A DNA stretch of 26,680 nt from Patescibacteria group bacterium (GTDB lineage Bacteria; Patescibacteriota; Minisyncoccia; Phycocordibacterales; UBA9973), in assembly GCA_038058205.1 (NCBI GenBank), contig JBBUBO010000036.1:1-26680 (forward strand), in the 5' to 3' direction. Made by a program: the position numbers and the translations under genes. Positions 1 through 26,680 of this stretch are shown here, piece after piece (position 1 is the first letter of the stretch; each line of letters opens with the position of its first letter). The notes beneath the pieces are model-generated. The model searched no databases. It worked only from the letters and a program-made list of their open reading frames with translations, and was not told where the DNA came from.

Positions 1-2
1 TT

Positions 3-254
3 TTGAAAAAGGAAGAAGGCGGACGTCACACCCCTTTCTTCAAGGGTTACAAACCTCAATTCTACATTCGCACGACAGACGTTACGGGTGATGTCGCGCT
101 AGCTGAAGGCACAGAGATGGTTATGCCCGGAGACACAGTCAAGATTACTGTTAAATTAGTTACCCCTGTTGCCCTAGAAGAATCACAACGTTTTGCTATC
201 CGTGAAGGAGGCAAGACAGTGGGTGCCGGAGTGGTGACAAAGATTCTTGGTTAA
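3..254 (+). CDS. tuf: Elongation factor Tu, C-terminal fragment (gene starts before the window)
   Basis: [46 protein letters not shown] is the EF-Tu domain 3 signature; lies directly before rpsJ. Confidence 0.99.
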
Positions 255-287
255 TAGTTTGCGAAAATTGCCCTTTAAAATAAATTC

Positions 288-698
288 ATGACAACAGCAG
301 AGACAAAAATAAAGAAACCTAAAGCGGAAAAAGCTAAGAGAATAAAAATTCCCAAAGTGTCTCGAAAAAAGGTTGTCCGAGCCGAGAACGCAGAAGTTAT
401 TCTGCGTATTCGTGTGCGAGCATATGAAAGCAAGATTCTAGATAGTTCTGTTAAGCAGATTATGGACACAGCGATGCGTTATGATGCTGTCATTGTCGGA
501 CCTGTTCCATTGCCTACAGAAATAAAAAAATACACAGTCAATCGTTCTCCTTTTATTTACAAAAATACTCGGGAGCAATTTGAAATTCGTGTGCACAAAA
601 GATTGATAGATATTGTAAATCCAAACGCAAAAACCATTGAGTCTCTGACCAATTTGTCTCTGCCGTCTGGAGTCGATATTGATGTAAAAATGCTTTAA
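288..698 (+). CDS. rpsJ: 30S ribosomal protein S10 (uS10) with Lys-rich N-terminal extension
   Basis: LRIRVRAYESKILD..GPVPLPTE..TVNRSP..REQFEIRVHKRLIDI..LPSGVDI; first gene of the S10 cluster. Confidence 0.98.
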   Translation: MTTAETKIKKPKAEKAKRIKIPKVSRKKVVRAENAEVILRIRVRAYESKILDSSVKQIMDTAMRYDAVIVGPVPLPTEIKKYTVNRSPFIYKNTREQFEIRVHKRLIDIVNPNAKTIESLTNLSLPSGVDIDVKML

Positions 699-706
699 GT
701 GTAGGC

Positions 707-745
707 AAGAACGGTTCTTGGGAAAACTTCTTAAGAACCGTTCTT
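707..745. repeat. Palindromic element AAGAACGGTTCTT-N13-AAGAACCGTTCTT, copy 1
   Basis: Perfect 13-bp inverted repeat; near-identical copy at 20450-20489. Confidence 0.9.
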
Positions 746-752
746 AACAATT

Positions 753-1328
753 ATGAAATTTATTTTGGGAACAAAAGAAAATATGACGCAATATTTTTCC
801 GAAGCTGGAGAGTCTATCCCAGTAACTATTCTTTCCGTTCCTCCAGTGACGGTCACTAGAATCTTTGAGAAAGAAAAAGATGGTTACGATTCCGTGCAGG
901 TTTCTTTCGGCATAAAAAAGAAGAAAGGACAGAAAGAATTCAGATTAAAGCCTATTGACAAAACAGACGTAAAAGCTGGCGATGTTGTCGATGTTTCTGT
1001 TTTTACCCCCGGTGATTTGCTCCAAGTTTCTAGCATTTCCAAAGGTAAAGGTTTCCAAGGTGTCGTGAAGCGCCATGGTTTTTCTGGTGGCCCACGAACA
1101 CACGGACAAAAGCATTCCGAAAGAGAAGCCGGTAGTATCGGCGGAGGTTTGCGAACTCACGTTCCTAAAGGTATGAGAATGGCAGGACGAATGGGCTCTG
1201 ATCGTATTACGCAGAAAAATCTGAAAGTTATTTTTGTTGATAAAGAAAATAATGTAATGCTAATAAAAGGAGCATTAGCCGGTAAGCGTGGAACACTTGT
1301 CGAGATAGTATCTCGCCAAGAAATTTAA
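753..1328 (+). CDS. rplC: 50S ribosomal protein L3 (uL3), internally shortened
   Basis: ILGTKENMTQYF..DGYDSVQV..SKGKGFQGVVKRHGF..HG..REAGSIG..KGMRMAGRMG. Confidence 0.98.
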   Translation: MKFILGTKENMTQYFSEAGESIPVTILSVPPVTVTRIFEKEKDGYDSVQVSFGIKKKKGQKEFRLKPIDKTDVKAGDVVDVSVFTPGDLLQVSSISKGKGFQGVVKRHGFSGGPRTHGQKHSEREAGSIGGGLRTHVPKGMRMAGRMGSDRITQKNLKVIFVDKENNVMLIKGALAGKRGTLVEIVSRQEI

Positions 1329-1340
1329 AGATTTAAAAAC

Positions 1341-2000
1341 ATGGAAGTAAAAATTTACAATCAAAAAGGCACAGTTGAAGGGGAGATAACTCTCCCAGAG
1401 AAAGTTTTTGCTGCGAAATGGAGAAGCGATCTCGTGCATCAAGTCGTAGAAAGTATGCGCAGCAATAAACGCGCTGGCACAGCTGACACGAAAGACCGCG
1501 GTGAAGTTCGCGGTGGAGGCAAGAAGCCATGGAAACAAAAAGGGACAGGACGCGCTCGACATGGCTCTTCTAGGAGTCCGATCTGGATAGGTGGAGGGGT
1601 AACGCACGGTCCACTTACAGAGAAAAACTATAAGAGAAAAGTTTCAAAGAAAATGCGTGCGCAAGCTTTGTTTTCTGTTCTCTCTAGAAAACTTAAAGAT
1701 AATGAAATAATTTTTGTGAATACATTATCTTTGTCCGATACGAAAACAAAAGACGCTGTAAATGTGATGAAGAATTTGGCAAAAGCTTCCGGCTTTAAAG
1801 CTTTATCTACTTCTAAAAAATCAAAGGTTTTGACAGCTTTATTTGCAAGAAATGAAAAAACAGAAAAGAGTTTCCGAAATTTACCACAATTGGAAATAGT
1901 CTTTTTGAAAAATTTAAATCCACTTGATGTTTTGAATCATCAGTATCTTTTAATCGAAAATCCGGTCGAGGCTGTAAAATTTTTAGAATCCCGTGGGTAA
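1341..2000 (+). CDS. rplD: 50S ribosomal protein L4 (uL4)
   Basis: GTADTKDRGEVRGGGKKPWKQKGTGRARHGSSRSPIWIGGGVTHGP. Confidence 0.99.
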   Translation: MEVKIYNQKGTVEGEITLPEKVFAAKWRSDLVHQVVESMRSNKRAGTADTKDRGEVRGGGKKPWKQKGTGRARHGSSRSPIWIGGGVTHGPLTEKNYKRKVSKKMRAQALFSVLSRKLKDNEIIFVNTLSLSDTKTKDAVNVMKNLAKASGFKALSTSKKSKVLTALFARNEKTEKSFRNLPQLEIVFLKNLNPLDVLNHQYLLIENPVEAVKFLESRG

Positions 2001-2019
2001 TCGGGTGTTGGACACCCGA
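2001..2019. repeat. Short palindrome TCGGGTGT-TGG-ACACCCGA
   Basis: Perfect 8-bp stem directly after the rplD stop; shares the GGGTGT core with the array at 12175-12247. Confidence 0.6.
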
Positions 2020-2028
2020 AACAAATAT

Positions 2029-2301
2029 ATGACAACAACAATTATTAAAAACCCAAGAGTTACCGAAAAAGCATCATTCTCGCAAGAGCAAAATGTTTAC
2101 ACTTTTGATGTTTCTGCATCTGCCAACAAAACAGAAATAAAGAAAATAATTTTTGCGCTTTACAAAGTGAAGCCAATTAAAGTAAATGTTTTGTCAGTGC
2201 CAAAGAAAAATATTATGTCCAAGGGTAAAGCTGGAGTAAAAGGTGGAGGTAGAAAAGCTCTAGTATATTTAAAAAAGGGAGATAAAATAGAATTTATATA
2301 A
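2029..2301 (+). CDS. rplW: 50S ribosomal protein L23 (uL23)
   Basis: IIKNPRVTEKAS..VYTFDV..ANKTEIKK..KKALVYLKKGDKI; ATG at 2029 preferred over GTG at 1993, which overlaps rplD and the palindrome. Confidence 0.97.
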   Translation: MTTTIIKNPRVTEKASFSQEQNVYTFDVSASANKTEIKKIIFALYKVKPIKVNVLSVPKKNIMSKGKAGVKGGGRKALVYLKKGDKIEFI

Positions 2302-2303
2302 TT

Positions 2304-3143
2304 ATGAAAACCTATAAACCGACAAGTAAATCAAGGAGACAAATGACCAACGTGACCTACCGTGGTGTTTTGACTGCGACAACCCCACTCAAGTCTTTGA
2401 CTTATGGTTTCAAGCGTTCCGTCGGACGAAATAGCGCTGGACGCATAACAATGAGACATAAAGGTAGTGGACACAAGCGACTTTATCGCGATGTGGACTT
2501 TTTATATAACAAAAAAGATATTCCTGCGAAAATCACATCTATTGAATATGATCCAAATCGTTCAGCATTTATCGGACTCGCTGTTTATAAAGATGGCGAA
2601 AAGAGATACGTAGTTATTCCAAAATCCGTAAAAGCTGGAGATTCATTTTTGGTTTCTGAAAAAGCTCCATTAGCATCTGGAAACAGACTTCCTTTGAAAA
2701 ATATTCCAGTTGGAACATTTGTTTACAATGTTGAGATCAAACCAAGAGGTGGAGCAAAGATCGGCCGTTCGGCTGGAATCTTTGCGCAAGTTGTCGCAAA
2801 TGCTGATGGATACACAAATTTGAAAATGCCTTCAACAGAAATACGAAAAATAAATGAAAATTGCTGGGCTTGTGTCGGCACAGTATCAAACGAAGAACAT
2901 CATTTGGAAAATTATGGTAAAGCTGGACGCAGTCGCTGGAAGGGAATCAGACCAACTGTTCGTGGTACTGCCATGAACCCTGTGGACCATCCATACGGAG
3001 GAGGTGAAGGCAGACAAGGACGCGGAACTAAAAGACCTAAAACTATGTGGGGTAAAGTTACTGGTGGACGCAAATCTCGTACTCCTAAAAAATACTCAAA
3101 CGTGTTTATCGTCTCCCGCCGACGCACTGGTAAAAACAAGTAA
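2304..3143 (+). CDS. rplB: 50S ribosomal protein L2 (uL2)
   Basis: GRNSAGRITMRHKG..IEYDPNRSA..GKAGRSRWKGIRPTVRGTAMNPVDHPYGGGEG. Confidence 0.99.
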   Translation: MKTYKPTSKSRRQMTNVTYRGVLTATTPLKSLTYGFKRSVGRNSAGRITMRHKGSGHKRLYRDVDFLYNKKDIPAKITSIEYDPNRSAFIGLAVYKDGEKRYVVIPKSVKAGDSFLVSEKAPLASGNRLPLKNIPVGTFVYNVEIKPRGGAKIGRSAGIFAQVVANADGYTNLKMPSTEIRKINENCWACVGTVSNEEHHLENYGKAGRSRWKGIRPTVRGTAMNPVDHPYGGGEGRQGRGTKRPKTMWGKVTGGRKSRTPKKYSNVFIVSRRRTGKNK

Positions 3144-3146
3144 AAA

Positions 3147-3203
3147 GTTTCTTCTTTAGGCTTTGGCGGGCAGGCCCGTAGAAAGACTGGGAAGAATAAA
3201 TAA
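3147..3203 (+). pseudogene. Relic second copy of the rplB C-terminus (VS-[SLGFGGQA]-RRKTGKNK*)
   Basis: Same frame as rplB, starts 3 nt after its stop; repeats the real tail VSRRRTGKNK* with different synonymous codons plus a 24-nt GC-rich insert (3153-3176). Confidence 0.75.
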
Positions 3204-3204
3204 A

Positions 3205-3274
3205 AACCCTCTCCTGACCTCTCCCTTATCAGGGCGAGGAATATGTCCCTCTGATAAGGGGGATTTAGGGGGTT
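3205..3274. repeat. CCCTCTCC/AGGAGGG-family palindromic doublet (locus A)
   Basis: AACCCTCTCCTGACCTCTCCCTTATCAGGGCGAGG...CCCTCTGATAAGGGGGATTTAGGGGGTT; two units in inverted orientation. Confidence 0.8.
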
Positions 3275-3284
3275 GTATTTTAGA

Positions 3285-3312
3285 TTGTGTTTTTCTAAAT
3301 ATGTGTTACTCT
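3285..3312 (+). promoter_or_regulatory. Putative extended -10 promoter for the small basic ORF
   Basis: TG-T-TACTCT at 3304-3312; weak -35 TTGTGT at 3285-3290. Confidence 0.4.
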
Positions 3313-3398
3313 ACTAGGTAGACAACTTGCTCTTTTTTGCATCAGGGAGAAATACTCTCTGGTATGCAGGTTTAATTGTTTGGGGAGGTTTTACTCTT

Positions 3399-3605
3399 AT
3401 GTGTTGTCCTCGACGGAAGCAGGAGAGCAATAAGAATATCAAGGCACTCCGGAGAGAACTTCGGGGGTTACCGAAGAAAAAAAGGAAATCCAAACCCAAG
3501 GCCAAACAGCCGAATATCGGCGGGCTGTTGAACACCAAACAGCCGAAGATCACGGGGTCGAAGACCTTCAAGCCGAAGACCACTGCGGTCAGACTCGAGA
3601 GCTAG
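3399..3605 (+). CDS. Hypothetical 68-aa highly basic protein
   Basis: ATG 3399 preceded by GGGGAGG (3382-3388); 22 K/R versus 3 acidic residues; followed by a terminator hairpin. Confidence 0.6.
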   Translation: MCCPRRKQESNKNIKALRRELRGLPKKKRKSKPKAKQPNIGGLLNTKQPKITGSKTFKPKTTAVRLES

Positions 3606-3625
3606 CTCTCTTGATCCCTCGTACC

Positions 3626-3668
3626 ATCCGGACCACGACAATAGTCGAGGTCCGGATTCATTTTTATT
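3626..3668 (+). terminator. Rho-independent terminator
   Basis: ATCCGGACC-A-CGAC-AATA-GTCG-A-GGTCCGGAT followed by TCATTTTTTATTT. Confidence 0.75.
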
Positions 3669-3695
3669 TGACTTTTTACCCTTATTTGCTAATAT
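3668..3695 (+). promoter_or_regulatory. Internal sigma70-type promoter for rpsS onward
   Basis: TTGACT-16 nt-TAATAT with extended TG at 3687-3688; AGGAG SD before the rpsS ATG. Confidence 0.7.
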
Positions 3696-3724
3696 GAAAC
3701 CAAGCTCGTTAGGAGCTATTTTTT

Positions 3725-4078
3725 ATGACACGATCACTCAAAAAAGGAATAAACATTGATGAAAGACTACTTAAAAAGATAGTAGGTAAAAATCCGTTGC
3801 AAACTCCTACTATTAAGACATGGAAAAGAGCCTGCGTTATTTCTCCCGAAATGCTCGGTTTTACTTTTGGTGTTTATAATGGAAAAGTCCATGTGGATGT
3901 TTTAGTTACTGAAGATATGGTGGGACACAGACTTGGTGAATTTTCTCCAACAAAGAAATTTATGAAACACGGTGGTAAGATGCAGAAAGAACTCGAACAA
4001 AAGAAGAAGGAAGCAGAAATAACTGCAGCAAAGGGCGCGACAACGGCTACAGCTGACGCCAAAGGCGCAAAGAAATAA
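3725..4078 (+). CDS. rpsS: 30S ribosomal protein S19 (uS19) with C-terminal extension
   Basis: MTRSLKKG..IKTWKRACVISPEMLGFTFGVYNGK..MVGHRLGEFSPTK. Confidence 0.99.
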   Translation: MTRSLKKGINIDERLLKKIVGKNPLQTPTIKTWKRACVISPEMLGFTFGVYNGKVHVDVLVTEDMVGHRLGEFSPTKKFMKHGGKMQKELEQKKKEAEITAAKGATTATADAKGAKK

Positions 4079-4080
4079 TC

Positions 4081-4112
4081 ACCACCCCTAACCCCTCCTC
4101 AACAAGGAGGGG
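4081..4112 (+). repeat. CCCTCTCC/AGGAGGG-family single unit (locus B)
   Basis: ACCACCCCTAA-CCCCTCCT-CAACA-AGGAGGGG, perfect 8-bp stem. Confidence 0.8.
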
Positions 4113-4130
4113 AGGAAAATAAAAAACAAC

Positions 4131-4505
4131 ATGAAAGCTTTTTTAAAAAATTACAGACAGGCTCCAAGAAAAGTTCGCTTAGTGGCTGGACTCATCCGAG
4201 GAAAGAAAGTTGAAGAAGCTATCGTGGAGCTTGATTTTTTGGCGAAGCGCGCAGGATTACCTTTGAAGAAGCTTTTACTTTCTGCTGTTTCTAATGCAAA
4301 GCAAATGGGTATAGAAAAAGAAAATTTATTTATAAAAGAATTACGCGTAGATAAAGGCATAACGATGAAGAGGATGATGCCGGCTGCGATGGGTAGCGGA
4401 CACAGGATAAACAAGCGCACGAGTCACCTAACGCTTTCTCTTGGAGAGAAAGCTTCAATTACGAATGATCAATTAAAAATTAAGAAAAAAATTCGTAAAT
4501 CGTAA
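4131..4505 (+). CDS. rplV: 50S ribosomal protein L22 (uL22)
   Basis: RQAPRKVRLVAGLIRGKKVEEA..LLSAVSNA..RINKRTSHLT. Confidence 0.99.
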   Translation: MKAFLKNYRQAPRKVRLVAGLIRGKKVEEAIVELDFLAKRAGLPLKKLLLSAVSNAKQMGIEKENLFIKELRVDKGITMKRMMPAAMGSGHRINKRTSHLTLSLGEKASITNDQLKIKKKIRKS

Positions 4506-4521
4506 TTGTTAATTCGTAATT
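4457..4521. repeat. Heptamer-periodic AATTACG/ATTCGTA inverted array, overlapping the rplV 3' end
   Basis: aattacg aatgatc aattaaa aattaag ... attcgta aatcgta attgtta attcgta; related arrays at 7969-8039 and 22972-23030. Confidence 0.7.
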
Positions 4522-4528
4522 ATATTAT

Positions 4529-5272
4529 ATGTCAAAAATAGTTCATCCATATGCACATAGATTGATAATGCTTCGAGACTGGAAAAGTCGCTGGTTCGCT
4601 GATCCTAAAAAATACGTCGCTTATTTAAAGGGTGATGTTTTGATCCGTGAATATTTGGAAAAGAAATTGCGCGGAATGTACATCTCTACGATTGAAATAG
4701 AACGAAGCCGAAAGGCTACTCGATTTATCATTCGCACTTCTCGCCCGGGACTTATCATCGGCAGAAATGGTGAAGGCGCAACGAAGCTCAAAGAAGATAT
4801 TTTGAAAAAGATGGACAAGCTTGATATACCAAAGCCGGAAGATTTCAAGCTTGAAATCGTGGAAGTTACAAACCCGGAAGCGGACGCGGCTATCGTTGCT
4901 TATATGATCGCGGAAGGTTTGGAAAAGAGAATGCCTTATCGTCGTGTTATCAAAACAATTATTGAAAAGGTTATGGCGGCGCGAGGTGTGCAAGGAGCCC
5001 GAATAGTTTTGGGTGGACGACTCGGCGGAGCAGACATTGCTCGTACGGAAGAGCTCAAGAGGGGATCCGTCCCTCTCCAGAGTTTCCGCGCGGACATTGA
5101 TTTTAAGCGCGAGCGCGCGACTTTGTCGTATGGTGTTATCGGCATCAAGGTTTGGATTTATCGAGGCAAGATTTTTACTGATAAAAAAGTTTCCCATGGA
5201 TCTTTTGGTACAAATGACGCTGGTGGCAGAGAAACTTCTATCAATAATAAAAAAGCGGTAAAAATGGATTAA
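4529..5272 (+). CDS. rpsC: 30S ribosomal protein S3 (uS3)
   Basis: MSKIVHPYAHRL..IEIER..RPGLIIGRNG..GRLGGADIARTE..GSVPLQSFRADIDF..YGVIGIKVWIY. Confidence 0.99.
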   Translation: MSKIVHPYAHRLIMLRDWKSRWFADPKKYVAYLKGDVLIREYLEKKLRGMYISTIEIERSRKATRFIIRTSRPGLIIGRNGEGATKLKEDILKKMDKLDIPKPEDFKLEIVEVTNPEADAAIVAYMIAEGLEKRMPYRRVIKTIIEKVMAARGVQGARIVLGGRLGGADIARTEELKRGSVPLQSFRADIDFKRERATLSYGVIGIKVWIYRGKIFTDKKVSHGSFGTNDAGGRETSINNKKAVKMD

Positions 5273-5276
5273 ATTT

Positions 5277-5705
5277 ATGTTAGTGCCCAAAAAAGTAAAA
5301 TTTAGAAAATGGCAGACTGGACGCAATAATCCGAAATCAAGATCTCCAGATACTCGTGGGTCTAAACTCGCTTTTGGTTCTTATGGACTCAAATCTCTTT
5401 CACAGGCGCGTGTAAAATCTATACAAATCGAATCTGCCCGAAAGGTTATTTCTCGTACTTTGACCAAAGCTGGTAAATACTGGATTCGTATTTTTCCAGA
5501 TCGACCCTATACCGCCAAAGCTGCAGAAGTGGGCATGGGAAAGGGAAAAGGAGATCCTCAAGGATACTGTTTTGACGTTTTTCCGGGGCGCTTAATCTTT
5601 GAAGTAGATGGTGTGGATGAAAAGATCGCGCATGAAGCTTTGAGAAAAGCCGGTACAAAACTTCCGCTCAAGACGAGGATTATCAGCCGAGCTCACAATG
5701 AGTAG
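5277..5705 (+). CDS. rplP: 50S ribosomal protein L16 (uL16)
   Basis: MLVPKKVKFRKWQ..FGSYGLK..QIESARK..WIRIFPDRPYTAKAAEVGMGKGKG. Confidence 0.99.
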   Translation: MLVPKKVKFRKWQTGRNNPKSRSPDTRGSKLAFGSYGLKSLSQARVKSIQIESARKVISRTLTKAGKYWIRIFPDRPYTAKAAEVGMGKGKGDPQGYCFDVFPGRLIFEVDGVDEKIAHEALRKAGTKLPLKTRIISRAHNE

Positions 5706-5742
5706 AATTAGTTAAAAGTTATAAAGTAGAAAGCTATAAAGT

Positions 5743-5937
5743 ATGAAAAAAGGAAAAGAAAATTCAAAAATATCAGAAAATGATTTGAGTAAAAAATTGG
5801 TTACTTTGCGTGAAGAAGTGAGAGTTATTAGATTTAAGGCGGAGGGTTCTAAATCAAAAAACGTCAAAGAAACGGCTACTTTGAAAAAAGAAATTGCGCG
5901 AGTTTTGACAGAAATGAATAAAAATAATAATAAATAG
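5743..5937 (+). CDS. rpmC: 50S ribosomal protein L29 (uL29)
   Basis: Position between rplP and rpsQ; [19 protein letters not shown]. Confidence 0.93.
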
Positions 5938-5939
5938 TT

Positions 5940-6233
5940 ATGAAAACAAAAAAAGAAACAAACAAAAAAGAAAAAGTTGGCAATATTTTAAAGGGTGTGG
6001 TTGTTTCCGACAAGATGGACAAGACCATTGTTGTAACTGTGTCCAGATTTGTGAAACATCCGCTTTATGGAAAATTTTATAAAATTAGCAAGAAATATAA
6101 AGTTCACGATGAAGGCAATAAGTATAAGATAGGGGATGAAGTTGAAATAGTAGAGACGAAGCCTCTTTCTAAAGATAAAAGATTTTCCGTCCTAGACGGA
6201 TCCGCCTTTGGCGGAAAAGTTAATAATAAATAA
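5940..6233 (+). CDS. rpsQ: 30S ribosomal protein S17 (uS17)
   Basis: [49 protein letters not shown]. Confidence 0.99.
6186..6215. repeat. Tandem 15-nt hairpins in-frame inside rpsQ
   Basis: TCCGTC-CTA-GACGGA then TCCGCC-TTT-GGCGGA; exactly 10 codons ([10 protein letters not shown]). Confidence 0.8.
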
Positions 6234-6234
6234 T

Positions 6235-6606
6235 ATGATACAAAACGAAACATTAGTAAAAATAACAGATAATGCTGGAGGCACCGTCGGGAAGGTGTTC
6301 AAGATTTTAGGCTCTTCCAAAAAGAGATACGCTACGCTGGGCGAGATCGTAATTATTTCTGTCAAAGTTGCTAGCCCACGAAAAGCAGTGAAAAAGAAAG
6401 ACGTGCATCACGCCGTAGTCGTTCGCACTCGAGGCGCTTATCGCCGAGCTGATGGTTCTTACATTCGTTTTGACGACAACGCCGTGGTGTTGCTCGAAAA
6501 GGGAAAATTAGATCCGAAAGCTGGACGTGTCTTCGGGCCAATCCCCCGAGAGCTTGCAGAAAAAGGTTTTCAGAAAATAATTTCACTTGCACAGGAGGTC
6601 ATTTAA
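6235..6606 (+). CDS. rplN: 50S ribosomal protein L14 (uL14)
   Basis: MIQNETLVKITDNAGG..AVVVRTR..DGSYIRFDDNAVVLL..RVFGPIPREL. Confidence 0.99.
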   Translation: MIQNETLVKITDNAGGTVGKVFKILGSSKKRYATLGEIVIISVKVASPRKAVKKKDVHHAVVVRTRGAYRRADGSYIRFDDNAVVLLEKGKLDPKAGRVFGPIPRELAEKGFQKIISLAQEVI

Positions 6607-6616
6607 AAAAAGTCGA

Positions 6617-6651
6617 CCCCGAAGGAAAGCAAAGCTTCCTACGGGGCAGGC
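6617..6651. repeat. GC-rich palindrome with GGGCAGGC tail
   Basis: CCCCG-A-AGGAA-N8-TTCCT-A-CGGGG-CAGGC; GGGCAGGC also at 3168-3175 and reverse-complemented at 7599-7606. Confidence 0.6.
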
Positions 6652-6674
6652 AATATAATAATAAGAATTAATTT

Positions 6675-6980
6675 ATGAAGTTAAAAAAGAATGATAATGT
6701 GATAGTAATAACTGGAAAGGATAAAGGCAAGAAAGGAAAAATTGCCCATGTTTTGGTTGCAGAGAACAAGGTAGTTGTAGAAGGTTTGAATATGATGAAG
6801 AAACATCAGCGCCCTCGCAAGTCCGGTGAAAAAGGCCGAATGGAAGACAGAGCAATGCCGATACATGCTTCAAATGTGATGATGGTAGATCCTAAATCAG
6901 GTAAACAAACACGCTTGGGAAAAAAGAAAATCGGCGATAAAATGGTTCGAATCGCGCGCAAGAGTAATCAGGAAGTTTAA
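6675..6980 (+). CDS. rplX: 50S ribosomal protein L24 (uL24)
   Basis: KOW motif DNVIVITGKDKGKKGKI; VVVEGLN; PIHASNVM. Confidence 0.99.
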   Translation: MKLKKNDNVIVITGKDKGKKGKIAHVLVAENKVVVEGLNMMKKHQRPRKSGEKGRMEDRAMPIHASNVMMVDPKSGKQTRLGKKKIGDKMVRIARKSNQEV

Positions 6981-6984
6981 ATCT

Positions 6985-7554
6985 ATGGCTAAACATTTAA
7001 CGGTAAAAGAAAAAGAAATACAAGTATTTGAAAAAATGAAAAGTTTTTTCAATTATAAAAACCTGATGGCTGCTCCAAAGATGAAAAAAGTTGTCATTAA
7101 TACTGGCACAGGTACAGCTATCAAAAAAGACAAAAACAAGAATGATGCCATAATCGAGCGCTTGGCTAAAATAACTGGACAAAAAGGGGCATTGAAAGGC
7201 GCAAAGCAATCCATCGCTTCTTTTAAAATTCGCCAAGGTGATCCGATTGGTATCGTGGTGACTTTGCGTGGAGCTCGAATGTATGCTTTCTTAGAGAAGC
7301 TTATCAACGTTGCTCTGCCTCGTACAAAAGATTTCCGAGGCATCAATCGCACTGCAGTAGACAACATCGGAAACTTAACTATCGGCGTCAAAGAGCACAC
7401 TATTTTCCCAGAAACAGCTGATGAAGATATTCGCGATGTTTTTGGTCTAGCTATCACTCTTGTTTCTACTGCTAAAAACAAAAGAGAAGGACTAGAATTC
7501 TTTGAACTCTTAGGTATTCCTTTTAAGAAAGAAGAAGAAAATAAAAAGAAGTAA
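6985..7554 (+). CDS. rplE: 50S ribosomal protein L5 (uL5)
   Basis: APKMKKVVINTG..ITGQK..AKQSIASFKIRQG..VTLRG..ALPRTKDFRGI..GNLTIGVKEHTIFPE. Confidence 0.99.
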   Translation: MAKHLTVKEKEIQVFEKMKSFFNYKNLMAAPKMKKVVINTGTGTAIKKDKNKNDAIIERLAKITGQKGALKGAKQSIASFKIRQGDPIGIVVTLRGARMYAFLEKLINVALPRTKDFRGINRTAVDNIGNLTIGVKEHTIFPETADEDIRDVFGLAITLVSTAKNKREGLEFFELLGIPFKKEEENKKK

Positions 7555-7583
7555 TTGACTTATGGGGTTTTATTTGCTAGTAT
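7555..7583 (+). promoter_or_regulatory. Internal sigma70-type promoter for rpsN onward
   Basis: TTGACT-17 nt-TAGTAT with extended TG at 7575-7576, directly after the rplE stop. Confidence 0.65.
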
Positions 7584-7598
7584 TCTCAATAAGGGAAT

Positions 7599-7618
7599 GC
7601 CTGCCCGCCTATGGCGGG
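7599..7618. repeat. GC-rich palindrome GCCTG-CCCGCC-TAT-GGCGGG
   Basis: Perfect 6-bp stem; same CCGCC-N3-GGCGG core as the rpsQ insert. Confidence 0.65.
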
Positions 7619-7661
7619 TAAACTTTAAGCAATCCATTTTTCTCCTTTAGATTCAATCTTT

Positions 7662-7693
7662 TCTCCCCTGACAAGGGGAGACTAAGAGGGGTT
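7662..7693 (-). repeat. CCCTCTCC/AGGAGGG-family single unit (locus C, reverse orientation)
   Basis: TCTCCCCT-GACA-AGGGGAGA-CTAAGAGGGGTT. Confidence 0.75.
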
Positions 7694-7776
7694 TTAAAGA
7701 AAAAAAGTGAGATATTATTAAAGAATTAGTTGCTAGTTTCTAGAAGCTAATCGCTAGTCCCTTTAACCTAATTCAA

Positions 7777-7962
7777 ATGGCAAAAACATCAGTCATAGCT
7801 CGAAGTAAAAAGAAACCAAAATTCAGCACTCGGAAAAAGAACCGATGTTTTCGTTGTGGCCGAGGTAATGCTTTTATGCGAGATTTCGGTATTTGTCGTA
7901 TTTGTTTTAGAGAATTAGCAAATGAAGGAATGCTTCCGGGTGTTCGTAAATCAAGTTGGTAG
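7777..7962 (+). CDS. rpsN: 30S ribosomal protein S14, zinc-binding type Z
   Basis: 61 aa; [28 protein letters not shown] (CxxC-x12-CxxC). Confidence 0.99.
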
Positions 7963-7968
7963 GTAATC

Positions 7969-8039
7969 AATTATCAATTACGAATTAAGAATTTCAAATT
8001 AATAATCAATTCGTAATCCGTAATTAAAAATTCGTAATT
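7969..8039. repeat. Heptamer-periodic AATTACG/ATTCGTA inverted array
   Basis: aattatc aattacg aattaag aatttca ... attcgta atccgta attaaaa attcgta. Confidence 0.7.
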
Positions 8040-8046
8040 AAATCAA

Positions 8047-8433
8047 ATGGATTCAATTTCAAACATGTTAATAGTTATGAAGAATGGTAGTCTAGCAGGT
8101 AAAGAATCTGTTATTTTTCCATTTTCTAAAATGAAACAAGCAATTGCTGAATGCTTAAAAAAGGAAGGCTATGTAAACAATGTTTCAAAGAAAGTTAAAA
8201 AAGATCAGCAAGTTTTGGAAGTGGAATTACTTTATGTAGACAAGAAGCCAAAGATCGCTGAAGTAGAAAGAATTTCCAAACAATCCAAACGTGTTTATTT
8301 TGGAATCAGGGATATTCGTTCCGTCAGAAATGGGACAGGGTTGCTCGTGCTTTCAACTCCAAAAGGAATTTTATCAGGCAAAACCGCAAAAACTGAGCAG
8401 GTCGGAGGGGAGGCATTATTTAGAGTTTGGTAG
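8047..8433 (+). CDS. rpsH: 30S ribosomal protein S8 (uS8)
   Basis: MDSISNML..LKKEGYV..RISKQSKRVY..GLLVLSTPKGILS..VGGEAL. Confidence 0.99.
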   Translation: MDSISNMLIVMKNGSLAGKESVIFPFSKMKQAIAECLKKEGYVNNVSKKVKKDQQVLEVELLYVDKKPKIAEVERISKQSKRVYFGIRDIRSVRNGTGLLVLSTPKGILSGKTAKTEQVGGEALFRVW

Positions 8434-8464
8434 TTCACAAGTTCACTATTTATAATAAAAATTT

Positions 8465-8998
8465 ATGTCAAGAATAGGCAAACAAGAAATATTAATACCA
8501 GCCGGAGTAAAAGTCAGCCAAAATGGCTCTACTTTGACTGTGACCGGACCAAAAGGGGCACTCACGAAAAATTTTAGAGATGATATCACTATTGCCATAA
8601 CTGATAAAATAGTTAATTTAAATATTAAAAGAAACGACAAATTTTCCAAATCTCTCTGGGGCACTTATGCTTCACACATAAAAAACATGATTGCCGGCGT
8701 GATCAATCCTTATCAAAAGAAATTGATATTAGAAGGAGTGGGTTTTAAATCAGAAGTGAAGGGCGACAAATTTAACTTTGCTTTAGGTTTTTCTCACCCA
8801 GTTGTGGTGGAAATTCCAAAAGGCATTACAGCTACAGCTGAAAAGAATGTTATTACGATTACCGGTATTGACAAAGAATTAGTCGGTAGTTTTACCGCAG
8901 CAGTTCGCGCATTGAAAAAACCAGAGCCTTATAAAGGTAAAGGTATGCGTTATGAAAACGAGGTCATCAGACGCAAACAAGGCAAGAAAACTGTCTAA
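8465..8998 (+). CDS. rplF: 50S ribosomal protein L6 (uL6)
   Basis: MSRIGKQ..VTGPKGAL..LGFSHPV..GIDKELVG..PEPYKGKGMRY. Confidence 0.99.
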   Translation: MSRIGKQEILIPAGVKVSQNGSTLTVTGPKGALTKNFRDDITIAITDKIVNLNIKRNDKFSKSLWGTYASHIKNMIAGVINPYQKKLILEGVGFKSEVKGDKFNFALGFSHPVVVEIPKGITATAEKNVITITGIDKELVGSFTAAVRALKKPEPYKGKGMRYENEVIRRKQGKKTV

Positions 8999-9003
8999 AT
9001 AAT

Positions 9004-9369
9004 ATGATAAAGAAAACAGACAAAAGAATACGTTTAAAGAAAAAAATTAGAGTGAAGATTCACGGCACAGAAACACGTCCGAGACTCACAGTTTTTCGTT
9101 CTAATAAATTTATCTATGCGCAAGTTATAAATGACAACACTGGCAAGACTATCGTGCAAGCAAGTGACCTGCTTCGACTAGGCAAGGCGGGTGTAAAAAT
9201 GAAAAAAGGTACTAAAACTGAAAGAGCAAAAGAAGTCGGCGCGTTGATTGGCGAGGCTTGCAAGACAGCAAAAATAAATAAAGTCGTTTTTGATCGCAAT
9301 GGATTTAAATATACCGGCCGAATAAAATTAGTAGCAGATGGAGCGCGAACTGCAGGACTGCAGTTCTAG
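9004..9369 (+). CDS. rplR: 50S ribosomal protein L18 (uL18)
   Basis: RPRLTVFRSNKFIYAQVIND..VVFDRNGFKYTGRIKLVADGARTAGLQF. Confidence 0.99.
   Translation: MIKKTDKRIRLKKKIRVKIHGTETRPRLTVFRSNKFIYAQVINDNTGKTIVQASDLLRLGKAGVKMKKGTKTERAKEVGALIGEACKTAKINKVVFDRNGFKYTGRIKLVADGARTAGLQF
9168..9191. repeat. 24-nt GC-rich imperfect palindrome in-frame inside rplR
   Basis: CCTGCTT-CGACTAGGCA-AGGCGGG; corresponds to the 8 residues LLRLGKAG. Confidence 0.55.
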
Positions 9370-9393
9370 TTATAAAGTTCATAAAGTAAAAAT

Positions 9394-9960
9394 ATGGAAA
9401 AAGAAAAAATACATGAAAAAAAGAATAACAGGAGAGGTTCTTCTTTCGCGCGACCAAAGCCAGAATTTGATCAAAAGATTTTGAACATTCGCCGAGTGAC
9501 AAGAGTTGTAGCGGGGGGACGCCGATTTTCCTTCAGTGTCGCATTGATAGCGGGAGATAAAAAGGGCTCTGTGGGCTTGGGTCTGGGCAAGGCGGGGGAT
9601 ACTGCGCTTGCGATAAACAAAGCTGTCCGCAACGCAAAGAGGAATATGGTTAAATTAAAATTAACTAAAACCATGTCTATTCCACATGAACTTTCAGCCA
9701 AGTTTTCTAGCGCGAAAATAGTGCTCATGCCGAATTATGGCCGTGGACTCGTTGCGGGTTCAGTCGTTCGCGACATCGTCAAACTTTCCGGCATGAAAGA
9801 CATAACTGGCAAAATCTTGTCCAAGAGTAAAAACAAATTAAATAATGCGAAAGCGGTCATGTTAGCATTTTCTACCATATCTTCAAAATACACCAAACCT
9901 TTAGCTGATAATGTAGTTGCTACTCCAGAAGAAATTATTATTCCACAAGTCGAAAAATAA
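9394..9960 (+). CDS. rpsE: 30S ribosomal protein S5 (uS5)
   Basis: IRRVTRVVAGGRRFSFSVALIAGDKKGSVGLGLGKA..AINKA..GLVAGSVVR. Confidence 0.99.
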   Translation: MEKEKIHEKKNNRRGSSFARPKPEFDQKILNIRRVTRVVAGGRRFSFSVALIAGDKKGSVGLGLGKAGDTALAINKAVRNAKRNMVKLKLTKTMSIPHELSAKFSSAKIVLMPNYGRGLVAGSVVRDIVKLSGMKDITGKILSKSKNKLNNAKAVMLAFSTISSKYTKPLADNVVATPEEIIIPQVEK

Positions 9961-10028
9961 ATTTACCTCTTCGTAAATTTTTGATGGAGATAAAGATAAA
10001 CATTATTAATAAAAATTTTACTACTGGG

Positions 10029-10346
10029 ATGCAGATACATAATCTAAAAAGACAATTTAAGAATAAAAAAGATCGACTCGTCGGTCGTGGTGGCAAACAT
10101 GCGAAGACTTCTGGCCGTGGAGGCAAGGGGCAGACAGCTCGAGCGGGGAACAAGCGTCGCCCAGAACTTCGTGATATTATTAAGAAGTTACCAAAGAATC
10201 GTGGGTATAGATTTAGTTCAGTGAAAAAACCTTTTAAACTTTCAAAAGATAAAGTGCTTGCTGGAGGTGGGAAAACAAAGTTAGAATCATTTTCTGAAAT
10301 TCGAAAGCGTTTAGGTATCAAAGGAAGACATATACTCATAAAGTAA
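10029..10346 (+). CDS. rplO: 50S ribosomal protein L15 (uL15), C-terminally truncated/divergent
   Basis: MQIHNLK..VGRGG..KTSGRGGKGQTARAG..LPKNRG; ATG 10029 matches the usual uL15 start; 105 aa. Confidence 0.93.
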   Translation: MQIHNLKRQFKNKKDRLVGRGGKHAKTSGRGGKGQTARAGNKRRPELRDIIKKLPKNRGYRFSSVKKPFKLSKDKVLAGGGKTKLESFSEIRKRLGIKGRHILIK

Positions 10347-10347
10347 A

Positions 10348-11619
10348 ATGCAAAATTTCTTCAACAAAATAAAATTAGTCTGGACCGATACAACACTCAG
10401 AAAAAAGGTTTTGTTTGTCTTTTTCTCTTTAATTATTTTCAGACTGCTCGCAGCTATCCCAATCCCGGGTATTGATACTTTAGAGCTAAATAGATTTCTC
10501 TCAAACAACCAATTCTTTGGTATCTTGAATATTTTTTCTGGTGGCGGACTTTCTAACCTTTCTATTATCATGCTTGGTGTCGGTCCGTACATTACAGCAT
10601 CAATTATTTTACAGCTGATGACTATCATGGTTCCTGCTTTAAAGAAGATTTATAGCGAGGAAGGCGAAATGGGCAGAAAGAAATTTACCCAATATGGCAG
10701 ACTTCTGACTGTTCCATTGGCGGCTATTCAAGGCTTTGCGCTTTTGGCTATTCTTGAAAATCAAAATATTTTAGTAAACTTATCTGCTTTTGATCGCATT
10801 ACAAATTTATTTATCGTTGTAGCAGGCTCGATACTTTTAATGTGGATAGGCGAACTGATGTCTGAATTTGGTATCGGCAATGGTGTGTCGCTTATTATTT
10901 TCGCCGGCATTGTTGCTGGTCTTCCGTCTGCAATTAGCGAAATGTTGTTTACTTTTGATGTTTCTCAAATTCCGCTTTATCTGGCTTTTGCGGTCGTCGG
11001 TGCGTTGGTTATTGCTGGCATTGTTCTCGTCACCGAGGCTGAACGTCCTATCCCTGTGACTTATGCCAAGCGTGTACGAGGCATGAAAATGTATGGGGGT
11101 GGTTCTACTTATTTGCCTCTTCGAGTGAATCAAGCTGGAGTTATTCCGATAATTTTTGCTCTTTCCATTCTTCTTTTTCCTCAGATGATCGGCACTTTCT
11201 TGTCTCGCTTTAGTAATGTAATAGTTGCTAAAATTTCTAGTTTCTTTCTCTTATTTAATCAGACTTCTGTGCTTTATGCAGTTTCATATTTTATTCTAGT
11301 TTTCTTATTTACTTATTTTTACACTGCAGTTACTTTTGATCCAGAAGCATTGTCTACAAATCTGCAAAAGAATGGCGCATTTATTCCGGGTATTCGTCCA
11401 GGAGCGTCCACTTCCCAGTACATTTCGAGTGTCCTAACCCGCATTACCTTACTCGGAGCTGTTTTTCTTGGGTTTATCGCCGTTTTGCCTATTATCATGC
11501 AAAATGTCACAGGTATTACGACTCTTGCTCTTGGTGGAACTTCTGTCCTCATCGTTGTTTCTGTTGTTTTAGACTTTATGAAAAAAGTAGATTCTCAAGT
11601 ATCAATGCGGGAATACTAA
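10348..11619 (+). CDS. secY: Preprotein translocase subunit SecY
   Basis: ~10 TM segments; LGVGPYITASII, GIGNGVSLIIF, PLRVNQAGVIPIIFA, FIPGIRPG, GGTSVLIVV. Confidence 0.99.
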   Translation: MQNFFNKIKLVWTDTTLRKKVLFVFFSLIIFRLLAAIPIPGIDTLELNRFLSNNQFFGILNIFSGGGLSNLSIIMLGVGPYITASIILQLMTIMVPALKKIYSEEGEMGRKKFTQYGRLLTVPLAAIQGFALLAILENQNILVNLSAFDRITNLFIVVAGSILLMWIGELMSEFGIGNGVSLIIFAGIVAGLPSAISEMLFTFDVSQIPLYLAFAVVGALVIAGIVLVTEAERPIPVTYAKRVRGMKMYGGGSTYLPLRVNQAGVIPIIFALSILLFPQMIGTFLSRFSNVIVAKISSFFLLFNQTSVLYAVSYFILVFLFTYFYTAVTFDPEALSTNLQKNGAFIPGIRPGASTSQYISSVLTRITLLGAVFLGFIAVLPIIMQNVTGITTLALGGTSVLIVVSVVLDFMKKVDSQVSMREY

Positions 11620-11687
11620 ATTAAAAAGCTTTAAAATAAAGGGTTTTTGAGTGTTGCAATTCAATGTTGAATGTACCCTTTTTGAGC

Positions 11688-11716
11688 TTGACAAGTAGGT
11701 CAGGATATGCTATACT
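11688..11716 (+). promoter_or_regulatory. Near-consensus sigma70 promoter
   Basis: TTGACA-17 nt-TATACT with extended TG at 11708-11709. Confidence 0.8.
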
Positions 11717-11804
11717 TTATACAGATTTATGGTCGCTGAAAATATAATAGGTTTTACGTGTTTATTTACCTCAATCTGGGCCAAAGGCCCATTCTCAAGG
11801 GAGA

Positions 11805-12104
11805 ATGATTATGCCTAAACGTACGATACTAGCCCTCGTATCCCTTGTTTTTTTTCTGGGTGCCCTTTATTGGGTTAACGAGGAGAGGATAAGTGCCCTA
11901 GAAGAACAAGGGCGCTTATTAGAGGAATTGTCGACAACACAACAACAGTTGTTCGACATTAAAAAAGAAGTCCTCGGGCTTCAAGAAGAATTGCTGGGGG
12001 AAAAACAGAAAGTCATTCTTCTTCTCAAGCAGAATCTTGCCGAAAAGGATAGTGTCCTACTCCAACTCCGTAAGGAACTGGCAATGGCGAAGGGAAAAAA
12101 GTAG
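11805..12104 (+). CDS. Hypothetical small protein, N-terminal TM helix plus coiled coil (start 11805 or 11811)
   Basis: ILALVSLVFFLGALYWV hydrophobic stretch, then a Leu/Glu/Gln/Lys heptad-like region; own promoter and terminator. Confidence 0.75.
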   Translation: MIMPKRTILALVSLVFFLGALYWVNEERISALEEQGRLLEELSTTQQQLFDIKKEVLGLQEELLGEKQKVILLLKQNLAEKDSVLLQLRKELAMAKGKK

Positions 12105-12128
12105 CATCGGGGTGAAAGCCCCAAAAAG

Positions 12129-12170
12129 AAAGCCCAGTCGGACATCGCGTCGACTGGGCTTTTGTAATTT
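12129..12170 (+). terminator. Rho-independent terminator
   Basis: AAAGCCCAGTCG-N10-CGACTGGGCTTT then TGTAATTT. Confidence 0.8.
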
Positions 12171-12174
12171 TTAC

Positions 12175-12247
12175 GGGTGTCAAAGGGGGTGTCAAAGGGG
12201 GTGTCAAAGGGGGTGTCAAAGGGGGTGTCAAAGGTGCCCTTTGACAC
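12175..12247. repeat. Tandem array of 5 x 12-bp GGGTGTCAAAGG plus an inverted CCTTTGACAC
   Basis: Units start at 12175, 12187, 12199, 12211 and 12223; inverted copy at 12238-12247. Confidence 0.95.
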
Positions 12248-12344
12248 TAAAAGAAGAATTATAAATTACCTAATTATTACGACCGTTAAAGTTAGGTAAT
12301 TTTTATTTCTTGATTTTTCTCTGAAAAAATTGTAAACTTGGCCT

Positions 12345-12475
12345 ATGAATCCCGTTAGAAATTACTCAGTTTGTTTATATTGCGGGAGACATTGTAATAA
12401 CAATCAATTATTTAGTCGCTATTATTAAAATTAACTACGGAAATCTAGAGATTTCCTATTTTTAACGGGATGAAT
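12345..12475. mobile_element. MITE-like 119-bp insertion at the adk start codon
   Basis: ATGAAT direct repeats (12345-12350, 12470-12475) flank CCCGTTAGAAA...TTTTTAACGGG inverted ends (10/11 match). Confidence 0.55.
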
Positions 12476-13060
12476 TCAAAGGCTTTTATCTTTTTTGGAC
12501 GCTCTGGGTGCGGTAAAGGAACTCAAGTAAAACTACTCTTGGACTTTTTAAAATCTCAAAATAAAGAAGTTGTTTTGATTGAAACAGGTAGTACTTTTCG
12601 GGAGCTTTCAAGTTCTGAGAGTTATGCTGGTAAATTAATTGGAGATATTTTAAAAACAGGTAGACTCATCCCGATATTCTTGCCGATTTGGATTTGGACA
12701 GAAAATTTGGTGAAAAAATATACCGGCACGGAAGATTTAATCTTTGATGGTATTTGTCGTCGTTATGAAGAATCAGTTTCTATCGATTCAGCTTTTGATT
12801 TTTATAATATTGAAAAGCCAAATATCATTTTAATGAATGTTTCCAAAGAATGGTCTTTTACTAGAATGATGGAGCGCAAAAGGGCAGACGATACGCCGGA
12901 GAAAATACAAAATAGACTTGATTGGTTTGAAAAAGACGTCACGCCAGCAATTAATTTTTTCAAAAATAAAGACAGATATAATTTTATTGAAATAAACGGC
13001 GAGCAAACAGTTGAAGAAGTACATAAAGAGATTATTAACAAGTTAGCCTCTAGCTTCTAG
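12470..13060 (+). CDS. adk: Adenylate/nucleoside monophosphate kinase, short-LID type
   Basis: P-loop GRSGCGKGTQ; IFDGICR; ERKRADDTPEKIQNRL; INGEQTVEEVHKEI. Confidence 0.85.
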   Translation: MNSKAFIFFGRSGCGKGTQVKLLLDFLKSQNKEVVLIETGSTFRELSSSESYAGKLIGDILKTGRLIPIFLPIWIWTENLVKKYTGTEDLIFDGICRRYEESVSIDSAFDFYNIEKPNIILMNVSKEWSFTRMMERKRADDTPEKIQNRLDWFEKDVTPAINFFKNKDRYNFIEINGEQTVEEVHKEIINKLASSF

Positions 13061-13070
13061 CAACTAATTT

Positions 13071-13748
13071 ATGGAAACAATCATCATTTCGCTTGGAGGT
13101 TCTCTTATCGTCCCAGACAGTATAGATACGGATTTTTTAAGTATTTTTAAATCTTTAATTCTTTCGCATGTTGCTAAAGGTAAAAAGTTTGTGATCATTA
13201 CCGGTGGGGGAAAAATTTGTCGTAGATATCAAAATGTTGCTAAAGAAATTTCTACACCATCATCTTTGGATTTGGACTGGATTGGTATTGCTTCTTTAAA
13301 ATTAAATGCAGAACTTTTGAGAGTAGTTTTTGGAGAATATGCCCATGAGACAGTGATTGCTGATTTATCTGAACATTTTACTTTTGAAAAACCAATCGTT
13401 GTCGGCTCTGCCTGCAAACCAGGATGGAGCTCAGATGTGGATGCAGTTTGGGCAGCAAAAACAGTTGGAGCAAAAAGAATAATTAATCTATCAAATATAG
13501 ATTATGCTTATGACAAAGATCCAAATAAATATCCGGATGCGAAAAAAATAGAACAAATTTCATGGTCTGAATATCGCGCACTGATTCCCAAAGAATGGAA
13601 TCCAGGACTTAGTACTCCTTTTGACCCTATTGCTTCACAAATAGCAGAAAAAGAAAAAATGGAAGTTTATATAATGAATGGTAAAAATATCTCTAATTTA
13701 GAAAAATGTTTAAATGGGGAAGAATTTGAGGGGACTAGAATTTTTTAA
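13071..13748 (+). CDS. pyrH: UMP kinase (archaeal-type pyrH)
   Basis: IISLGGSLIVP..IITGGGKICRRYQ..DWIGIASLKLNA..PGWSSDVDA..AYDKDP..PFDP..FEGTRI. Confidence 0.92.
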   Translation: METIIISLGGSLIVPDSIDTDFLSIFKSLILSHVAKGKKFVIITGGGKICRRYQNVAKEISTPSSLDLDWIGIASLKLNAELLRVVFGEYAHETVIADLSEHFTFEKPIVVGSACKPGWSSDVDAVWAAKTVGAKRIINLSNIDYAYDKDPNKYPDAKKIEQISWSEYRALIPKEWNPGLSTPFDPIASQIAEKEKMEVYIMNGKNISNLEKCLNGEEFEGTRIF

Positions 13749-13757
13749 AATCATCTA

Positions 13758-14534
13758 ATGATCATCATCAAAACACCAGAAGAAATAAAAATTTTGCGCG
13801 AAGGTGGCAAAACTTTGGCGACGGTGCTTTATAAAGTTAAAGACAAAGTGGCTGTTGGTATTTCTACTAAAGAATTAGATGATTACGCTTTCAAGTTGAT
13901 AAAAGAGATGGGTGATGAGCCTGCATTTTTAAATTATCGTCCGGCTGGCGCAAAGGTGGCTTTTCCGGCAAGTCTTTGTATTTCTGTGAATGATGAAGTT
14001 GTTCATGGCATACCGAGCAAAGACAGAATTTTAAAAGAAGGTGATATAGTTGCATTGGACATTGGATTAAAACATGGGGGTCTTTATACTGATATGGCTA
14101 TTACTGTGCCCGTAGGTGCTGTAAATGTGGGTAGTCAGGTGTTAATGGATGTTACGAAACAAGCGCTTCAAGTGGGTGTTGATGTTGCACGAGTGGGGAA
14201 TACTGTCGGGGATATTGGTTTTGCGATAGAACAATTTGTGCGTTCACGGCAAGAAAATAAGTATGGAATTGTGGAAGTTTTATCCGGACACGGTGTCGGA
14301 CGGGCGATTCATGAGGATCCATACATTCCGAATTTTGGGAAAAAGGGAAAAGGAGAAAAATTGGTGACGGGGATGGTAGTAGCCATAGAACCAATGTTAA
14401 ACAATGGAACAAAAAAAGTGACTTTAGATGAAGATGGCTACACTTTTCGTACAGCAGACGGCAAAAAAAGCGCGCATTTTGAACACACTATTTTGATTAC
14501 GGATGGTGAACCTGAAATTCTAACGAAGATTTGA
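13758..14534 (+). CDS. map: Type I methionine aminopeptidase
   Basis: FPASLCISVNDEVVHGIP..GDIVALDIG..YTDMAIT..GHGVG..IHEDP..AIEPM..SAHFEHTI. Confidence 0.99.
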   Translation: MIIIKTPEEIKILREGGKTLATVLYKVKDKVAVGISTKELDDYAFKLIKEMGDEPAFLNYRPAGAKVAFPASLCISVNDEVVHGIPSKDRILKEGDIVALDIGLKHGGLYTDMAITVPVGAVNVGSQVLMDVTKQALQVGVDVARVGNTVGDIGFAIEQFVRSRQENKYGIVEVLSGHGVGRAIHEDPYIPNFGKKGKGEKLVTGMVVAIEPMLNNGTKKVTLDEDGYTFRTADGKKSAHFEHTILITDGEPEILTKI

Positions 14535-14546
14535 TATAATTAAATC

Positions 14547-17315
14547 ATGGAAAATTCATTTTTTAGTGAAGTACCTAAATTTAAAACTCCCGAAGAGGAG
14601 TTAAATTATTTGCGTGCCCAGGTGGCAAAACGCGAAGAAGAACTTGTTAAATTAGGACATACTGAAAATGCGAGAGAAAATGCAACGCATGATGTCATCG
14701 GAGAATATAAAACCGTACCGACAGAGCAAGTGGTACATGAGAGTAATATTTTAAGTAAAAAAGAAACGCAAGGGATTGTGCTTGCGTTGAAGCCTGAATC
14801 TCACGACGCTGTGATGGAAGAACTTTTGGGGATTGTGGTGACGAAAGGTGTACGTAATGCTATCGATGTGGCAGAAAAGATGAATAGTCCGCATATTAAT
14901 GATGATTTTCATCGTATCTTGGTGCAATATTTAAAATCAGATTCAAGCAAGCTTGATTCCAAAGAAGGCACACCTCTTTATCGGTCTGTGCATATGACTC
15001 TTTTCGAGATAACTTTACCACCTCCTGCAGAGCAGGCAGATAAATCAAAAGGCTTTAAAGAATTCATCGGCGCGATGGAGCAATTTTATGCTGGAATGAA
15101 TTCTATTTCTGAAGGTAAAAATAATGAGAAAGAAAATTATTTTACTTTAGAAGTGGCGCTCAGCAATCAAACTGATGAATTAGTAGTATATGCTGGAATA
15201 CCAAATAAACACGTTTCACTTTTTGAAAAACAAATTTTAGCTTTTTATCATAATGCGAAGATTCGTGAGGTGGCTGATGATTATAATGTTTTCAATCCTT
15301 CGGGAGATTCCGTCGGAGCTTATGCAATCCTCGCGGAGCGAGGTGTGCTTCCCATTAAAACATACGATACCATAGACCATGACCCCATGAGCACAATTTT
15401 AAATGTATTTTCTAAATTAAAAACCATGGGTGAAGGCGCAGCCATTCAGCTCGTCGTGGCGCCTGCTGGAGACAAGTTTATACAAGATTTTCATATTATT
15501 TTAGATGATGTAAAAGCTGGAATGTCGGTGAAGCATGCAGATAATAATTTGTATAAATTTAACAGGGCCTTTATGAAAGTTTCCAAGAATTTATTATTCG
15601 GTCATAAACAAAAAACTGAAGGATTAAGTAAGGAGCAAACCATGAAAGGCAGGCGTGCGGTGGATGAAGGGGCGGCAGAGAAAATAGTAAATAAAATGAA
15701 GAGTAGTATCATGAAAGCGAACATTCGTGTAATCGCTTCGGCAGAAACAAAAGAACGCGCGCGAGATATTTTGAAAGAGATAGAATCTTCCTTTAATCAA
15801 TTTTCGGAAACTGCCAGCAACTCTTTCGTTTTTGAAGAAGCGTCCGGCGCTGAATTGAGACAAATTTTTCATGATTTTTCTTTCCGTAGTTTTTCGCATG
15901 AAAATATATTACCTCTCAACTTAAAAGAATTGTCTTCAGTATTTCACTTCCCAGTCGGTATCGGCAGTCAGCCACAATTGAAAGAAGCAAAAGCCGGCAT
16001 CGCTCCGGCTCCGATTGAGATGAGGGTGGATGGCGTTATTTTAGGAGTAAATAGTTATCGTGGCAAAGATACAGAAATACATTTGGCGCGCGAAGACAGA
16101 ATGAGACATTTTTATGTTATCGGTCAGACGGGTACAGGTAAGACAAATGTGATGCTCAATATGATCACGCAGGACATCAGAAATGGCGACGGTTGTTGTT
16201 ATATTGACCCACATGGCACTGATATCCAAACCATTTTGTCTCGTATTCCACGTGAACGCATTGACTATGTTATTTATTTCGATCCGGCTTACACGGCGCG
16301 TCCAATGGGGCTCAATATGCTTGAATATGATCCTAAATATCCGGAACAAAAAACTTTTGTGGTGAATGAAATGATGGGAATTTTCAATAAACTTTTTGAT
16401 ATGAAAATAGGCGGTGGGGCAATGTTTGAGCAATATTTCCGAAATAGCGCGTTTTTAGTGATGGAGGATCCTGCTTCTGGCTCGACCTTGCTCGAGATTA
16501 CTCGGGTTCTCGCTGACAAAGAATTTCGTAATTTGAAACTTACTCGTTGTCAAAACCCAATCATCAAGCAATTTTGGCTTTCGGCTGAACAGACTACCGG
16601 CGACCAATCTCTCGCGAACTTTGTTCCGTATATTTCTTCTAAATTTGATAACTTCATCAGCAATGACATAATGCGTCCAGTCGTGCTTCAGCAAAATTCT
16701 GTTTTTAACTTTCGCAAAATTATGGATGAGAAGAAAATTCTTTTAGTAAATCTTTCCAAAGGTAGACTCGGAGATATCAATGCAAATTTAATTGGTCTTG
16801 TTTTGGTGGGCAAGATTCAAATGGCAGCGCTTTCTCGCGTAGATATGTTCGGTAAACCGATGAATGACTTTTATCTATATATTGATGAATTTCAAAATGT
16901 CACGACTGACTCTATCGCTTCTATCTTGTCCGAAGCTCGAAAATACAGACTCTCATTAAACATCGCGCATCAGTATATTACTCAGCTCGGCGAAAATATT
17001 AAAAATGCAGTTTTCGGCAACGTTGGTTCTATGGCAGTCTTTCGTGTCGGTACTGAGGATGCGACTTTTCTAGAACCAAAATTCAAACCGATATTTACGG
17101 CGCAAGATATTATCAAGCTTGATAATTATAATGCTTATGTAAATATGCTTGTGAACGGTCAACCGACCAAACCTTTCAACATCCAGACATTGGCGCCAGA
17201 AAAAGGAAACCCTGATATCGTGGACACATTGAAAGAATTATCTTATGTGAAATACGGCCGTGACCGCGCTGAAGTAGAAGCTGAAATTATGGGGAAGTAC
17301 AAGACGATGGAATAA
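14547..17315 (+). CDS. VirD4/TraD-like (HerA/FtsK superfamily) P-loop ATPase with a long N-terminal domain
   Basis: RMRHFYVIGQTGTGKT (Walker A), YIDPHG, FYLYIDEFQN (Walker B), LSEARKYRLSLNIAHQ, NAVFGNVGS..FRVGTEDA. Confidence 0.88.
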   Translation: MENSFFSEVPKFKTPEEELNYLRAQVAKREEELVKLGHTENARENATHDVIGEYKTVPTEQVVHESNILSKKETQGIVLALKPESHDAVMEELLGIVVTKGVRNAIDVAEKMNSPHINDDFHRILVQYLKSDSSKLDSKEGTPLYRSVHMTLFEITLPPPAEQADKSKGFKEFIGAMEQFYAGMNSISEGKNNEKENYFTLEVALSNQTDELVVYAGIPNKHVSLFEKQILAFYHNAKIREVADDYNVFNPSGDSVGAYAILAERGVLPIKTYDTIDHDPMSTILNVFSKLKTMGEGAAIQLVVAPAGDKFIQDFHIILDDVKAGMSVKHADNNLYKFNRAFMKVSKNLLFGHKQKTEGLSKEQTMKGRRAVDEGAAEKIVNKMKSSIMKANIRVIASAETKERARDILKEIESSFNQFSETASNSFVFEEASGAELRQIFHDFSFRSFSHENILPLNLKELSSVFHFPVGIGSQPQLKEAKAGIAPAPIEMRVDGVILGVNSYRGKDTEIHLAREDRMRHFYVIGQTGTGKTNVMLNMITQDIRNGDGCCYIDPHGTDIQTILSRIPRERIDYVIYFDPAYTARPMGLNMLEYDPKYPEQKTFVVNEMMGIFNKLFDMKIGGGAMFEQYFRNSAFLVMEDPASGSTLLEITRVLADKEFRNLKLTRCQNPIIKQFWLSAEQTTGDQSLANFVPYISSKFDNFISNDIMRPVVLQQNSVFNFRKIMDEKKILLVNLSKGRLGDINANLIGLVLVGKIQMAALSRVDMFGKPMNDFYLYIDEFQNVTTDSIASILSEARKYRLSLNIAHQYITQLGENIKNAVFGNVGSMAVFRVGTEDATFLEPKFKPIFTAQDIIKLDNYNAYVNMLVNGQPTKPFNIQTLAPEKGNPDIVDTLKELSYVKYGRDRAEVEAEIMGKYKTME

Positions 17316-17317
17316 AA

Positions 17318-17395
17318 AACCTCACCCTGACCCTCTCCTGGAAGGCGAGGGTGAATCAGCCCCTTCTCCTTTCAGGAGAAGGCTGGGATGAGGTT
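17318..17395. repeat. CCCTCTCC/AGGAGGG-family doublet (locus D), downstream flank of the DUF559 gene
   Basis: AACCTCACCCTGACCCTCTCCTGGAAGGCGAGGGTGAATCAGCCCCTTCTCCTTTCAGGAGAAGGCTGGGATGAGGTT. Confidence 0.9.
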
Positions 17396-17744
17396 GTAAT
17401 TCTAGTTTTTCTAAAATTATTTTAAGTACAGAATCAATATTTGTATTAATTTCATTGTTCCAAAATCTTATGGTCTGAATTCCAAGATTCAAAAAATATT
17501 TCTCTCTGTCTTTATCATATTCTTTATTATCTAAATGCTGAGATCCATCTATCTCTATTATCAAAAGCTTTTTTGAACAATAAAAATCAGCAATGTATGG
17601 GCCAATGCTGACTTGTCTTTTCCACTTTTGGTTTGTTTGGTTGTTGCGAAGTCTGGACCAAAGAATTATTTCTTGCGGGGTTTGATTTTTTCTTAGTTCT
17701 TTCCTTATGTTTTTTCTTAGGAAATTGTTTACTATTCTAGGCAT
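17322..17744 (-). CDS. DUF559 / Vsr-like PD-(D/E)xK endonuclease
   Basis: RKELRKNQTPQEIILWSRLRN..KWKRQVSIGPYIADFYC..LIIEIDGSQH..DKDREKYF..IRFWNNEI; ATG 17744 has TATAAT 6 nt upstream; the C-terminal tail reads through repeat D. Confidence 0.93.
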   Translation of the reverse strand: MPRIVNNFLRKNIRKELRKNQTPQEIILWSRLRNNQTNQKWKRQVSIGPYIADFYCSKKLLIIEIDGSQHLDNKEYDKDREKYFLNLGIQTIRFWNNEINTNIDSVLKIILEKLELQPHPSLLLKGEGADSPSPSRRGSG

Positions 17745-17766
17745 AAAGTAATTATACACCTCACCC

Positions 17767-17848
17767 AACCTCACCCTGACCCTCTCCTGGAAAGGAGAGG
17801 GGGAATTCAGCCCCTTCCCCTTTTCAGGGGAAGGCGAGGGATGAGGTT
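17767..17848. repeat. CCCTCTCC/AGGAGGG-family doublet (locus E), upstream flank of the DUF559 gene
   Basis: AACCTCACCCTGACCCTCTCCTGGAAAGGAGAGGGGGAATTCAGCCCCTTCCCCTTTTCAGGGGAAGGCGAGGGATGAGGTT; direct repeat of locus D. Confidence 0.9.
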
Positions 17849-17866
17849 TTATGTTAAGATATTTTT

Positions 17867-18442
17867 ATGGAAGAATTTGAGATGAAATTTTTAGAAGTTG
17901 ATGTGCCGGAGCTGGAAAAGAAACTCTTAGACATCGGCGCCACGAAAGTGGGCGAGTTTGATTATAGTCGAATGATTTTTCATTATCCTGATAGTAATAT
18001 GCACAAAAGAGGTGGATGGATTCGTCTTCGGACTGATGGAAAAGAGTCAACACTTACTTATAAAGAGAGTATTAAAGAAAAACTAGATGATGGAAGTATG
18101 AAGAATATTGGAATGAAAGAAATAGAAGTAAAAGTTGATGATTATGAAAAAACTTACGAATTAATTAAAGCAATCGGACTTGTAAAACAAGTAGAAGAAA
18201 AAAATAAAAGAATACGTTATATCAAAGGAGATGTAGTTTTCGATATAGATTTTTGGCCTTTTATTCCGACCTATCTTGAAATTGAGTCTAGTTCTCATGA
18301 GAAAGCAAAAGAATTTGCAAAAAAACTTGGTTTTGAACCCCAAGAGGGTATTATAGGTTCCGCCGGAAGTATTTATAAAAAATATGGTATTAACATAGAT
18401 GATTATTCTTCTATAACTTTTGAAGGAATGGTTAAAAATTAA
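17867..18442 (+). CDS. CYTH (class IV adenylate cyclase-like / triphosphate tunnel) protein
   Basis: N-terminal ExExK (EFEMKF); WIRLR..TLTYK..EIEVKV..KRIRY..DIDFWP..YLEIE. Confidence 0.9.
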   Translation: MEEFEMKFLEVDVPELEKKLLDIGATKVGEFDYSRMIFHYPDSNMHKRGGWIRLRTDGKESTLTYKESIKEKLDDGSMKNIGMKEIEVKVDDYEKTYELIKAIGLVKQVEEKNKRIRYIKGDVVFDIDFWPFIPTYLEIESSSHEKAKEFAKKLGFEPQEGIIGSAGSIYKKYGINIDDYSSITFEGMVKN

Positions 18443-18481
18443 ATTTTACAAAAAAGATATTTTCTGCTAATATAATTAAAT

Positions 18482-18952
18482 ATGACAAATCATGAAAAAA
18501 CTTTAATTATTGTAAAGCCAGATGCCATACAACGTAATTTGGTGGGGGAGAGTATTAGCCGTTTTGAAAAGAAAGGTCTTAAAATTGTGGGCGTAAAGAT
18601 GGTGAGTATAGAAGATGCTTTGCTCGATGAACACTATGCAAATATTAAAGATAAACCCTTTTATCCGGGAGTGAAGAATTTTATGAAATTGTGCCCTGTG
18701 ATTGTTATGGCTTTAGAGGGAATTAATGCTGTTTTTGCTGTGCGTCTTATTGTCGGTCCGACGAGAGCTTGGGAAGCAAATGCTGGTACAATTCGTGGAG
18801 ATTTTTCTTTATCTACTCAATCCAACATTGTTCATGCTTCGGAATCAGTAGAAGCAGGGGAAATTGAGGTTGGAAGATTCTTTTCTAAAGATGAAATTTT
18901 TGAATATCAAAAAATTGATGCAGATTTTGTTTACGCAGAACACAAAAAATAA
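18482..18952 (+). CDS. ndk: Nucleoside diphosphate kinase
   Basis: EKTLIIVKPDAIQRNLVGE..RFEKKGLK..GTIRGDF..NIVHAS. Confidence 0.98.
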   Translation: MTNHEKTLIIVKPDAIQRNLVGESISRFEKKGLKIVGVKMVSIEDALLDEHYANIKDKPFYPGVKNFMKLCPVIVMALEGINAVFAVRLIVGPTRAWEANAGTIRGDFSLSTQSNIVHASESVEAGEIEVGRFFSKDEIFEYQKIDADFVYAEHKK

Positions 18953-19084
18953 TACTTAATAATTTTGGGGAATTGCATACATATATAATATTACTTTGAT
19001 GAGATGAAGTGCTCGGTATGTTCGAGAAGTTGGATACAAAGAAAAGAGTCTAAATATGGAGAAAAGTTGTGGTATGATATTGAT

Positions 19085-19240
19085 ATGGCTACCAAAAAAG
19101 AAAAAACTAAAAATGAAACTAAGGAACTTCTAAAAGAGGCGTCCGCTACTAGTGGGTACTTTAAAAGAGAGGGTTTTAGAGAATTGGGTGAAATAGTAGA
19201 TTATGCTGCCAAAAGATTACGAGTTAAACCTTCTCGATGA
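19085..19240 (+). CDS. Hypothetical 51-aa protein
   Basis: ATG 19085 lies 6 nt after TG-G-TATGAT; charged helical sequence. Confidence 0.5.
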   Translation: MATKKEKTKNETKELLKEASATSGYFKREGFRELGEIVDYAAKRLRVKPSR

Positions 19241-19263
19241 TTTAGGAAAATATCATACGTAGA

Positions 19264-19743
19264 TTGAATGCTGTTAAGTGTTTAACTGCACATATTAAGG
19301 GGGCAAAACTTAGCACTAGGGATAAATCTTCATACTATCGTTCAGCTATAATAATTATTTGTTCAATAGTTGAAGGTTTAGCATATGAGATAGTCAGGAA
19401 GAACACCACACCACCCGATCATATTTTTGAAGATACACAAAAATATAGTGAAATATGTAATATTAAGTCTTCCGTACTTGGAACTGCTTCAGATGTTCAT
19501 TTATATAGAAGACAAAAAGTTGGTTTAAAAATAGACGATGATGGAGCAACTTTTGCACGTTATAATCTTTTTTTAAAGCATCATCAGATTATTAGTTCAG
19601 GGCAGTATAAAACTTTAGATTGGATGCGTCGGGAAAGAAATAAACTTCATATCCAAGGGCTAAGGAAGGCTGACGTCGATTATACAAAGATAAAACTAAA
19701 AAGAGCGGCAAAGGCTATTTCATTTTTGGTGAATAAAATTTAA
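19264..19743 (+). CDS. Hypothetical protein, HEPN-like (start uncertain)
   Basis: YRSAIIIICSIVEGLAY helix and C-terminal RRERNKLH resemble HEPN motifs; TTG start. Confidence 0.5.
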   Translation: MNAVKCLTAHIKGAKLSTRDKSSYYRSAIIIICSIVEGLAYEIVRKNTTPPDHIFEDTQKYSEICNIKSSVLGTASDVHLYRRQKVGLKIDDDGATFARYNLFLKHHQIISSGQYKTLDWMRRERNKLHIQGLRKADVDYTKIKLKRAAKAISFLVNKI

Positions 19744-19821
19744 TTAGGGTAATAACATATATAATTTCAGTTTTTTGCAAACTTGTTTTTATTTCTAATT
19801 CGTGTTTTTTTGTAAAAATTC

Positions 19822-19849
19822 TTGCGAGAATTTTTTAAAAGTATATAAT
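19822..19849 (+). promoter_or_regulatory. Putative promoter of the structured RNA
   Basis: TTGCGA-16 nt-TATAAT, 5 nt before the closing stem. Confidence 0.55.
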
Positions 19850-19854
19850 TTTAG

Positions 19855-19980
19855 TAGGGTTATTTCCGATTATTACCTAGAACACTAATTTTAGGGAATC
19901 TCGATCAGGTTTAGCTTTGGCTTTACTTGTCTGGTACCCACCTAGCTATGAGCTATGGTAATACATCAGAAATAGTCCTA
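19855..19980 (+). ncRNA. Structured ncRNA candidate, possibly a compact 6S RNA
   Basis: 19855-19877 pairs with 19957-19980 (22 bp, 2 GU, 1 mismatch, 1 bulge); central bubble; apical stem; no ORF; upstream promoter and downstream hairpin. Confidence 0.5.
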
Positions 19981-20023
19981 AGAAGAACTCCGCGCTGTAT
20001 TCATCTTGGGCGGATTTTTTCTT
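19981..20023 (+). terminator. Possible terminator hairpin
   Basis: AGAAGAACTCCGC...GCGGATTTTTTCT pairing with a U-rich 3' arm. Confidence 0.4.
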
Positions 20024-20045
20024 GTAAATAGGGTAAAATAGACAG

Positions 20046-20447
20046 ATGAACAGAAAAAAGCTTTTGATTCGGGTATTTTTACTGATATTTTCTATTCTTA
20101 TAGTGAATTATTTGGCCGAAAAGTTTTATTGGTATTCGGCTGTTTGGTATTTTGATATGATTATGCATTTTTCGGGCGGACTTTGGGTGGGACTAACCGC
20201 TATCTGGCTTCTCTTTGGTCAAAAATCTTATTTAGATTTGTCTTTTATTTTAAAAATTCTCTCAAGCGTTCTTTTGATTGGAATTTGCTGGGAACTTTTT
20301 GAAATTATCTTTTATAATTATATTGCGCAAAATCCTTTCAATATTTTGGATACTGTTTCTGATCTTTTCTTTGATTTAGTCGGTGGTCTTTTCGCTATTT
20401 TGTATTTTGGAAAGAGAATTATGCTTAAAACAGGAGATAAGATATAA
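20046..20447 (+). CDS. Small 4-TM membrane protein (VanZ/DUF2238-like)
   Basis: FDMIMHFSGG, WELFE and DTVSDLFFDLVGG within four hydrophobic segments. Confidence 0.7.
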   Translation: MNRKKLLIRVFLLIFSILIVNYLAEKFYWYSAVWYFDMIMHFSGGLWVGLTAIWLLFGQKSYLDLSFILKILSSVLLIGICWELFEIIFYNYIAQNPFNILDTVSDLFFDLVGGLFAILYFGKRIMLKTGDKI

Positions 20448-20449
20448 TC

Positions 20450-20489
20450 AAAGAACGGTTCTTGGGTAAAATCTTAAGAACCGTTCTTT
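20450..20489. repeat. Palindromic element AAGAACGGTTCTT...AAGAACCGTTCTT, copy 2
   Basis: 14-bp perfect inverted repeat ending at the ATG of the MBL gene; matches 707-745. Confidence 0.9.
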
Positions 20490-21854
20490 ATGGAAAAAAA
20501 GGTTAAAATAACATTTTGTGGAGGGACAGGTTCGGTCACGGGAGCGAATTTTTTAGTTGAAATAGAAGACAAAAAATTTCTAGTGGATTGCGGACTCACG
20601 CAAGGTATTAAATTGGCTGATGACATAAACTGGGATCCTTTTCCATATAATTCAAAAGAAATAGACATTCTTTTTATTACTCACGCGCACGTAGACCACT
20701 TGGGACGTGTGCCGAAACTTATCCATGAAGGATTTCATGGAAAAATTTATTCTACAAATCCAACCAAAGGGTTGGCCTTGCCGATGCTCGAGGATACGGC
20801 TGGCATCTTGGCACAAAATAAAGAGCTGGATTTGGATAAAATTTATACCGAAGAAAATATTAAAACAGCTCTTTCTTTCTGGGAAGGTTTTGAATATCAC
20901 CAGAAAATAAATCTTGCTCCTAATTTAGAGGTATCATTTTTGAATGCTGGACATATTTTGGGTTCGGCAATGGTACGATTTATTTATAACGGCAAAGTTA
21001 TTTTATTCACCGGAGACTTGGGGAATAGTCCTTCACCGATTCTTCCTGATACGGAGAAAGTAAGCGATGTTGATTATCTGATAATGGAATCTGTTTATGG
21101 TGACAGAAATCATGAGTCCAGAGACGAACGCAGAAAATATCTAGAAGAGGCAATTGAAGATAATTATAAGAGAAAAGGGACACTTATCATCCCTACTTTT
21201 TCCCTTGAGCGCTCACAAGAGCTTTTGTTTGAACTTAATGCTTTGGTGGAAAATAATCGCATACCCGTGATGCCTGTTTTTTTTGATTCGCCTTTAGCAA
21301 TTCGTCTGACGGATGTTTTTAAGCAATACAAGAATTATTTTAATGAGAATGCGCAAAAGGCAATGACACATGATAAATATCTTTTTGATTTTCCGGGTTT
21401 GCATAGTACTTTAAAATCAGAAGAATCAAAATTGATCGGTGAAGTACCAAACCCTAAAATAGTTATTGCGGGGTCGGGAATGTCGACGGGTGGACGTATT
21501 GTGCATCATGAGAGGCATTATCTGCCGGACGCCAACAACACTTTGCTTTTGACTGGATATCAGGCTGTTGGCACACCGGGGCGATTAATCCAAGAAGGTT
21601 TAAAGACGGTTAAAATTACCGGCGAAGATGTAGTGGTGCGGGCGCACATCGTCACTATTTTGGGATATTCTGGGCATAAGGATTCTGACGGACTTTTGAA
21701 TTTTGTTGAAGATACGCAAGATACAATTAAAAAAGTTTTTGTCGTGATGGGTGAACCAAAATCCGCGATGTTTTTAGTGCAAAAATTGCGAGACAATTTA
21801 GGGATTGACGCATCTGCGCCAGAGCAGGGAAGCAGTGTGACACTTGAGTGCTAG
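20490..21854 (+). CDS. MBL-fold beta-CASP ribonuclease (YSH1/COG1236-like)
   Basis: VDCG, THAHVDHLG, AGHILGSA, FTGDLG, MESVYGDR, AGSGMSTGGRIVHH, YSGHKD. Confidence 0.95.
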   Translation: MEKKVKITFCGGTGSVTGANFLVEIEDKKFLVDCGLTQGIKLADDINWDPFPYNSKEIDILFITHAHVDHLGRVPKLIHEGFHGKIYSTNPTKGLALPMLEDTAGILAQNKELDLDKIYTEENIKTALSFWEGFEYHQKINLAPNLEVSFLNAGHILGSAMVRFIYNGKVILFTGDLGNSPSPILPDTEKVSDVDYLIMESVYGDRNHESRDERRKYLEEAIEDNYKRKGTLIIPTFSLERSQELLFELNALVENNRIPVMPVFFDSPLAIRLTDVFKQYKNYFNENAQKAMTHDKYLFDFPGLHSTLKSEESKLIGEVPNPKIVIAGSGMSTGGRIVHHERHYLPDANNTLLLTGYQAVGTPGRLIQEGLKTVKITGEDVVVRAHIVTILGYSGHKDSDGLLNFVEDTQDTIKKVFVVMGEPKSAMFLVQKLRDNLGIDASAPEQGSSVTLEC

Positions 21855-21860
21855 ATTTCC

Positions 21861-21943
21861 TCCCCTCCTTAACAAGGAGGGGAATGAGGGGAGGTTCTTA
21901 ATTAATTCACCTCACCCCAACCCTCTCCTTATTAAGGAGAGGG
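21861..21943. repeat. CCCTCTCC/AGGAGGG-family pair in tail-to-tail orientation (locus F)
   Basis: TCCCCTCCTT-AAC-AAGGAGGGGA-ATGAGGGGAGGTT and CACCTCACCCCAA-CCCTCTCCTT-ATT-AAGGAGAGGG. Confidence 0.85.
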
Positions 21944-21967
21944 GGGAAGTTGTGATATAATTCCATC

Positions 21968-22591
21968 ATGGATTCAATTGTAAATAAAAATAAACACGGG
22001 CACAATCAGATAAAAATCTGTGTATCGGGCGCAGCGGAGACGGGGCATTGTGGTGTAAATGCTTTAGATAAAGCAAAAGAGCTTGGACGTGAAATAGCTC
22101 GGCAGGGCGCCGTGCTTATCACAGGCGCCACGACTGGTTTTCCTCTTTGGGCGGCGATGGGAGTGAAGGAAATGGGGGGAATTTCTATTGGTGTTTCTCC
22201 TGCATCTTCTGAGCGAGAGCACGTGGAAGCTTACAAGCTTCCGCTTGATTATATGGATTTGATTATCTACACCGGTTTTGGTTATTCTGGACGAGACATT
22301 CTTCTTACTCGAGCTGCAGACGCAGTCATCTGTGGTTGTGGACGCATCGGTACTATTCATGAATTCACTATTGCCTTTGAAGATGGCAAGCCTATTGGTA
22401 TTTTTGAAGGACCTTGGGAGATGGGTGGACAATTGAAAGAAATTATTGAGAAAAGTCATCGACCAAATACAAAAATAGTTATGGGTGAAGATCCTAAAAA
22501 ACTTTTAGAAGACTTGATTGAGATAGTTAAAAAAGAAAAAATTCCTGAATATAAAATAACCGGTTCGCTTGGGGCGGGGAGTATTCAGTAA
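21968..22591 (+). CDS. LOG/SLOG-family nucleotide-binding protein (TIGR00725-like)
   Basis: ICVSGAA..AKELGREIA..ITGATTG..SIGVSP..TGFGYSGRDILL..GRIGTIHEF. Confidence 0.85.
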   Translation: MDSIVNKNKHGHNQIKICVSGAAETGHCGVNALDKAKELGREIARQGAVLITGATTGFPLWAAMGVKEMGGISIGVSPASSEREHVEAYKLPLDYMDLIIYTGFGYSGRDILLTRAADAVICGCGRIGTIHEFTIAFEDGKPIGIFEGPWEMGGQLKEIIEKSHRPNTKIVMGEDPKKLLEDLIEIVKKEKIPEYKITGSLGAGSIQ

Positions 22592-22619
22592 AAAAACTTA
22601 AAAACATCTTCCTGACTTT

Positions 22620-22964
22620 TTACTTTACTGCTTCGAAAACCTTTGCAAATGTTTTAGGGTTGTTTTCTGCTAGGTCAGCGAGAATCTTGCGGTCAATTAC
22701 TATATCTTTCTTTTTAAGAGCATCGATGAATTTGGAGTAGGACATACCGAGTTCACGACTGCCAGCGTTTATTTTGATATTCCAAAGTTTGCGATTATGA
22801 GACTTTTTATCTTTGCGGTGGGCGAAAGCGTAATTGCCAGCATGAAGAATAGCTTCTTTTGCTTGGCGTTCTTTTGTACTTCGGCCGTGTCGGAAACCTT
22901 TTGTTTGTTTTAATACACTTCTTCGTCTCTTTAATGCATGTACTCCTTTTTTAACTCTTGTCAT
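22620..22964 (-). CDS. rplT: 50S ribosomal protein L20 (bL20)
   Basis: MTRVKKG..KGFR..YAFAHRK..RKLWNIKINA..YSKFIDALKK..DRKILADLA. Confidence 0.99.
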   Translation of the reverse strand: MTRVKKGVHALKRRRSVLKQTKGFRHGRSTKERQAKEAILHAGNYAFAHRKDKKSHNRKLWNIKINAGSRELGMSYSKFIDALKKKDIVIDRKILADLAENNPKTFAKVFEAVK

Positions 22965-22971
22965 ATAATTT

Positions 22972-23030
22972 AATTACGAATTGTCAATTATGAATTACGA
23001 ATTTAAATTCCTAATTCGTAATTGTTAATT
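22972..23030. repeat. Heptamer-periodic AATTACG/ATTCGTA array
   Basis: aattacg aattgtc aattatg aattacg aatttaa attccta attcgta attgtta. Confidence 0.7.
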
Positions 23031-23031
23031 T

Positions 23032-23226
23032 TTAATTGAACGGTAGCAGGTGACTCTTTGGTTTATTTTTTATTACAAAATTCTGACCTTTGCGTCCTGC
23101 GAGTTGCATCGTGCGGGATTGCTTCGCATTGAAATGGTTAAAACCAGGTTTACGAGAAATAATCTTGCCGTTTTTGGTAAGCTTTAATCTTTTACTATAT
23201 GATTTATTTGTCTTCATTCCTTTCAT
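23032..23226 (-). CDS. rpmI: 50S ribosomal protein L35 (bL35); start may be 23217
   Basis: MKTNKSYSKRLKLTKNGKI..HFNAKQS; position between infC and rplT. Confidence 0.95.
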   Translation of the reverse strand: MKGMKTNKSYSKRLKLTKNGKIISRKPGFNHFNAKQSRTMQLAGRKGQNFVIKNKPKSHLLPFN

Positions 23227-23230
23227 ATAT

Positions 23231-23734
23231 TTACTTCCTTTCGATCGTTACAAACAATCCTTTTGGACCTCTTTTATAGCTATCGGCTACTTTATATTCT
23301 TCTGTGATTAAATGTAAGATTCGATCTAAGCGTTCTCGTAGGAATTTCTCATCCATATATTTAGCGCGGCCAGAAAGAAAAAGTTCTACCCTGATTCTAT
23401 GTCCTTCTTTGAGCCATTTTGAAGCAGTTTTAGCTTTTAGCTCTAAGTCATGGTCTCCAGTGCCTATTTTTATCTGGATTCCTTTTGTTTCTGTCGGTTT
23501 GGCGCCCGCTTTGGACTTCTTTAATTTTTTATTTACTTCATATTTATACTTGCCAAAGTCCATTATTTTCGCCAATGGAGGGTTTGCATTTGGACCCACT
23601 TCAATCAGGTCCAAGCCTTGATTTTGAGCTAATTCTAGCGCGTCCCTAACACTCAAAACACCGAGATTCTTGTTTTTGCTGTCCAAAACTCGAAGTTCTG
23701 TCGCCCGTATTTGGTTGTTTATTCTTTCACGCAA
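23231..23734 (-). CDS. infC: Translation initiation factor IF-3 (TTG start)
   Basis: RINNQIRATELRVLD..ALELAQ..GLDLIEV..KIMDFGKYKYE..IGTGDHDLELK. Confidence 0.98.
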   Translation of the reverse strand: MRERINNQIRATELRVLDSKNKNLGVLSVRDALELAQNQGLDLIEVGPNANPPLAKIMDFGKYKYEVNKKLKKSKAGAKPTETKGIQIKIGTGDHDLELKAKTASKWLKEGHRIRVELFLSGRAKYMDEKFLRERLDRILHLITEEYKVADSYKRGPKGLFVTIERK

Positions 23735-23761
23735 TGTATGTAAGTAGTTTGCTACTTAGGT

Positions 23762-23790
23762 ATATTAGCCCAATTAAGGCTTAAAGTCAA
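23762..23790 (-). promoter_or_regulatory. Promoter of infC-rpmI-rplT
   Basis: On the minus strand, TTGACT-17 nt-TAATAT. Confidence 0.7.
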
Positions 23791-23864
23791 CCCGAACACT
23801 TACTTGCAAGACGCGCCTCTGGCGCATTGTATTCAATATCTTGCTAGTAAGTGTGCGGGTCAAC
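23786..23864. mobile_element. MITE-like 67-bp element with 20-bp inverted ends and 6-bp direct repeats
   Basis: GTCAAC at 23786-23791 and 23859-23864; IRs 23792-23811 and 23839-23858 match 18/20. Confidence 0.6.
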
Positions 23865-23951
23865 TCAAAGAGAATCTGTGATAATATGTAAATATTTTCT
23901 TTTAGGGTATAATTGGCCTGACATTTTTATAAAATACAAAGTAATAATTTT

Positions 23952-25586
23952 ATGCTCAAACCAGAAATAATTCAACAACCCACAATACCACAACAGTTGA
24001 TAGAAGCTAAGCAGTCTGATGTAGTTCAGATTTTTACTTCTCCCACTGTGTTAACAGCATTAAGTCTTTTATTATTGGTTCTTTTTATTTTAATTTTATT
24101 TAGAAAAGTAATAACGGGTTTTATTACTAACAAGGCAACTAAAATTAGTGTGGGTGGAAATAAGGGGTTGGTGGTTGAAGGAAGTATGGTTTTGGAAAAG
24201 GAACAAAAGGATGATGAACAAGCCATTTCTGAACCTATTTCGAAAGAAGAAAAGGATAAAGAAATAGAAAAAACTGAAGATATCACTCCAGTTACTTTAG
24301 ATGATTGGCAACGTAAAATGTTTATTGCGCTTGTTTTTGAAAAGTCCCAAGAAAAAGCAGTTTTAGCCTTAGAAAAAATAAAAATTTTAACTCATGATAT
24401 AAAACTTGTAAAAGAAAATGAAATTGATTTTTGGCGTTTGAGTTATACCATGTTAGGGAACATTGATTCTATAAAAAAAATTTCAGAATTTGTTAAAGAA
24501 CCCAGTCTTTCTTTTTATGCTTATAGTGCACTAGGGAGCTGTTTTAACCACTCGGAAGATTTTAAGAAATCTATAGAAAATTATAATTTAGCTTACAGTC
24601 TTGCCACAACAGATGAAGATAAGGAATCCGTTATCTCACCTCTTAGTTCTGTTTTATATAAAGACAATCAGAAACCAACAGCGTTTGATATTATTGAGAA
24701 AAATATTGCTATAGTAAAATTATCTGAGATATCGTCAAAATTGTATGAAAATTTAGCGAGTCTTTATGAGAAAGAAAATAATTTTGAACTACGAGCTTTT
24801 GCTCTGGAAAAAGCTCTAGAATTAAGACCTAATAATACTGATCTTCTTTTTTCAACTGCGTATTCTTACGCTAAAGATAAATTTGATGATTTAGCTTTAT
24901 TTCATTACAAGCAAGTTGCTTCTTTGACTGAAGACAACCAAGGTACAACCAACAACCTGGGTGTTCAATATGAAAAAGCTGATATGCCTATTGCTTCAGT
25001 GGAAAATTATAAAAAGTCAATTAAAAAAGGTGAAACTTTAGCTTCAGCAAACCTCGCATATCGTTATATGAATGCTGGTTTTTTTGATGAAGCGCAAGAA
25101 GTAATTAATGAGGCAAAGTTAAAAGACGATGTTCATCCTAATGTAGGTAGTGCACTTTCTGATTTAGCAGAAAAGAAAGAAAAAGAGCAGGAGCAGGAAA
25201 ATGATTTAGTTAAAAGAGCCAGAAGGCAGAAAAAATTTGTTCTAGCTTTTTCTGAAGCATTATTTACTTCTGCGTCCTGTAATATAGCAAGTAAAGTATT
25301 AACTAACCAAGATTCAGTTGATTTTAATTTTAAAAACACAGACGGTTTTATAAGTTTGACTTGGTCTGAGAAAGATACAAAATACAGAATTAGGGGAAAT
25401 ATTAAAAATCGTGCTTTAAGAGCTAAATGGAGAAGGCTAGAGTATGACTTAACAGAAAAGGATTATTTATATAAAAATTATGGTGAAGCTTTTCTGTTTA
25501 TATTAGGAGATAATACCACACTGGAGGTAATGCTCACCGAGAATAAATATACTACTCGCAATTACTATTTTCATTTTTTAAAGTGA
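23952..25586 (+). CDS. Membrane-anchored TPR-repeat protein
   Basis: TM segment VLTALSLLLLVLFILILF; TPR-like units (ALGSCFNHSEDFKKSIENYNLA, ALEKALELRPNN, NNLGVQYE). Confidence 0.8.
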   Translation: MLKPEIIQQPTIPQQLIEAKQSDVVQIFTSPTVLTALSLLLLVLFILILFRKVITGFITNKATKISVGGNKGLVVEGSMVLEKEQKDDEQAISEPISKEEKDKEIEKTEDITPVTLDDWQRKMFIALVFEKSQEKAVLALEKIKILTHDIKLVKENEIDFWRLSYTMLGNIDSIKKISEFVKEPSLSFYAYSALGSCFNHSEDFKKSIENYNLAYSLATTDEDKESVISPLSSVLYKDNQKPTAFDIIEKNIAIVKLSEISSKLYENLASLYEKENNFELRAFALEKALELRPNNTDLLFSTAYSYAKDKFDDLALFHYKQVASLTEDNQGTTNNLGVQYEKADMPIASVENYKKSIKKGETLASANLAYRYMNAGFFDEAQEVINEAKLKDDVHPNVGSALSDLAEKKEKEQEQENDLVKRARRQKKFVLAFSEALFTSASCNIASKVLTNQDSVDFNFKNTDGFISLTWSEKDTKYRIRGNIKNRALRAKWRRLEYDLTEKDYLYKNYGEAFLFILGDNTTLEVMLTENKYTTRNYYFHFLK

Positions 25587-25605
25587 AATAAAGTTTTATA
25601 TATAA

Positions 25606-25902
25606 TCAGTGAATTTTTTTATCCAATAATTTGTAAAAAGTGAGTCCAAAGAAAGGCAGTATCAAGAAAAAGAGATAATCTTCTATCGGAATTAACCCAA
25701 TTTTAGTTCCAATTACTCCTGGCCCCAGATATGTCCAATGCCCATGAGAAATTGCAAAATAATCCCATATAAAACCTATTAAGAAAAATATTAAAGGAAT
25801 AACTATTCTTCCTTTCCATGACTGATATAATTGGATCTTAAATTTCCATTTTGTAAACAATCCAGCTACTAGAAAGAAACCTAATATGAGTAAATATTCC
25901 AT
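25606..25902 (-). CDS. Lycopene-cyclase-domain small membrane protein
   Basis: FIWDYFAISHGHWTY..IGTKIGLIPIEDYLFF in a 3-TM, 98-aa protein. Confidence 0.7.
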   Translation of the reverse strand: MEYLLILGFFLVAGLFTKWKFKIQLYQSWKGRIVIPLIFFLIGFIWDYFAISHGHWTYLGPGVIGTKIGLIPIEDYLFFLILPFFGLTFYKLLDKKIH

Positions 25903-25932
25903 ATTAAAAGCATAACATATTTTTACAAATAT

Positions 25933-26196
25933 TTATTTTGGGGACATATTTTTATTGTACAAACTTATTAACTTTTCTTTTTTATTTCTACGCCATTTTT
26001 TAATTTGAATTTCTCTGGAACGAGCTTCTTTAAAGGTAGGATGGGTTTCAAGAAAAACTATTTTAAACTCATCACGATTTTTTGTAAAAACCGCACCTTG
26101 TTTAGAGTTATGTTCTTTTAATCTGCGTTCAGTATTATTTGTAATACCTATATATAAATTCTCATATGAATTTTTAATCATATATACGAAATACAT
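25933..26196 (-). CDS. Small GIY-YIG nuclease (UPF0213/COG2827-like)
   Basis: YFVYMI..LYIGITNNTERRLKEHN..AVFTK..EARSREIQIKKWRRNKKEKLI. Confidence 0.93.
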   Translation of the reverse strand: MYFVYMIKNSYENLYIGITNNTERRLKEHNSKQGAVFTKNRDEFKIVFLETHPTFKEARSREIQIKKWRRNKKEKLISLYNKNMSPK

Positions 26197-26216
26197 GAAT
26201 AAATTTTAACACATAT

Positions 26217-26336
26217 GCCCATTCGACTCACTACGTTCGCTCAGGGCACTCGCCTCAAAATACCTTCCGATTTCCTCAGAGTTATTTTTGTTGTGGCTTG
26301 CCACGAGCGAATTTTGTTCTTACAAAATGAGTCGAG
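26217..26336. repeat. Palindrome-rich spacer between tmRNA and GIY-YIG
   Basis: GCCC-ATTCGACTCACTACGTTCGCTCA-GGGC; GTGGC-TT-GCCAC; ATTTTGT-TCTT-ACAAAAT. Confidence 0.45.
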
Positions 26337-26680
26337 TGGAGATGCGGGGAATCGAACCCCGGTGCAGAAGGTTGTTGCTAAAGAAGTCTACATACATAGC
26401 ACATTTTTGGTTTAAATTAAAAAATTAAGAAATGTGCAAAATATTTTTTAACCGAGCCCTTTTGTTTTGAAAAAAAGTCAGGACATTCTTTTTTCTATCC
26501 CGATAATATTATGCCTCAACTCATATATCGGAAGTCTATGAGAGAGACACGAGCTTACGCGAAAGCGGAAACTCGAGCGAAAGCAAAGTTCTCATTACCG
26601 AAGTAAGGAGAAACTAATGCTTTAGCTTTGGAAGCTAATTTTGCAATTAAGCTATTGGACGAATTTTTACGAGATTACGT
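26337..26680 (-). ncRNA. ssrA: tmRNA, 3' part (5' end beyond the window)
   Basis: 3' tRNA-like end GGGG-TTCGATT-CCCC-GCATCTCCA (T-arm, acceptor strand, discriminator A; CCA not encoded); upstream tag ORF with resume context TTAATT-GCA-AAA ending in ..AFA-TAA. Confidence 0.92.
26555..26644 (-). other. tmRNA tag reading frame AKLASKAKALVSPYFGNENFAFARVSAFA*
   Basis: GCA resume codon at 26644; open for 29 codons; hydrophobic/Ala C-terminus. Confidence 0.75.

Follow-up and report, generated by a model that had tools for sequence, protein, structure and literature searches.

The gene for ribosomal protein uL2 (rplB) of a Patescibacteria group bacterium is followed, behind its stop codon, by a second, recoded rplB 3' end, and between the two ends lie a short spacer and a GC-rich block that repeats the start of the tail imperfectly and in inverted orientation. 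The same arrangement is found in five species which are scattered over one genus, and it lacks a usable frame for translation of the second end. We lean, somewhat beyond even chances, to the reading that this is a C-terminal displacement module of about 60 nt at the 3' end of rplB, and that it constitutes an old allele type of the genus which would have been inherited, moved and lost by recombination and would not have been made in the present lineage.

Materials and methods

The source is the Patescibacteria group bacterium MAG GCA_038058205.1 (G000 in our labelling), which comprises 413 kb in 69 contigs, is 76% complete and has 37% G+C. The window, i.e. the whole stretch of DNA that was analysed, consists of 26,680 nt of contig JBBUBO010000036.1 (C36); all positions refer to it, and all features described below lie on the + strand. 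The runs holding the stretch are groundwater metagenomes from several studies. The region under study is the S10 ribosomal protein cluster, with rplB at 2304-3143 and rpsS at 3725-4078.

For comparison we used 212 genomes of the genus (this one and 211 others) together with metagenome loci, which bear L labels. The genus relatives carry the labels Candidatus Paceibacterota or Patescibacteria MAGs; their DNA is 70-85% identical across the cluster and the trees are star-like. Trees were computed for rplB, for the upstream 1400 nt and for flanking proteins, the flanking-gene trees being FastTree trees on rplC+rplD+rplW and on rpsS+rplV+rpsC+rplP, and identities were tabulated gene by gene. In a stop-anchored scan, covering 545 ORFs of at least 80 aa, peptides ending at a stop codon up to 200 nt downstream of an ORF were compared with the last 8 residues of this ORF.

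The two tails of rplB

The product of rplB (279 aa, taken from the ORF list and its translation) matched Pfam Ribosomal_L2_N with 7.7e-31 and L2_C with 1e-50, and its homologues in the genus are 82-93% identical. The gene ends with GTC TCC CGC CGA CGC ACT GGT AAA AAC AAG TAA, that is VSRRRTGKNK and the stop TAA at 3141-3143. Its last part, CGC ACT GGT AAA AAC AAG TAA (RTGKNK and stop, 3123-3143), is the translated C-terminus that would be borne by the module and is called tail 1 here. In frame with rplB and starting 33 nt past its stop, we found copy 2, CGT AGA AAG ACT GGG AAG AAT AAA TAA (RRKTGKNK and stop, 3177-3203). The two copies share 22 of 33 bases as counted by eye, i.e. the codons are recoded. 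No second occurrence of the 27-mer of copy 2 was detected in the genome at up to 5 mismatches.

The stop-anchored scan returned 7 of 8 identical residues for rplB, where 0.005 such matches are expected from permuted tails. An unanchored local protein alignment of the L2 tail with the downstream DNA did not reach significance (score 40, the highest shuffled score being 43), because this tail is short and basic. In blastn of the intergenic DNA, copy 2 matched the rplB 3' end of locus L030 at 31 of 32 positions (E about 5e-9 to 2e-11), and the rplB 3' ends of L010 (28/30) and L009 (25/26) were matched as well. Counted over 33 nt, with the codons GTT TCT included, the agreement is 31/33 with L010 and 30/33 with L030. 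An earlier note on this DNA had described a second rplB tail, in frame and recoded, and it is borne out both by the scan and by the BLAST matches to genuine rplB 3' ends of relatives.

Compared with the functional tails of relatives, the translated tail agrees at 21-25 of 33 positions for most of them, and the untranslated copy 2 at 29-31 of 33. The lysine at the position where the two tails differ (RRK) is present in most of the genus and in neighbouring families. Since lysine is the state in other families, copy 2 is the older, ancestral type. It is a true displaced rplB tail of the RRK type that is the consensus of the genus, and the working tail represents a different, recoded allele type, RRR. 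Tandem duplication in situ followed by drift was rejected, since the untranslated copy should then decay faster and the opposite was observed: it is copy 2, and not copy 1, which is nearer to functional tails. The earlier note had also argued against a recent tandem duplication, and on this point we agree.

A relative that co-occurs in runs X6 and X13, with a gene body 87% identical to that of rplB in the window, has as its sole tail ATT GTT TCT followed by the sequence of copy 2 with 1 difference in 27. Alleles ending like copy 2 therefore circulate in the same communities. The only joint that appeared in the contigs of four runs, 3109>3177, belongs to this X6/X13 relative, which is another species.

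The fragmented state of the source MAG, as given by its number of contigs and its completeness, might leave room for an assembly artefact, in which the alleles of two strains were fused in one contig. Against this, both tails are present without any difference in an ENA contig and in a Logan contig encoding identical L2. Logan contigs from runs of two further studies contain the junction, too, with 0 differences each, X4 covering 2883-3249 and X11 covering 2673-3312, and four other species show the same layout. We consider the probability of an artefact to be next to nil. The earlier note had reckoned with a strain chimera as a way in which its reading might fail; contigs of independent studies span both tails, so that they do not stem from a chimera.

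Is copy 2 translated?

A second isoform of L2 would arise if copy 2 were translated, either by readthrough of the stop codon or by ribosomal bypass between two CGA codons. An L2 peptide containing ...GGQARRKTGKNK would be expected in that case, and ...RRRTGKNK only in the other. Copy 2 does vary in a codon-like manner. Ten of its columns vary among the carriers; seven of these fall on third codon positions (binomial p = 0.02), and eight show changes of a synonymous kind, one of them from TAA to TAG, by which the stop is kept. The alignable sequence of the carriers stops exactly at the stop codon of copy 2. Furthermore, matching codons flank the 60-nt gap with its hairpin, and copy 2 is in frame with copy 1 in four of the five carriers (p about 0.05), a state that we treat as chance.

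What speaks against translation is that an open frame with a conserved recoding context is not common to all carriers: three of the five carriers have extra stops, a frame shift or an indel. In G121, tail 1 is followed by TAG TAA, a further in-frame TAG lies within the block, and copy 2 has lost 1 nt; in G141, TAA TGA follows tail 1. The in-frame stops in these two are double or triple, and in G203 a spacer of 9 nt puts copy 2 out of frame. The base following the first stop is not conserved among carriers either. L2 should accordingly end at the first stop and copy 2 should stay untranslated, with readthrough being very unlikely, and we give the second isoform as a whole hardly any credence. 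For annotation this may serve as a warning, the tail behind the stop codon being no evidence of readthrough.

Anatomy of the module

The arrangement runs from the RRRTGK(N/T)K tail with its stop through a spacer of 8-9 nt and the block to the RRKTGKNK-type tail with its stop. It has direct repeats of 9 nt, YCCCGCCGA, and the module of about 60 nt lies between the two copies of this 9-mer. The left repeat, TCCCGCCGA (3114-3122, codons S-R-R), is invariant in the five carriers and at the same time constitutes arm A of the pairings described below. The right repeat is GCCCGCCGA in G203 and GCCCGTAGA in the window, where the five-carrier alignment places it at 3174-3182; it also is arm C. Aligned over the five carriers, the translated tail reads TCC CGC CGA CGC ACN GGT AAR AMN AAG TAR, and over its 30 nt, TCC and stop codon included (3114-3143), the carriers are 83-100% identical. 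Behind the stop follows the spacer aaagtttc (8 nt, 3144-3151). It is not conserved, with a mean pairwise identity of 0.31 among carriers and a length of 9 nt in G203.

The GC block, TTCTTTAGGCTTTGGCGGGCAGGC (3152-3175), provides arm B and the loop. Its consensus in the carriers is TTCTTTARGCTTTGGCGGGCAGGC, with a mean identity of 0.91 across the five species. Read in the inverted orientation, the block imperfectly repeats the tail over its first 13-22 nt. The layout is consequently that of a direct, an inverted and again a direct copy of the tail. Copy 2, aligned over the five carriers, reads (G)CC CGY MGN AAG ACN GGN AAR ART AAR TAR at a mean identity of 0.82.

This anatomy corrects the description given in the earlier note, where copy 2 started with VS and was split from RRKTGKNK by a 24-nt repeat insert. 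RRKTGKNK and its stop stand as described. The codons GTT TCT, most of which are contained in the spacer, are absent from the four other carriers; as they fall in an unconserved stretch and are found in this genome alone among carriers, the VS start is a coincidence, the actual start of copy 2 being (G)CC CGN. The block is no insert within copy 2. It sits between the two tails, is conserved together with the module and has a single copy in the genome.

In this genome the block occurs once at up to 5 mismatches, and its 11-mer core recurs once, at 7599-7609. At up to 3 mismatches there is one match per carrier, only at the rplB end, in 4 of the 212 genus genomes. Assignment of the block to a multi-copy repeat family of the REP, RPE or MITE type was rejected on account of this single-copy occurrence in the genome and in each carrier. 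A scan for the exact pattern of the block, over one genome per species in 185,579 species, found it in this genus only, apart from one match in an Acidobacteria-type MAG, which is likely due to chance. GCCTGCCCGCC was considered as an uptake-type signal: in 61 genomes including G113 it gave about 68 matches, compared with 5 when the control was its reversed form, and it was rejected, since at about one per genome it is enriched but far too rare.

Directly behind copy 2, own-genome search and blastn revealed a GC-rich hairpin repeat element (3196-3282) with six further partial copies in this genome; it is outside the module of the other carriers. GC-rich hairpins are common in this genome.

Distribution in the genus

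The four other carriers are the metagenome locus L089, a contig from the Hainich aquifer with an L2 that is 90% identical, and the genomes G121, G141 and G203 (3 of the 211 other genus genomes). Their rplB DNA is 73-80% identical to that of this genome. With a covariance model of the module, applied to 94 loci, L089 was the sole full match. The carriers are scattered and form no clade, neither in the rplB tree nor in the two flanking-gene trees. The clade that contains G121 and G203 also includes G034, G018 and G013, which are non-carriers; it is consistent in all three trees and has 100/99 support in the rplB tree. The single tail of G018, GTC TCC CGC CGA AAG ACT GGC AAG AAT AAA TAA, corresponds exactly to the product expected of a deletion between the 9-mers of a G203-like gene.

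An ending of the tail-1 type without the module was observed in L080, L096, L098 and G005. L096 has 14 nt of spacer and block start in common with G121, and G005 has the block start only, TTCTTTTA. Both are without the palindrome core and most of copy 2, which suggests that they represent decayed modules. Because all these species, carriers or not, are 70-85% identical across the cluster, the module is old relative to species divergence, or has moved among species, or both. A recombination breakpoint was not discernible in the trees and identity tables, because all relatives are too distant. No module-excised form was present among the contigs of four runs, contigs being a form of data that drops rare variants.

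The earlier note had proposed that an in-frame palindrome of 24 nt damaged the resident tail and that a foreign rplB allele then bypassed it by homology-facilitated illegitimate recombination, leaving the old tail behind as a scar. On this model the scar would be recent and lineage-specific. That the old tail was displaced by a different allele agrees with our data, the two tails being different allele types. GC-rich hairpins are at hand in this genome for such an insertion, and in G011 and L081, described below, a tail remnant is split by a 36-nt hairpin. A single recent event in this lineage is not compatible with four other species that have the block and the whole module in common with it. 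Neither did the proposed order, palindrome first and rescue by a foreign allele second, survive the comparison: the block is situated upstream of copy 2 and not within it, is conserved as part of the module, does not form a repeat family and repeats the tail itself in inverted orientation, and the VS codons are particular to this genome among carriers. The differing spacers of the carriers argue, moreover, against very recent transfers from this lineage. We regard the recent scar as improbable.

Folding of the block and a possible RNA element

RNAalifold predicted a hairpin between arms B and C, in which GGCTTTGGCGGG pairs with CCCGCCGAAAGAC(T) across a CAGG loop; it has 12 pairs, all conserved. 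Single-sequence folds gave this hairpin -13 to -21 kcal/mol in all five carriers. In an alternative pairing between arms A and B, preferred in the window and in L089, the block pairs with CCCGCCGA of tail 1 and the stop codon comes to lie in the loop; the GGCGGG partner of arm A is found in the block at 3163-3170 in the minimum-free-energy fold of the window. The A-B and B-C pairings are mutually exclusive.

Block and copy 2 together might be under selection as an RNA element that acts in cis on the rplB mRNA, with the old tail kept as a hairpin arm. This element could act as a 3' stabilising hairpin, as a processing or termination signal, or as a switch between A-B and B-C pairing around the stop codon. 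Displacement would then be old history, and it is the present conservation that would be functional. The identities of 91% for the block and 82% for copy 2, compared with 73-80% for the DNA of rplB and a random level for the spacer, are in line with such selection, as are the hairpins of all five carriers, the two mutually exclusive pairings and a folding z of -3.8 for a 206-nt region of the window. Covariation in the consensus hairpin, however, was not detected, with 0 of 15 pairs showing compensatory changes. The part of copy 2 that lies outside the hairpin is conserved, too, and this conservation ends exactly at the stop codon, which looks like a coding history. L096 and G005 have lost the hairpin core and retained the gene, and the block is absent from 207 of the 211 other genus genomes. 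A terminator-like hairpin of its own follows copy 2 in each carrier, G141 being the possible exception. A search of Rfam 15 with 3050-3760 at E up to 1 gave no match to any family, and the sole match at gathering level in the window is tmRNA. A selected RNA element, the chief rival to displacement, seems possible to us, but rather unlikely. It concerns the maintenance of the module and displacement its origin, so the two are not mutually exclusive.

Other second ends and the rplB-rpsS gap

In bacteria, rplB and rpsS are normally separated by a few bases. Across 32 genomes of the genus this gap measured 72 to 2823 nt, and its contents were unrelated. The sole part conserved in the genus, according to blastn of the gap against relatives, is found directly before rpsS (3668-3724) and consists of a promoter-like site (TTGACT, 16 nt, TAATAT) and a short leader hairpin.

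Second rplB ends of other layouts are present, behind inserted DNA, in several relatives. In G003, rplB is followed by a hicB-like ORF without Pfam match, by HicA (Pfam 3.5e-10) and then by the last 41 codons of rplB. In this second end 17 of the first 86 nt are recoded and the last 40 nt are identical; these last 40 nt are lineage-specific in both copies. Because of this identity, a simple foreign-allele model would need a later gene conversion. In L091, a Phd-like antitoxin (just below the Pfam cut-off) and PemK/MazF (1.5e-16) stand between rplB and an rplB tail, and a serine codon is AGT in the working gene and TCT in the remnant. L139, which belongs to another family, has about 660 nt between the copies and then a complete tail of 17 codons with its stop. 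In G011 and L081, the remnant AGAAAGACTG ... GGAARAATAAATAA is split by a conserved GC hairpin of 36 nt. In this group, displacement of the 3' end thus recurs at rplB, and the rplB-rpsS junction of this Paceibacterota genus stands out as a hot spot of recombination and insertion at which the S10 operon is broken. Some of the gaps contain toxin-antitoxin cassettes framed by rplB tails.

G059 and G016 have partial rplB pieces on other contigs, which may be assembly fragments, and the gap of G015 holds a weak and uncertain rplB-like match of 16 nt.

A genome-wide search of G000 for further duplicates behind stops or before starts yielded tandem paralogues only. Recoded tails behind the stops of other genes, for which the earlier note had suggested a search, did not come to light. 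One further, weak stop-anchored match, behind rplF (5/8), lies inside rplR in another frame and was taken as chance.

Possible origin and spread of the module

From these observations we infer how displacement at the rplB end may have proceeded, by which routes recombination and excision may have taken place and what role, if any, the hairpin may play. The module between the two YCCCGCCGA copies would supply a slightly different end of L2 (RTGKNK and stop), a free spacer and part of the tail in inverted orientation. By this the older tail typical of the genus (KTGKNK and stop) would be pushed out of the reading frame. The conserved gene body would serve as the anchor, the incoming piece would contribute an end and a stop codon of its own, and the end that was resident would be shifted downstream. 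The inverted block could pair with copy 2 or, alternatively, with copy 1, and a stable hairpin would form just past the stop codon. The direct-inverted-direct layout suggests that the module originated by template switching. A microhomology at the joint may be seen in the 9-nt repeats YCCCGCCGA, but these might just as well stem from duplication of a target or simply belong to the duplicated tail.

Transfer between species may occur by recombination, with rplB itself as the homology anchor. As the gene body lies to its left and the 27-36 nt of copy 2 lie to its right, the module could be installed or removed by homologous recombination with relatives, and copy 2 could in the same way be overwritten with a functional tail. 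Loss of the module could follow two routes: a clean one between the direct repeats, by which the old tail would be restored, and another in which the palindrome core is deleted. Exchange with relatives that have a single tail would keep displaced tails coding-like. Since the module is flanked by rplB on both sides, both the scattered distribution and the coding-like character of an untranslated copy would become explicable. It counts against this reading that a spacer which is near random (0.31), beside a non-coding block at 0.91 and a copy 2 at 0.82, fits long vertical descent with selection on block and copy 2 better than recent transfers.

A bolder version, which we consider improbable, combines several of these elements. 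The module would be a site-specific selfish or regulatory insert at CCCGCCGA that has no recombinase and brings its own replacement tail; the hairpin that it builds from its target would act, at the end of the rplB mRNA, as a translation-sensitive switch between A-B and B-C pairing; and in Patescibacteria the rplB end would be a dedicated port through which small cassettes enter, toxin-antitoxin pairs among them.

If the displacement reading is correct, a core ribosomal protein gene can undergo the C-terminal displacement that is known from polymorphic toxin loci, and the displaced end can persist across species. If, in addition, the hairpin is functional, a regulatory structure would have been made from a discarded coding end.

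Comparison with known systems

C-terminal displacement was described for rhs genes (Jackson et al. 2009, BMC Genomics 10:584, cited in PMC5361080). As far as the account of rhs in the citing paper goes, the rplB case resembles it in that a conserved body gains a new 3' end and that the old end becomes an untranslated orphan right behind the new stop. Going by the same account, it differs in that rhs tips encode different toxins and come with immunity genes, whereas the gene affected here is that of an essential ribosomal protein; the piece displaced from rplB has 9 codons, the tails are near-synonymous, differing by one R/K change, and they enclose a copy of the tail in inverted orientation.

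For the effector-immunity modules of the Vibrio cholerae T6SS, sequential displacement was reported and homology-facilitated illegitimate recombination proposed (Kirchberger et al. 2017, PMC5361080). These loci and rplB have in common that remnants of earlier 3' ends are shifted back and that the process recurs at a single locus; the conserved upstream anchor and the illegitimate joining of the other end would be shared as well. It is the relatives G003 and L091, with their toxin-antitoxin cassettes enclosed by rplB tails, that resemble this displacement. In contrast to the T6SS loci, the module in the window is without selective cargo; the mechanism is an inferred one in both cases. Taking rhs and T6SS together, the marks of displacement can be followed at rplB as well: the old 3' end lies directly downstream of the new stop (copy 2 at 3177-3203), the two ends are different alleles (29-31/33 for copy 2, AGT versus TCT in L091), and the event recurs at the locus, with five carriers and, in other layouts, G003, G011, L081, L091 and L139. 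A new function or cargo was not found between the tails in the window, which enclose the spacer and a hairpin arm only, HicA and PemK being restricted to relatives.

Homology-facilitated illegitimate recombination is known from transformable bacteria (de Vries & Wackernagel 2002, Prudhomme et al. 2002, Meier & Wackernagel 2003, cited in PMC5361080 and PMC3240628). As these experiments are presented in the citing papers, they would share with the rplB case a one-sided anchor in a conserved gene and a short GC-rich microhomology at the join, for which CCCGCC is a candidate here. According to the same presentation they are laboratory events, whereas the rplB case is known from sequence comparison.

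The module also invites comparison with integrative elements. When these integrate into tRNA or tmRNA genes, they may carry a surrogate 3' end of the target gene. As in such elements, the insert brings the end of the gene, which is therefore left intact, and it is bounded by direct repeats; unlike them, the module has no integrase, measures about 60 nt, has a single copy per genome and is confined to rplB.

Rickettsia palindromic elements, reportedly described by Ogata et al. in 2000, are said to be small palindromic repeats that lie in frame within genes. The block resembles them as a short, GC-rich and hairpin-forming sequence tied to coding DNA in a small genome. Those elements are multi-copy and translated; the block, in contrast, is single-copy, untranslated and derived from its target sequence.

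The kind of event described here is known. What is new is that it concerns a core ribosomal gene, that its outcome is near-synonymous, that an inverted copy of the tail is built in and that it persists across species.

Throughout the genus, the S10 operon is split between rplB and rpsS, as seen in the window (3143-3725) and in the corresponding gaps of 32 genus genomes (loci L040-L072). In these 32 genomes the gap measures 72-2823 nt and its contents are unrelated from one genome to another: HicA with a hicB-like ORF, an IS200/RAYT-like ORF (relative G022), diacylglycerol-kinase-like ORFs (relatives G028 and G029) and GC-rich segments. Conservation within the gap was limited to the region upstream of rpsS, where a short leader hairpin accompanies a promoter-like site.

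In two cases, a toxin-antitoxin cassette is framed by a duplicated rplB 3' end. In relative G003 (L066/L035) the cassette consists of HicA and a hicB-like ORF, the latter without Pfam match, and at locus L091 of a Phd-like ORF and PemK. The final 40 nt of the two rplB ends in G003 are identical, while the 86 nt preceding them differ at 17 sites; this pattern points to gene conversion, or else to a crossover core with defined limits.

Within the window, the segment 3399-3605 is rich in GC (0.5-0.58) and holds a very basic ORF of 68 aa (MCCPRRK...) without Pfam match. A similar ORF, MCCRRR..., lies in G003 downstream of the displaced rplB tail. Several relatives carry GC-rich segments at the same place, which hold unrelated basic ORFs, and for this reason the segment in the window, which had no Rfam match, could be a structured RNA instead of a protein.

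A member of a family of GC-rich hairpin repeats (…CCCTTATCAGGG…CCCTCTGATAAGGGGG…) occupies window positions 3196-3282, beginning directly at the stop of copy 2, the displaced older rplB tail. Other members were found in the same genome on contigs C4 (3168-3253), C37 (4536-4626), C34 (870-939), C45 and C29, and resembling elements also follow rplB at L136 and L081, two loci of relatives. Across the genus, each genome has on average about one copy of the 11-mer GCCTGCCCGCC (some 68 matches in 61 genus genomes, against 5 when the reversed control is searched). Most of these copies sit in small GC hairpins close to gene ends. Both exact copies in the source genome fall within the window (3165-3175 and 7596-7615).

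A tmRNA gene (26334-26680, minus strand; Rfam RF00023, 87.6 bits) is truncated by the window end.

Repeats of other kinds were observed as well. Behind rplB at L096, downstream of what looks like a decayed module (the rplB-end piece lacking its palindrome core), lies a tandem repeat (4330-4412). Its unit, TAATAAGTGAATAAGTGCACGGGTTTGACATTTTAGCCC, is about 40 nt long, is present twice and contains a TTGACA box each time. On contig C10 of the source genome, the initial 22 residues (MKIYIGADHAGYELKEKLK...) of an RpiB-like ORF (979-1491) recur about 670 nt upstream with a stop inside; this upstream repeat could represent either a 5' end that was displaced or a paralogue that is broken.

What the first reader, a model, noticed from the sequence alone, without database searches (positions are those of the whole stretch)
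17318..17848. Candidate nuclease-repeat system: DUF559 gene between direct palindromic doublets, with orphan copies across the window
The DUF559 gene is bracketed by two ~80-bp doublets (17318-17395, 17767-17848). They share their first 24 nt (AACCTCACCCTGACCCTCTCCTGG) and last 11 nt (GGGATGAGGTT), and each holds two hairpins in inverted arrangement. Stem differences are partly compensatory (CCTTCTCCT/AGGAGAAGG versus CCTTCCCCT/AGGGGAAGG), which points to selection on structure. Related units (C-rich leader, then CCC(T)CTCCT-loop-AGGAG(A)GGG) sit at 3205-3274, 4081-4112, 7662-7693 and 21861-21943, as singles, head-to-head and tail-to-tail pairs: about 10 units in 27 kb. This mirrors the established RAYT-REP/REPIN layout but with a Vsr-like PD-(D/E)xK nuclease instead of an HUH transposase. 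Inference: DUF559 may recognise or nick these hairpins and drive their spread, or move as a repeat-bounded cassette. Best candidate for an undescribed system in this window.
Basis: partly seen in the sequence, partly recalled or inferred. Interest (0 to 1): 0.8.

Follow-up and report, generated by a model that had tools for sequence, protein, structure and literature searches.

The report
DUF559 nuclease cassette with triplex-hairpin repeats
A small Vsr-like (DUF559) nuclease gene sits inside a 550-base insertion framed by GC-rich hairpin repeats of the long-unexplained BoxC/"triplex-motif" kind, and across related genomes the gene and its own repeat type come and go together, making this nuclease family the best candidate partner enzyme for those repeats.

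Summary
Two about 80-nt doublets (89% alike) bracket a DUF559 gene, and 59 such hairpin units occur in the 413-kb genome against about 1 in shuffles. This scan has noted the DUF559-plus-palindrome pattern on other DNA many times.

**What it is**
- Each unit is a polypyrimidine/polypurine hairpin plus a mirror-image third strand 3 nt away. That is the design of E. coli BoxC/PIT/TMECO repeats.
- The whole block 17316-17866 is an insertion. In three relatives the ATPase stop codon abuts the CYTH start codon.

**Evidence for a gene-repeat link**
- In the genus, 48 of 57 DUF559 genes are flanked by such hairpins (15-fold enrichment), and 60 of 80 in loci from many phyla.
- DUF559 clades each carry their own hairpin type.
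- Genomes with the gene hold more repeats (median 24 versus 4).
- Types B and C follow their own gene clade in independent sister pairs.
- A 444-nt cassette is present or absent, in frame, in LeuRS of two related genomes (flanks 87-88% identical).

**Limits**
- No nuclease activity, cut site or target duplication is known.
- Six gene-less genomes keep 17-37 pattern matches.
- The LeuRS empty site holds no repeat.

I found no paper linking DUF559 to these repeats.

The parts
17316..17866 (.). Whole inserted block: doublet, DUF559 gene, doublet, plus an 18-nt promoter-bearing tail before the CYTH start codon
   Evidence: In L035, L048 and L055 the orthologous ATPase stop codon is followed after 1 nt by the CYTH ATG. 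The window has about 550 nt between them.
17318..17395 (+). Doublet 1. Forward unit: leader 17318-17327, hairpin 17330-17352 with one T.C mismatch. Reverse unit: hairpin 17362-17382, G-rich third strand 17386-17395.
17322..17744 (-). DUF559 (Vsr-like PD-(D/E)xK) nuclease gene, 140 aa from the ATG at 17744. The domain ends near 17400 and the last 25 codons (QPHPSLLLKGEGADSPSPSRRGSG) read through doublet 1.
   Evidence: Pfam PF04480 at E 2e-31. PDB 3HRL at E 4e-17. AlphaFold2 model with pLDDT 88; best folds are 3HRL and the I-Bth0305I catalytic domain. Invariant D42, E53, D55, H59 and D66.
17751..17766 (-). TATAAT box (17751-17756) 6 nt before the ATG, fused to an extra partial third-strand copy (GGGTGAGGTG, 17757-17766)
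   Evidence: Read from the sequence. The sister gene L070 has the same GGTGAGGTATAAT fusion. Promoter function is inferred.
17767..17848 (+). Doublet 2. Forward unit: leader 17767-17776, hairpin 17780-17801. Reverse unit: hairpin 17811-17836, third strand 17838-17848.
3206..3274 (+). Orphan pair after rplB. Forward unit: leader ACCCTCTCC, hairpin 3218-3239 with a T.C mismatch. Degenerate reverse unit: 3246-3274.
   Evidence: Not found at this site in the 24 relatives whose rplB end could be located.
4080..4112 (+). Orphan type-C forward unit between rpsS and rplV: leader CACCACCCC, hairpin 4092-4112
   Evidence: Present at the same site only in G034 among 30 genomes compared.
7662..7693 (+). 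Orphan type-B reverse unit between rplE and rpsN: hairpin 7662-7681, third strand AGAGGGGTT 7685-7693
21861..21943 (+). Tail-to-tail pair between an MBL-fold nuclease gene and a LOG-family gene. Reverse unit 21861-21896; type-A forward unit 21908-21943.

Best explanation
The locus is one copy of a small selfish DNA cassette: a roughly 115-140-aa DUF559 nuclease gene packed between GC-rich repeat units. Each unit is a polypyrimidine/polypurine hairpin with a mirror-image third strand.

**Shown**
- Gene and repeats form one unit that is inserted or lost as a whole.
- Each nuclease clade carries its own repeat type.
- Gene-less single units and doublets of the same types are scattered through the genome. 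About half of them lie in frame inside housekeeping genes.

**Inferred**
- The nuclease, probably as a dimer like its nearest characterised relative I-Bth0305I, recognises its own inverted unit pair and nicks or cuts there.
- Recombinational repair then copies the cassette or its ends.
- Doublets and single units are internally deleted derivatives or substrates acted on in trans, as MITEs relate to their transposon.

**The window copy**
- It is an old, vertically kept insertion downstream of the VirD4-like ATPase gene.
- Whole doublets are duplicated on both sides, as recombination between a doublet-bearing cassette and another doublet could produce.
For: - **Enrichment in the genus.** 48 of 57 full-length DUF559 genes have a hairpin within 260 nt: 2.71 per kb near the gene against 0.18 per kb further out in the same loci. 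Orientation is regular: upstream forward 29, reverse 1; downstream reverse 15, forward 5.
- **Enrichment across phyla.** 60 of 80 loci from Patescibacteria, Chloroflexota, Pseudomonadota, Bacteroidota, Nitrospirota, Planctomycetota and others are flanked: 2.86 against 0.17 per kb.
- **A second paralog.** The genome's other DUF559 gene (C29, 32% identical) is framed by a different unit type.
- **Clade specificity.** Well-supported DUF559 clades B, C, D, E and F each have their own hairpin type. Label changes are 13 against 29.5 in permutations (0 of 300 as low).
- **Genome-level association.** Generic hairpin matches have median 24 in 34 DUF559-positive genomes and 4 in 27 negative ones (Mann-Whitney p 3e-5). 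All genomes above 41 matches have the gene.
- **Cognate types.** The matching type is enriched after subtracting 4 copies per gene for B, C and F. In independent sister pairs the scores are B 6:0, C 5:0 and F 3:1.
- **Gain or loss as a unit.** The ATPase/CYTH junction is empty in L035, L048 and L055. The LeuRS cassette is 457 nt in G076 against 13 nt in G080, a net 444 nt in frame. Another cassette is 950 nt against 36 nt.
- **Likely active enzyme.** The model's best folds are 3HRL, then the catalytic domain of homing endonuclease I-Bth0305I with TM 0.69-0.77. Acidic and His residues are invariant in all 57 aligned genes, including copies fused into host proteins.
Against: - No biochemical activity, cut site or target-site duplication is known for any DUF559 protein, and none could be inferred here.
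- Six DUF559-less genomes keep 17-37 generic matches, including G078, the relative closest at the ATPase gene (96% identity), with 32. G006 and G007 hold many type-B and type-C units without a B or C gene.
- After subtracting 6 matches per gene, the overall association loses significance (p 0.065; sister pairs 11:9).
- Type A shows no excess after correction. Type D has almost no copies beyond the gene's own flanks.
- The LeuRS empty site contains no repeat, so homing into a pre-existing doublet is not shown.
- In the window, two intact doublets lie next to the gene uncut.
- Copies within the genome are 89-93% alike, so there is no sign of very recent spread.
- Clade-to-type covariation can arise from co-inheritance alone.
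Confidence: 0.5

Rival explanations
1. Passenger model. The hairpin units are independent structural or MITE-like repeats, moved or generated by something else such as replication slippage, recombination or an unidentified enzyme. They pile up in dispensable DNA. DUF559 is a frequently transferred accessory gene, for example for defence or mismatch repair, that happens to travel in such DNA.
For: - Repeats persist in gene-less genomes.
- G006 and G007 are rich in B and C units without a B or C gene.
- The ATPase/CYTH junction is a general hot spot that holds HicAB-like and other cargo in relatives.
- The overall association weakens once flanking copies are subtracted.
Against: - It does not explain the fixed spacing and orientation of units around the gene.
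- It does not explain the same layout in many phyla, or clade-specific unit types at unrelated loci.
- It does not explain type-specific enrichment for B and C in independent pairs.
- The other cargo genes inspected at the same hot spot (L044, L045, L052) showed no such units with the same detector.
Confidence: 0.22
2. Classical homing model. DUF559 is a free-standing homing endonuclease that targets the uninterrupted host sequence, for example the LeuRS loop or gene junctions. The terminal repeats are accessory. They could give stop-free Pro/Gly-rich linkers, so that an in-frame insertion is tolerated, or they could act as recombination or expression signals.
For: - The nearest characterised fold is a homing endonuclease.
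- E-clade cassettes occupy the same LeuRS loop in G034, G026, G076 and G010, with a clean empty allele in G080.
- The distribution is patchy and decayed copies exist.
- The repeat-encoded peptides (NPSPALPEGEGE, LSFGEDLGGV) look like linkers.
Against: - The proteins lack any sequence-reading DNA-binding domain like the NUMOD/HTH region of I-Bth0305I (PMC3239194).
- Most cassettes are intergenic at unrelated sites.
- It does not explain dozens of gene-less units of the cognate type, or the third-strand design.
Confidence: 0.15
3. Expression-control model. The flanking hairpins are regulatory parts of the gene, such as a terminator or insulator, ribosome-binding-site sequestration, or mRNA stabilisers. 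They keep a potentially toxic nuclease tightly controlled, and scattered copies do similar jobs for other genes.
For: - The purine arm (AAGGAGAGG or AAGGAGGGG) resembles a Shine-Dalgarno sequence lying 10-25 nt before the ATG in most cassettes.
- Downstream units sit at the stop codon.
- Many orphan units lie right after stop codons.
Against: - No T-run follows the hairpins.
- PIT/BoxC elements showed no promoter or terminator activity in E. coli, as reported in PMC4666352.
- Half of the units in this genome are inside coding frames.
- It does not explain the third strand or clade-specific types.
Confidence: 0.08

Closest known systems
BoxC / PIT elements / TMECO intrastrand triplex motifs of E. 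coli and other bacteria (Holder et al. 2015, PMC4666352)
   Same: - The three-block design is the same: pyrimidine arm, loop, purine arm, a 3-nt linker, then a third block able to lie on the duplex.
- Type-A units of this genome match the TMECO consensus at 24 of 27 specified positions.
- One stem mismatch is common in both.
- Both are dispersed and highly over-represented.
   Different: - No unit matches the published consensus exactly.
- Several distinct types coexist here.
- About half of the units are in frame inside genes, whereas TMECO copies are reported as always intergenic.
- The published work found no mobility gene near them. Here a nuclease gene is their regular neighbour.
REP / REPIN elements with their RAYT transposase
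   Same: - A gene for a DNA-cutting enzyme is framed by inverted copies of a short palindromic repeat.
- The repeat also occurs as singles and inverted doublets across the genome.
- Enzyme clades pair with repeat types.
   Different: - The enzyme is a Vsr-like PD-(D/E)xK nuclease, not an HUH/Y1 transposase.
- The gene is multi-copy (0-5 per genome), patchy (34 of 61 genomes), often decayed and inserted at many sites, even in frame in essential genes. That is the behaviour of a selfish element rather than a domesticated single-copy gene.
- The repeats carry a third strand and no GTAG head.
EDxHD (Vsr-like) homing endonucleases, prototype I-Bth0305I (PMC3239194)
   Same: - The catalytic fold matches (TM 0.69-0.77).
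- Acidic and His residues are conserved.
- Occurrence is selfish and patchy, with a presence/absence allele in a conserved gene.
- The target logic is pseudo-palindromic (inferred).
   Different: - There is no N-terminal NUMOD/HTH DNA-binding region.
- There is no intron or intein.
- The cassette has repeat ends, and many gene-less repeats exist.
Rickettsia palindromic elements (RPE)
   Same: Short palindromic repeats are inserted in frame into many housekeeping genes and kept in the proteins.
   Different: RPEs are longer and AT-rich, with no partner gene described.

Membership tests
Pfam DUF559 (PF04480), Vsr-like PD-(D/E)xK nucleases | Match to the family profile above the curated cut-off | tested here: met
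   108.5 bits against a cut-off of 20.6, E 2e-31. A second copy lies at G000:C29.
Pfam DUF559 (PF04480), Vsr-like PD-(D/E)xK nucleases | Vsr-like fold with conserved acidic and His catalytic residues | tested here: met
   AlphaFold2 pLDDT 88. 3HRL TM 0.77-0.84, 3R3P TM 0.69-0.77, Vsr lower. D42, E53, D55, H59 and D66 are invariant. Their equivalence to Vsr D51, H69 and D97 is inferred, not superposed.
BoxC / PIT / TMECO triplex-motif repeats | Three consecutive blocks (Y arm, R arm, third block) with loops of 3-6 and about 3 nt | tested here: met
   About 46 of 59 units have a one-sided third block at 70% or better mirror match, with a linker mostly of 3 nt.
BoxC / PIT / TMECO triplex-motif repeats | The third block can pair with the duplex, so it follows the stem sequence | tested here: met
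   - Mirror match to the unit's own stem is 0.73, against 0.66 for a direct repeat and 0.63 for stems of other types.
- Leaders follow the mirror of the stem in types A to D, with A in place of T at some positions in types A and C.
- One three-way covariation was seen: C:G to T:A with leader C to T. One stem change was not followed by the third strand.
BoxC / PIT / TMECO triplex-motif repeats | Published consensus CCCTCNCCC N3-6 GGGNGAGGG N3 GGGNGAGGG | tested here: not met
   There are 0 hits with up to 2 mismatches and 9 hits with 3 mismatches (24 of 27 positions) in the genome.
BoxC / PIT / TMECO triplex-motif repeats | Intergenic location only (as in E. coli) | tested here: not met
   29 of 59 units lie in frame inside 20 ORFs. 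Ten of those ORFs were checked and all are real genes by Pfam.
BoxC / PIT / TMECO triplex-motif repeats | Forms an intrastrand triplex in vitro | not testable with these tools
   Needs CD or NMR on oligonucleotides.
REP/RAYT (REPIN) systems | The partner enzyme is an IS200/IS605-like HUH tyrosine transposase | tested here: not met
   The gene is DUF559 with a Vsr-like fold.
REP/RAYT (REPIN) systems | The partner gene is flanked by inverted repeat copies | tested here: met
   Upstream forward 29, reverse 1; downstream reverse 15, forward 5.
REP/RAYT (REPIN) systems | Single-copy, vertically inherited partner gene | tested here: not met
   There are 0-5 copies per genome, present in 34 of 61 genomes, scattered on the species tree, with truncated remnants.
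REP/RAYT (REPIN) systems | Repeat abundance depends on the presence of the cognate enzyme | tested here: inconclusive
   Positive for the raw counts and for types B and C. Weak for A and after subtracting flank copies. Six gene-less genomes keep 17-37 matches.
EDxHD homing endonucleases (I-Bth0305I) | N-terminal sequence-reading DNA-binding region (NUMOD/HTH) | tested here: not met
   The protein is only the roughly 103-aa catalytic domain with two short N-terminal helices.
EDxHD homing endonucleases (I-Bth0305I) | Sits in an intron or intein of a conserved gene, with intron-less alleles | tested here: not met
   No intron or intein is present. E-clade copies are read through in frame in LeuRS, with an empty allele in G080.

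The most novel reading that the evidence does not exclude
DUF559, one of the most widespread uncharacterised nuclease families, is the missing partner enzyme of the BoxC/PIT/TMECO 'triplex-motif' repeats.

- Each DUF559 clade recognises the hairpin-plus-third-strand structure of its own repeat type and nicks it.
- This drives copying of a roughly 440-bp autonomous cassette and of its gene-less derivatives. That would be a new class of nuclease-driven mobile element.
- The purine/pyrimidine-only arms are stop-free in all six frames, which lets the element settle in frame inside essential genes.
Probability: 0.3. Interest if true: 0.9.

Novelty: new variant of a known kind. Interest (0 to 1): 0.72.

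Why it matters
BoxC/PIT/TMECO repeats have been known since the 1990s without any function or partner gene. The 2015 survey explicitly found no mobility gene near them (PMC4666352). DUF559 is a very common domain of unknown function.

A specific, clade-matched link between the two would:
- give both a function;
- define a mobile element driven by a Vsr-like nuclease rather than a transposase;
- explain the instability reported at TMECO loci;
- explain why tiny streamlined Patescibacteria genomes carry repeat-encoded peptides inside DNA polymerase I, LeuRS, IF-2, LepA, PNPase, ligase and topoisomerase.

The idea is directly testable with short oligonucleotides and a 14-kDa protein.

Tried and rejected
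- **Covariance model.** A model of the unit for counting copies was dropped. MAFFT aligned the 29 units without internal gaps, so stems were out of register. I used IUPAC patterns with the tool's reversed-pattern control instead.
- **Broad alignment query.** A 6-sequence alignment worked, so the 80 loci are biased to relatives of clades A, C, D and F.
- **Filled/empty LeuRS pair, retracted.** I first read the doublet in this genome's LeuRS and the DUF559 cassette in G034's LeuRS as an empty/filled pair. The doublet is type A and the cassette type E, so they are independent insertions in the same loop.
- **Target-site duplications.** I looked at the ATPase/CYTH junction, the rpsS-rplV and rplB-rpsS spacers and the G076/G080 pairs. 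Spacers are replaced rather than simply interrupted, and no duplication could be read.
- **Supported-branch pairs test.** treekit.independent_pairs on well-supported branches gave only 2-5 pairs, so it had no power. My own pairing uses all branches of a weakly resolved ribosomal-protein tree and should be read with that caveat.
- **Intrinsic terminators.** Rejected as an explanation because no T-runs follow the hairpins.
- **Literature.** Searches for DUF559 with palindromic, DUF559 with repeat, intrastrand triplex with endonuclease, and ycjD found no paper linking the two.
Full report
**1. Observation**

The window is a whole 26,680-bp contig (C36) of a 413-kb, 69-contig, 37% GC genome. The genome is 76% complete. 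Its closest public DUF559 locus is titled Candidatus Nomurabacteria, so this is a Patescibacteria genome.

The first 26 nt and the last 11 nt are the same.
- Each doublet has a forward unit (C-rich leader, 3 nt, hairpin), a 9-nt spacer, and a reverse unit (hairpin, 3 nt, G-rich trailer).
- Between them, on the minus strand, lies a DUF559 gene (Pfam E 2e-31). Its likely start is the ATG at 17744, 6 nt after a TATAAT box. Its last 25 codons are encoded by doublet 1.

The family is far beyond chance. I count 59 hairpins with a pyrimidine 5' arm in the genome against 0-1 in shuffles. A generic pattern gives 72 matches per strand against 3 for the reversed-pattern control.

**2. Anatomy of a unit**

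- The 5' arm is all C/T and the 3' arm all A/G. Loops are 3-8 nt.
- On one side, about 3 nt away, lies a block that is the mirror image of the pyrimidine arm. Examples: ACCCCTCT with stem TCTCCCCT, ACCCCTCC with CCTCCCCT, ACCCCCT with TCCCCCT.
- The mirror match to the unit's own stem (0.73) exceeds the direct-repeat match (0.66) and the match to stems of other types (0.63).
- In five aligned type-A doublets, the outer pair of hairpin 1 changes from C:G to T:A together with a C to T change in the leader, as a C+.G:C to T.A:T triplet would require. A compensatory T:A to C:G change in hairpin 2 is not followed by its trailer.

This is the design of the BoxC/PIT/TMECO intrastrand triplex motif.

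- The published consensus is CCCTCNCCC N3-6 GGGNGAGGG N3 GGGNGAGGG.
- Type-A units here match 24 of its 27 specified positions, and none matches exactly.
- That paper reports no promoter or terminator activity, intergenic location only, and no mobility gene nearby.

**3. The locus is an insertion**

- In three relatives (L035, L048, L055) the stop codon of the VirD4-like ATPase gene is followed after one base by the ATG of the CYTH gene. The window has about 550 nt between them.
- Other relatives carry different cargo at the same junction: a HicAB-like pair in G003, other ORFs, and in G005 a DUF559 gene of another clade on the other strand.
- No relative examined has a single doublet there.
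- A Nomurabacteria genome from the public collection (L124; protein 89% identical, DNA 74.5%) has the same doublet, gene, doublet layout next to the same ATPase gene. This copy is therefore old and vertically kept.

**4. The association is general**

- The genome's second DUF559 gene (C29, 32% identical) is framed by a different unit type with leader ATACAACCCC.
- Among 57 full-length DUF559 genes from the genus and three outgroup loci, 48 have a hairpin within 260 nt and 25 have one on both sides.
- Density is 2.71 per kb near the gene against 0.18 per kb in the rest of the same loci. The genome-wide figure is 0.15 per kb.
- The usual layout is forward unit, 10-25 nt, ATG ... domain end, 0-30 nt, reverse unit. 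Upstream units are forward 29 to reverse 1, and downstream units reverse 15 to forward 5.
- The single upstream reverse case is the window. Here the gene lies between two complete doublets rather than inside one pair. A comparable direct duplication of doublets occurs in clade C (L021, L138).
- In 80 loci from many phyla, 60 are flanked (2.86 against 0.17 per kb). There the third strand is often on the gene side, as in the window.

**5. Clade and type**

A tree of 58 DUF559 domains has well-supported clades, each with its own hairpin type:
- B: CCCT, loop TGTC or GATA;
- C: CCCCTCCT;
- D: CCCTCCCCCT, loop ACAT;
- E: copies read through in frame;
- F: loop GCGA.

Type A is spread over several clades. 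Type labels change 13 times on the tree against 29.5 on average in 300 permutations, with a minimum of 26. Members of one clade sit in unrelated gene neighbourhoods, so gene and repeats travel together. Co-inheritance alone could still give this pattern.

**6.

I counted generic hairpin matches in 61 genomes of the genus. One genome, G084, is unpublished. It is one of the 27 negatives and has 8 matches, so dropping it changes nothing material.

| Group | Genomes | Median matches |
|---|---|---|
| DUF559-positive | 34 | 24 |
| DUF559-negative | 27 | 4 |

- Mann-Whitney p is 3e-5, not corrected for phylogeny.
- All nine genomes above 41 matches have the gene.
- Six negatives have 17-37 matches.
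- After subtracting 6 matches per gene, the medians are 15 and 4 (p 0.065).

Type-specific counts:

| Type | Genomes with the cognate clade | Genomes without it |
|---|---|---|
| B | 7-17 copies in 6 genomes | median 0 in 55; exceptions G007 (22) and G006 (13) |
| C | 6-21 copies | median 0 |
| F | 2-12 copies | maximum 5 |
| D | only the gene's own flanks | mostly 0, at most 4 |
| A | no excess after correction | - |

On a tree built from four ribosomal proteins, independent sister pairs give:

| Comparison | Gene side higher : lower |
|---|---|
| Any DUF559, raw counts | 14:5 (p 0.03) |
| Any DUF559, minus 6 per gene | 11:9 |
| Type B, minus 4 per gene | 6:0 |
| Type C, minus 4 per gene | 5:0 |
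| Type F, minus 4 per gene | 3:1 |
| Type A, minus 4 per gene | 6:10 |

The prediction that presence predicts abundance holds in direction, and holds specifically for two types. Repeats clearly also persist without the gene.

**7. Gain and loss**

G076 has three DUF559 genes. G080, its sister on the ribosomal-protein tree, has none. Their flanking DNA is 86-89% identical.
- In LeuRS, G076 has a 457-nt block with ends AACCCCTCC ... GGAGGGGTT, where G080 has 13 nt. The net difference is 444 nt, or 148 codons in frame: EIDFEI|KNNN|EKIKVFTTRPDT against EIDFEI|RGNPSPALPEGEGE-DUF559-LSFGEDLGGVEL|ETIKVFTTRPDT. The empty allele has no repeat.
- A second cassette is 950 nt against 36 nt.
- At the third site G080 keeps only the last 26 or so codons of a DUF559 gene, next to type-A units.

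**8. In-frame units**

- 29 of the 59 units of this genome lie inside 20 long open frames with at least 50 codons on each side.
- Pfam confirms ten of ten tested as real genes: DNA polymerase I, FtsK, a class-I tRNA synthetase, PNPase, IF-2, LepA, LeuRS, topoisomerase I, NAD-dependent ligase and a class-V aminotransferase.
- My inference: arms made only of pyrimidines or only of purines cannot contain a stop codon on either strand. Only loops and linkers limit the usable frames.

**9. The protein**

- The AlphaFold2 model (pLDDT 88) matches 3HRL, an uncharacterised Neisseria protein, best. Next come the catalytic domain of homing endonuclease I-Bth0305I (TM 0.69-0.77), then PvuRts1I and Vsr.
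- R7, E14, W18, R32, Q33, D42, F43, E53, D55, G56, H59, D66, R69 and R82 are invariant or nearly so in 57 genes.
- I-Bth0305I is a dimer that cuts a pseudo-palindromic site and has an extra DNA-binding region (PMC3239194). The proteins here lack that region.

**10. Reading**

- **Shown:** a compact unit of gene plus repeats that is inserted and lost as a whole; clade-matched repeat types; gene-less copies dispersed in the genome and tolerated in frame.
- **Inferred:** the nuclease acts on its own units. A dimer reading an inverted pair, with the gene splitting that pair, would follow homing logic. Single units and doublets would then be deletion derivatives acted on in trans.
- **Against:** no activity is known; repeats persist in gene-less genomes; the LeuRS empty site has no repeat; intact doublets lie beside the window gene.

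I put 0.5 on the cassette-with-cognate-nuclease model. The passenger model gets 0.22, classical homing on host sequence 0.15, and expression control 0.08.

**11. Novelty**

The repeats belong to a known kind, and so does the fold. The link between them was not found in the literature I could search, although this scan has noted it repeatedly on other DNA. I rate it a new variant of a known kind, with high interest if the enzyme-repeat link is proven.

Noticed in passing
G000 contigs C1, C4, C23, C32, C53, C58, C59, C65, C66 and others (loci L242-L251): About half of the hairpin units of this genome (29 of 59) are read through in frame inside housekeeping genes: PolA, FtsK, class-I aaRS, PNPase, IF-2, LepA, LeuRS, TopA, LigA and a class-V aminotransferase. 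They encode peptides such as TSPQPSPYKGEGE or SGTPPQKGGE.
   Followed up: yes
window 17312-17870 and loci L033-L061: The junction after the VirD4-like ATPase gene is a hot spot for small cargo. Relatives have a HicB/HicA-like pair (L044), other small ORFs (L045, L052), a DUF559 gene of another clade on the other strand (L046, G005), or nothing.
   Followed up: partly
L244 (G000:C32:5917-8874): The class-I tRNA synthetase ORF also contains a histidine-phosphatase domain (PF00300, residues 287-456) inserted between synthetase segments.
   Followed up: no
L018 (G026:C23), LeuRS ORF: Just before the in-frame DUF559 cassette, this LeuRS carries a further insert of about 190 aa (…VILHGKHGTPENYF…THSFGG…). 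By eye it looks like a small alpha/beta-hydrolase domain. Not checked against Pfam.
   Followed up: no
window 17330-17352 and 3218-3239; L076, L086, L142, L175: The same stem mismatch recurs in several phyla: purine arm GGCGAGGG opposite CCCTCTCC, a T.C mismatch. Clade-D units keep a C.T or A.G mismatch (AGGGTGAGGG, CCTCCACCT). A conserved mismatch in an extruded hairpin could matter for a Vsr-like, mismatch-reading nuclease. This is speculation.
   Followed up: no
window 17751-17766; L070: The TATAAT box of the DUF559 gene is fused to a partial third-strand copy (GGTGAGGTGTATAAT) in the window and in its sister gene in G061. The repeat end may supply part of the promoter.
   Followed up: no
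G000:C65:11193-11272 versus L124:1035-1115: The doublet inside this genome's LeuRS is about 95% identical (by eye from the alignment) to the doublet upstream of DUF559 in another Nomurabacteria genome. The DUF559 insertion regions of the two genomes are only about 75% identical. The repeats are either strongly constrained or recently exchanged.
   Followed up: partly
window 12175-12234: A run of 12-nt tandem repeats (GGGTGTCAAAGG, five copies).
   Followed up: no
window 4445-4535, 7964-8049, 22958-23047: A separate AT-rich repeat family built on AATTCGTAAT-like words occurs in direct and inverted copies in intergenic DNA.
   Followed up: no
window 4080-4112 and L105 (G034): The type-C unit between rpsS and rplV is shared only with G034 among 30 genomes. 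Most others have an unrelated spacer (ttcgacaagctcactataaataatt...). The unit replaces the spacer rather than interrupting it.
   Followed up: partly
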